Shown: positions 1 to 45,926 of the stretch, in pieces
Layout: each line of letters starts with the position of its first letter
How positions within the stretch are numbered: position 1 is the stretch's first letter
Virus record (IMG/VR): IMGVR_UViG_3300042347_000757
Location: 1-45,926 of that record
Reading direction: 5' to 3' (one strand)
Source: a virus
Lineage: Duplodnaviria; Caudoviricetes
Length of the DNA stretch: 45,926 nt
Notes under the pieces: generated by a model
Databases searched by the model: none
What the model was told of the DNA's origin: nothing
What the model saw: only the letters and a program-made list of their open reading frames with translations
Position numbers and translations under genes: made by a program

Positions 1-1
1 A

Positions 2-376
2 TGTAAGCATCTTTCCTCACTTGGTATCAAAACAAATGTAACTCTTGTGTTCTCGGTAGCACAGGCAATACTTGCATCAAAGGCAGGAGCAACTTATATT
101 TCTCCGTTCGTGGGTCGTTGGATGGATAATTCTGTAGATGGTATTGAACTCATCAAGAATATCCGTGAAGTTTTTAACCAAACATATACAAGCACTCAAA
201 TTCTTGCAGCATCTCTTCGTGATGTAAGGCAAGTAGAACAGTGTGCAAAATATGGGGCAGATGTTGTTACAATTCCTCCAGTTGTATTCTGGGCGATGTA
301 TAAGAACATTATGACAGATAAGGGGCTTGAGTTATTCCAGAAGGACTGGGAGGAAGTTCTGAAAGGAAAAGAATGA
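2..376 (+). CDS. talC: Transaldolase TalC (5' partial), cyanophage auxiliary metabolic gene
   Basis: Frame is open from position 2: GIKTNVTLVFSVAQAILASKAGATYISPFVGR...ILAASLR...GADVVTIPP, the TalC/FSA family motifs. Confidence 0.95.
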   Translation, partial: CKHLSSLGIKTNVTLVFSVAQAILASKAGATYISPFVGRWMDNSVDGIELIKNIREVFNQTYTSTQILAASLRDVRQVEQCAKYGADVVTIPPVVFWAMYKNIMTDKGLELFQKDWEEVLKGKE

Positions 377-579
377 AACGCGAAGATCAGTGCTGGAATT
401 TCATAATGTCCTCATTTGCGAGAACTTATGGAGTTGAAAGAACTATATCGGAACAAAAATTTCATGAAATTGCATTAGAATGGTGTGATGATCATAACTA
501 CACTTGTGATGTTCATCTGGATGACTTAAATAAAGTTGATTTGTATTTTAGAAATATTTACGAAACTTGGGAGGGTTAG
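373..579 (+). CDS. Hypothetical protein
   Basis: 68-aa ORF, ATGA overlap with the talC stop, AAGGA upstream. Confidence 0.75.
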   Translation: MKREDQCWNFIMSSFARTYGVERTISEQKFHEIALEWCDDHNYTCDVHLDDLNKVDLYFRNIYETWEG

Positions 580-705
580 GTGATTAATTCAGAAACTCCT
601 TATAAACTTGCGGAGATTATTAGAGACACTTGGCCTGGTCTTTACAGGAAACCCCAAGTGTCCTATAATAATCAAAAGACTTCTAAAAATGAAAAAGTAC
701 AATAG
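580..705 (+). CDS. Small hypothetical protein, 41 aa (not in ORF track)
   Basis: GTG directly after the previous stop, GGAGG SD upstream; MINSETPYKLAEIIRDTWPGLYRKPQVSYNNQKTSKNEKVQ. Confidence 0.65.
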   Translation: MINSETPYKLAEIIRDTWPGLYRKPQVSYNNQKTSKNEKVQ

Positions 706-1003
706 TGAAGATTATTTTTCTGTAATTGAAATTAAAACTGGAAGAAAGATTGCTGATTGTGGTGAAGAAGTAGATGCTCTTGCGATGGTTTCTTTTGATC
801 CTCAAAATAGGACAATCACAAGAAATAAATTTATGATGGGTCCAGTAGTTGATATTGAAATTCCAAAACAACTTCCTACTACTGGAATTCAAATTGATTC
901 TACTCCTTATAAAGAACATCAAGAAAATTGGATGGTTGAAAAAATTAATCAACTACCACAAATCAAACTACCAGAAAGTCAGGCAGAACCAGTAATAATA
1001 TGA
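689..1003 (+). CDS. Hypothetical protein
   Basis: ORF 608..1003; ATG at 689 preferred because 580..705 occupies the upstream part. Confidence 0.7.
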   Translation: MKKYNSEDYFSVIEIKTGRKIADCGEEVDALAMVSFDPQNRTITRNKFMMGPVVDIEIPKQLPTTGIQIDSTPYKEHQENWMVEKINQLPQIKLPESQAEPVII

Positions 1004-1023
1004 GGAAATTATAAGAACAAAGA

Positions 1024-1030
1024 ATAAATA
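1024..1030 (+). promoter_or_regulatory. T4-type late promoter (ATAAATA)
   Basis: ATAAATA in the intergenic gap about 20 nt before the HNH ATG; gp33 is encoded in the window. Confidence 0.55.
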
Positions 1031-1050
1031 ATTATAAGTTGCAAATACTT

Positions 1051-1422
1051 ATGATTCCTCTACACTCGTTTAAGGACTATCTGTTTAATCTAGAAACGAC
1101 AAGTAAAGCAGAAGCAAAACGAATGTGGAGGAGAAATATAAAAGAACAATGGGAACACAAATGTGCCTATTGTGAGTCGGAAGAAAATATAACACTAGAT
1201 CATATCATTCCACAATGTAAAGGTGGACTTGATATTAAAACGAATGTGGTATCTTGCTGTAAATCTTGTAATCAATCCAAGGGTCATACTCCTTGGGAGC
1301 AATGGTATTATAATCAAGATTTCTTTTCTCAAGAAAACTATAATAAGATTAAGAATTGGATAAAACCAGAACCTCCAACAAATCTTCATTCATATCGCCC
1401 AAGAAAAAATATTGCATATTGA
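1051..1422 (+). CDS. HNH endonuclease
   Basis: CAYC...TLDHIIPQCKGG...NVVSCCKSCNQSKG, a Zn-binding HNH signature. Confidence 0.9.
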   Translation: MIPLHSFKDYLFNLETTSKAEAKRMWRRNIKEQWEHKCAYCESEENITLDHIIPQCKGGLDIKTNVVSCCKSCNQSKGHTPWEQWYYNQDFFSQENYNKIKNWIKPEPPTNLHSYRPRKNIAY

Positions 1423-1428
1423 TATAAA

Positions 1429-1435
1429 ATAAATA
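1429..1435 (+). promoter_or_regulatory. T4-type late promoter (ATAAATA)
   Basis: Intergenic ATAAATA 21 nt upstream of speD. Confidence 0.5.
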
Positions 1436-1456
1436 GACAAGCGTAAATGAATTGAA

Positions 1457-1810
1457 ATGACAGCACAAGAAATATTAGGATCACATTACATATTGGATTT
1501 ATGTTCTTGTGATAATTATCTTCTGAATGATGTGGAACATATTATGATGTCATTGCGTGAAGCAATTGTTCAATCGAATGCAACTTTATTGAATGAGCTT
1601 AAATATGAATTTACTCCTCAAGGAGTTACCGCAATATGCTTATTGTCGGAAAGTCACATAAGTATTCATACTTGGCCAGAAAAAGAATATGCAGCAGTAG
1701 ATATTTTTACTTGTGGACAACACACCAATCCAGATAAAGCTTGTGATTTTATGATAAATGCATTAAAATCAAAAAAACCAACTATGACTATAATTGAACG
1801 AGGAATATAA
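1457..1810 (+). CDS. speD: S-adenosylmethionine decarboxylase proenzyme (pyruvoyl-dependent)
   Basis: FTPQGVT...LLSESHISIHTWPE...AAVDIFTCG with the ESH self-cleavage site. Confidence 0.93.
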   Translation: MTAQEILGSHYILDLCSCDNYLLNDVEHIMMSLREAIVQSNATLLNELKYEFTPQGVTAICLLSESHISIHTWPEKEYAAVDIFTCGQHTNPDKACDFMINALKSKKPTMTIIERGI

Positions 1811-1855
1811 TTTCTGTTAATTGTATAAGTAGTTTCGACTATCATTAAAAAAATT

Positions 1856-2104
1856 ATGAATTTTACTGTTTATTCAAAACAAGGTTGTCCATATTGCGAT
1901 AAAGTGATTTCAATACTTAATCATCTTTCGGGAACTAAAGGTTGTCCGATTAAAGTTTATTCTCTTGGATCTGATTTTACTAGAGAACAATTTTATAGTG
2001 AATTTGGTGAAGGATCTACGTTTCCTCAAGTTATTATGAATCAAATTAAATTAGGAGGGTGTAGTGACACAGTTAAATATCTCACGGAAAACAAAATCAT
2101 TTGA
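1856..2104 (+). CDS. nrdC: Glutaredoxin (NrdC-like)
   Basis: CPYC active site, TFPQV cis-Pro motif, LGG. Confidence 0.9.
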   Translation: MNFTVYSKQGCPYCDKVISILNHLSGTKGCPIKVYSLGSDFTREQFYSEFGEGSTFPQVIMNQIKLGGCSDTVKYLTENKII

Positions 2105-2273
2105 TATTCCAATAAATAGAGGAGTAGAGTTAATATTGGGGGAGAAATCAAAACCCAAAAAGCCAAATCCTTTTTTATTCAAATTTGGCAAAATGTTTTC
2201 TCTATTTCAAAAAGAGATTCATTTTGAATTTGAGTTTTCAGTTTATATAAAAAAAAGATCTCTCGGAGAATAA
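2064..2273 (+). CDS. Hypothetical protein (start uncertain)
   Basis: 69-aa ORF filling the gap between glutaredoxin and the next gene. Confidence 0.55.
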   Translation: MTQLNISRKTKSFDIPINRGVELILGEKSKPKKPNPFLFKFGKMFSLFQKEIHFEFEFSVYIKKRSLGE

Positions 2274-2275
2274 AT

Positions 2276-2518
2276 ATGGAACCCGCAATATTAACTATTT
2301 TTTGCTTAATAAGTTTTTTATTTTTTGTTTTTGGTGGAGTTATAGGTTGGTTCTTAAACAATATTACTCATGCTTTTCTAAATAAAGGAAACCATATAAT
2401 TATGCATCCAGAAATGCTTGATGAAAATGGTAATATTTTACCAGATGAAATACTTGCAATTAGATTTGAAAACGATTATGACGATAGCAACAACGACGAA
2501 GAAGAAGAAGACAACTGA
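2276..2518 (+). CDS. Small membrane protein, cyanophage hypothetical
   Basis: N-terminal hydrophobic helix, HPEMLDENGN motif, acidic tail, GGAG SD. Confidence 0.75.
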   Translation: MEPAILTIFCLISFLFFVFGGVIGWFLNNITHAFLNKGNHIIMHPEMLDENGNILPDEILAIRFENDYDDSNNDEEEEDN

Positions 2519-3071
2519 TTCTTCTGTAAATATAGAACTTCCTTCTAATCCCTTTGCATTTGAAATCTTTGATCTTGTAAATAAACAAAGATCAAATTCA
2601 AAGAAAGTGGAAATTCTACAAAAATATGAACATCCATCATTGAAAGCATTGTTCATATGGAATTTCGATGAAACAGTAATTACTGTTCTTCCTCCTGGAG
2701 AAGTTCCATACTCTAATTTAAAATCAGAACAAAAATTTAGTGGAACTTTAACTAATAAAGTTGATAATTTCATTGACGCTATGAACAATAGTGCAACTAC
2801 TTCTCTTGGAAATGCATCAGACTTAACTCAAGACCATACTACAATTCGTAAAGAATATGTAAGATTTTATAATTTCATTAAAGGTGGAAATGATTCTTTG
2901 GCATCTCTTCGCAGAGAAACAATGTTTATTCAAATGCTAGAAGGTTTACATCCACTTGAAGCAGAAATTGTTTGTCTTGTGAAGAATAAAGAACTTCAGA
3001 AAAAATATAAAATTACAAAAGAAATTGTTTCCGAAGCATACTCAGATATTATTTGGGGAAACCGCAGTTGA
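2478..3071 (+). CDS. Conserved T4-like phage hypothetical protein
   Basis: LPPGEVPY...RRETMFIQMLEGLHPLEAE; ATG at 2478 is the likely start. Confidence 0.8.
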   Translation: MTIATTTKKKKTTDSSVNIELPSNPFAFEIFDLVNKQRSNSKKVEILQKYEHPSLKALFIWNFDETVITVLPPGEVPYSNLKSEQKFSGTLTNKVDNFIDAMNNSATTSLGNASDLTQDHTTIRKEYVRFYNFIKGGNDSLASLRRETMFIQMLEGLHPLEAEIVCLVKNKELQKKYKITKEIVSEAYSDIIWGNRS

Positions 3072-3080
3072 GGAGTTTAA

Positions 3081-3344
3081 ATGTTATTAAAAATTATTCA
3101 TGAAAAGTGTGATAAGATATTATCAAATGATAAAAATCTTCCATTAAATTCATATTTGGTTACTTATATTATAGAAAGTAAAACTTATTATGATATTGTA
3201 CAATCAAATAGTAAAGTTCATATATTTGATTCATATTATGATCAATACGGAAAAGGGTCCATTCAATCAATTGAATGGACAAGTGGAAGGGTGAATCCAA
3301 AATTTTATGGGCAAACTAAACCGGAAAGGAAAAGTAAAAAATGA
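3081..3344 (+). CDS. Hypothetical protein
   Basis: 87-aa ORF with GAGGAG SD. Confidence 0.75.
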   Translation: MLLKIIHEKCDKILSNDKNLPLNSYLVTYIIESKTYYDIVQSNSKVHIFDSYYDQYGKGSIQSIEWTSGRVNPKFYGQTKPERKSKK

Positions 3345-3532
3345 ATGATAAAATCGTTGCAAATATTGACCCAGAAGAATTTACAAAGATTAAGAAGAAA
3401 TATAAAAAACTAAAAAAGTATATGAAATCTCCACTTTATCAAGTTAAAGTGATGGATGGAACTGAAAATATAATTAGTGAATTATTAAAAGAACCTGAAA
3501 TTGCATCAAAGGATACAAAATTAGTTGACTAA
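3341..3532 (+). CDS. Hypothetical protein
   Basis: 63-aa ORF, ATGA overlap with the previous gene. Confidence 0.65.
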   Translation: MNDKIVANIDPEEFTKIKKKYKKLKKYMKSPLYQVKVMDGTENIISELLKEPEIASKDTKLVD

Positions 3533-3553
3533 ATATCTCCAATGAGGTAGTAT
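3525..3553 (+). promoter_or_regulatory. Sigma70-type promoter for the riboswitch operon
   Basis: TTGACT-17 nt-TAGTAT; predicted start at about 3560, the first bases of the aptamer. Confidence 0.7.
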
Positions 3554-3560
3554 ACCTCTA

Positions 3561-3655
3561 CGTTCATCCCATATGGGACGGAAGTAAGTTGACTCGGAAC
3601 GGTACGTTCATTCGCTATTTCCGAATAGCGAACGCAAAAGCCGACTGAAGGAACG
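3561..3655 (+). ncRNA. Tandem glnA-motif (glutamine-I) riboswitch, two aptamers at 3561-3601 and 3605-3655
   Basis: Both units run CGTTCA...GGAACG (P1). P2 hairpins are TCCC-ATAT-GGGA and TTCGCTATT-TCCG-AATAGCGAA, followed by CGGAAGTAAG / CGCAAAAGCCGACTGAAGGAACG. A DUF4278-like ORF follows. Confidence 0.85.
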
Positions 3656-3688
3656 CTCTTTAACCTAAACCATTAAGGAGAAAACCTA

Positions 3689-3826
3689 ATGTCTAAAGTC
3701 GTATATCGTGGTGTTGAATATGATACTCAAAAGCGTATTGAATACCAACAGCAAATGATGCAGCAACCTCAACAATACAACGAAACCTATCGTGGTGTTA
3801 AGTATGTGAAGGAGGGACACAAATGA
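3689..3826 (+). CDS. DUF4278-like small protein, 45 aa (not in ORF track)
   Basis: AAGGAG SD at 3675-3680; MSKVVYRGVEYDTQKRIEYQQQMMQQPQQYNETYRGVKYVKEGHK with two YRGVxY motifs. Confidence 0.85.
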   Translation: MSKVVYRGVEYDTQKRIEYQQQMMQQPQQYNETYRGVKYVKEGHK

Positions 3827-3924
3827 ACACTTATTTTGTTCGCTATCTCAAAAGAAAAGCAAAGAAGGAAAAACTTCTTCAAGTAGCACAACTGAATATG
3901 GCAAAGAAATCACAAGTTGCCTGA
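3823..3924 (+). CDS. Small basic protein, 33 aa (not in ORF track)
   Basis: ATGA overlap, AAGGAGG SD; MNTYFVRYLKRKAKKEKLLQVAQLNMAKKSQVA; terminator directly after. Confidence 0.75.
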   Translation: MNTYFVRYLKRKAKKEKLLQVAQLNMAKKSQVA

Positions 3925-3928
3925 AACT

Positions 3929-3955
3929 GGGAGGATTGACATCCTCCCTTTTTTT
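3929..3955 (+). terminator. Rho-independent terminator
   Basis: GGGAGGAT-TGAC-ATCCTCCC followed by T7. Confidence 0.85.
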
Positions 3956-3964
3956 GTGTAAAAT
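3936..3964 (+). promoter_or_regulatory. Sigma70-type promoter overlapping the terminator
   Basis: TTGACA(3936-3941)-17 nt-TAAAAT(3959-3964). Confidence 0.7.
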
Positions 3965-3986
3965 ATTAAAAGAGAATACTAATTTA

Positions 3987-4142
3987 ATGGACAAAGAAAA
4001 ATTAAAACTTATTGTTCGTAATATGGAATTATTAATAGATTCACTTAAAGCAGAAATTTATTCTGATCCAAAACAAAAAAATACTAAAAGTATTGGACCA
4101 TTGCAATTAGATTACGAAGAAGTATTTGAAGACTACGATTGA
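3987..4142 (+). CDS. Cyanophage hypothetical protein
   Basis: MDKEKLKLIVRNMELLIDSLKAEIYSD; ATG at 3987 lies downstream of the promoter. Confidence 0.75.
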   Translation: MDKEKLKLIVRNMELLIDSLKAEIYSDPKQKNTKSIGPLQLDYEEVFEDYD

Positions 4143-4147
4143 AAACT

Positions 4148-4900
4148 ATGAAACCAGTAAAAGCAAAAGACCTTCTTGAACTAGATAAAAGACTTGAAGT
4201 AGTAAAACTTCAAGGATATCCAATTCCAGAGCAGGTAATTTACCAAGCAGGAAAATGTGACTATTCAGAAATTCCTATTCATTATCAAGAAATTCCTACA
4301 CCGCAGAAGTGTGGTGAATGGATCGTAGAGCAACTTCTAAGCAACGAACGAGGGCACTGGGGACCTGTAGAACATCCCGGTATTACTTTCTCGGTGTCTG
4401 GGTATGTTCACAACGTTATGGTGCAAGCAAGAACTCACAGGGTAGGTGTGACATTTGATGTTCAATCTCAACGATACACTGGTAAGAGAGTTGTGAAGGT
4501 GGCACAAGGAGAACTAAAACCTGATGAAGTTTTCTATTCTCGTCCTCCTGGTTTCTATACCAATCGTAAGGGTAAGAAGTATGAATGGACTCAAGAAGAT
4601 TATGATGATGAGATGAAATGGTATGTAGAAGGATGTAAGCGTTATGCTGTGAAGTATGAAAAGGGAATGTGTGAAGAACATATTCGTGATGGTCTAGCAC
4701 AAGGAATTCGTCAGAACTTTGTAGTTTCTTGCAATCTTCGTTCTATTCTTCATATTCTTGATCTTCGTGCTAAGTTGGATGCTCAACTTGAAATTCAGGC
4801 ATTATGTGAACAAGTTGCTCCAGAAATTCAAAAGTGGGCACCAAATGTTTGGGGTTATTATGAAGAGAAGCGTCTTCATAAAGCACGGTTGAGTCCATAG
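4148..4900 (+). CDS. thyX: FAD-dependent thymidylate synthase ThyX
   Basis: GHWGPVEH, QARTHRVGVTFDVQSQRY (ThyX motif variant), NLRS..H..DLR...AQLEI. Confidence 0.93.
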   Translation: MKPVKAKDLLELDKRLEVVKLQGYPIPEQVIYQAGKCDYSEIPIHYQEIPTPQKCGEWIVEQLLSNERGHWGPVEHPGITFSVSGYVHNVMVQARTHRVGVTFDVQSQRYTGKRVVKVAQGELKPDEVFYSRPPGFYTNRKGKKYEWTQEDYDDEMKWYVEGCKRYAVKYEKGMCEEHIRDGLAQGIRQNFVVSCNLRSILHILDLRAKLDAQLEIQALCEQVAPEIQKWAPNVWGYYEEKRLHKARLSP

Positions 4901-4901
4901 A

Positions 4902-4908
4902 ATAAATA
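4902..4908 (+). promoter_or_regulatory. T4-type late promoter (ATAAATA)
   Basis: ATAAATA right after the thyX stop. Confidence 0.5.
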
Positions 4909-4941
4909 TTTTTATATTGATAAAGGATGGAGATTAGTTTA

Positions 4942-5184
4942 ATGGCAATATATCCAGTTTATAATCCGGAAACGGGTGAAAAAAAGGTTATTGAAATGAG
5001 TGTTCATGATATTATGAATTGGTATGAAAATAATAAACCTTGGACCCGTGATTGGTCACAAGGATCTGCAAGTCCCGGAGAAATTGGGGAATGGAAAGAT
5101 AAACTCATCAGCCGTAATCCTGGATGGAATGATGTATTGGGTCGTGCCCAAAAAATGCCTGGGTCAACAGTAAAAAAAATCTAA
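4942..5184 (+). CDS. Conserved cyanophage protein upstream of phoH
   Basis: MAIYPVYNPETGEKK...PGWNDVL...PGSTVK; GGAG SD before ATG 4942. Confidence 0.8.
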   Translation: MAIYPVYNPETGEKKVIEMSVHDIMNWYENNKPWTRDWSQGSASPGEIGEWKDKLISRNPGWNDVLGRAQKMPGSTVKKI

Positions 5185-5193
5185 CAAAACATA

Positions 5194-5952
5194 ATGGCAA
5201 GACAAAGAAAAAGAAGTGGCGACCAACCAATTGGAATTGGTATGACTGCAAAACAAGCAAAAAGAAAAAAACCAATCAATGCCGATTTGCTAATAGATAT
5301 TGAACCTCTTACTGAGAATCAAAAAAAACTTTTTGATTCTTATAGCGAAGGAAAACATTTAGTTGCTTATGGTGCTGCAGGAACAGGAAAAACTTTCATT
5401 AGTCTTTATAATGCCTTAAAGGATGTTTTAAATCCTATTACTCCTTATGAACAAATTTATATTGTTCGTTCTCTTGTAGCAACTCGTGAAATTGGATTTC
5501 TTCCTGGAGATCACGAAGACAAATCTTCACTTTATCAAATTCCTTATAAGAATATGGTAAAGTATATGTTCCAGATGCCAAGTGATGCAGACTTTGAAAT
5601 GCTTTATGCTGGATTAAAAGCACAAGAAACTGTTAAATTCTGGAGCACTTCATTCATTCGTGGAACAACTCTTGATAATTCAATTATTATTATTGACGAA
5701 TTTCAAAATCTTAATTTTCACGAATTGGATTCTATTATCACTCGTGTTGGTGAAAATAGTAGAATTGTTTTTTGTGGTGATGCTTCGCAGTCTGATTTAG
5801 TGAAAGCAAATGAAAGAAATGGAATTGTTGATTTTATGAGTATTTTGCGTAAAATGCCATCTTTTGATATTATTGAATTTGGTATTAATGATATTGTTCG
5901 TTCTGGACTTGTCAAAGAATACATTGTTGCTAAACTTGAACTTGGATTGTAA
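5194..5952 (+). CDS. phoH: PhoH family ATPase
   Basis: GAAGTGKT Walker A, IGFLPGD, FIRGTTL, IIDEFQN, FCGDASQSDL, DIVRSGLVK. Confidence 0.96.
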   Translation: MARQRKRSGDQPIGIGMTAKQAKRKKPINADLLIDIEPLTENQKKLFDSYSEGKHLVAYGAAGTGKTFISLYNALKDVLNPITPYEQIYIVRSLVATREIGFLPGDHEDKSSLYQIPYKNMVKYMFQMPSDADFEMLYAGLKAQETVKFWSTSFIRGTTLDNSIIIIDEFQNLNFHELDSIITRVGENSRIVFCGDASQSDLVKANERNGIVDFMSILRKMPSFDIIEFGINDIVRSGLVKEYIVAKLELGL

Positions 5953-6629
5953 TGTTTACTCATATTGATATTAATCTTCCTCAACTTGAAAGGGAGACCA
6001 TTGATGGAGTAAGATACTACAAAGTACCAGAAGGAGATGAGTTATTGAGACTTGTCTCTATTACTTCTGTGACTAGCCATAAAAATCGTCAGTTCTTTGC
6101 TGATTGGAGAAAGAAAGTTGGAGAAGAAAAAGCAAATAAAATTACAAAGCAAGCAACCAGTCGTGGGACTGATATGCACACACTTGCTGAAAATTATTTG
6201 AAGAATGAAGAGTTCTCTTCTGAAGTTCTTCCAATTTCTCAAATGTTATTTGGAATTACCAAACCTTATTTAAATAAGATAAATAATATTCATGCACTTG
6301 AAAATTCTTTATATAGTAAGGTGCTTGGAATTGCAGGAACTGTTGATTGTATTGCCGAATACAATGGTGAATTAGCAGTTATTGACTTCAAGACTTCAAA
6401 GAAACCAAAACCAAGAGATTGGATTGAGCATTATTTCGTTCAATGTGCTGCTTATGCTTGCATGTTATATGAGATGACTGGTATAATGGTAAAGAAGTTT
6501 GTAATCATAATGGCTTGTGAAAACGGAGAATGTGAAATTTATGAAGAATATGACAAAGGAAAGTACATCAAGTTACTCACCGAATATATTAGAGAATTTG
6601 TTAGAGATAAACTTCAGCAATATGAATGA
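5952..6629 (+). CDS. PD-(D/E)xK exonuclease of T4-like cyanophages
   Basis: SITSV, RGTDMH, AGTVDCIAEY...VIDFKTS, YFVQCAAYA. Confidence 0.88.
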   Translation: MFTHIDINLPQLERETIDGVRYYKVPEGDELLRLVSITSVTSHKNRQFFADWRKKVGEEKANKITKQATSRGTDMHTLAENYLKNEEFSSEVLPISQMLFGITKPYLNKINNIHALENSLYSKVLGIAGTVDCIAEYNGELAVIDFKTSKKPKPRDWIEHYFVQCAAYACMLYEMTGIMVKKFVIIMACENGECEIYEEYDKGKYIKLLTEYIREFVRDKLQQYE

Positions 6630-6876
6630 TAAAATAAAGGAAGAATTGGACAGCAAATTTATCTGTCCTCAAAAATTTGCACAAGAGATTGAACAAATTG
6701 TAAAAAATTGTAAAGTCAATTATATCGATGCGATCATTAGTTATTGTGAGGAAAATTCAATTGAAATTGAAAGTGTATCCAAATTAGTTTCCAAACCATT
6801 AAAGGAGAAACTTAAAAATGATGCAACTGAACTTAACTTTTTAAAGAAAACTACTAAAGCACGTTTGCCTCTGTGA
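6622..6876 (+). CDS. gp33: Late transcription coactivator gp33
   Basis: KFAQEIE...YIDAIISYCEENSIEIE...LKEKLK.DA.ELNFL; conserved gp33-gp59 order. Confidence 0.88.
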   Translation: MNDKIKEELDSKFICPQKFAQEIEQIVKNCKVNYIDAIISYCEENSIEIESVSKLVSKPLKEKLKNDATELNFLKKTTKARLPL

Positions 6877-7463
6877 CACCTTTTGATGTATATAAAACTT
6901 ACCTAGCTTTTAAGAATCATTTTACCAAAAAAGATTACGATTATTTTAAGTATTGTGGAAAGTCTAGAGCATCTTTGGACTCTTTTCACAAGAGAAAGGA
7001 TAGATATTTCTTTGAACGAACTTCTAGGCAAAAGAATGATGAAGAAATCAAAGCATATTTTGTGGCAAACTTTGTAGAATGTAATGACCCACAATCTTTA
7101 TGGATTGGTGAGATCATCCAAAATGGCGAAGAAATTTATATGAATTGGTTAAAGAAATCTCAAAGTCTTTTTTACTTATTTAAAACAGAATCCGAAGTCT
7201 TTATAAACAAAGATAGTTTTGAAAAATTATTTGAAATAAAAAATAATCAACATCCAGAAATTCTCAAAAAATATTTTCAAAAAGCAATTAGTTTAGAGAC
7301 AATGGTAATTTTAAATATGATATTGGATTATGTGAAACAGTTTGATAAAAAACTCACAGATCCAGTGTGGGAAACCGTCAGTTTGAGAATTCAAAAGTAT
7401 CAACCTTTTCTAAATATTGATGTAGCAAAGTATAAAGAAGTTCTTAAGGAGATTGTTTTATGA
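6873..7463 (+). CDS. gp59: Helicase loader gp59
   Basis: FDVYKTYLAFKNHF...YDYFKY.GK...F.KRKDRYFFE. Confidence 0.9.
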   Translation: MTPFDVYKTYLAFKNHFTKKDYDYFKYCGKSRASLDSFHKRKDRYFFERTSRQKNDEEIKAYFVANFVECNDPQSLWIGEIIQNGEEIYMNWLKKSQSLFYLFKTESEVFINKDSFEKLFEIKNNQHPEILKKYFQKAISLETMVILNMILDYVKQFDKKLTDPVWETVSLRIQKYQPFLNIDVAKYKEVLKEIVL

Positions 7464-7792
7464 GTGGATTTTTTGATTCGGAAGTGGTTAGAGAATCAAT
7501 GTCCGAACTTGATGAACTTCAAGAACAACTTTTTGTTGATATGCTTCGTCTTCCTATTTTAAATGTTGAAGAAAAAAAAGATCATCTTAAAATGATGACG
7601 GATTTCTTGGAAAAGCAAAAATTGTTTATCTTTAGACTTTCATTGTCTGATGATCCAAAAGCAATTGAAATGAAAGAAAAAGTTCTTGAATCTGCTAAAA
7701 TGCTTGGACTTAAAAAAGGACAAACAATCAATGATTTTTACGATATGATGCAAAAAACCATTGATTCTCTCAAAAAAACACTTGACGACTGA
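7460..7792 (+). CDS. Cyanophage conserved protein (DUF1825-like)
   Basis: FFDSEVV...LEKQKLF..RLSLSDDP.A..MK; located between gp59 and gp32. Confidence 0.75.
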   Translation: MSGFFDSEVVRESMSELDELQEQLFVDMLRLPILNVEEKKDHLKMMTDFLEKQKLFIFRLSLSDDPKAIEMKEKVLESAKMLGLKKGQTINDFYDMMQKTIDSLKKTLDD

Positions 7793-7810
7793 CCTCATAC
7801 CTGCTACAAT
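7782..7810 (+). promoter_or_regulatory. Sigma70-type promoter of gene 32
   Basis: TTGACG-17 nt-TACAAT with extended TG. Confidence 0.75.
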
Positions 7811-7811
7811 T

Positions 7812-7852
7812 AATACGAAGAATACTTCAAATACTACTAATACGGAGAATAC
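7812..7852 (+). repeat. Five AATAC units at exact 9-nt spacing in the gene 32 leader
   Basis: AATAC at 7812, 7821, 7830, 7839 and 7848. Confidence 0.85.
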
Positions 7853-7854
7853 GA

Positions 7855-8748
7855 ATGAGCTTCCAAGATCTTAAAAAGCAATCCAAGATGGGTTCTTTGA
7901 CCGAAAAACTCATCAAACAAGTTGAGAAACTTAACGATAGTGGTTCCAAAGATGATGATCGTTTTTGGAAACCATCAATGGATAAAGGTGGTACAGGTTC
8001 TGCCATTATCCGTTTTCTTCCTGCCCCTGCTGGATGTGATCTTCCCTGGGCACAAGTTTGGTCTCATGCATTTCAAGGACCTGGTGGTTGGTTGATTGAT
8101 AACTGCCTGACTACTAATAAAGGTCAATGTCCTGTCTGTGAAGCAAACCGAGAACTGTGGAATACTGGTAGTAAGGATAATCAAAATATTGTTCGTGATC
8201 GTAAACGCAAACTATCTTATTACTCAAACATCTATGTTTTAAAGGATCCAGCAAATCCTCAAAATGAAGGACGAGTATTCCTCTATAAGTTTGGTAAGAA
8301 AGTTTACGATAAAATTCTGGCTTCTATGCAACCAGAATTTGATGATGAAAAACCTGTAAATCCTTTTGATTTCTGGGAAGGTGCTAACTTCAAACTGAAA
8401 CTGGTGAAAAAAGATGGTTATTGGAACTATGATAAGTCTGAGTTTGCATCACCTTCTGCTCTTCTTAATGACGATGATGAACTGGAAAAGATCTACAAAT
8501 CTCTTTATGATTTGAGTGAGTTTACCGATGAGAAAAACTTCAAATCATATGAAGATTTGAAAAAACGTCTGGATCAAGTTCTTGGCAACAAAGGGACCAC
8601 TCGTCGTCAAGATCCTGAAGTTGCCGATGAAGAGGAAGAGTTTGAACCAGTTCAGGAAAAGGTTTCAGTTCATGCTTCTACTAGTTTCAGTAATGATGAT
8701 GATGAGGATGATGCGATGTCCTACTTCCAGAAGTTGGCAGAGTCCTGA
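7855..8748 (+). CDS. gp32: Single-stranded DNA-binding protein gp32
   Basis: DDRFWKP, IRFLPAP, HAFQGPGGW..NCLTT..CPVC, KFGKK, NYDKSEF, acidic C-terminus. Confidence 0.96.
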   Translation: MSFQDLKKQSKMGSLTEKLIKQVEKLNDSGSKDDDRFWKPSMDKGGTGSAIIRFLPAPAGCDLPWAQVWSHAFQGPGGWLIDNCLTTNKGQCPVCEANRELWNTGSKDNQNIVRDRKRKLSYYSNIYVLKDPANPQNEGRVFLYKFGKKVYDKILASMQPEFDDEKPVNPFDFWEGANFKLKLVKKDGYWNYDKSEFASPSALLNDDDELEKIYKSLYDLSEFTDEKNFKSYEDLKKRLDQVLGNKGTTRRQDPEVADEEEEFEPVQEKVSVHASTSFSNDDDEDDAMSYFQKLAES

Positions 8749-8775
8749 TTTCAAAATTGACTTTTAAATCCATTT

Positions 8776-8806
8776 TACCCCCGAAAAAAATCGGGGGTAT
8801 TTTTTT
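8776..8806 (+). terminator. Rho-independent terminator between convergent gp32 and gp53
   Basis: TACCCCCGA-A6-TCGGGGGTA followed by a T-run. Confidence 0.85.
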
Positions 8807-8819
8807 GCCAAAAAGGTTT

Positions 8820-9479
8820 TTATACCCCAGTAAATTGTGGATTGTAAGTTTTCTTGTTTAGTTGATTGATGTATTGAGATGATTGATCATATTTCATAAT
8901 ATTTCTCATATCTGTAATTACTACTGATAGGAATTGTGGTTTTAATACTCTAATTTGTCTTTTTCTTTCATTGATACCTACTTCATATTCATAGTTTGTA
9001 ATTGCTTTTACGGGATTTGCAGTGATTGCTATATTATCAAAGGTTGTATATGAAACAGTAAAATCTTCATCTACCTCAAATCCAGAGTCAATCACAAGAC
9101 GATCATACTGGTCTTTGATTTCTGTAGTTTCATAATGATGGACATCTGATAATGCTGCATCAGATCCATACTTATCAATCATATAGTTATATAAGTCATT
9201 ATTGTTCAATGGCCATTGATCTCTTACGTTTGTAATGTTATTCGTGATCAAAATAACCCAATCAAGTTCTGGATCACCATAAAGTTTTGATGCAACTACT
9301 TCTGGTCTTTGGTCATCAGTAATTTGATAATAATCAAAGGCAGTAATAGCATTAATGACATCAGATCTTATCTTTGCTCTTTTGAAAAGATTTTTGACGG
9401 TAATATAATCTTCATTTGTGCTTGCATTAGGTAAACGAGAAAGATAAGAAATATTTGGAAATTCGTTAAAATATGCCAT
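8820..9479 (-). CDS. gp53: Baseplate wedge subunit gp53
   Basis: MAYFNEFPNISY, RPEVVASKLYGDPELDWVIL..N, WPL, VHHYET, NERKR.I.VLKP. Confidence 0.9.
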   Translation of the reverse strand: MAYFNEFPNISYLSRLPNASTNEDYITVKNLFKRAKIRSDVINAITAFDYYQITDDQRPEVVASKLYGDPELDWVILITNNITNVRDQWPLNNNDLYNYMIDKYGSDAALSDVHHYETTEIKDQYDRLVIDSGFEVDEDFTVSYTTFDNIAITANPVKAITNYEYEVGINERKRQIRVLKPQFLSVVITDMRNIMKYDQSSQYINQLNKKTYNPQFTGV

Positions 9480-9480
9480 T

Positions 9481-10968
9481 TTAGTATCCTACATCGTTTG
9501 GTGAGATTGGATAAAGATCACCAGAATTATCAATATTATCTACAAATTTTCTTTCATCAAAAATAGAACTTTGGTAATCAGTATCATAAATCGGTTCAAG
9601 TTCTTTGAATGACATATTCATAATCACAGATACTGGTTGTCCGTCATCATATGCTGCCCAAGTTCCATCAGCAGTATAATTCATAGAAAAACCAACTAAT
9701 GCACAAGTTTTAATTCTATTTACACCTTGAATTGGATTTCCATTAGAAGTTTTGTATTGCAGTTGAAATACATTTGGTGTTCCCAAGAAATATGATGATG
9801 CTCCTGCTGTTCCGTATTCTTGATTTCCTGATCTTTTATCTTGTTTTTTTGCTGCCATTCCTTGTTTAAAGAATCTTATAATTTTATTAATATCTGTTGC
9901 TTCTTCTTTACTTCTTGGACTCATTCTATATTGAAATGTGAATTCTCTTAATGTTGGTGAATTGAATAGAAGTTCAAGATTGCTATTTGGAACAACTCCA
10001 AATCCTCTTGCTAAAATACTTTCTGGAGATACTGAAAATCCTGCCATTGAAAGAACTTTAGATGCACCAGCAGTTTTTAATAGTGCTTGTGCTGCTTGCG
10101 AATCTGCACCTCCATTAGATAATAATTTATATAATAATGCTCCTTGAGCACCTAATGCTGCTCCTTGTTGTGCATTTCCTGCAATTAATCCTACTAATGC
10201 ACCAACACCACTAGCACCTAAATAAGTGCCAAGATTACCAACAATTTCAGCAGTAGCAGCAGCAGAAAGATTATTCATATTATCATCGCCCCAAGAAACA
10301 TTATTAGAATCACTTACACTATTTGGCATAGGTAATTTGACAATTCCTAAAAATTTTGCTAATGCAGAAGTTTTTTGCAGTCCAGTTTTTAATATTTTTA
10401 CTGCTCCATCAGTTCTGCCAAATAATTCGTCTGATTTTGGTGGTCGGTAATGATATTGTCCTATTTGTAAGTAATCTTGTGTTTTGTTATATAAAGCATC
10501 TTTTGGATATTGTAAATCTGTTTTTTTTAAATTTTCATCTACAGATCCAAATTGAAAATCAGATTTCAAATCTGCTATATTTAAATTGAATGGATCACCA
10601 CCACCTGTTGCTGGAGCTGATGGTAATGGAGGCCCTGCTTGTTGTGATGCTTGTGCCCAAGAAGGTAGAATATTATTTGCTGCATTTCCACCAATGTTTT
10701 TGTGCGCTGTCCTTACCTCAATTTGTATTTCAATTTTGTAATTGTCTCTGATGATATTTGCTGGAATTATTTTTAATCCTTCTGGGGTCCAATCGCCATT
10801 TTGAAATAAAATAACTCCTGGATTTCCAAAAAGTCCAGCACCTTGATTTACCAATTCAACGTTTCCATTTTTTGGATCATATCTCAAATCATATACAGCA
10901 CCATATTGCCCTTCATTGTCATTTACAAGGTCTGTGTGGAAATTTGACTTTAAAAGTAATGATGACAT
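9481..10968 (-). CDS. gp48: Baseplate tail-tube cap gp48
   Basis: LPMPNSVSD, NLELLFNSPTLREFTF..RMSPRS..EA..I..IIRFFK, FKELEPIY. Confidence 0.88.
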   Translation of the reverse strand: MSSLLLKSNFHTDLVNDNEGQYGAVYDLRYDPKNGNVELVNQGAGLFGNPGVILFQNGDWTPEGLKIIPANIIRDNYKIEIQIEVRTAHKNIGGNAANNILPSWAQASQQAGPPLPSAPATGGGDPFNLNIADLKSDFQFGSVDENLKKTDLQYPKDALYNKTQDYLQIGQYHYRPPKSDELFGRTDGAVKILKTGLQKTSALAKFLGIVKLPMPNSVSDSNNVSWGDDNMNNLSAAATAEIVGNLGTYLGASGVGALVGLIAGNAQQGAALGAQGALLYKLLSNGGADSQAAQALLKTAGASKVLSMAGFSVSPESILARGFGVVPNSNLELLFNSPTLREFTFQYRMSPRSKEEATDINKIIRFFKQGMAAKKQDKRSGNQEYGTAGASSYFLGTPNVFQLQYKTSNGNPIQGVNRIKTCALVGFSMNYTADGTWAAYDDGQPVSVIMNMSFKELEPIYDTDYQSSIFDERKFVDNIDNSGDLYPISPNDVGY

Positions 10969-11484
10969 TTATGGTGAAGATAAGTTGTCTGAATAATCCC
11001 AAACTTTTGATTTGAATATTGGTTGTCCTCTTCTATCTACAAATTTTTCAGTAGGAAGTAAAGAAACTTCTCTCCACTCCTTTTCTGGAACTACAAATAA
11101 ATCAGACATCACACCAGAGAAAAGATATTTATGTAAAGTTTTCTTTGGAGCATTTACAAATCCAAATTTATTTATGTAAGAATTTGCAACTCCACCACGA
11201 TACTGGGGATTTAGATAATGAAGATTTGACCCAAAAAACCACCCTTCTCTTTTATTGATTTCTATAATATAAGATAGAGGTTGCTTATCCCAAAATTGAT
11301 ATTTTTGTGGATACTTTGCATTATATAAAAAGAAAACTAAATTACCAGGTCTAATAAATCCAGTATCTTTTTCACTTATGTCTGGATCTTGAACATTCAT
11401 AAGTTCATTCATTAAAGAATTAGTCCACCAATCAGTACTTCTATATTTTTTCCCAGCTTCTCTGATTATTTTTTCGGCAATCAT
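10969..11484 (-). CDS. gp2: DNA end protector gp2-like
   Basis: F.YNAK....WDKQPL, GSNLHYL, HKYL, EW..VSLLPTEKF; adjacent to gp4. Confidence 0.8.
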   Translation of the reverse strand: MIAEKIIREAGKKYRSTDWWTNSLMNELMNVQDPDISEKDTGFIRPGNLVFFLYNAKYPQKYQFWDKQPLSYIIEINKREGWFFGSNLHYLNPQYRGGVANSYINKFGFVNAPKKTLHKYLFSGVMSDLFVVPEKEWREVSLLPTEKFVDRRGQPIFKSKVWDYSDNLSSP

Positions 11485-11945
11485 CTTTGTATTCCTAATT
11501 CTTTTTCGGTAAAAATGCGAAATTCATAATTATGATCTGCACACCATTCTTTTGCAGCATTCCATTTTGCTTGATTGATTGACCACGTTTTTACAGAATA
11601 TGCCCAAGATTTTGTTCTTCTTTTGGGATTTGTGTCTGGCATTAATAAATCTTTCGCTGGTTTGATTTCTACTACTAATGTTCGTGTGTTTCCATCTTTA
11701 TCTTTATACTTTACAAAAAAGTCAGGAAAGTATCTATGAACTTTATTATCTATTGGTGAGCGATATGGAATCCAAAATTCTTCACTTTTCCAAGTATTAA
11801 CACTTTCAGTCAAATCACAATATTGCATAAATTTTAGTTCATAAGAAGATCTATAAACTATATTAGTTGGATCACCACCATACTTTTTTGGATTTTGAGG
11901 GCGAAATTTTCCTTGCCGATATTTGGAATCGTCTGAATGCGGCAT
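11481..11945 (-). CDS. gp4: Head completion nuclease gp4
   Basis: GKFRPQNPKKY.GDPTNIVYRSSYE, HRYFPDF, EIKP, NQAKW.AA. Confidence 0.93.
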   Translation of the reverse strand: MPHSDDSKYRQGKFRPQNPKKYGGDPTNIVYRSSYELKFMQYCDLTESVNTWKSEEFWIPYRSPIDNKVHRYFPDFFVKYKDKDGNTRTLVVEIKPAKDLLMPDTNPKRRTKSWAYSVKTWSINQAKWNAAKEWCADHNYEFRIFTEKELGIQR

Positions 11946-11969
11946 ACATAGTATAGAATCTTATACTCA

Positions 11970-11976
11970 TATTTAG
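11970..11976 (-). promoter_or_regulatory. Late promoter (CTAAATA) for the gp4-gp53 operon
   Basis: TATTTAG on the plus strand, 24 nt upstream of the gp4 ATG. Confidence 0.5.
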
Positions 11977-12888
11977 ATGTCTAGAGCAAATACATATAGA
12001 GTGGATCCTCTTTATGTAAAGATGACTACCCCGAGAGATATGGGTGGATCATCTTTGCCTTCAGTTCAACAAATGTTTGGCAATTTGTCTCTTACGAGTC
12101 AATTTAAAGTCAATATGTTTTTGGGTGCAGCAACTGATGCCAAAGGTGGAGATCAAGATTTGGTATCATATTTGAAAGATTGTGGAATAACTAATGAGCA
12201 ATCAAAAACATTTACTTATGATTTTATGTGTGCGGAAGCAGTTCTTCCTGGAGCAACTTTTGACGTTGGGGAAGAAAGTGGAAGTCGTCAGGGCATAATT
12301 GAAAGATTTCCAAATCGTAGAATATATTCTGATTTTAATTTAACTTTTTATGTGGATAATGAATATAATATCATTCGTTTGTTTGAAGAATGGATGAATT
12401 TTATCAATCCAATTAACAGAAGTTCTGGACCACAAACTGCACAGGATAGTGGTCAAGTTGGATTTGAAGATCGTTTTAATTATTTTAGATTTAAATATCC
12501 AAATAAATATAAAAAAATAATTTCAATCACTAAATTTGAAAGAGACTTTTTGTTAAATCCAAATAATCCATATAGTCCTACAAATAATCAAAATCTTTTA
12601 ACTTATCAATTTATTGATGCATTTCCAACTAATATTACTGCTCTTCCATTGTCGTATGAGGGAAGTACAATAACTAAAACTACAATTAATTTTAGTTATA
12701 CTAGATATACTACAATAAAACATGCTGGAGTTGAAATAAGTCCAAATACACCAAGACCAAAAGATCCAGCAAATCCAGATCAACCCAATTCCACAACTAC
12801 TTCTAAACAATATTATGGACCTGCTTTTGGTAATAATGAGGAGGCAAACAGACAGGCAGCAATACTTAGAGGAGAAAACGTCCAATAA
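11977..12888 (+). CDS. Tail tube initiator, gp54/gp19-like baseplate protein
   Basis: CAEAVLPG, R.Y.DFNLTFYVD, FEEWMNFI, YQFIDAFP.NI, T.NFSY tube-fold motifs; divergent from gp4. Confidence 0.75.
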   Translation: MSRANTYRVDPLYVKMTTPRDMGGSSLPSVQQMFGNLSLTSQFKVNMFLGAATDAKGGDQDLVSYLKDCGITNEQSKTFTYDFMCAEAVLPGATFDVGEESGSRQGIIERFPNRRIYSDFNLTFYVDNEYNIIRLFEEWMNFINPINRSSGPQTAQDSGQVGFEDRFNYFRFKYPNKYKKIISITKFERDFLLNPNNPYSPTNNQNLLTYQFIDAFPTNITALPLSYEGSTITKTTINFSYTRYTTIKHAGVEISPNTPRPKDPANPDQPNSTTTSKQYYGPAFGNNEEANRQAAILRGENVQ

Positions 12889-12891
12889 ATA
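12885..12891 (+). promoter_or_regulatory. Late promoter (ATAAATA) upstream of gp26
   Basis: ATAAATA 27 nt before the gp26 ATG. Confidence 0.55.
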
Positions 12892-12918
12892 ATTATAACT
12901 GAATTACTATAGGTCATT

Positions 12919-13644
12919 ATGCCTTTACCAAAAATTGCTACACCAACATATGAGTTGGAATTGCCATCAACTGGAAAAACAATCAAATATCGTCCATTTT
13001 TAGTCAAAGAAGAAAAGATTTTAATTCTTGCACTGGAAAGTGAAGATGTTAAACAAATCACTAGTGCAATCAAAAATACTTTAAAGGATTGTATTCTCAC
13101 AAGAGGAATTAAAGTAGAAGAACTTCCTACTTTTGATATTGAATATATCTTTTTGAATGTTCGTGCAAAGTCAGTTGGAGAATCAATTGAATTAATTGTG
13201 ACTTGTAGTGATGATGGAGAAACAGAAGTTCCAGTCAAAGTTTATATTGATGAAATTGAAGTTCAAAAAGATCCAAATCACACACAAGAAATTAAATTGG
13301 ATGCCAATTTAATTCTTAAAATGAAGTATCCATCTTTGAATGAATTTATTAAGAATAATTTTGATTTTAGTAGCAATGAAATTTCTTCTATTGATAAGTC
13401 ATTTGATGTAATTTCTTCTTGTATTGATGTGGTTTATAATAATGAAGACGTTTGGTCAGCATCAGATTGCACTAAAAAAGAATTGACCGATTGGATTGAG
13501 ACATTGACATCAAATCAATTTAAAATGATTGAAGAATTTTTCAACACAATGCCAAAACTTGCACATACTTTTAAAGTAATGAATCCAAATACAAAAGTAG
13601 AAAGCGAGGTGACACTGGAGGGGTTAACAAGTTTTTTCGGTTAA
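12919..13644 (+). CDS. gp26: Baseplate hub assembly protein gp26
   Basis: MPLPKIATPTYELELPSTG..IKYRPFLVKEEKIL, FDIEYIFLNVRAKSVGE, FF.TMPKL, LEGLTSFF. Confidence 0.92.
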   Translation: MPLPKIATPTYELELPSTGKTIKYRPFLVKEEKILILALESEDVKQITSAIKNTLKDCILTRGIKVEELPTFDIEYIFLNVRAKSVGESIELIVTCSDDGETEVPVKVYIDEIEVQKDPNHTQEIKLDANLILKMKYPSLNEFIKNNFDFSSNEISSIDKSFDVISSCIDVVYNNEDVWSASDCTKKELTDWIETLTSNQFKMIEEFFNTMPKLAHTFKVMNPNTKVESEVTLEGLTSFFG

Positions 13645-13646
13645 TT

Positions 13647-13823
13647 ATGGCTCATATGGATCTTGAGTCATATTTTAGAATTAATTTTTCACTAATACAG
13701 TTCCATAAATATTCTTTGACCGAGATTGAAAATCTTATGCCCTGGGAACGGGACGTTTATTTGGCACTTTTACAGCAGCACATTGAAGAAGAAAATCTAA
13801 AGGCACAACAACAGAATGCTTAA
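13647..13823 (+). CDS. gp51: Baseplate hub assembly catalyst gp51, 58 aa (not in ORF track; possibly made as a gp26 frameshift fusion)
   Basis: MAHMDLESYFRINFSLIQFHKYSLTEIENLMPWERDVYLALL; the HKYSLTEIE..MPWER..Y motif. Confidence 0.88.
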   Translation: MAHMDLESYFRINFSLIQFHKYSLTEIENLMPWERDVYLALLQQHIEEENLKAQQQNA

Positions 13824-15669
13824 AAATTCTCCGGGATTGTCATCATATAGAGGATATGGAACTCCATCTTTTGGGTCAATTCCTAGTGGGACTTTCTATC
13901 GTGGGAAGAGACCATCTGATTATTCCGCAAGAATGTTAAAGGAAAAGGGAGATCCTTTAGCAGAATTTAGTGGAATAAATCCAAAAAAAATAGTAGGTTC
14001 CCAGAAAGGAAGTAAAGAATCAGCACTGAATTTTATTTCGGGTGGATCTCCTATTGGGTCATCTGTGCTTTCTGGTGCAAAGAATAATATTGTTGGATTT
14101 GATAGAGCAAAGATTTCACCAAAAAAGAATAATTTGGGATCTTTGATTGGCACTTTAACTACTAATATTTTTAATAATACAAATTCAGTTTCAAATATTT
14201 TTGGAGATAAAAAAGAAAAATCAGAAAAAGGATTTAAACCATTTGGTGGATTTTTTGATAAAGTAAAAGAAGCAATTGGATTTATTAGTTTCTTTGGTTC
14301 AAAAAAGAATTTAGATAAAATTAAAGAAAATATAGAAAATTTAAAAACTACATTTACAGAAACATTTGATGTAGCAAAGGCATTAAGAAAAGCAATACTT
14401 AAAATTATAGAACAACTATCAGGGTTTTCTGGTGGTAGAGGTGGTGGAGGAATAATTGGTGCTATAATGTCAGCACTTGGTGGATTGGTTGGTGGATTGG
14501 TTGGTGGATTAATTCCTGGAATGGGAGGAAAACGACCACCAAATGTTGCTGGTCCTGCAATGAAACAGGAAGGAAATTTATTATCAAAATTACCAAAAGG
14601 TGGTGGAATAGGTAAATTGCTTTTAGGTGGTGCTGCTGCTGTTGGTGCAGGTTCTGTCGTAAGTGGTCTTTCTCAACCTGGCGGTGAAGAGGTTCAACCT
14701 GGAGATACTGCACCAGAAGTTCCTGGAAATCTTTTAGATAAATTTAATTCCATTTTAGATAGATTTGATAAAGCTCTTGATGGTTTAAGAGGAGGAAAGG
14801 GCAAAAAAGGTTCGGATTCTGGTACAAAACCTTCTGGTTCTGGCGGCGGTGGAGGTAGTCCTACTCCTACTCCTCTTTCTCCTTCTGGTGCTCCTACTGG
14901 GGTAACGATAAAAGACGATGCACAGGCATTGAAAGAATTGGGACTTACTCAAGAACAGTATAATGCATTAAAACAGGGTGTGGCAGACGTTGAGGGGGCA
15001 AGATATAATCAAATGGGAGGTGCAGGTACAAGATTTGCTGGAAGATATCAAATGGGGTCTAATGAGATTGCAGATTCCGCAAAAGTAATGGGGATTCCTG
15101 TGCCATCGCAACAGGAATATTTAAATAATCCAGAATTGCAGGAAAAAATTTATATGGGAAGGACAGTATATATGCATAGGAGGTTACAATCACTATCTCC
15201 AAAATATAATACTATGTCCCCTAGAGAGAGGGCAGTGGCTCTTGGTATGGGGCAACTTGGAGAAGGAAACGTTTCTTCCTATATTAATACAGGAACTCTC
15301 CCTAGAGATAGTGCGGGCGCTCCAATAACAAAATGGGGAACTGCAGTAGGAAAAAGATTTGATGAAGCATCATCTATCCCCTCTAAACCTCAACCAGGAC
15401 AACAAGCACCATCAGCACCAGTATTACCATCACCACAACAGTTAAGAAGAGCACCAGCGGCAAAAGCGTCTGGAGCAGAAGCACCACAAGTGAGTTTAGT
15501 TAATGTTGGTAGTGGAACACCACAAGCATCACCATCACGACCATCAAGCACAACTACACCACCATCACCAACTGGTGGAAATGGACCAACTGCTCCATTT
15601 TTGCCTTCATACAATCCAGATAATTTCTTAACATTATATTCAAGAATGGTTTATAATATTGTCGGATAA
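13816..15669 (+). CDS. Tail/tape-measure-like virion protein with lysozyme-like domain
   Basis: Helical and Gly-rich N-half; ADVE...AGRYQM...LNNPELQE lysozyme-like segment; Pro-rich linker; follows gp26/gp51. Confidence 0.65.
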   Translation: MLKNSPGLSSYRGYGTPSFGSIPSGTFYRGKRPSDYSARMLKEKGDPLAEFSGINPKKIVGSQKGSKESALNFISGGSPIGSSVLSGAKNNIVGFDRAKISPKKNNLGSLIGTLTTNIFNNTNSVSNIFGDKKEKSEKGFKPFGGFFDKVKEAIGFISFFGSKKNLDKIKENIENLKTTFTETFDVAKALRKAILKIIEQLSGFSGGRGGGGIIGAIMSALGGLVGGLVGGLIPGMGGKRPPNVAGPAMKQEGNLLSKLPKGGGIGKLLLGGAAAVGAGSVVSGLSQPGGEEVQPGDTAPEVPGNLLDKFNSILDRFDKALDGLRGGKGKKGSDSGTKPSGSGGGGGSPTPTPLSPSGAPTGVTIKDDAQALKELGLTQEQYNALKQGVADVEGARYNQMGGAGTRFAGRYQMGSNEIADSAKVMGIPVPSQQEYLNNPELQEKIYMGRTVYMHRRLQSLSPKYNTMSPRERAVALGMGQLGEGNVSSYINTGTLPRDSAGAPITKWGTAVGKRFDEASSIPSKPQPGQQAPSAPVLPSPQQLRRAPAAKASGAEAPQVSLVNVGSGTPQASPSRPSSTTTPPSPTGGNGPTAPFLPSYNPDNFLTLYSRMVYNIVG

Positions 15670-17807
15670 TGGAAACTAAACTTTTTTCTCCCCTACTATC
15701 ATCTGCAAATAACATTGTAAAAATGAAGCGTTCTTTGCCGAAAAGAGCAAGGGATTATAATGATTTTATTAATTGGTTGGATACAAGCAATAAAGATATT
15801 AAAAAAATAAAATTACCAAAAAAGAAGAAAGTAGAAGATCTTCAATTTTTTGTTGGATCTGCTCTTGGTGGAGGAGGTGGCGGTGGTGGAGGAATATTAG
15901 GATCACTTCTTGCTGCACTTGGAATTAGAAAAGGAGCAAATTTTTTAAAAGGTAAACTTGGACTTCCCAAAGGAAAGTTCAAAGGAAGTTATGAAGATAT
16001 TATCAAAAAGCTTAACAAAAAAAGCAATCTAACAAAAGGCGAAAATTTTGCTTTAAGAGATTATAAACGACTTGTTGGTAAGGGTGGAATAAGTAATAAT
16101 TCTGCTGCTTTTCAGGCATTGTTGAGAAATTCAAATATGAATGAGTATGAGTATCTTACAGGGCACGGAAAGGGAGTAAGAGGTGGTGGATTTTCATCAG
16201 AAACCGCAGCACAATATAGACAAGCAGGAAGAAGTGGAGGTGGTGGATTTAAAGGAGCACCAAGAGGAAGACTTGGGGGAATTGCTGGACCATTGAATAT
16301 TGCTTTTGCTGGTCTTGATTTTATGGGAAGAAAAGGCGAAGGACAATCAAACCTCCAAGCAGGGGTTGGATCGGGAGGTGGTCTTGCTGGTGGTCTTGCC
16401 GGTGCTTGGGCTGGTGGGAAAGCAGGAGCAGCAGTAGGCGCAGGTATAGGCGCTTTATTTGGTGGTGTTGGTGCAGCTCCTGGTGCAGTAATTGGGGGAA
16501 TTATTGGTTCTCTTGCTGGTGGATTTGGTGGAGGACAACTTGGTGGAAATTTAGCAGATAAATTTACTGGTGCTGATAAAATAGACGAAAGATTAAAAGC
16601 ACAAGAAACAAAACAACGAGAAGCAGCATCTTCAAGTGACGTTACATTTGCAAGTATTACTGATAAATTTGATAAAGTTGTAAGTAAGTTTGAAAAATTA
16701 AAATTGGGAATGACTGGAGTTCAAAATAAAAATGATTCCAGTGAAGAAATAGAAGACTCCGATTCTATAGAACCCACAGATCCAATTAATACTGGAAATA
16801 ATCCAGAATCAACTGGATTACAACTTGAAGATGTTGAAGCATCTGGAGGGGAAGTTCCTGGAGCTCCAGATTCAAGTTTTAGATCGGCACGTCGTCCGAG
16901 GCATAATGGTAATGATTATTTTAAGAATGCTGGAACACCAATTAGTTTAATTCAAGAAGGAACAGTGACTGTTGCAGATATGAATTATAATCCTAGTGGA
17001 TGGGGAGCACTCATTGAAGTTAGACATAAAGATGGTTCTTTAAGTAGATACGCTCATATGAGTAGAATATCTGTTGCTCCTGGTTCTAAAATTTCCCCAG
17101 GACAAGTTATTGGATATACTGGTGGTGCTGCAGGTGCTCCTGGATCTGGAAATTCCGAAGGACCTCATTTACACTTTGAATATCTTCCTGCTGGTTCTGG
17201 TCAGGTTGACCCAACAGAAGCAGCCAAAAGAATTTTTAGATTTGGTGGTAATGTAAAAGTAAAAGCAAAAGCAAAAGCAGGAGCAAATGAACAATCCTCA
17301 GCAGCACCAATAGCACCAGAAAAAGGTGTCGATGTTTTTAATAAATTGTCAAAAGCAAAACCAGGGAGCGGAGAAACAATTAAAGTTCCTGGTGTTGGAA
17401 GTGTTGTAATGGGAAGAAATCTTTTTCAACAAGCAGAGAAAAAATACTTTACGGAAAAAGGAGAACAAATTACTGATCCCGAAAAGATAAAAGGATTTAA
17501 GAATCAATTGGATGCATTCCTCAAAAATTCTAGAGATTATGAATTATCACAAGCAAAAGTAAGAGCACAAACAGGCGATCAAATACCAGCACAAATTTTG
17601 ACACCACCACCAACTGCAGCACAACAAGCTGCAATATTTTTAATGGGAGATCAAAGTCAACAAGTTGCATCACAACCACAAGTTGTTCCATTTCCAATTC
17701 CAACTGGGAATGGAGGTGGTGGCGTTACAGTTATAATGCCATCCGAAGGTCAGATATTAAATAGTCTATGGACTACAATGCTTCTCACTAATCTTTCTTC
17801 AGCATAA
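15669..17807 (+). CDS. Tail/tape-measure-like protein with glycine zipper and M23 peptidase domain
   Basis: HNGND (HxxxD), RYAHM, GQVIGYTG, GPHLHFEY (HxH), VDP; long GxxxG stretch. Confidence 0.85.
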   Translation: METKLFSPLLSSANNIVKMKRSLPKRARDYNDFINWLDTSNKDIKKIKLPKKKKVEDLQFFVGSALGGGGGGGGGILGSLLAALGIRKGANFLKGKLGLPKGKFKGSYEDIIKKLNKKSNLTKGENFALRDYKRLVGKGGISNNSAAFQALLRNSNMNEYEYLTGHGKGVRGGGFSSETAAQYRQAGRSGGGGFKGAPRGRLGGIAGPLNIAFAGLDFMGRKGEGQSNLQAGVGSGGGLAGGLAGAWAGGKAGAAVGAGIGALFGGVGAAPGAVIGGIIGSLAGGFGGGQLGGNLADKFTGADKIDERLKAQETKQREAASSSDVTFASITDKFDKVVSKFEKLKLGMTGVQNKNDSSEEIEDSDSIEPTDPINTGNNPESTGLQLEDVEASGGEVPGAPDSSFRSARRPRHNGNDYFKNAGTPISLIQEGTVTVADMNYNPSGWGALIEVRHKDGSLSRYAHMSRISVAPGSKISPGQVIGYTGGAAGAPGSGNSEGPHLHFEYLPAGSGQVDPTEAAKRIFRFGGNVKVKAKAKAGANEQSSAAPIAPEKGVDVFNKLSKAKPGSGETIKVPGVGSVVMGRNLFQQAEKKYFTEKGEQITDPEKIKGFKNQLDAFLKNSRDYELSQAKVRAQTGDQIPAQILTPPPTAAQQAAIFLMGDQSQQVASQPQVVPFPIPTGNGGGGVTVIMPSEGQILNSLWTTMLLTNLSSA

Positions 17808-19129
17808 TGGCAGTCTCAGTACAAGGTTTAAGATATCAATCAGTTACCATTCAATCATTGGATGGTAAGAATAAAATTGATTTAACCAATTCAATTACAT
17901 CAGTGGATTATTATGAGGATATTTTATCTCCTTGTATAACAATGACAATGGATGTCATTAACTCATATTCTATTTTCAATAGACTACCAATTCGTGGTGG
18001 TGAAAGTGTTTCGATGGAAATTGAAACTGTTTCTGGAACATTCTTATTAGATGGCGACAATGCAATGTATGTGTATAAAGTAAGTAATCTTGATGCACAA
18101 AATAAAAATGAATCATTCACTTTACATCTCGTTTCAAGAGAAGGATTGACTAATGAAACAGTAAGATGCCAAACAATTTATAGAGGAAATTTACGAAATA
18201 CTGTAACTAAAATTCTTAAAGATGATCTGAAGACAAAAAAATTTAAATCTGAAAATATAGAACAAACCTCAAATTCTTATTCTTTTATTGGAAATAATAA
18301 AAAACCATTTCATACTTTACAATGGTTAGGACCAAAAGCAGTTCCTACAACTTCTGGTGGACCAACAGGAACTTCTGGTGGCGATCAAAGTGGGATAGCA
18401 AAAGGAACTGCTGGATTTTTCTTTTATGAAAATAAAGATGGATTTAATTTTAGAAGCATTGATAGTTTGGTATCAAATACAAGAATAGCAGTATCAAGTG
18501 CAAATAAGAAAAAAGTTTATAATTATAGTTATGATCAGTTTGTAATCGAACATAATAGTTTAAATAATAATTTCAAAATTATTAATTATAATTTTGAAAA
18601 AAATATTGACTTGATGAAATCTTTAAGAGTTGGTATGTATTCAAACAAAACTTATTTTTATGATCTTTATAGCAATTCATTGGATTTATATAAGTATACA
18701 TTAAAAAATCAAGTCAAAAATAAACTTGGTGCTGCTGAAAGTATTGCTGTATCTGATGAATTTGGCGATAGTGTATCTCGTATTATGGTAAAAGTTGCAG
18801 ATCGTGGGGTATTGAATTTTGATGGTTCTGTGAGCAATAAATTGACAAGTGGTGCTGATATGGCGATGGCATATTCAAGATACAATTTATTATTCAGTCA
18901 AGCACTAAATATGAATGTGCCATTGAATATCAATCTTAAATGCGGTGATATAATTTATGCACAGTTTCCAAAAATGGAACCTGCAAATACTGGAGAAGTA
19001 GATCCAGAACAAAGTGGATTTTATCTAATTAAAGAATTAAGGCATCATTTTGATCCTACTAACAAAATGCTTACATCTATGAGGCTAGTTCGTGATAGTT
19101 ATGGATTATACGGACCTAAAAATATTTAA
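17807..19129 (+). CDS. Baseplate hub protein (gp27-like)
   Basis: YYEDILSP, LPIRGGE, FIGNNKKPF, FFFYENKDGFNFRSID, SG.YLIKELRH, LVRDSYG; upstream of gp5. Confidence 0.7.
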   Translation: MAVSVQGLRYQSVTIQSLDGKNKIDLTNSITSVDYYEDILSPCITMTMDVINSYSIFNRLPIRGGESVSMEIETVSGTFLLDGDNAMYVYKVSNLDAQNKNESFTLHLVSREGLTNETVRCQTIYRGNLRNTVTKILKDDLKTKKFKSENIEQTSNSYSFIGNNKKPFHTLQWLGPKAVPTTSGGPTGTSGGDQSGIAKGTAGFFFYENKDGFNFRSIDSLVSNTRIAVSSANKKKVYNYSYDQFVIEHNSLNNNFKIINYNFEKNIDLMKSLRVGMYSNKTYFYDLYSNSLDLYKYTLKNQVKNKLGAAESIAVSDEFGDSVSRIMVKVADRGVLNFDGSVSNKLTSGADMAMAYSRYNLLFSQALNMNVPLNINLKCGDIIYAQFPKMEPANTGEVDPEQSGFYLIKELRHHFDPTNKMLTSMRLVRDSYGLYGPKNI

Positions 19130-19131
19130 AT

Positions 19132-19341
19132 ATGGAATTACAAGAACTTATAGACACTGTATGTGAGGAACTAGAAAATTCCTCATTAAACACACAAAGA
19201 ATAAGATATTTAAAATCATATCTAGAAGATCTTTTGAAATATCAAAAGCACAATCCTGATACTGTTGATATTCCAACTGCATTAGAATTATTTTGTGATT
19301 TAAATCCAGATGCATTAGAGTGTAGAATTTACGATGATTGA
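19132..19341 (+). CDS. cp12: CP12 Calvin-cycle inhibitor, cyanophage type
   Basis: C-terminal PTALELFCDLNPDALECRIYDD with the Cys-x8-Cys pair typical of CP12. Confidence 0.9.
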   Translation: MELQELIDTVCEELENSSLNTQRIRYLKSYLEDLLKYQKHNPDTVDIPTALELFCDLNPDALECRIYDD

Positions 19342-21595
19342 AGAATCTTTATTAAAATCAAATTATATCGGTAAAGATGGATTTAATTGGTGGATTGGTC
19401 AAGTTGCACATTCAAAGTATTGGAAAAAGGCAGCAGATTATTTCAATGGAGATTGGAATTATCGTTGCAAAGTAAGAATTATCGGATACCATCCTTTTTC
19501 TGGATCAATTTTAAGTGATAATGATTTACCTTGGGCACAAGTAATGATTGATCCTGCTTTCGGTAGTGGACAAGGCGGAACAGGAAAGACATTAGATTTG
19601 AAAGGCGGAGAAACTTGTTTTGGATTTTTCTTGGATGGAGATGACGCACAACAACCAGTAGTTATTGGTCTTCTTCATAGAAGTGATGGAGTTAAGAATT
19701 TAATTAGTGAGGAAAATGTACAATCAGATTTGAGTTCAGGATTTAAACCATTTACTGGACATCCTGGAAATAAAGTTAAGGCAACTCAATTAGAAGCAAG
19801 GAAAAGTAAAGAAATAGATCAAACTGCAACTACGGAGCAAAGAAACGAGCAATCAGCAGAAACTTCTCCAATATCTCCTTTTCTTTTTAATACAAATCTA
19901 GATTTAGGTGTAGGTGTTGGAATTACAAATGCTAATGTTTCTTGGGATAGTGAAAAAGGATATACATCAGAAATAAAAGGATTTGATCCTAATTTAAATT
20001 TGGTAGGAGATAGATTAGTTTGTCAAGCACAATCAACTTACGGAATAGAAAAAAAATGTGATAGAACTTATATTATTTCAAATGGGTGTCAAAATAATTT
20101 AATCAGTCAAATTACCCAAATACTTCAAGATTTTGTTGCAATTACAAATGGGTTGGATAATTATTTGGGTACTTATATTGATCCAGTATTAAATGAGATC
20201 GTAGATATTGGGCAATCAATTGCAAATTGTGCAAGACAAATTGGTGGAATTGTAAAATTAATTATTAATAATTTAAGAAATACAATTTTTAAATGTATTT
20301 CCTGGGCATTTAGAAAACTTGTGGGATTGGTTGTTCCTCTTCCACAACAAAAAATTATTATGGAGCAATTGAAAAAATATTTGGATATTATTTTTTGTAT
20401 TCTTGAAAAAATATCTGCTGAAATTATTGATTATATTGAAGGATTTCTTGGTGATTTGGCATCAAATATTATCAATGCTCCATTATGTGCAGTAGAGCAA
20501 TGGACTGCTGGAATTCTTGCAAAAGTTATGGATAATATGGAAAGCGCACTTTCTACTATTATTTCTGGAATTGGTTGGTTGACTGGTGGTATTTCAACTG
20601 TTTCTGGAATTTTAAATCAAGCAAGTTCATTGGCATCACAAATTTTTAGTTTTCTTGATTGCACTGGTCTTGCTTGCAAAACTCCATATGTTTGGTCATC
20701 TAAATTTGGACCAAGCGAAAAAGAAGCGGACGATTGGCAAAAAATGGTTAATGGTGTGAATGTATTTAAAGGTGTAAGTGATGGATTGGGTTCATTAGAA
20801 GAAGCAATGTATCAAACACCACTTTATGGTGGAATAACAGGAGTATTTAATGATATATTCAATCAATGTAATGAAAAAGTTCAAAATCCAACAAGTCAAG
20901 AAGATATTATTCCATTACCTATTGGATCAAAATATTCAACTTGCGTTCCACCGATTGTTAGAATTTTTGGAGATGGTATCGGTGCGAGAGCAATACCAAT
21001 TGTAGATTCTGCTGGAGCTATTTTTTCAGTAGAAATTATTAATAATGGATTTGGATATACGAGTCCACCAATAATTACTATTGTTGATAATAGTGGTTGT
21101 GGATCTGGAGCAGAAGCACAAAGTATTATTAATAAAGATACTGGTTCAATTGAATCCATATATGTAATTAATTCTGGTTCTGGTTATGCACAAGGAAATT
21201 ATACAAATATAGGAATTGGTACTACTGGTGGAACTATAATTAATACTACTAATAATATTCCAAATACTGGAAAAGTAATTGGTTGCGTTCAGAATATAAT
21301 TGTAATTGCTCCTGGATATGGTTATACTACTGGTGATACAATTACTGATGGAAAAAATACTTATATCCCAATAGTAACTCCTGGTTCTGGTGCAATTATA
21401 GGAATTGAACCGTTAAAAACTCCAGTTTGTGGATTTGATAAAGCACCAACGTTAACTATAAATACCAGATCAGGAGTTGCCGCAGATCTTGTTCCAATTA
21501 TGAAATTTACTCCAACATATACTGCAGTAGATCAAAATAAAATAAATCAACAAGCAGCAATTTCAGGCATTACATCAGTGGTGGATTGCATATGA
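19334..21595 (+). CDS. gp5: Baseplate hub/spike protein gp5, N-terminal OB-fold part
   Basis: GKDGFNWWIGQV, RCKVRIIGYH, DLPWAQV, GFFLDGDDAQQPVVIG. Confidence 0.85.
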   Translation: MIEESLLKSNYIGKDGFNWWIGQVAHSKYWKKAADYFNGDWNYRCKVRIIGYHPFSGSILSDNDLPWAQVMIDPAFGSGQGGTGKTLDLKGGETCFGFFLDGDDAQQPVVIGLLHRSDGVKNLISEENVQSDLSSGFKPFTGHPGNKVKATQLEARKSKEIDQTATTEQRNEQSAETSPISPFLFNTNLDLGVGVGITNANVSWDSEKGYTSEIKGFDPNLNLVGDRLVCQAQSTYGIEKKCDRTYIISNGCQNNLISQITQILQDFVAITNGLDNYLGTYIDPVLNEIVDIGQSIANCARQIGGIVKLIINNLRNTIFKCISWAFRKLVGLVVPLPQQKIIMEQLKKYLDIIFCILEKISAEIIDYIEGFLGDLASNIINAPLCAVEQWTAGILAKVMDNMESALSTIISGIGWLTGGISTVSGILNQASSLASQIFSFLDCTGLACKTPYVWSSKFGPSEKEADDWQKMVNGVNVFKGVSDGLGSLEEAMYQTPLYGGITGVFNDIFNQCNEKVQNPTSQEDIIPLPIGSKYSTCVPPIVRIFGDGIGARAIPIVDSAGAIFSVEIINNGFGYTSPPIITIVDNSGCGSGAEAQSIINKDTGSIESIYVINSGSGYAQGNYTNIGIGTTGGTIINTTNNIPNTGKVIGCVQNIIVIAPGYGYTTGDTITDGKNTYIPIVTPGSGAIIGIEPLKTPVCGFDKAPTLTINTRSGVAADLVPIMKFTPTYTAVDQNKINQQAAISGITSVVDCI

Positions 21596-22161
21596 GCAAT
21601 TGTAACGAAAATCAACAAGTAATTCAAAATGATTGGTATAGATTTGAATGCGGAACAAAAAGTTTTGCAAACGGTGATATAGAGTTGGGATTATCAACAC
21701 CAACTAAACAAGGAATTAATATGTATAAAAATGGAAATTGTGATTTTGCTATTAATGGAACATTAAAAGAAGTATCTGGATTTAATGTTAAGTCTGGTCA
21801 CGCGAGAATTATTGAAGCAGTAAATGGAGATATTCATATTAAAGCATCCAATGGAACTATATTTCTTGAAGCAAGAAATATTCGTCTTGTTGGGGTTGAC
21901 GGAGTAGAAGGAGAGATTACATTACAAGCATCAAGAATTTGCAATATTGATGCGCCCACTGCGGGAATACAAGGAACAAATATTTCTTTAGCTGCTTCTA
22001 GCAAAGTTCAAGTTGCTGGAGCGGCTGCAGCATCTCTTGTGGGAGGAGCATCAGCTACAATTGATTCTGGCGCTGATGCTGATAGTTCTTCAGTGATGGG
22101 CAAAATACTAAAAACATTAGAAGATTTTAAAAAATTCTTTAGTTCTATTTGTGAAGAATAA
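21592..22161 (+). CDS. gp5 C-terminal-like beta-helical spike protein
   Basis: ATGA overlap with gp5; IEAVNGDIHIKASNGTIFLEARNI short beta repeats. Confidence 0.6.
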   Translation: MSNCNENQQVIQNDWYRFECGTKSFANGDIELGLSTPTKQGINMYKNGNCDFAINGTLKEVSGFNVKSGHARIIEAVNGDIHIKASNGTIFLEARNIRLVGVDGVEGEITLQASRICNIDAPTAGIQGTNISLAASSKVQVAGAAAASLVGGASATIDSGADADSSSVMGKILKTLEDFKKFFSSICEE

Positions 22162-22166
22162 TAATC

Positions 22167-23024
22167 ATGGCAGATCTAACTATTGCGAATGTTGGCGAAA
22201 AACTTATAGTAGGGCAAATTGATTCATCATTTTTGACTTTATCTTCAAAATTTCTACCAGGAACTGCTGTTCTAAATGGACCAGTTTATATGGGAACACT
22301 TACTGGTGCTATTGGACTAGATAGGGCAACTTGTACGATTGGACCATCTATTGTGGGATTTCCAGTATCACTTCAAGTTGATGGAGTTACAAATATTTTT
22401 GGTAATGCAAATATTTTTGGAATAAAGAATGTTTTTGCATTTTCAAATATATTTGGATTTACAAGTAGGGTTGGAGCAAAATTTGCAACTGCATTTAATG
22501 CTGATGCTGGAGCAAAAGTACAAGTAGCTACAAATTTAACTTATGGATATAATATAAATCAAGCACTTTTGAGTGCGCCTTTATCTGCTGCAGTTCAATT
22601 TAAGGGAAGTATTGCTGGATGCCCAGGAAAGAAAGATTTTGATATCCCTCATCCAACAAAAAATGGATGGAGATTGAGACACGTTTGTATTGAAGGTCCA
22701 ACTGCAGATGTATATGTACGAGGAATACTTAAAGATTCAAATATAATTGAATTGCCAGAATATTGGAGAAAGTTAGTAGACCCAGAAACAATCACTGTCA
22801 ATTTAACTCCAATTGGTTGGCATCAAGAATTGTATGTTGATAAGATTGAATGGGGAACAAAAATTGTAATTAAAACTAATTCAGGTTCTTCTATAAATTG
22901 CTATTATACTGTTTATGGCGAAAGAGCAGATACTGATAAAAATATTTCAGAGTATGAAGGAACATATAATGATTATCCAGGAGATAATAGTCAATATATA
23001 CAATCAGCCATAGTAAATAAATAG
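22167..23024 (+). CDS. Virion structural protein with a C-terminal chaperone-like domain
   Basis: KDFDIPHPTK.GWRLRHVCIEGP...RG....IELPEYW..LVD...ITVNLTPIG, a domain typical of cyanophage fibre C-termini. Confidence 0.65.
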   Translation: MADLTIANVGEKLIVGQIDSSFLTLSSKFLPGTAVLNGPVYMGTLTGAIGLDRATCTIGPSIVGFPVSLQVDGVTNIFGNANIFGIKNVFAFSNIFGFTSRVGAKFATAFNADAGAKVQVATNLTYGYNINQALLSAPLSAAVQFKGSIAGCPGKKDFDIPHPTKNGWRLRHVCIEGPTADVYVRGILKDSNIIELPEYWRKLVDPETITVNLTPIGWHQELYVDKIEWGTKIVIKTNSGSSINCYYTVYGERADTDKNISEYEGTYNDYPGDNSQYIQSAIVNK

Positions 23025-23061
23025 TTTTAAGATCAAAGAATGAATATAAATTAATTAAATT

Positions 23062-24756
23062 ATGATTTCAACTAATTTTATTGCCGAGCAACAAGAGGAA
23101 TTAGATTATAAGACTGCAGAAGTACAAATGATCAAAGATCAATTAACACTGATGGATGTTAGAATTGATCGTTATGATACTATCATTCGTAATATAGATA
23201 AACAAATTATTCCACTTGTTGATGAAATTAATGTTTCTATTGCAGCAGTAAAAGATGCTTATGATAATCGGATTGCTGCTGGTTGTAGAAGTGATTTATA
23301 TTGGGAATTAACTTCTACAAAATCTTATTTTGGATTGTCTCCAATAGTAACCACAGTATATACTTGTAAAAAGAATCCAAATGTGAGAACAGATTATGGA
23401 TATTATGGTGCAAAGTATTATAGAAGACCACAAAATCAAGATTATGGATCAAATATTGTTCGTGAATTTTTGGGCGCAATAGATTCTGGTAGTAATGTTT
23501 TAGCAGTATTTGGAATTATTGGAACACAAAATATATCAGTTGGAGATGATATTTTAGATAATATTGATAATCCTGTTGTATTTTCTTCTGTTAATTTGCC
23601 CAAAATTGTTGGTTTTGGGACTACTAGTATTGCGGGAATTACTACCGATTTTGGTGGATATGTAAGTTCCGGTTCAACTATTATTGCGAATGTTGGTGTT
23701 GGAACTACAATTGGAATTAATACTGGAGATTCAATATCATTATCTGGAATTTTAACTACAGGAACAAAAGTAGTTGGGTTTGGTACTACTACAATTACGG
23801 TTAATAATGTTTGGGATTCAACTACTGGAACATTTATAACTACCAATGCAACTGCAAATAGTTTAATCATAAGTATTCCAGCTGTTGGAACTGGAACTGG
23901 AACTTTTAAAGTTGGACCTTTGGTTACTTATCCAACTTTAATTTTAAGTGCAGTAGCATTATCAACTGCAACAAATACTAATTTTACAAATATAAGAACT
24001 ACACAAATTGATTCAACTATATTTGATTATTCCAATAATCCCATAGATCCAGTGACTGTTGGTGTTTTGAATTCTAATACTATAGGTTTTGGTCATAAAT
24101 TAGTAAGAGTCAATGATGGAAGTCCAATTGGCCCATTTCAATGGCAAGAAGTTATGACTTCAGAATTTGCAAATAAAACTGATTCTCAATTAAATGAATC
24201 TGAAAGATATTTAAGAACTACTTATCCTGAACCTGCTTGTGGTGCAAGTTATGCCAGATACTATCCAGGAAATACTGAATGGCCTGTTTTATATACTAAT
24301 ACCTATAGTGGTGGTGGATCTTTTATTAGTTCAACTAGTACATATGCAAATGAAGGAACTACAATTACCATTGGTTTTGGTATAACATCTCTTTATAGTA
24401 TAGGATATACAACTACATCTTCAATAAATCCAGGTGCTGGTGTTTGTAATCCACTTGATGCTGCAATTATTGCTGCGGAAGCAAATAGAGATGCAATTAT
24501 TGCAAGAAATTTATCAAAAATTGATTCTTTAATTGCTGCATCTAATCCCTTAAGAGAAATGAGAAATACAATAGAATCTCGTGCCTTTGCAATGCTACAA
24601 GGAAGAGTTTATGGAGATGTTGAAGTAAATAAACTCAAACAAAATATTTCAATATTAAAATCAACAGATTATACACCATTTGAACCTCCAACATATTATT
24701 TTGATTCAACTACTGGAAAATTAGTGTCTTCTGTGGTTGGGACTTCGACCACTTAA
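23062..24756 (+). CDS. Virion structural protein (coiled-coil ends, Thr/Gly-rich core)
   Basis: 564-aa ORF, repeated VGFGTT / VGVGT, ATAAATA at 23017-23023 upstream. Confidence 0.7.
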   Translation: MISTNFIAEQQEELDYKTAEVQMIKDQLTLMDVRIDRYDTIIRNIDKQIIPLVDEINVSIAAVKDAYDNRIAAGCRSDLYWELTSTKSYFGLSPIVTTVYTCKKNPNVRTDYGYYGAKYYRRPQNQDYGSNIVREFLGAIDSGSNVLAVFGIIGTQNISVGDDILDNIDNPVVFSSVNLPKIVGFGTTSIAGITTDFGGYVSSGSTIIANVGVGTTIGINTGDSISLSGILTTGTKVVGFGTTTITVNNVWDSTTGTFITTNATANSLIISIPAVGTGTGTFKVGPLVTYPTLILSAVALSTATNTNFTNIRTTQIDSTIFDYSNNPIDPVTVGVLNSNTIGFGHKLVRVNDGSPIGPFQWQEVMTSEFANKTDSQLNESERYLRTTYPEPACGASYARYYPGNTEWPVLYTNTYSGGGSFISSTSTYANEGTTITIGFGITSLYSIGYTTTSSINPGAGVCNPLDAAIIAAEANRDAIIARNLSKIDSLIAASNPLREMRNTIESRAFAMLQGRVYGDVEVNKLKQNISILKSTDYTPFEPPTYYFDSTTGKLVSSVVGTSTT

Positions 24757-24774
24757 AGAAGTGGCACAAGACCA

Positions 24775-24803
24775 TTGACCGCGATTTGATTTCGTGCTAT
24801 GAT
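24775..24803 (+). promoter_or_regulatory. Sigma70-type early promoter
   Basis: TTGACC-17 nt-TATGAT with extended TG. Confidence 0.7.
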
Positions 24804-24830
24804 ATTAGAGTACAGATGAGTTCAACCTTT

Positions 24831-25004
24831 ATGATGATTTCCCGCGAAACCCTTAATGAACTTCGTCATCTTCAAGAAGATATGGCAGAGCATTTTACTG
24901 ATGAGCATTTTCCAATTAGCGGCGAAACATATTGGACTTGTGTAGAATGTTTGGCAACAGCAAAACTTGCTGAACTTCGTGGAGAACTAGTTTATGGTGG
25001 TTGA
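24831..25004 (+). CDS. Small hypothetical protein
   Basis: MMISRETLNELRHLQED...SGETYWTCVECLA.AKLAEL; the track's start at 24786 lies inside the promoter (24816 is an alternative). Confidence 0.7.
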   Translation: MMISRETLNELRHLQEDMAEHFTDEHFPISGETYWTCVECLATAKLAELRGELVYGG

Positions 25005-25030
25005 CAATTTTAAGACCATTATGATATAAT
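25001..25030 (+). promoter_or_regulatory. Consensus sigma70 promoter of the tRNA
   Basis: TTGACA-18 nt-TATAAT with TG extension, 13 nt before the tRNA 5' end. Confidence 0.8.
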
Positions 25031-25043
25031 GGTCTTACATCAC

Positions 25044-25324
25044 GGGAGCGTGGTGGAATCGGTAGACACAACGGACTTATGTAAAATTGAGCCTCATTTA
25101 GGAAACTTTATGAGTGTAACTCCTCAAATTCGGTGAAACCTGCAAAATGGCAATACCGAGCCAAGCATCGTAAGATGAAGGTGTAGAGACTAGACGGGGG
25201 GCACCTAAACTGAAAAGTATGGTGAAGGTATAGTCCAGACCACAAACCGCAAGGGCAAGGAAACTTGTAGTGGTAAGAAAATCCGTCGGCTTCGGCTGTG
25301 CGAGTTCAAGTCTCGCCGCTCCTA
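25044..25324 (+). tRNA. trnL: tRNA-Leu(UAA), exons 25044-25078 and 25278-25324, no encoded CCA
   Basis: Acceptor GGGAGCG/CGCTCCT, D-loop GGAATCGGTAGAC, spliced anticodon arm ACGGA-CTT|AAAA-TCCGT, long variable arm, GCGAG-TTCAAGT-CTCGC T-arm. Confidence 0.93.
25079..25277 (+). ncRNA. Group I intron (IC3-like, 199 nt, ORF-less) in the tRNA-Leu anticodon
   Basis: U before the 5' splice site and terminal G; P AAATTCGGTGAA, Q AATACCGAGC, R GTAGAGACTAGA, S AAGGTATAGTCC; P7 GACTA/TAGTC. Confidence 0.92.
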
Positions 25325-25356
25325 TAAAAAATAAATATAAGATATGGGAAATCCCT

Positions 25357-25629
25357 ATGTCTTATCGTATCGACCACGCATATTGCTGGTACAATAATGG
25401 CAGTATGATTGTGAAGATGTATTTTATCAATCACATTCCTTTTACATTTGACGAACTTCCAGACGGTCATTTGTACGACCAAGACCTTTGTAAAGCAGCA
25501 GACAAAGAAACATCTTTCGAATCAGAAGATTTATATAAAAATTCATTCTACTTAATAGATGAAGAGTGTCATCCTTGCTTATTTGAAATTGATTTGGAAA
25601 ATCCAGAAGATATGCCACAAGATGTCTAA
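25357..25629 (+). CDS. Cyanophage hypothetical protein
   Basis: MSYRIDHAYCWY...IVKMYFINHIPFTFDEL...YLIDEECHP; ATAAATA at 25331-25337 upstream. Confidence 0.8.
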   Translation: MSYRIDHAYCWYNNGSMIVKMYFINHIPFTFDELPDGHLYDQDLCKAADKETSFESEDLYKNSFYLIDEECHPCLFEIDLENPEDMPQDV

Positions 25630-25660
25630 ATAAGACAGAAGAAATTATTGTGCGGATAAA

Positions 25661-28600
25661 ATGCCTCTATCTAGGTTAGAAAATTTTCTTGTAAATACTG
25701 ATGGTAATATCTTATATGTCAATCCATCTGATTTAGATGCTACTGATAGTTTTGATAATAAAGGAAATTCACTTACTCGTCCATTTGTAACCATTCAACG
25801 AGCACTAATAGAAGCTGCTAGATTTTCTTATCAGAGTGGTCCAAATAATGATAGATTTGATAAAACAACTATTCTTTTATATCCAGGAACTCACTATATT
25901 GATAATAGACCTGGATACTATGTGAAATCTAACGCTGGAACTGCACAATATTATGATGTAAATCAAACAGTAGTTTCAGTTCCAGATATTGAACTAACCA
26001 ATTCTTCAAATTTTGATATTACAAGTTCTAGCAATGTTCTTTACAAATTTAATTCTGTAGAAGGTGGTGTAATAGTTCCAAAAGGAACTTCTATTGTTGG
26101 TTTGGATTTAAGAAAAACAAAAGTAAAACCACTATATGTTCCTGATCCAGAAAATAATTCCATAGAAAGATCTGCGATTTTTAGGGTTACTGGTGGTTGT
26201 TATTTCTGGCAGTTTAGCGTTTTTGATGCAGATAGAGCAGTATATTATAATTACAATTATGCAGAGCAGGCATCACCGACTTATTCACACCACAAACTGA
26301 CAGTATTTGAATATGCAGATGGTGTAAATTTAAAGAATTTGACTGGAACATCTGATCTTCAGATGTATTACTATAAGTTAATGAATGCTTATGGTGATGA
26401 TACTGGAAATAGAGAAATCATTGATTATCCAACATCTAATGATTTTGAACCAAATAGTCCAGAATTTAAAATTGTTGGAGATCTAACTTCTGGCGATAAT
26501 AATATTACAGAGTTAAATTCAAGTTCAACAGTTGCATCCGTAACAACTGAATTTGCTCACGGATTGAGTGTTGATGATTCTATTCGTATTGCTGGTGTTG
26601 GTTCAGCACTTTACAATGGTAGTTTTAAAGTAGTTGGCGTTACCAGTGAAAGAAAATTTACATACCAATTACCATCTGCAGCAATTGACACTTCAGTTAC
26701 AATTTCAATGAGTGAAAGAGTTATCATTGAACCAGATGGTGTAAATGGAGCATCTCCATACATCTTTAACTGTTCATTGAGATCCGCTTTTGGAATGTGT
26801 GGTCTTCACGCAGACGGATCAAAAGCAACTGGATTTAAATCTATGGTTGTTGCTCAATACACTGGAATTGGATTACAAAAAGACTCCAATGCTTTTGTAA
26901 TTTATAATGAATCCACAGGTCTTTATGATACAAACTCAACCACTTCTTTGGATAAAAGACCTTTATATATTAACCAGGAAGCAATATATAAACCAGCATA
27001 CGAAAATTATCACATCAAGGCATCAAATGATGCATTTATTCAAGATGTTTCTGTTTTTGCAATTGGATTTGCTCAACACTTTTTAGCAGAAGATGGTGCT
27101 GATCAATCAATTACCAACTCAAACTCTAACTTTGGATCCAAGTCATTGATTTCAAAAGGATTCAGAAAAGAATCCTTTGATCGTGATGATACTGGTTATG
27201 TGACTCATATTGTTCCACCAAAAGATCTCCAAGAAGATTCTTTTAATGCTCTTTGGAGATCACTTGATGTTGGGCTTACTACATCATATACTGGCGTTGG
27301 ACAAACCTCTAGACTTTATCTTTTGGGTGAAACGGATATCAATAATCCACCATCAAATATCACGAATGGATATAGAGTTGGTTCCAATATTGATGAAAAA
27401 CTTTATGTTACAGTAAATATTAATGGCATAGATTCTACTTATTCTTCTCCAATTTTGATGCAAGTTCCAACTGGAGAAGGTCCAATAGCACAAAAAACAT
27501 TTACCGTAACTCAAACAACAGGCGTTAATAATATTGATGTTTCTTCGAATGTATTAACTTTAAATGCAACTCATAATTTTTACAACGGAGAATCAGTAAG
27601 AGTATTCAGTGATAATGCAATTGTTCCTGACGGATTAGAAAATGGAGCATTATATTATGTCATTATAGATACCTCAAATACTATTAAACTTGCAAAAACT
27701 ATTAATAATGCAAATGAAAATATTCCTGTAGATATTAAAAATACAAAAGGTGGCATTTTAAGTATTGTAAGTAGAGTTTCTGACAAACTTTCTGGAGATC
27801 CAGGTCATCCAATTCAATTTGATGCTGTTAATAAAAATTGGTATATTATTGGTAGTGGAAATACAACAACAAATCAAATATATCAAGGATTTAAAAATAA
27901 TCCAACTGCAATTGCAGCAAATAATTCTTCCACTTTCATTCAAAGAAAGTCTGAAAATCGTGACCTGACAGATAGAATTTATAAGTTAAGATATGTTATT
28001 CCTAAAGAATATACAAATGCAAAAATTCCAGCAAAAAATTATGTTCTTCAAGAATCAAGTACTGTAAAAGAAGATTCTACAATTACAACTATAAATTCTA
28101 ATCGCAACTCTCACGTAATTGCTGGAATTTCAACTGTTGGATCAACTGTCACTGTCACATCAGAAAGACCGCATAGATTGAGCGTCAGTGATAGAGTAAG
28201 AATTAGAAAAGTTGTAAGTAGCACAAATTTAAGCGCAGCAGATGATGCTGGATTTAATGGTTATTTTGTTGTAACTTCTGTTCCATCATCAAAAACATTT
28301 ACATTTACTAACACATATAGCGGTGGAACATTTGCAAACAGTGTTTCAACTAGAGGAGAAAATCTTCCAGTATTCTCTAGAAATGAATATGATACCACTT
28401 ATACAATTGAAAATGTAGAAACAGTTCAAGAATATTCTTCTGGATTACAAGATGGTATTTACTATTTGACTTGTTTGATTGGAAATATTTCTCCTACGGC
28501 TCCAGAATTTACATCTCAAAAGTTTAAGCAAAATATAACTGATTTGTATCCAGTTGTAGATAAAGATAATTTGATTACTGATCCACTACAAAGTTTGACT

Positions 28601-31600
28601 GGAGCATCAAACAAATTAATTGGTAAAGTGATTGTAAATGACCCCCAAAACAGTACTACAAAAGAAAGTATTATCAATTATTTGAAAGATAATAGAGTTG
28701 GATTGGCAGTGACTAACGCAATAGCAATATCTTCTGGACTTTCCACTATATTCACTTCAACGGATCACAATTTAAATGCCATCACTGGTGTAACTGTTTT
28801 AGCACCTGGATCTGGATATGGTGCTGGTATTTCCAGCACATTATATAATATGCCTCTTGTTGGCGTAGGAATTACTGGCAATGGTGCTACTGCAAATGTG
28901 TCTGTGAGTGCTGCTGGCACAATAACTGCTGTGACTATTGTAGATGGTGGATCTGCATATAGCATTGGAAATACTATGAGTATTGGTTTTGGAGGAGGTT
29001 CTGTAACTGTTTCATCCATTAATAATAATGTTGGAGATGTAATTCAAATTATTGGTGTCGGAACTGTTGGAAATCGCAACAATGGAGCATATAGTGGTCT
29101 TTATAAAATTTCTGCAATTAATAGTTCAAAATCTGTTACTTATAATGTAGGATCAAATCCTGGAATTTACACAACATCAAGTGGTATTCTTTATGTTGTA
29201 GATACGTCTCTTCCAATTTCTACCATTGCTGGTGTTTCAAATGCAACTACAGCAGGAATAGTAACAATAACAACATCTCGTGCCCATGGTTTATCGGTGG
29301 GAAATAAAATTAAAATTACGGGAGTTACTGGGACTGCTTCGGCTATTTTTAATTCAGACTTTTTTGTTAAAGAAAAAGTTAGTTTAACTGCATTTACAAT
29401 TTTATCGCCAATTGGAGTTGGAACTGCCGCTGGGTCTGCAGAAGTCTATAAGTATGGAATTGCTTCATATGGAGAAGATACTTCACTTCAGAGTGAAAAG
29501 ATTTCCGGAAGTTTGATAAGTATGAATGTTGGTTATACAACTACAACATCTGCAGGAATCACAACCACTGCGACAACATTGGATCTTACACTTACAACTG
29601 GATTAGAAAAAGGAAACTTTATTCAATTAGATAATGAAATCTTAAGAATTACTTCAATAACTAACTCTAGTCAAGTTGCTGTTTTAAGAGGTGTTCTTGG
29701 AACTAAATCTGCTCCACACGATTCTGGTTCTATTGTTAGAAAAATTTCCGTAATCCCATCAGAAACCCGTAGATTTACAAGTATTCGTGCTTCTGGTCAT
29801 ACTTTTGAATATCTTGGATATGGTCCGGGAAACTATTCAACTGCTGTTCCACAAAGACAGAATAGAGTTATTACAGACGAAGAAGAGCGTTTAGCAGTTT
29901 CAAAAGAAGAAAAAGGAGGAGTCGTATTTTTCTCTGGTATGAATGATCGTGGCGATTTCTTCACTGGCGATAGGTTAACTGCAAAAGAAACATTTATCGG
30001 AGAAACTCCATCAGATTTAACCGCAACTTATGATGATGTTTATATTCGTAATACTATTCGTGTTGGTGGTGGTTCAAATCGTTTACTTCCTAGTGAATTT
30101 AGAGGTCCAGTAAACTTTACCAATAAAATCACTTCAACTGCATCCCAAGGCATTGAAGCACTCAAACTTCAACTTAAAGGGAATAGTATTCAAGATCCAT
30201 CATTACAAATTGGACCAGATTCAAATCCAGCATTAATTGTAAATGAATTAAGTCAATATGTTGGCATCAAGACTGCAGTTCCTAATTTTGAACTTGATGT
30301 AAATGGTAGAATTAGAGCAAATGGTTTTGAAAATTTCCAATTATCGGATTTGCCAACAATTGATGAAGCAACTTTTTCGGCAAATAGAGTCCTTAAAGTT
30401 AAAGATGATGCATCTGGATATGAACTTGTTGATTATGATGAGTTATTAAAATATAAACTTCGTAGTTTTACTTTTAGTAATGATGGAAGAGTTTATACTG
30501 GTATTGGATCAACTGTAAGTAATACTCTTCAAATTAGTGGAATTTCTACTTCTAATTTTTATGTTGGAGAAAAAGTAAAAGTATTTGGTGTAGATATTAA
30601 TGGTTCTGCAACTGTTGCTGCTCCTCCTATTGCTGGAATGAGTGCAGTTAGAGTTGGAATAACAACATTACCTGACACATATCGTTATTGGGTGGCACAA
30701 TATCATTTAAGAAATGGAAAAGTTGGTGTATCTTCTCAAATTTCACCATTTGCTGGAATTGGAATGACAACTATTGATAATTTCAATGATACTGATAACA
30801 TTTCACTCACTCTTGCTAGATCTGATGCAAATCACGGTCTTCTTGTTTATCGTCAAATTGGAGTTTCGACTAATATTAATAATGCTAAACTTATTGGTAT
30901 TCTTGGTCCAAAAGAACTTGGATCTAATACATCTAATATCACTTGGACTGATTATGGAACATTTGATCAAACTGAATGGTCCACAAAAGGAACAGTAAAT
31001 GAATATGATTCCGATCAAATTCACTTTCCAAATATTGCCACAACTGGCCAGAGAAGAGGATGGAAAATTGATGAAATTGTTTCAATAGGAACAAGTTCTA
31101 TTAGATTATCTGGACAATATACTAGAAATTCTGACAATCAGATTAAAGTTGTTCACGATAATACTTATGCATTATCTCTGGCAATCGATCAAGCACTTGC
31201 AAATAATCAATACTCTTTAGAATTACCAAGTGGAACATATTTAACAAACAAACTTATTATTCCATCAGGATTTACATTAAAAGGCAATGGTAAAAATACT
31301 ATAATCAAAACACAATATTTTGCAACTGATGAAACTGATGGTGCGGGAAATCTATTAGATTTTGATGGCAATATTGTTGGTGTTGGAACAACAACTGCTT
31401 CTGATATTTCAATCTACGATTTGACAATTGATGGAAATAGTGGAAATAATATTCTATTTGATGGCGAATCGAATAATTATATTATGTATTTTGATAATAT
31501 AACATCTTCTGTGTTTAAAGATATTGAAGTTCGCAATTCACCAGGACATGGATTGTATCTTAATAATTCCTCAAGGATATCTGTAGATAATTGCTCATTT

Positions 31601-32530
31601 GTTGATGGATCAAATAGTGATAGATATTCATTCTCTCCATTAAATACTCAAGATTCTAACACGTTGAGAGTTAATGACTGTCTCTTTGAAAATTATCCTG
31701 GTCCTGTTGATTTGTCCGTAAGCTCTGTTGTTGCTACTGGTGGAAATATTATCCGTAATTGTGGAACAGGATTGAGAAATTATGCTTCTAGTAAGATCAT
31801 AACAACAAACAATATTATTCTTGGACCTGCGGATGAGTATATTCCATCTCCTGACATTTATGATAGTGATTTTAATTCTATCAATTTTACAATTGATAGA
31901 ACTGCTACTTTCAATGGTCCAGTTCTTCAATATCTAGAGAATGGAATACTAAAAGATCTCAGTAGTACTAAAGTTTCTATCGTTTCTGCTGGTATTGGAA
32001 CAATTGTTGGACAAGGAACAACAAATGAAACTCTTGGTTCTAGATTCTTGAATTTCAATATTACTACTCCCAATGCTGGAGAATATGGTAGAGAAAATGG
32101 CTATATTCAATTGAGTTTAACATCAACACAAACTTCTACATTGGGTCTTTCATCTGCTCTTGGATACAATATCATTGCACAAGAATATATTACAGTTCCA
32201 GTAGGATTTACAACTTATATTGGTATTGGAACTGGATCATTCAATCTTATTGGTGCTGGTGCAACTCAATATACAATTACATTATCAGATCCAAATCAAT
32301 TCTCTGGCATTTCTACTGGTGATGTCATTAAACTTGTAAATCACTCTGTAACTCCAGATTTATCATTATACGAATTGACGATTGCAGAGAAAATTAATGC
32401 AGGTGCCGCAGACAAACGTTTGAGGTTGACTGGATTTACAACAACTTCAGTAAGTAATGGATTGCAGACTGGATATATAATTATAAGGAATATATTTACT
32501 ATCGCAAAAGGAAGAGTCGGAGTTATTTAA
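25661..32530 (+). CDS. Giant virion fibre/baseplate protein, 2289 aa, with a C-terminal pectate-lyase-like beta-helix
   Basis: MPLSRLENFL...YVNPSDLDATDS..N.GNSLTRPF.TIQRALIEAARF N-terminus; repeated HGLSVG modules; LPSGTY..NKL.IPSGFTLKGNG beta-helix start; CTAAATA at 25626. Confidence 0.8.
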   Translation: MPLSRLENFLVNTDGNILYVNPSDLDATDSFDNKGNSLTRPFVTIQRALIEAARFSYQSGPNNDRFDKTTILLYPGTHYIDNRPGYYVKSNAGTAQYYDVNQTVVSVPDIELTNSSNFDITSSSNVLYKFNSVEGGVIVPKGTSIVGLDLRKTKVKPLYVPDPENNSIERSAIFRVTGGCYFWQFSVFDADRAVYYNYNYAEQASPTYSHHKLTVFEYADGVNLKNLTGTSDLQMYYYKLMNAYGDDTGNREIIDYPTSNDFEPNSPEFKIVGDLTSGDNNITELNSSSTVASVTTEFAHGLSVDDSIRIAGVGSALYNGSFKVVGVTSERKFTYQLPSAAIDTSVTISMSERVIIEPDGVNGASPYIFNCSLRSAFGMCGLHADGSKATGFKSMVVAQYTGIGLQKDSNAFVIYNESTGLYDTNSTTSLDKRPLYINQEAIYKPAYENYHIKASNDAFIQDVSVFAIGFAQHFLAEDGADQSITNSNSNFGSKSLISKGFRKESFDRDDTGYVTHIVPPKDLQEDSFNALWRSLDVGLTTSYTGVGQTSRLYLLGETDINNPPSNITNGYRVGSNIDEKLYVTVNINGIDSTYSSPILMQVPTGEGPIAQKTFTVTQTTGVNNIDVSSNVLTLNATHNFYNGESVRVFSDNAIVPDGLENGALYYVIIDTSNTIKLAKTINNANENIPVDIKNTKGGILSIVSRVSDKLSGDPGHPIQFDAVNKNWYIIGSGNTTTNQIYQGFKNNPTAIAANNSSTFIQRKSENRDLTDRIYKLRYVIPKEYTNAKIPAKNYVLQESSTVKEDSTITTINSNRNSHVIAGISTVGSTVTVTSERPHRLSVSDRVRIRKVVSSTNLSAADDAGFNGYFVVTSVPSSKTFTFTNTYSGGTFANSVSTRGENLPVFSRNEYDTTYTIENVETVQEYSSGLQDGIYYLTCLIGNISPTAPEFTSQKFKQNITDLYPVVDKDNLITDPLQSLTGASNKLIGKVIVNDPQNSTTKESIINYLKDNRVGLAVTNAIAISSGLSTIFTSTDHNLNAITGVTVLAPGSGYGAGISSTLYNMPLVGVGITGNGATANVSVSAAGTITAVTIVDGGSAYSIGNTMSIGFGGGSVTVSSINNNVGDVIQIIGVGTVGNRNNGAYSGLYKISAINSSKSVTYNVGSNPGIYTTSSGILYVVDTSLPISTIAGVSNATTAGIVTITTSRAHGLSVGNKIKITGVTGTASAIFNSDFFVKEKVSLTAFTILSPIGVGTAAGSAEVYKYGIASYGEDTSLQSEKISGSLISMNVGYTTTTSAGITTTATTLDLTLTTGLEKGNFIQLDNEILRITSITNSSQVAVLRGVLGTKSAPHDSGSIVRKISVIPSETRRFTSIRASGHTFEYLGYGPGNYSTAVPQRQNRVITDEEERLAVSKEEKGGVVFFSGMNDRGDFFTGDRLTAKETFIGETPSDLTATYDDVYIRNTIRVGGGSNRLLPSEFRGPVNFTNKITSTASQGIEALKLQLKGNSIQDPSLQIGPDSNPALIVNELSQYVGIKTAVPNFELDVNGRIRANGFENFQLSDLPTIDEATFSANRVLKVKDDASGYELVDYDELLKYKLRSFTFSNDGRVYTGIGSTVSNTLQISGISTSNFYVGEKVKVFGVDINGSATVAAPPIAGMSAVRVGITTLPDTYRYWVAQYHLRNGKVGVSSQISPFAGIGMTTIDNFNDTDNISLTLARSDANHGLLVYRQIGVSTNINNAKLIGILGPKELGSNTSNITWTDYGTFDQTEWSTKGTVNEYDSDQIHFPNIATTGQRRGWKIDEIVSIGTSSIRLSGQYTRNSDNQIKVVHDNTYALSLAIDQALANNQYSLELPSGTYLTNKLIIPSGFTLKGNGKNTIIKTQYFATDETDGAGNLLDFDGNIVGVGTTTASDISIYDLTIDGNSGNNILFDGESNNYIMYFDNITSSVFKDIEVRNSPGHGLYLNNSSRISVDNCSFVDGSNSDRYSFSPLNTQDSNTLRVNDCLFENYPGPVDLSVSSVVATGGNIIRNCGTGLRNYASSKIITTNNIILGPADEYIPSPDIYDSDFNSINFTIDRTATFNGPVLQYLENGILKDLSSTKVSIVSAGIGTIVGQGTTNETLGSRFLNFNITTPNAGEYGRENGYIQLSLTSTQTSTLGLSSALGYNIIAQEYITVPVGFTTYIGIGTGSFNLIGAGATQYTITLSDPNQFSGISTGDVIKLVNHSVTPDLSLYELTIAEKINAGAADKRLRLTGFTTTSVSNGLQTGYIIIRNIFTIAKGRVGVI

Positions 32531-32532
32531 AA

Positions 32533-35500
32533 ATGCCAGATAACACAAACGTTAATAATAATGCAGCAGTTGTCGTTGTAGGTAGAACTGCTCCTGTTCC
32601 TCCTGGGCAACAGAAATCAGAAAAATCTATTCCTGTTGTTATTGCAAGTGACCAATCAACAATTCCAGTAGCAGAACAAAATAAAGTTCAATCAGAAGTT
32701 GCTCTTTCTCTTCTTGGAATTCCTAGATCAGAAGTTGCTCTTGGTATTTTTGCTGACGTTAACACTTATGATGTAAACCCATCAGAATGGTCAGCAACTC
32801 CAGAACAGTTCGGTTTGGTCTCTAGCACTGGTGTGTATGCTGGTATTGCTCAAAGTATGGGATGGGGACTTACCCACGTTCCAGAAGAATCTGGAGCACT
32901 CGTAGAGGGTCCTGCTGATAGAACAGCAATTCTTACATCAAAAAGATTTTTTAGGTATCAACCTGGTCGTGTTTCTGCCGCAACTTTTGGTGTAAAAACA
33001 ACTTTACTTGGCGATGACGGAGTTGATGTTCACAATCCAGCAGTTAGAAAATATGGAATTTTTGATAATTATGATGGATATTATTGGGAATCTAGAAATG
33101 ATGGAACTGGAGATAATTTCTGTGTGGTTAGAAGAACTCAATCATTGCTTTATAGCAATCCATTAACTTTTCCTAGTCAACAAACAGAAGATTATGGTAA
33201 CACAAATCCACTAGATCAATTTGCACCAAGAGTCTCTGAAAGTGCTGGAATTACAACAGTACCATCTAAGAAATTTGGCAATTTGGTTATCTTGAGAGAT
33301 AACTTGGTAATGACACACGCAGGAGTTTATGATCCTTCATTACTTCAAAATGAATCACAGGTTGCCATTACTTCAATTACATCAGGAAATGTAATTTCAC
33401 TTGTAGGATTGGCAAAAAGTGTAAGTAATGCTGTTTACGACAACACTACTGGTATAATGGTAGTGACAACTCATCAACCACACGGATTTGAGGAAGGTAA
33501 GTATATTAAGATTAGTGGCATTGGTATGACCTGTCAATTTGGATTTAATAGTTATCCAGATCCAGGCAGAAATTCCGGTTATAATGTCATTTCTGTTGGT
33601 GGCACAAATACATTCACTTTGAATGTTGGTATTGCGACAGTTCCAACATTTTATAACTCTGGTGGTTATATTCTTGGACTGTCTGAAGGACAATATGTTT
33701 CTTATTCAAAAGGAACAAATGCCAGCGTTCTTACTGGATTTGATGATACAAAAGTATATAAAGTATCAACAGTTGGTGTTAATACCTTAACCGGAATTAG
33801 TACAGTAACATTAATTAATTTGGATGCAAGTTCACCTACATTTACTGCAGTAACAGGAATTTCTTCTCACGTATTAATTACTCCAGTTCCCTTCATTCAA
33901 CCCACTAATGGATCATTGATTGGTTCATATAACAAATATAACACAGTAAAACCAACGGGAATGTTCCCCTATATGTATGACAATGGAGATGGTAATAAAG
34001 AAGGATATATTGATAGTTCTCTTCCAATTGAATCTGCAACTACATTACAAGGTCAAATTGATGATATTAATACCTATTATGGTAAATGGGTTAATCAAAA
34101 TGTCAAGAAAGATTATTGGAATGTTTATGAATATAGAGTTCCAAGATCTAGATTTAGTGGAGATAATTTAAATGAAGAATTGGGAAATCCACTTCTTTAT
34201 AGTGATGCAGTAGGAGATAAGAGAGCAGGACAACCAGTAATTGATCCCGATACAAACGAAGAACTGACTGATGATAGTATTTGGAATCTTGACCTCACAA
34301 AGGTTACAATGTATAAAATTGAATTCTCTTGGTATGGTGCTGTCGGTGCTCTATTCCTCGCATATGTTCCTGTAAGCAATGGTGAAGCACGTTGGGTACG
34401 TGTTCATCACTTAAGAGCATCAAACCAATTGAAAGTTTCTTCTTTGGGTAACGCAACTCTTCCAATTACATATCTTGTATATGGCGGAGGCAATCCAAAT
34501 CGTTTTGGATATGTAAATAATTTAAGACCGGAATCATCTTTCTCTTACGGAAGTTCTTCTGAACATATTATCAAATATGGTGCATCGTATTATATTGATG
34601 GTGGAGATAGAGGAACTGTAAAACTGTATAGTTACTCTACTCCAGTTTCACAAGAAGTCTATGGTTCAAAGAGACCTTTTACAGTAGTCAATGGTGGTGG
34701 AGTTGGCATTGCATCTACTCAAGTAGACTTAACGAATGCTACATCAACAACTGATCCTTATATTATTGGATCAGTTGGAATGTCTACTTCTTATTATGTC
34801 GGTGCAAAAGTTGTAACGTCAAGTCCATTGGATCAAAATATTGAAATTACTTTTGTCAATGTAGGAAGTCAAAGACTTTATCTAAATGCTCCATTGAATT
34901 CCACAAGTTTAGGAACAATCACAGTGATTCCAAATCGTCCAATACCATTAATTGGTCTTAAGTGTAGAGAAACAATTCAAAGTAGTACTGGCAAGTCGGT
35001 AAGAAATAGAACTCAAGTATATCCAACTCGTTTGTCTAGCGGATCAACTGGTGTGCTGAAACTAGATTTAATCAAGTCACCTATATTCCAGACTACTAAT
35101 TCTACTACTGGCGTATTGGCACTTTCTTCTACAGCAAATATAGGAAAAAGAGGAAAACCGACATCAATCTCTGTCACAAATACAAGTTATCTCTCTGCAA
35201 GTACTGGAGTTTATGGATATGTGAGAGGATATTTTGAGAATGATGCCTCACAAAAACCAGTATCAGTTTTAGGATATTTAGAAAATAGAGGAACAACCGA
35301 TGGGTATTACTTTTATGCTCTCAAATCCACTTCTGATAATGTAGTTCTCACAACTGCAAATAATTTCTTGAAGGAAGAGAATCACAATCATGTAGGAACT
35401 ATTATTTCTGGAATTACTACAGAATTTACTCTTGCTGCACTTTCATCGGTTAAGGTTAACCCACAAGCAAGAAGTCCTATTCCAAATACTGGAACAGTAA

Positions 35501-35697
35501 TTACAAGTATTTTCATTCCTGCATCGGGACAAGAATATGATTTATCCCCATATTTTGATTATAATAAAGAATATCTATCATTTCCATTGACAAATAATAT
35601 TGAAAGTTTATATCTTTGTGCTTCTTCACAAACTACTTACAATAGTGGAACTCCTGCTGCTGATGTGTCCACAAGTCTTACTTGGGAGGAGCAGTGA
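32533..35697 (+). CDS. Large virion structural protein, 1054 aa
   Basis: Long ORF in the late cluster; SKRFFRYQPGR, MYKIEFSWYGAVGA, KYGASYYIDGGD. Confidence 0.75.
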   Translation: MPDNTNVNNNAAVVVVGRTAPVPPGQQKSEKSIPVVIASDQSTIPVAEQNKVQSEVALSLLGIPRSEVALGIFADVNTYDVNPSEWSATPEQFGLVSSTGVYAGIAQSMGWGLTHVPEESGALVEGPADRTAILTSKRFFRYQPGRVSAATFGVKTTLLGDDGVDVHNPAVRKYGIFDNYDGYYWESRNDGTGDNFCVVRRTQSLLYSNPLTFPSQQTEDYGNTNPLDQFAPRVSESAGITTVPSKKFGNLVILRDNLVMTHAGVYDPSLLQNESQVAITSITSGNVISLVGLAKSVSNAVYDNTTGIMVVTTHQPHGFEEGKYIKISGIGMTCQFGFNSYPDPGRNSGYNVISVGGTNTFTLNVGIATVPTFYNSGGYILGLSEGQYVSYSKGTNASVLTGFDDTKVYKVSTVGVNTLTGISTVTLINLDASSPTFTAVTGISSHVLITPVPFIQPTNGSLIGSYNKYNTVKPTGMFPYMYDNGDGNKEGYIDSSLPIESATTLQGQIDDINTYYGKWVNQNVKKDYWNVYEYRVPRSRFSGDNLNEELGNPLLYSDAVGDKRAGQPVIDPDTNEELTDDSIWNLDLTKVTMYKIEFSWYGAVGALFLAYVPVSNGEARWVRVHHLRASNQLKVSSLGNATLPITYLVYGGGNPNRFGYVNNLRPESSFSYGSSSEHIIKYGASYYIDGGDRGTVKLYSYSTPVSQEVYGSKRPFTVVNGGGVGIASTQVDLTNATSTTDPYIIGSVGMSTSYYVGAKVVTSSPLDQNIEITFVNVGSQRLYLNAPLNSTSLGTITVIPNRPIPLIGLKCRETIQSSTGKSVRNRTQVYPTRLSSGSTGVLKLDLIKSPIFQTTNSTTGVLALSSTANIGKRGKPTSISVTNTSYLSASTGVYGYVRGYFENDASQKPVSVLGYLENRGTTDGYYFYALKSTSDNVVLTTANNFLKEENHNHVGTIISGITTEFTLAALSSVKVNPQARSPIPNTGTVITSIFIPASGQEYDLSPYFDYNKEYLSFPLTNNIESLYLCASSQTTYNSGTPAADVSTSLTWEEQ

Positions 35698-35700
35698 TTT

Positions 35701-38700
35701 ATGAATGGAGGAAAAGATGTAAGGTTTGGACACGATAAACGTCAAGTTTCTATTGTTCCAAATTCGGAACAAAATCTTTATAATATTGCAAATGGTGAAA
35801 TATTAACAGATGAGTTTGGAACTCCTGTAATTACGGAAGTTGATACATTTTATCTTCCTGATGCAACAACAAAAAGATCTTCCTCTATTGTATTTGATGG
35901 AACAAAGAGTCCATATCCAAAACAAAGTTATCAAACAATTGGCATATTTTCTGCTTCTTATGCAGATTATGATGTATATCTAACTCAACCATTTACAGTA
36001 TTGCAATCTGGTGGTGGAAATGTTGGCGTTTCTAGCACTGTTCTGATATCATCTGGATATGTGATATTGGGAAATTATCCATACCAAGAAGTTGGTACAG
36101 TGGCGGATCAAGTATCGGAAAAAAATAAATTATATTTTGACACTTCAATTGGAATTTCAACAATACTTGGTGTTTCTGTTGGGGATTTTGTATCTGGACC
36201 AGACATTCCAGACGGAACTTATGTTGCACAAGTTTCATATAATAATAGATTAACATTATCTAATAATACAACAAATACTTCATCTCAAATTAGAGATGTT
36301 TTAATTCAAAGAAGAAATATTACTAAAGCAAAGTCAGATCCAGTTTGGAAAATTGAAGAACAATTTAAAGAAACAAGTGAAGTTAGTACAACATTACTTG
36401 GTGTCAACAGAGCAGAAACTCAACTTGCATTATTTGCAAACGTATCTAGTTATGGTTTAGATCCAGATGATTTTGAAACTTATTCATTTAATGGCGGAAC
36501 AAGTTTTGGAAGTTGGGAAACAAGAAAAAATGCATTGTTTGGAAATAGATATTCAGCAACAACTACGGAAGAAACTCAAGAATCAGCAATTAAATTAACT
36601 GCATTTCCTACACCATATTCATATCCATATGGACCAAATTTTGCTAAATTAGGTCTTTACAACGATGATCTTTTCAATCGTTATCGTTTATTCATACAAC
36701 TTGGAAATGATTTATATGAATATTTCAGTATTGGTGCTGGATCATATTATCCAAGTGAGTGGAAGGAAAAGTTTTTATCTCCTGGATTTGCTTATGTGTT
36801 TGGCGGCGATGTTGTTTATGCTGCTGGAATTGATAGATCATTTGCTCAAATTGATATTTGGACTGATACTTGGAGAGATATTAAAGATGGAATTCTGATA
36901 GATCCAACCAATGGATCTGCCTTTAATTTTGCCATAGTTAGCACTATTTTAGGTGGTTCTTATGATTCAACATCAACTCGTCCTGGATATGCTGATAATT
37001 TCAGAAGATATTCATATCTTCAATCAAGAAGAGTATTTAGATATCAACCTGGAAGAATTAGTGGATTTACTTTTGGTTTAAGGTCTTCTGTAGAACCAGT
37101 AACTGGAATTACTTTAGAATGGGGAATTGCAAATAATAGTGATCAATATATTTTCCAAATTGATGCAGGACAATTTTTCATCATTCGCAGAAGTACAATT
37201 CCATTAGAATCTAGCGTTTTAATAAGAAATGGACTGACAATTTTTGACCAAACAAGAATTGAAAGTGGAGATCCATTTGATAGTGAAACATATTGGACAA
37301 TTAAAATTCCAAAAGACAAATTCAATGGCGACCCATTAAATTCTAATGGACCTTCTGGATATCTGCTCCAACCACAAAATGTTACAATGTATAAAATTGA
37401 ATTTGGTTGGTATGGTGCGATTGGTGCAAGATTCTATGCATATATCCCAACAGATAATGGTGATGCACGATGGGTAGTAATTCACACACTTGTAATTGAA
37501 AACTCTCTGGAGGCTCCTTGCTTAAGAGATTCTTATTTTAGATTCAAATACTCTTTGAATGTTGCTAACACTGGAGATGTGAGAACACCACAATACATTT
37601 ATAAGTATGGTGCTTCTTATTATATTGATGGTGGAGACGAAGGAACATCCCAAATATATTCAACATCATCCAAACAAAAAACTATTAGAACAACTGGTAG
37701 CAAATCTTTAATTGGAATTCGTCCAAAGGAATATCTATTAAATCGTGAAGGAGTTGAAATTCAAAATAAAAAAATTATTATTCCAGAAACATTAAATGTT
37801 TCCACTGACTCATTAACAGAAGTGAAAGTTGTAACTTGCAAGGCTTGTCCTGGATTTGGTCACGTTTATACTCCAGGAATAGCAACAACCGAAAGTGGTA
37901 GATATATTGACGCAGAGTTTGATACAACAAGTAGTATTGTCTCACTAAATGATAGTTATTTTACTGAAAATGATATTGGAGCAAAGATAATTGCGCCTTC
38001 AATTTACAATGCATATATTACAAATGTGACAAATCCAATTGGTATTGGAAATTCTTATGAAAAAGCAGTAATAAAAAGATTTGCTGGTATATCTGATTTT
38101 TCATTAGAAACAAAACCAATAGCAGGAGAATTAGTTTTAGATAGAGTTTTGGGAATCACTACCACAATTGGTATCGGGACTACGTATCCACACCAAATTC
38201 GTTTAAGTAATTATAATGCCATTGCTGCTTCTGAATTTGCATTTAGTGGGTCTAAAATTGAAATTCAATTTGTAAATCCAAATAATGGAGACGATTATGC
38301 ACATTTTGCAGATTTCTTGATTGGAATTACTGACAAAAAACCAGATGTATCTCTTCCAGATACTTTGAATGGATTTATTCTTCCTGGAGCAGGCACAACA
38401 AGTGTTCTTTCAAATTCTCAAATTTTATATGGAGAACATACACATTCTTATACTGCTGCTGATGAAGATGGAGTTGAAGTTGCAGAAGGTTGGGCACCAC
38501 AACAACCACCATTAAGAATGGGAATTGATTATAGAATTCCAAATTTATCTGCACCAGCAGGTGGAGTATGTTCCAAAGTTACTGTAGATGTTTTAAATCC
38601 ATTAGAAATACAAAATGTCAACGAAAAAAATTATCTTCCAAGTCTTACAGGAACACCACCAGAAGATCCTCAGGGAAGACGTTGGATTGAAATTGCTGGA

Positions 38701-39390
38701 ACATTTCCAAATATTGATTATGCTGGAGGACAAATTGCAGTTAAAAATACCACTACTAACGTTATAACTATTACAAATTCTACATTTGTTGGAGTCACAA
38801 GTAGTTACACTAATACTCAAGGAAACATATTTTCTTATATTCAAATTTCACAAACTTTAGGATCTGTTGGATCTAATTTTACTGTTCTCATTCGTCCAGT
38901 ATCTATTACTGGAACTACAATTAGTAAACAAAAACTTTATAACTACAATCCTTGGCCTTTATATTTGGTTGCAAAATTAAAAGATAATGCAGCGATCAAT
39001 AATATTAGTGTCGAAGAAACTATTGGTGATTTCCAAAGAACCATTAGTCCAAAATGGTATGTTTCTAGTAATTGTACAGTTACTACTGCTGATGGAAATG
39101 CAGATATAACTGGTGCAGCACCAACTAATTTTCAGGAAATTGATAGATCTTCTTCTGCATTGATTGATATTCAAAATGATCAAACATTAAGACCATATAC
39201 AGAAAGAGATACATTATATGTTGGAGCAAATTCAACAGAATCTATTAATATGAAAAAAATATTTGGTCCTGATAGATCTATCATAACACCTGACAACAAT
39301 AATGTTGAGGCAACTTTTATTCTCGCCAAAAAGATTGATTCTGGTTCCACTGGAACTGTTGAAGCAAGTATAAACTTCAAAGAACAATAA
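35701..39390 (+). CDS. Large virion structural protein, 1229 aa, paralog of the preceding gene
   Basis: SRRVFRYQPGR, MYKIEFGWYGAIGA, KYGASYYIDGGD. Confidence 0.75.
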   Translation: MNGGKDVRFGHDKRQVSIVPNSEQNLYNIANGEILTDEFGTPVITEVDTFYLPDATTKRSSSIVFDGTKSPYPKQSYQTIGIFSASYADYDVYLTQPFTVLQSGGGNVGVSSTVLISSGYVILGNYPYQEVGTVADQVSEKNKLYFDTSIGISTILGVSVGDFVSGPDIPDGTYVAQVSYNNRLTLSNNTTNTSSQIRDVLIQRRNITKAKSDPVWKIEEQFKETSEVSTTLLGVNRAETQLALFANVSSYGLDPDDFETYSFNGGTSFGSWETRKNALFGNRYSATTTEETQESAIKLTAFPTPYSYPYGPNFAKLGLYNDDLFNRYRLFIQLGNDLYEYFSIGAGSYYPSEWKEKFLSPGFAYVFGGDVVYAAGIDRSFAQIDIWTDTWRDIKDGILIDPTNGSAFNFAIVSTILGGSYDSTSTRPGYADNFRRYSYLQSRRVFRYQPGRISGFTFGLRSSVEPVTGITLEWGIANNSDQYIFQIDAGQFFIIRRSTIPLESSVLIRNGLTIFDQTRIESGDPFDSETYWTIKIPKDKFNGDPLNSNGPSGYLLQPQNVTMYKIEFGWYGAIGARFYAYIPTDNGDARWVVIHTLVIENSLEAPCLRDSYFRFKYSLNVANTGDVRTPQYIYKYGASYYIDGGDEGTSQIYSTSSKQKTIRTTGSKSLIGIRPKEYLLNREGVEIQNKKIIIPETLNVSTDSLTEVKVVTCKACPGFGHVYTPGIATTESGRYIDAEFDTTSSIVSLNDSYFTENDIGAKIIAPSIYNAYITNVTNPIGIGNSYEKAVIKRFAGISDFSLETKPIAGELVLDRVLGITTTIGIGTTYPHQIRLSNYNAIAASEFAFSGSKIEIQFVNPNNGDDYAHFADFLIGITDKKPDVSLPDTLNGFILPGAGTTSVLSNSQILYGEHTHSYTAADEDGVEVAEGWAPQQPPLRMGIDYRIPNLSAPAGGVCSKVTVDVLNPLEIQNVNEKNYLPSLTGTPPEDPQGRRWIEIAGTFPNIDYAGGQIAVKNTTTNVITITNSTFVGVTSSYTNTQGNIFSYIQISQTLGSVGSNFTVLIRPVSITGTTISKQKLYNYNPWPLYLVAKLKDNAAINNISVEETIGDFQRTISPKWYVSSNCTVTTADGNADITGAAPTNFQEIDRSSSALIDIQNDQTLRPYTERDTLYVGANSTESINMKKIFGPDRSIITPDNNNVEATFILAKKIDSGSTGTVEASINFKEQ

Positions 39391-39414
39391 TAAATAAAGA
39401 AAAGGAAAATTATA

Positions 39415-39939
39415 ATGGCAAATCGTAGACCTCTAATTGTAAATGCAACTGCCAATCAAATACAAGAGATTAATGATTCTGATAGTTTGGTGGGCAATGG
39501 AATTATTCCAGTTGGTGGAATAATTATGTGGTCTGGGACCATTGCATCTATTCCAACAGGATGGGCATTGTGTGATGGTTCCAGCAGCACTCCAGATTTA
39601 AGAAATAGATTTATTGTTGGTGCTCATAGTGGTGCTGGAACTGGTATTACCTCTACTACTGGTCCAGGATTCAGCACAACAACTGGAGCATTAAGTTCTA
39701 ATTATACTCCAGGAAATACTGGCGGAGAAACTGCACATCAATTAACTATCGCAGAACTTGCTTCTCACACTCACCCCTACAATCAAAATTCAAATAACAA
39801 TACAGACCACAGCGGAACTGACACAACAACTAATAATCCATCATTCTCTTCTCAACCAACTGGATCTACTGGTGGAGATCAATATCACGAAAACAGACCG
39901 CCATATTATGCACTTGCCTTTATTATGAGAACTATTTAA
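39415..39939 (+). CDS. Phage tail collar domain protein
   Basis: IPVGGIIMWSG...PTGWALCDG...TPDLRNRFIVGA...LTIAELASHTH...HENRPPYYALAFIMR; ATAAATA at 39390-39396. Confidence 0.9.
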   Translation: MANRRPLIVNATANQIQEINDSDSLVGNGIIPVGGIIMWSGTIASIPTGWALCDGSSSTPDLRNRFIVGAHSGAGTGITSTTGPGFSTTTGALSSNYTPGNTGGETAHQLTIAELASHTHPYNQNSNNNTDHSGTDTTTNNPSFSSQPTGSTGGDQYHENRPPYYALAFIMRTI

Positions 39940-39940
39940 T

Positions 39941-42400
39941 ATGACATTAAGAAATCCTAAACTATTTGGTCTTAATGTAGAAAGTTTTTTTTCTGACGTA
40001 GAAAATAAAAATCAAGCACTTATTGCTTTGAATTTGCCTCCATTGGATTTGGAAGTCATTCGTGGAACTTCAAATGCAGGTACAACAAGAAATGATTTTG
40101 TAAGTTTTTCAAGATTATCTCAACCAATATATAAAATTCTTGATCGTTATCAATCTGATTCTGGAACTTATCTTGATATTCTTTCTGGTAAAGCAGGAAC
40201 AGATTCAACTCTTTTTGGTAATTTAAATATTAATGGTGGTTTGAGTGGTAATTCAATTCGCTATCGTTATGTGGATGGAACTGGACCTTCTGCGGTAGTT
40301 AAAATTGCTGACATCTCAACATCAAGAGTAAGTGCTTGGAGCTCAAGTGCTTCTCCAGTAATTGATACTTCACCAATTTCTTATGGTGCAAGAGTTGGTA
40401 TTATTACTGGAGGTTCTTTACAATTTGGAACACAATCACCTTCAGTATCTGGTCCTAGACTTCAAACAAGTATTACTCCACAAGCAAAGGAATTTGCTTC
40501 GGAATTTCCAACTCATAAAATTAATTGCACAATAGGTGGACAGACTGTAAGTCTTTATGCAATGAAAGGCATTCCTCTTGTATTTACTGGATTCTTTAGA
40601 AATTTAGATGCAACTATAACTCTAGGAAATTTAATTGGTGGAACTCCTGCAAGTTGGAAAATTGTCAACACAGCAAACGCAAACGATTTTGTGAGATTTG
40701 CAAATCAAGGAGGAAATAGTTCCACAATTAATTACAGATCTTCTATATCAAGAGAAAGATATATTCAATTTTATTATAATCCAGATGAGATTTCTTCTAT
40801 TACTATCAATTCTGCAAATATTTCTAGTCTTCCAGTTACAAAATTAGCAAATGCTACAACATTAAATTTTTCATACAACACCTTAAAAAATTTTCCAGAT
40901 CTAACATTCTTTTCACCAAAGGTTGAATCAATATATTTTACTCAAAATCCATTTTACTTAAGCGATACTGTAGTAGAAAGAAAATTAAATTCAAATATTA
41001 TTGACAAAATTCCCAAAACCGTTAAGAAGTTTGTTATGGGTGGAACATTCTATGGTTCCATTACACAAAATAGCATTGCAGATCGTTTCCAAATAGATGA
41101 ATCTAGGATTGGTTTAACAGAATTAAATTTATACAGGAATAGTGGAGCATATTTCCATCCAGATGATAGTGATAATACTTGTGTTTTACCAAATGTTCCA
41201 GATAGTTGTCAAACTTATTTGGTAGATAATAATGACTTCCGTGCTATAGGAATAGCAACTGCTGGTGATAATGCATTAGGACGTTATAATATAAAACAAT
41301 TAACAAATTTAACTACATTAAGTTTAAATGGTAATTATTATCTTGAATATAATGGAGAAGATTTAATATCATCCAATAATAATAAAATACAAGCAGTAAA
41401 TATATACAGCACCGCAGTGAGATGTCCAAATTTAAGCGGAAAGCAATCACTTACTACATTTTACGGTCATTATAATCGCAATATTGGAAGTATTTTTACT
41501 TCTGGTGGAACTTATAAGTTTGATGGTTGTGGATCATTGAGCACTTTATATTTTTATGCATCACCATTAACTGGTGCAATGCCAAAATTTACAAATGCTA
41601 GTTTGAGTTATTTGGAACTTCGTGCTACTAATTTGACTGGAGGGAATCCAAATGGTGACAATACTTATGTAATTCCAGAAAGAACATTTGAACAGTCTCC
41701 AAATCTTCAGTATATGTTATTGCAGTCTGGAAATCTTCTTACCAGTCCAATACATCCAAATGCATTTACATATACTCCAAATCTTTATTATCTTTGGTAT
41801 ATTTCTTATGGAAGAACCACAGGAACACTTCCTAGTTTGGCGTCTTGTTCCAACTTAACATATCTTGTTCTTCATTATAATAATTTTAGTGGAAGTTTTC
41901 CAAATCTTGCAGCAAATCCAAATATTTACTATGTAGATTGTAGTTATAATTCTCTATCTGGAAATATACCAGGATTTAAAAATCTTTCCAATTTACATAT
42001 ATTATACCTTAACAATAATCAATTTACTGGTATAACTAAATTTACAAACTTACCAAATTTGGCATATTTTTATGCCCACAATAATCAGTTATCTGGAGAA
42101 ATTCCAGATTTTACTGATTGCCCAAATATGTATTATTTGATTTTATTTAATAATCAATTGACAAGTTATAAATCTGGTTCATTCTCTTCCCTATATCGTT
42201 TAAGATATTTGGATTTGACAAATAATTTGTTAAGTCAACAGGCAATTAACTCTATAATTTCTGATTTGTACATAAATTATACTTCAATTAATCGTGGTGG
42301 AGTTACAATTAATCTTCGTGGAAATGCATTTCCAAGTGGAACATCACTTGATTACATAGATATTTTAAGATCCAAAGGTTGGTCAATAGTACTAGATTAA
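39941..42400 (+). CDS. Leucine-rich-repeat protein in the tail-fibre cluster
   Basis: Tandem 22-24-aa LxxLxLxxNxLSGxIP repeats in the C-terminal half. Confidence 0.85.
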   Translation: MTLRNPKLFGLNVESFFSDVENKNQALIALNLPPLDLEVIRGTSNAGTTRNDFVSFSRLSQPIYKILDRYQSDSGTYLDILSGKAGTDSTLFGNLNINGGLSGNSIRYRYVDGTGPSAVVKIADISTSRVSAWSSSASPVIDTSPISYGARVGIITGGSLQFGTQSPSVSGPRLQTSITPQAKEFASEFPTHKINCTIGGQTVSLYAMKGIPLVFTGFFRNLDATITLGNLIGGTPASWKIVNTANANDFVRFANQGGNSSTINYRSSISRERYIQFYYNPDEISSITINSANISSLPVTKLANATTLNFSYNTLKNFPDLTFFSPKVESIYFTQNPFYLSDTVVERKLNSNIIDKIPKTVKKFVMGGTFYGSITQNSIADRFQIDESRIGLTELNLYRNSGAYFHPDDSDNTCVLPNVPDSCQTYLVDNNDFRAIGIATAGDNALGRYNIKQLTNLTTLSLNGNYYLEYNGEDLISSNNNKIQAVNIYSTAVRCPNLSGKQSLTTFYGHYNRNIGSIFTSGGTYKFDGCGSLSTLYFYASPLTGAMPKFTNASLSYLELRATNLTGGNPNGDNTYVIPERTFEQSPNLQYMLLQSGNLLTSPIHPNAFTYTPNLYYLWYISYGRTTGTLPSLASCSNLTYLVLHYNNFSGSFPNLAANPNIYYVDCSYNSLSGNIPGFKNLSNLHILYLNNNQFTGITKFTNLPNLAYFYAHNNQLSGEIPDFTDCPNMYYLILFNNQLTSYKSGSFSSLYRLRYLDLTNNLLSQQAINSIISDLYINYTSINRGGVTINLRGNAFPSGTSLDYIDILRSKGWSIVLD

Positions 42401-42401
42401 A

Positions 42402-43328
42402 ATGACAAAACAAAATCAAGGTTTTAGAAGAGATTTAAATTTCCAAGAAAATACTAATGATACACAATCTTTAAGTAATCTTGGTGGTGCTGGAATTGCA
42501 AACGATTTACGTATTTTACAAAATAATTTAAGAAATACTTCAACACTATCATTCAATACTGTTGTTGGTGCAGCAATATCAAGTGGACATTTTTATTTTG
42601 GTCCAACTGAATTTGTATTCACAAATGATGATGTTGTTGGGGTAAAGACTGATATCACAGTTGGTGTTGGTGTTACTTTATATAAAGATAGTACTTATTA
42701 TATTTGTAATTCAAATAGCGAAAACCAATTTAAATTATCAACAACTCCATCTAATGTTGGCGTAAATACAATTACTGTTTCTTCCGTATCATCAAGTTTT
42801 GATTTTGTTCGTAAAGATCCAGTACATAAAGAAAATATTTTAAATCTAGTAAAACCAATCATTCAAGATACTGAAAATTTTAATTATCTTGGCGGATCAT
42901 CAATCAATAGTGTTTTTGATGGTATAGCAGCAGCAAACGAAACTGCCAGATTTTTTATTACAAAAAAATATAAAGGAAATGAAAATACAGTATCAAATAA
43001 TGATATTAATGTTGAAGGATCTATTAAAATAAATGATCCACAAAACTTCAATGCTGGATCTTCGCAACTATCTGACACAAGATCTCCTGGTATTTTTATT
43101 GGTGACACTCGTGCATTTTCAAGTGACAATAATCCTTGGGCACAAGTTGGGACTGCTTTATCAACTTTAAGTAGTTCAGTTTCAATTGGAGAACTTTATT
43201 TTGCAAATGATATAACAATCACTGGAATTGGCGCAGAGACTGCAACAAATGTTGCAGTCACAACTTATACTCACAAATTACCAGTTGTAATTAATGGCGA
43301 AACTTATTATATTTTATTACGCACATAG
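42402..43328 (+). CDS. Putative virion structural protein
   Basis: 308-aa ORF; YYICNS...FKLSTT module; N-terminus resembles both neighbours. Confidence 0.7.
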   Translation: MTKQNQGFRRDLNFQENTNDTQSLSNLGGAGIANDLRILQNNLRNTSTLSFNTVVGAAISSGHFYFGPTEFVFTNDDVVGVKTDITVGVGVTLYKDSTYYICNSNSENQFKLSTTPSNVGVNTITVSSVSSSFDFVRKDPVHKENILNLVKPIIQDTENFNYLGGSSINSVFDGIAAANETARFFITKKYKGNENTVSNNDINVEGSIKINDPQNFNAGSSQLSDTRSPGIFIGDTRAFSSDNNPWAQVGTALSTLSSSVSIGELYFANDITITGIGAETATNVAVTTYTHKLPVVINGETYYILLRT

Positions 43329-45464
43329 AATTTTATAAGTTCCTATAGGAGTTTGAATTGATATTCTACTTGTAGATGTATTTGAAGCAGAGTAAGTTGT
43401 AATATTTGAAGACGAAACGACTGCTTTTAATGCATCAAATATTACGTTTCCAGATTCAATTCGGAGATTTGGTGATGCAGATATTGTATCCAATCCCTCC
43501 AAAGTTGCAGTAAATGGAGGAGAAGTATCTGTTGGTGGACAGCAAAGTTGTCTATCGTCAGATTCACCAGTGACTGTAAAGTTTGCTCCTGCAACCAAAG
43601 CACGAGTTGTGGGAGTATTGATAACTACACTTCCTGCTGGTGGAGCACCATTAACAGTTGTTCCGCTAGCAAAATAGAATCCCTGAACAGACCATCCATT
43701 AGAAACTCCTGTGCTATCTACAACGGGAATTGTAGTAGATCCTATTGGAGTATCGGCAGAAACAGTTAGACATTTTGTAATTGTTCTATTGCAGAATGAA
43801 TTCAAACTTTCATTAACAAGACCACGAGATTGATAAACATAATAAGTCGATGCTCCTAATGTTTGAGATGGATCAATTGTAAAGGTTGATGTGCTACTAG
43901 TAGTTGTGATTCCAGTATATGCTTGTGTAGTTGCACCAATCAAAATCATTCCAGATTTAAGATCAGTAGTAGATCCACTAGATAAAGTAAAAGTTGTTGC
44001 AGATGCAGAACCTTCTATTTTTTTTACAAATCCACGATGATCAATAAATGTTAAACTTGTAGAACCAGAAGCAGTTGCTAACGTATCAATTATAATACCA
44101 GTATTGATTAAAATTTGATTAATTCTTGTATTTTCTGGAATGCCTGTGCCAACAATATAATTACCTACTTCTAAATTTGTTGTATTTGATAGATTTATAA
44201 CATTTGTGTTAATTGTTGTTGTTCCAGTAATCGTATTTTTTGTAATATTTGCTAAAGTTGTTTTTGGTTGATATTTGATATCAACTTTTTTTAAAGATTT
44301 AACTTTTACATAATTATTTGATAATATTCCACCAATAGTTCCACCACCAAATCTTATAGAATTGTCTATAAAAATTGAAAACTCTCCTTTTGCAGCATCA
44401 CTAAAATCATAATCCAAAGAATATAAATTAGTATATCGTAAATCAATAATACCACCAGTTGGAGCAGTATAATCAAAATTTATATTTCTTTGTAGCCCTA
44501 TTGCATCAACACTACTTGGAATATAATATCTTACCCTAATTCTATATCTTTGTTGTGCATTTAAGATATATGTAGAATAAGATATTGCAGTATCTTGCCC
44601 AATAGTTTTAAAGAAAGTTTTATTTTCATTGGTAAAAGATGCAGTTACTGCATTTCCTGATGGAGGAGTAAGACCAACAATACCTGTATTTCTATCAATA
44701 GATGCAACTACAGTACCAGTATTGATTCCAACACCAGAAATACTTTGTCCAACACCAACATATTTTGCATCATTTGCTGTTGTTAAAATGATTTGATTTG
44801 AATTTAAGGTTCCAGATGCAGATAATGAAGTAGTTAACCCAATTCTATTAACTTCTGTGTATGTTCCAACTCCACTGACATAACCTTGTGTTTCAAAATC
44901 AAAAGTAAAACAAGCACTACTATTAATATAAAAATTATGCACTCCACTCTGTGTTGGAATAAAATATCCTTCCCATTGAACGCCACCATTTACATCAACA
45001 CTTTCTGGAGTAATTTTTTCACTATATGAAAAGTTTCCATTTTCCCAAAAATTATCAGTTTTGAATGGTATTCCGGAAAAAATTCCCACAGTATTTTCAA
45101 ATACTTGATCGGAATTAAAATAACTTGCTGATAATCCGTTTCCGCCTCTAAATCTTGGATCTCCAGAAAATGTTTTGAATCTATCTAAACGATTTTGATA
45201 TGTTATTCTTGGAGTAAATGCTATATTGATTCCAGAATTATTTGTAAATTGAACTGCACTTCCTGTAATTTGCGAATAACCAACATTATCTAAACCAGCA
45301 GAATATATTCCCCTAATACAATCCAAATCTTCGCTAATGAAAGTGCTTTGATTATCATCAACTAACGTATCTAAAAGATTATTTAATGCTTCGGTTGAAT
45401 TTGATAAATCACTAAAATTTTTATCTCTTCTCAACCCAACTCTTTTGAATATCTTTCTAGTCAT
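43317..45464 (-). CDS. PA14-domain virion protein, 715 aa
   Basis: GNGLSASYF...GGVQWEGYFIPTQSGVHNFYINS...LNAQQRYRIRVRY (PA14-like); CTAAATA on the minus strand at 45481-45487. Confidence 0.75.
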   Translation of the reverse strand: MTRKIFKRVGLRRDKNFSDLSNSTEALNNLLDTLVDDNQSTFISEDLDCIRGIYSAGLDNVGYSQITGSAVQFTNNSGINIAFTPRITYQNRLDRFKTFSGDPRFRGGNGLSASYFNSDQVFENTVGIFSGIPFKTDNFWENGNFSYSEKITPESVDVNGGVQWEGYFIPTQSGVHNFYINSSACFTFDFETQGYVSGVGTYTEVNRIGLTTSLSASGTLNSNQIILTTANDAKYVGVGQSISGVGINTGTVVASIDRNTGIVGLTPPSGNAVTASFTNENKTFFKTIGQDTAISYSTYILNAQQRYRIRVRYYIPSSVDAIGLQRNINFDYTAPTGGIIDLRYTNLYSLDYDFSDAAKGEFSIFIDNSIRFGGGTIGGILSNNYVKVKSLKKVDIKYQPKTTLANITKNTITGTTTINTNVINLSNTTNLEVGNYIVGTGIPENTRINQILINTGIIIDTLATASGSTSLTFIDHRGFVKKIEGSASATTFTLSSGSTTDLKSGMILIGATTQAYTGITTTSSTSTFTIDPSQTLGASTYYVYQSRGLVNESLNSFCNRTITKCLTVSADTPIGSTTIPVVDSTGVSNGWSVQGFYFASGTTVNGAPPAGSVVINTPTTRALVAGANFTVTGESDDRQLCCPPTDTSPPFTATLEGLDTISASPNLRIESGNVIFDALKAVVSSSNITTYSASNTSTSRISIQTPIGTYKILCA

Positions 45465-45517
45465 TTTTGACTTTTTTTATTATTTAGTTTAAAATATATA
45501 GTGTGTATAAAATTTAA

Positions 45518-45694
45518 ATGACACTTATGGATTCGCAGAAAATGTTCGAAGATTTGACCAAACAAGCAGAAGTTCTCAAAAAAGATTTGATTGATTTAGA
45601 ACAACAATTTAATATTAAAAAAGAGCAATTCATTCGCATTCAAGGAGCACTCGAAGCATTGAGTTTAGTCAATCAAAAAGAGACAGAAGAATAA
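45518..45694 (+). CDS. Small coiled-coil protein, 58 aa (not in ORF track; start may be 45527)
   Basis: MTLMDSQKMFEDLTKQAEVLKKDLIDLEQQFNIKKEQFIRIQGALEALSLVNQKETEE, heptad pattern. Confidence 0.7.
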   Translation: MTLMDSQKMFEDLTKQAEVLKKDLIDLEQQFNIKKEQFIRIQGALEALSLVNQKETEE

Positions 45695-45702
45695 GGATAA
45701 AT

Positions 45703-45731
45703 AAAAGAAGACTTACATAAGTCTTCTTTTT
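45703..45731. terminator. Inverted repeat, probable terminator
   Basis: AAAAGAAGACTTA-CA-TAAGTCTTCTTTT(T), 13-bp perfect inverted repeat. Confidence 0.7.
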
Positions 45732-45752
45732 GGTACATACCGAATGTAATAA

Positions 45753-45926
45753 ATGTCAACTCCTATTAGAATTAAAAACTCTCCAGTTCCTGGAAAAAGA
45801 CCTACAGCATCTCAATTACTATCTGCAGAACTTTCATATAACACATATGATGCGGAGTTGTATGCCAAGAGGGAAAGGAGCGGAATTGGAACCGATATCA
45901 TTCGCATCGGTGCAGGAGCAACAGTT
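45753..45926 (+). CDS. Tail fibre protein N-terminus (3' partial)
   Basis: MSTPIRIKNSPVPGKRPTASQLLSAELSYNTYDAELYAK, the common fibre N-terminal I.IK.S..PGK.P...L...EL..NT.D..LY motif. Confidence 0.7.
   Translation, partial: MSTPIRIKNSPVPGKRPTASQLLSAELSYNTYDAELYAKRERSGIGTDIIRIGAGATV

Follow-up and report, generated by a model that had tools for sequence, protein, structure and literature searches.

Sequence evidence for a -1 frameshift signal at the junction of gp26 and gp51 in an uncultured T4-like phage

Where gp26 meets the short gp51 open reading frame in an uncultured T4-like phage, a run of T residues lies just before the gp26 stop codon, raising the question of whether the two frames are separate genes, or one tail-assembly-chaperone gene that is read in two ways. 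The window analysed here is the entire virus record, 45,926 bases in length. In this region PHROG profiles matched gp32, gp53, gp48, gp2, gp4 and gp5, a tube gene like gp54, gp26 together with the short gp51, the two Gly-rich ORFs and a tail protein of 440 aa; the T4 gene numbers are labels that we placed on the PHROG matches. The closest cultured match to gp26 was found in Synechococcus phage S-SCSM2R (68.6%), and DNA of the window was present in lake and river metagenomes; the source virus is likely cyanophage-like and of freshwater. Contigs from two lake-metagenome runs, X6 and X7, spanned the junction without indels, and run X6 contained 0.91 of the sampled words of the window; RNA runs X19 and X20 gave no coverage of the junction. 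Elsewhere in the window, ORFs of 715, 564 and 308 aa, at 43317-45464 (minus strand), 23062-24756 (plus strand) and 42402-43328 (plus strand), respectively, had no PHROG match at E 1e-8. The features used below are as follows.

11977..12888, plus strand: gp54-like gene of the tail-tube family (phrog_45, E 4e-32; PF23849, E 5e-19), adjoining gp26 upstream
12919..13644, plus strand: gp26, predicted short form (TAC-N, G-like), 241 aa (PF12322, E 4e-72; phrog_150; predicted chaperone fold in residues 1-95)
13617..13623, plus strand: internal Shine-Dalgarno-like GGAGGGG, -10.1 kcal/mol, with 10 nt between the end of the GGAGG core and the heptamer
13632..13638, plus strand: slippery heptamer T-TTT-TTC, coding Phe-Phe; tandem -1 slip predicted from phase and conservation
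13638..13823, plus strand: -1 frame of 61 codons, putative C-terminal T domain (TAC-C) (phrog_634, E 1.5e-26; phrog_150 positions 241-280; PF28602)
13642..13644, plus strand: gp26 stop codon TAA, from the reading of the gp26 frame
13646..13672, plus strand: predicted 9-bp hairpin, beginning after a 7-nt spacer from the heptamer, with a 9-nt loop and the ATG at 13647 buried
13816..17807, plus strand: pair of long ORFs rich in Gly (617 and 712 aa), in which lysin-like (374-515) and M23 peptidase (411-509) domains were matched

Just 5′ of gp26, AATAAATA (12884..12891, plus strand) was picked up by pattern match as a putative T4-late-promoter-like element; between 12800 and 14000, a terminator-like site was not found and promoters were not in excess.

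In the gp26 frame, positions 13630-13644 read AGT TTT TTC GGT TAA, and in the -1 frame CGG TTA ATT ATG continues open into the gp51 ORF, which as annotated comprises 58 aa from its ATG (13647-13823). A slip of one base at the heptamer would join 240 residues of gp26 to 61 residues of the -1 frame, giving a predicted fusion of 301 residues. A sequence-only reading of this DNA had proposed the phase and coordinates of the heptamer, the open -1 frame and the 301-aa fusion, as well as the 7-nt spacer, the 9-bp stem (arms 13646-13654 and 13664-13672) and the position of the gp51 ATG within the hairpin, and all of these were borne out when we read the sequence again. Within the 28 plus-strand ORFs of the window there are 83 in-frame slippery heptamers, and the -1 frame remains open for at least 40 codons after two of them; of these two, T-TTT-TTC at 13632-13638 alone lies at the end of a gene, which sets it apart from a chance occurrence. 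An in-frame A-AAT-TTA at 38541, inside the ORF at 35701-39390, has 49 open codons in the -1 frame, probably by chance.

Conservation was evaluated in a close set of 80 IMG/VR loci with 62-100% identity, one of which was truncated, and T-TTT-TTC was present in all 79 untruncated loci. Once three truncated loci, duplicates and a copy with the same sequence as the window had been removed, 69 unique junctions were left, window included, and since these form 51 clusters at 90% identity and one single cluster at 60%, counts made on them are not independent. At all 69 junctions the terminal Phe-Phe is encoded by TTT TTC, and the codon 5′ of it ends in T in every case while specifying five amino acids (AGT, TCT, GCT, AAT and GAT). 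In contrast, Phe-Phe pairs inside the same proteins are TTT TTC in only 4 of 68 cases, with Phe codons elsewhere being 76% TTT. Each of the 69 junctions has 61-67 open codons in the -1 frame. An ATG is kept at codon 6 of that frame in 59 of them, and is replaced by CTA, CTG, CTT or TTA in the other 10.

A scan with a distant representative yielded a further 80 loci, of which 3 were truncated, giving 59 unique junctions that fall into 28 clusters at 60% and are 33-49% identical to the window protein. The T-domain profile matched the -1 frame in 59/59 of these, and all 59 carry a heptamer, in the form TTTTTTC (35), TTTTTTT (23) or TTTTTTA (1). No ATG occurs among the first 12 codons of the -1 frame in 56 of the 59, and 37 of the 55 relatives checked have none of ATG, GTG or TTG. 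The control provided by internal Phe-Phe pairs is weaker here, because 26 of 72 are slippery. In both the close and the distant sets, the heptamer was kept, the second frame was always -1, and no stops intervened, which are the outcomes that the sequence-only reading had asked for in those of its checks that can be made in silico. The gp26 of four relatives (L396, L401, L412 and L417) extends 7-14 codons beyond the slip, so that for a short stretch both frames are open.

In 19 single-gene phages from culture, hand-picked from spread match lists, the T-like frame was always -1 (by translation), T-TTT-TTN was present in 14, and an ATG was absent from the first 12 codons in 10. Two variants of the heptamer were seen: T-TTT-TTG in RL38J1, which is also the form in P2 gene E, and T-TTT-TTA in XG4. 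The junctions of Vi01, YC, 3M, D533 and Cygsa01, which lack the canonical heptamer and have NNT-TTC only, genuinely depart from the canonical site, and the same was true of 20/20 loci resembling Vi01, with a TAATG overlap in 5 and TAATT without ATG in 15. At such non-canonical ends, gp26 reads ATT-TTC, GTT-TTC, CTT-TTC or GCT-TTC before the stop and the T-like frame is still -1, which points to slippage of a single tRNA, to coupling or to a start at ATT. Two further collections were set aside. A motif scan of genome contigs turned up 120 loci, of which 40 had gp26 relatives, and was left out as evidence because the scan presupposes the motif. Fused gp26-gp51 proteins in a metagenome protein database (35 matches) were nearly all clusters of one member, and in many of them the junction was truncated or garbled; they are most likely products of sequencing indels and were therefore not counted.

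T4-type phages serve as a natural control. T4 gp26 (208 aa) and gp51 (249 aa) have PF12322 in common with the window, and the last 48 residues of gp51 (202-249), a small domain that follows PF12322 (1-201), align with the -1 product of the window; T4 differs in that 26 and 51 are two genes, divergently transcribed, and have no slip site. A full-length fused gp51 was found in 12 of 13 T4-type loci, and the heptamer in none of 11 complete T4-type copies of gene 26, most of which keep Phe-Phe, as TTC TTT. Synonymous disruption of the T-run, which would count against a role for the run in frameshifting, was confined to T4-type phages, where the fusion gene is hard-coded. IME13 and RB43 agree with the T4-type pattern; RB43 (L132:1501-2794) is of the two-gene type, yet carries 51 and 26 in tandem on one strand, unlike T4. 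One T4-type gp51 (L130:2501-3246) is broken after 120 codons, probably by an assembly error. In a tree of 41 rows, which is unrooted and has long branches, 16 gp26/gp51 rows of two-gene phages are separated from 25 split-type rows by one branch (99/96), an arrangement that fits a single duplication in the T4 lineage.

The sequence-only reading overlooked an internal Shine-Dalgarno-like element in gp26, which is likely a 5′ stimulator of the slip. GGAGGGG was the strongest of nine such sites tested in the window, and sites of -6 kcal/mol or lower were found at 64/69 close and 32/59 distant junctions, compared to a background of about 5%. Codon choice in the close set is biased accordingly: the Glu codon at this position is GAG in 59/69 junctions, versus 24% elsewhere, and the codon before that Glu ends in G in 46/69, versus 26% of Leu codons.

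On the 3′ side, the 9-bp stem is the minimum free energy structure of the 50 nt following the slip (-10.2 kcal/mol, z -2.8, with 3 of 200 shuffles as good), and its z was only -1.26 when a window of 96 nt was folded. Mean z in the close set was -2.4, and values below -1.5 were obtained for 52/69 junctions, where each of five control windows gave 6-19 of 69. When 40 close sequences were compared, 79% of stem cells paired and 11 double changes were present, exceeding all 500 shuffles in a test that relatedness inflates; slid controls had fewer paired cells in every instance, and one of them equalled the real stem in double changes. RNAalifold returned no consensus structure for 40 close sequences, and z fell below -1.5 at 15/59 distant junctions, on par with control windows; because of these two results we regard the hairpin as a clade-level feature, which likely acts as a 3′ stimulator within the close clade alone. 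The hairpin that had been proposed is present in the window, but does not hold as a general feature of these junctions. A subclade of eight loci (L040, L044, L047, L052, L054, L057, L058 and L061) has a different predicted hairpin of 8-10 bp, placed some 16 nt inside the window that was folded, and its position further from the slip may possibly reflect stimulator turnover. It had also been argued from the lack of a Shine-Dalgarno before the gp51 ATG; the lack is true, but is uninformative, because gp26 and five neighbouring tail genes are without one too.

What the two domains might do was examined by profile and structure comparisons. PF12322 matched gp26 with an E-value of 3.7e-72 and 243 bits, against a cut-off of 24.5, and a predicted model of gp26 (pLDDT 86) was aligned with 48,161 PDB representative chains. 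Ranks 1 to 3 were 3FGX (Z 8.0), 2OB9 (Z 7.4) and 3KLU (Z 7.1), with the next match at 5.1; these Z scores are moderate, and the alignments cover 85-86 residues at an rmsd of 3.9-4.3 Å, all within residues 1-95 of 241. The accessible text of PMC9603447 names all three as tail assembly chaperones. 2OB9 is the one from HK97, and the predicted N-terminal domain of gp26 resembles the fold of HK97 gp13. It is unlikely that three members of one family would head the ranking of a predicted model by chance. A PDB sequence search with the gp26 profile found nothing significant.

The T domain, three helices in the predicted model, clustered with PF28602 Gp51_C by language-model features (score 0.97), and NCBIfam matched neither ORF, while Pfam left the T domain unmatched. 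Its next-nearest families in the ESM Atlas, which are leads only, were DUF6760 (0.91) and P2 GpE (0.90). DUF6760 is presumably a small protein of contractile injection systems, and may be the counterpart of the T domain there. Foldseek found annotated chaperones for the T domain at E about 2 only, a weak result; an hhalign comparison with the single sequences of P2 E and E′, which is a weak test, gave no match, and a P2 scan retrieved near-identical copies only. By the slip signal and the predicted fold of the short form, assignment of the gene to the TAC-N/TAC-NC family is supported. The earlier proposal that gp26/gp51 is equivalent to G/G-T is supported by the predicted fold, and by T4 gp51 being a fusion of G and T parts.

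The same proposal placed the pair ahead of tape-measure-like genes. The 617- and 712-aa Gly-rich ORFs, which are linked to their neighbours by stop-start codon overlaps, do match tape-measure profiles, but mainly via the M23 domain, with one weak match elsewhere (E 6e-4). They are candidate tape-measure genes, weakly supported, and could possibly be a split tape measure.

The programmed -1 frameshift signal at the end of gp26 is, as judged from sequence comparison, well supported and very probably real, and we hold with much the same confidence that gp26 and the short gp51 ORF are a single tail-assembly-chaperone gene, giving a short and a long form by -1 slippage. Most ribosomes would stop at 13642 and release the 241-aa short form, while a minority would slip back one base on U-UUU-UUC, both Phe tRNAs presumably re-pairing in the -1 frame, and produce the 301-aa long form. 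The Shine-Dalgarno 10 nt upstream would stimulate the slip, as would, in the close clade, the hairpin 7 nt downstream, which may also hide the ATG. If lambda is a guide, the domain with the chaperone fold would let the short form coat the tape-measure protein, and the small helical domain added in the long form would recruit a tube protein. T4-type phages obtain the same pair from two genes, 26 for the short form and 51 for the long one.

The ATG could, alternatively, be the start of a separate protein made by translational coupling, with ribosomes stopping at TAA and restarting two bases on, and the T-run reflecting no more than a required Phe-Phe. The ATG kept at 59/69 close junctions would be expected from this, as would the TAATG or TGATG overlaps of D486, Yut2, RL38J1, XG4, YC, D533 and Cygsa01, which make the -1 frame automatic, and the residues are indeed conserved too, since FF or FL, followed by 0-3 residues, closes the protein in 130 of 141 full-length distant representatives. 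However, protein constraint cannot fix TTT TTC together with a preceding T, as seen in 69/69 terminal but 4/68 internal pairs, and the frame and conserved N-terminal residues stay where the ATG is gone (56/59 distant and 10/69 close relatives). In the four relatives whose short form continues for several codons after the slip, T-like sequence in the -1 frame already starts at the slip, and T4 employs a covalent fusion. We therefore consider coupling as the source of two separate proteins to be very unlikely, although, with the ATG retained in 59/69 of the close clade, some free T protein might be made here by reinitiation. It is scarcely credible that the long form arises by transcriptional slippage, in which RNA polymerase would add a U on the T-run: the element does consist of a single base (T6 in the window and T7 in 23/59 distant relatives), but a run of only 6 T is short beside the 9 A or T on which bacterial slippage is described in the accessible text of PMC5009743, and strict codon phasing of the run and an SD-like element at ribosome distance are features expected of translation.

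A real frameshift might also serve a pair that acts only in assembly of the baseplate hub, or is a structural hub subunit, and does not chaperone the tape measure. PMC3004832, in its accessible text, counts gp26 and gp51 among the chaperones of hub assembly and cites genetics placing gp26 in the hub, and the word 'frameshift' is absent from that text. The match of the chaperone fold to residues 1-95 of 241 only, and the failure of hhalign to match single P2 E/E′ sequences, are also compatible with a hub function; the best three fold matches, on the other hand, are all tail assembly chaperones, and DUF6760 and P2 GpE, as leads only, point the same way for the T domain. We regard an exclusive hub role as unlikely, and the hub and chaperone views are in any case largely compatible, because the T4 tape measure gp29 is a hub component.

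The arrangement can be compared with known systems. In lambda, a -1 slip close to the tail chaperone gene's 3′ end yields a short and a long form, and the 2016 review that describes this calls the G-T frameshift conserved, 'except T4' (PMC5009743, accessible text). Lambda gpG/gpGT and P2 gpE/gpE+E′ are like the window in having the slip close to the chaperone gene's 3′ end, and the T-run of P2 is similar. Compared with lambda G and P2 E, gp26 is longer, at 241 aa, with about 145 extra residues (bearing CxxC motifs in relatives), and sequence homology between the window pair and P2 E/E′ was not detected. The cassette is like that of E. coli dnaX, where the Shine-Dalgarno is 10 nt to the 5′ side of the shift (PMC5009743, accessible text), in its internal Shine-Dalgarno at 10 nt, its heptamer and, in the close clade, its predicted 3′ stem-loop; it differs in having U-UUU-UUC in place of A-AAA-AAG, and in that the shift here lengthens the protein.

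The sequence-only reading knew of no description of the frameshift link between gp26 and gp51; one appears to exist. The abstract of a 2022 paper by Vladimirov et al. reportedly names T4 genes 26 and 51, and is said to report frameshifting as conserved in several T4-like groups. In their accessible texts, PMC12846349 cites Vladimirov et al. (2022) for poly-T -1 slippery sequences in the TAC-N genes of T4-like phages, and PMC10885494 cites the same work for T4-like phages with one short gene and one fused long gene. The principle thus appears to have been described already for T4-like phages, with the window adding a new example from an uncultured phage; no new principle is involved, because the link of T4 26/51 to lambda G/G-T has been in print since 2022. 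A broader proposal, which we put forward tentatively and think may well not hold, is that cyanophage-like relatives of T4 set the ratio of short to long form by an undescribed dnaX-style cassette of three parts (U-UUU-UUC, the Shine-Dalgarno 10 nt ahead of it, and a hairpin that covaries and also silences the retained ATG), and that the superfamily makes the pair in three ways: by canonical frameshifting, by the non-canonical slip or stop-start coupling of the Ackermannviridae type, and by gene duplication in T4.

These results bear on annotation. Some GenBank records label T4-type gp51 'tape measure protein assembly chaperone', and the T-domain frame is unannotated in Aeh1 (L082:3217-3390), Vi01 (L083:3310-3470) and 3M (L137, after 1399), and annotated from an internal Met in P-SSM7, S-T4 and Melnitz. 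In cyanophage-like genomes the short 'gp51' probably does not stand as a gene of its own, and its annotation would need to be corrected, while the cassette described here is a sharply defined and testable case of a bioinformatically supported frameshift.
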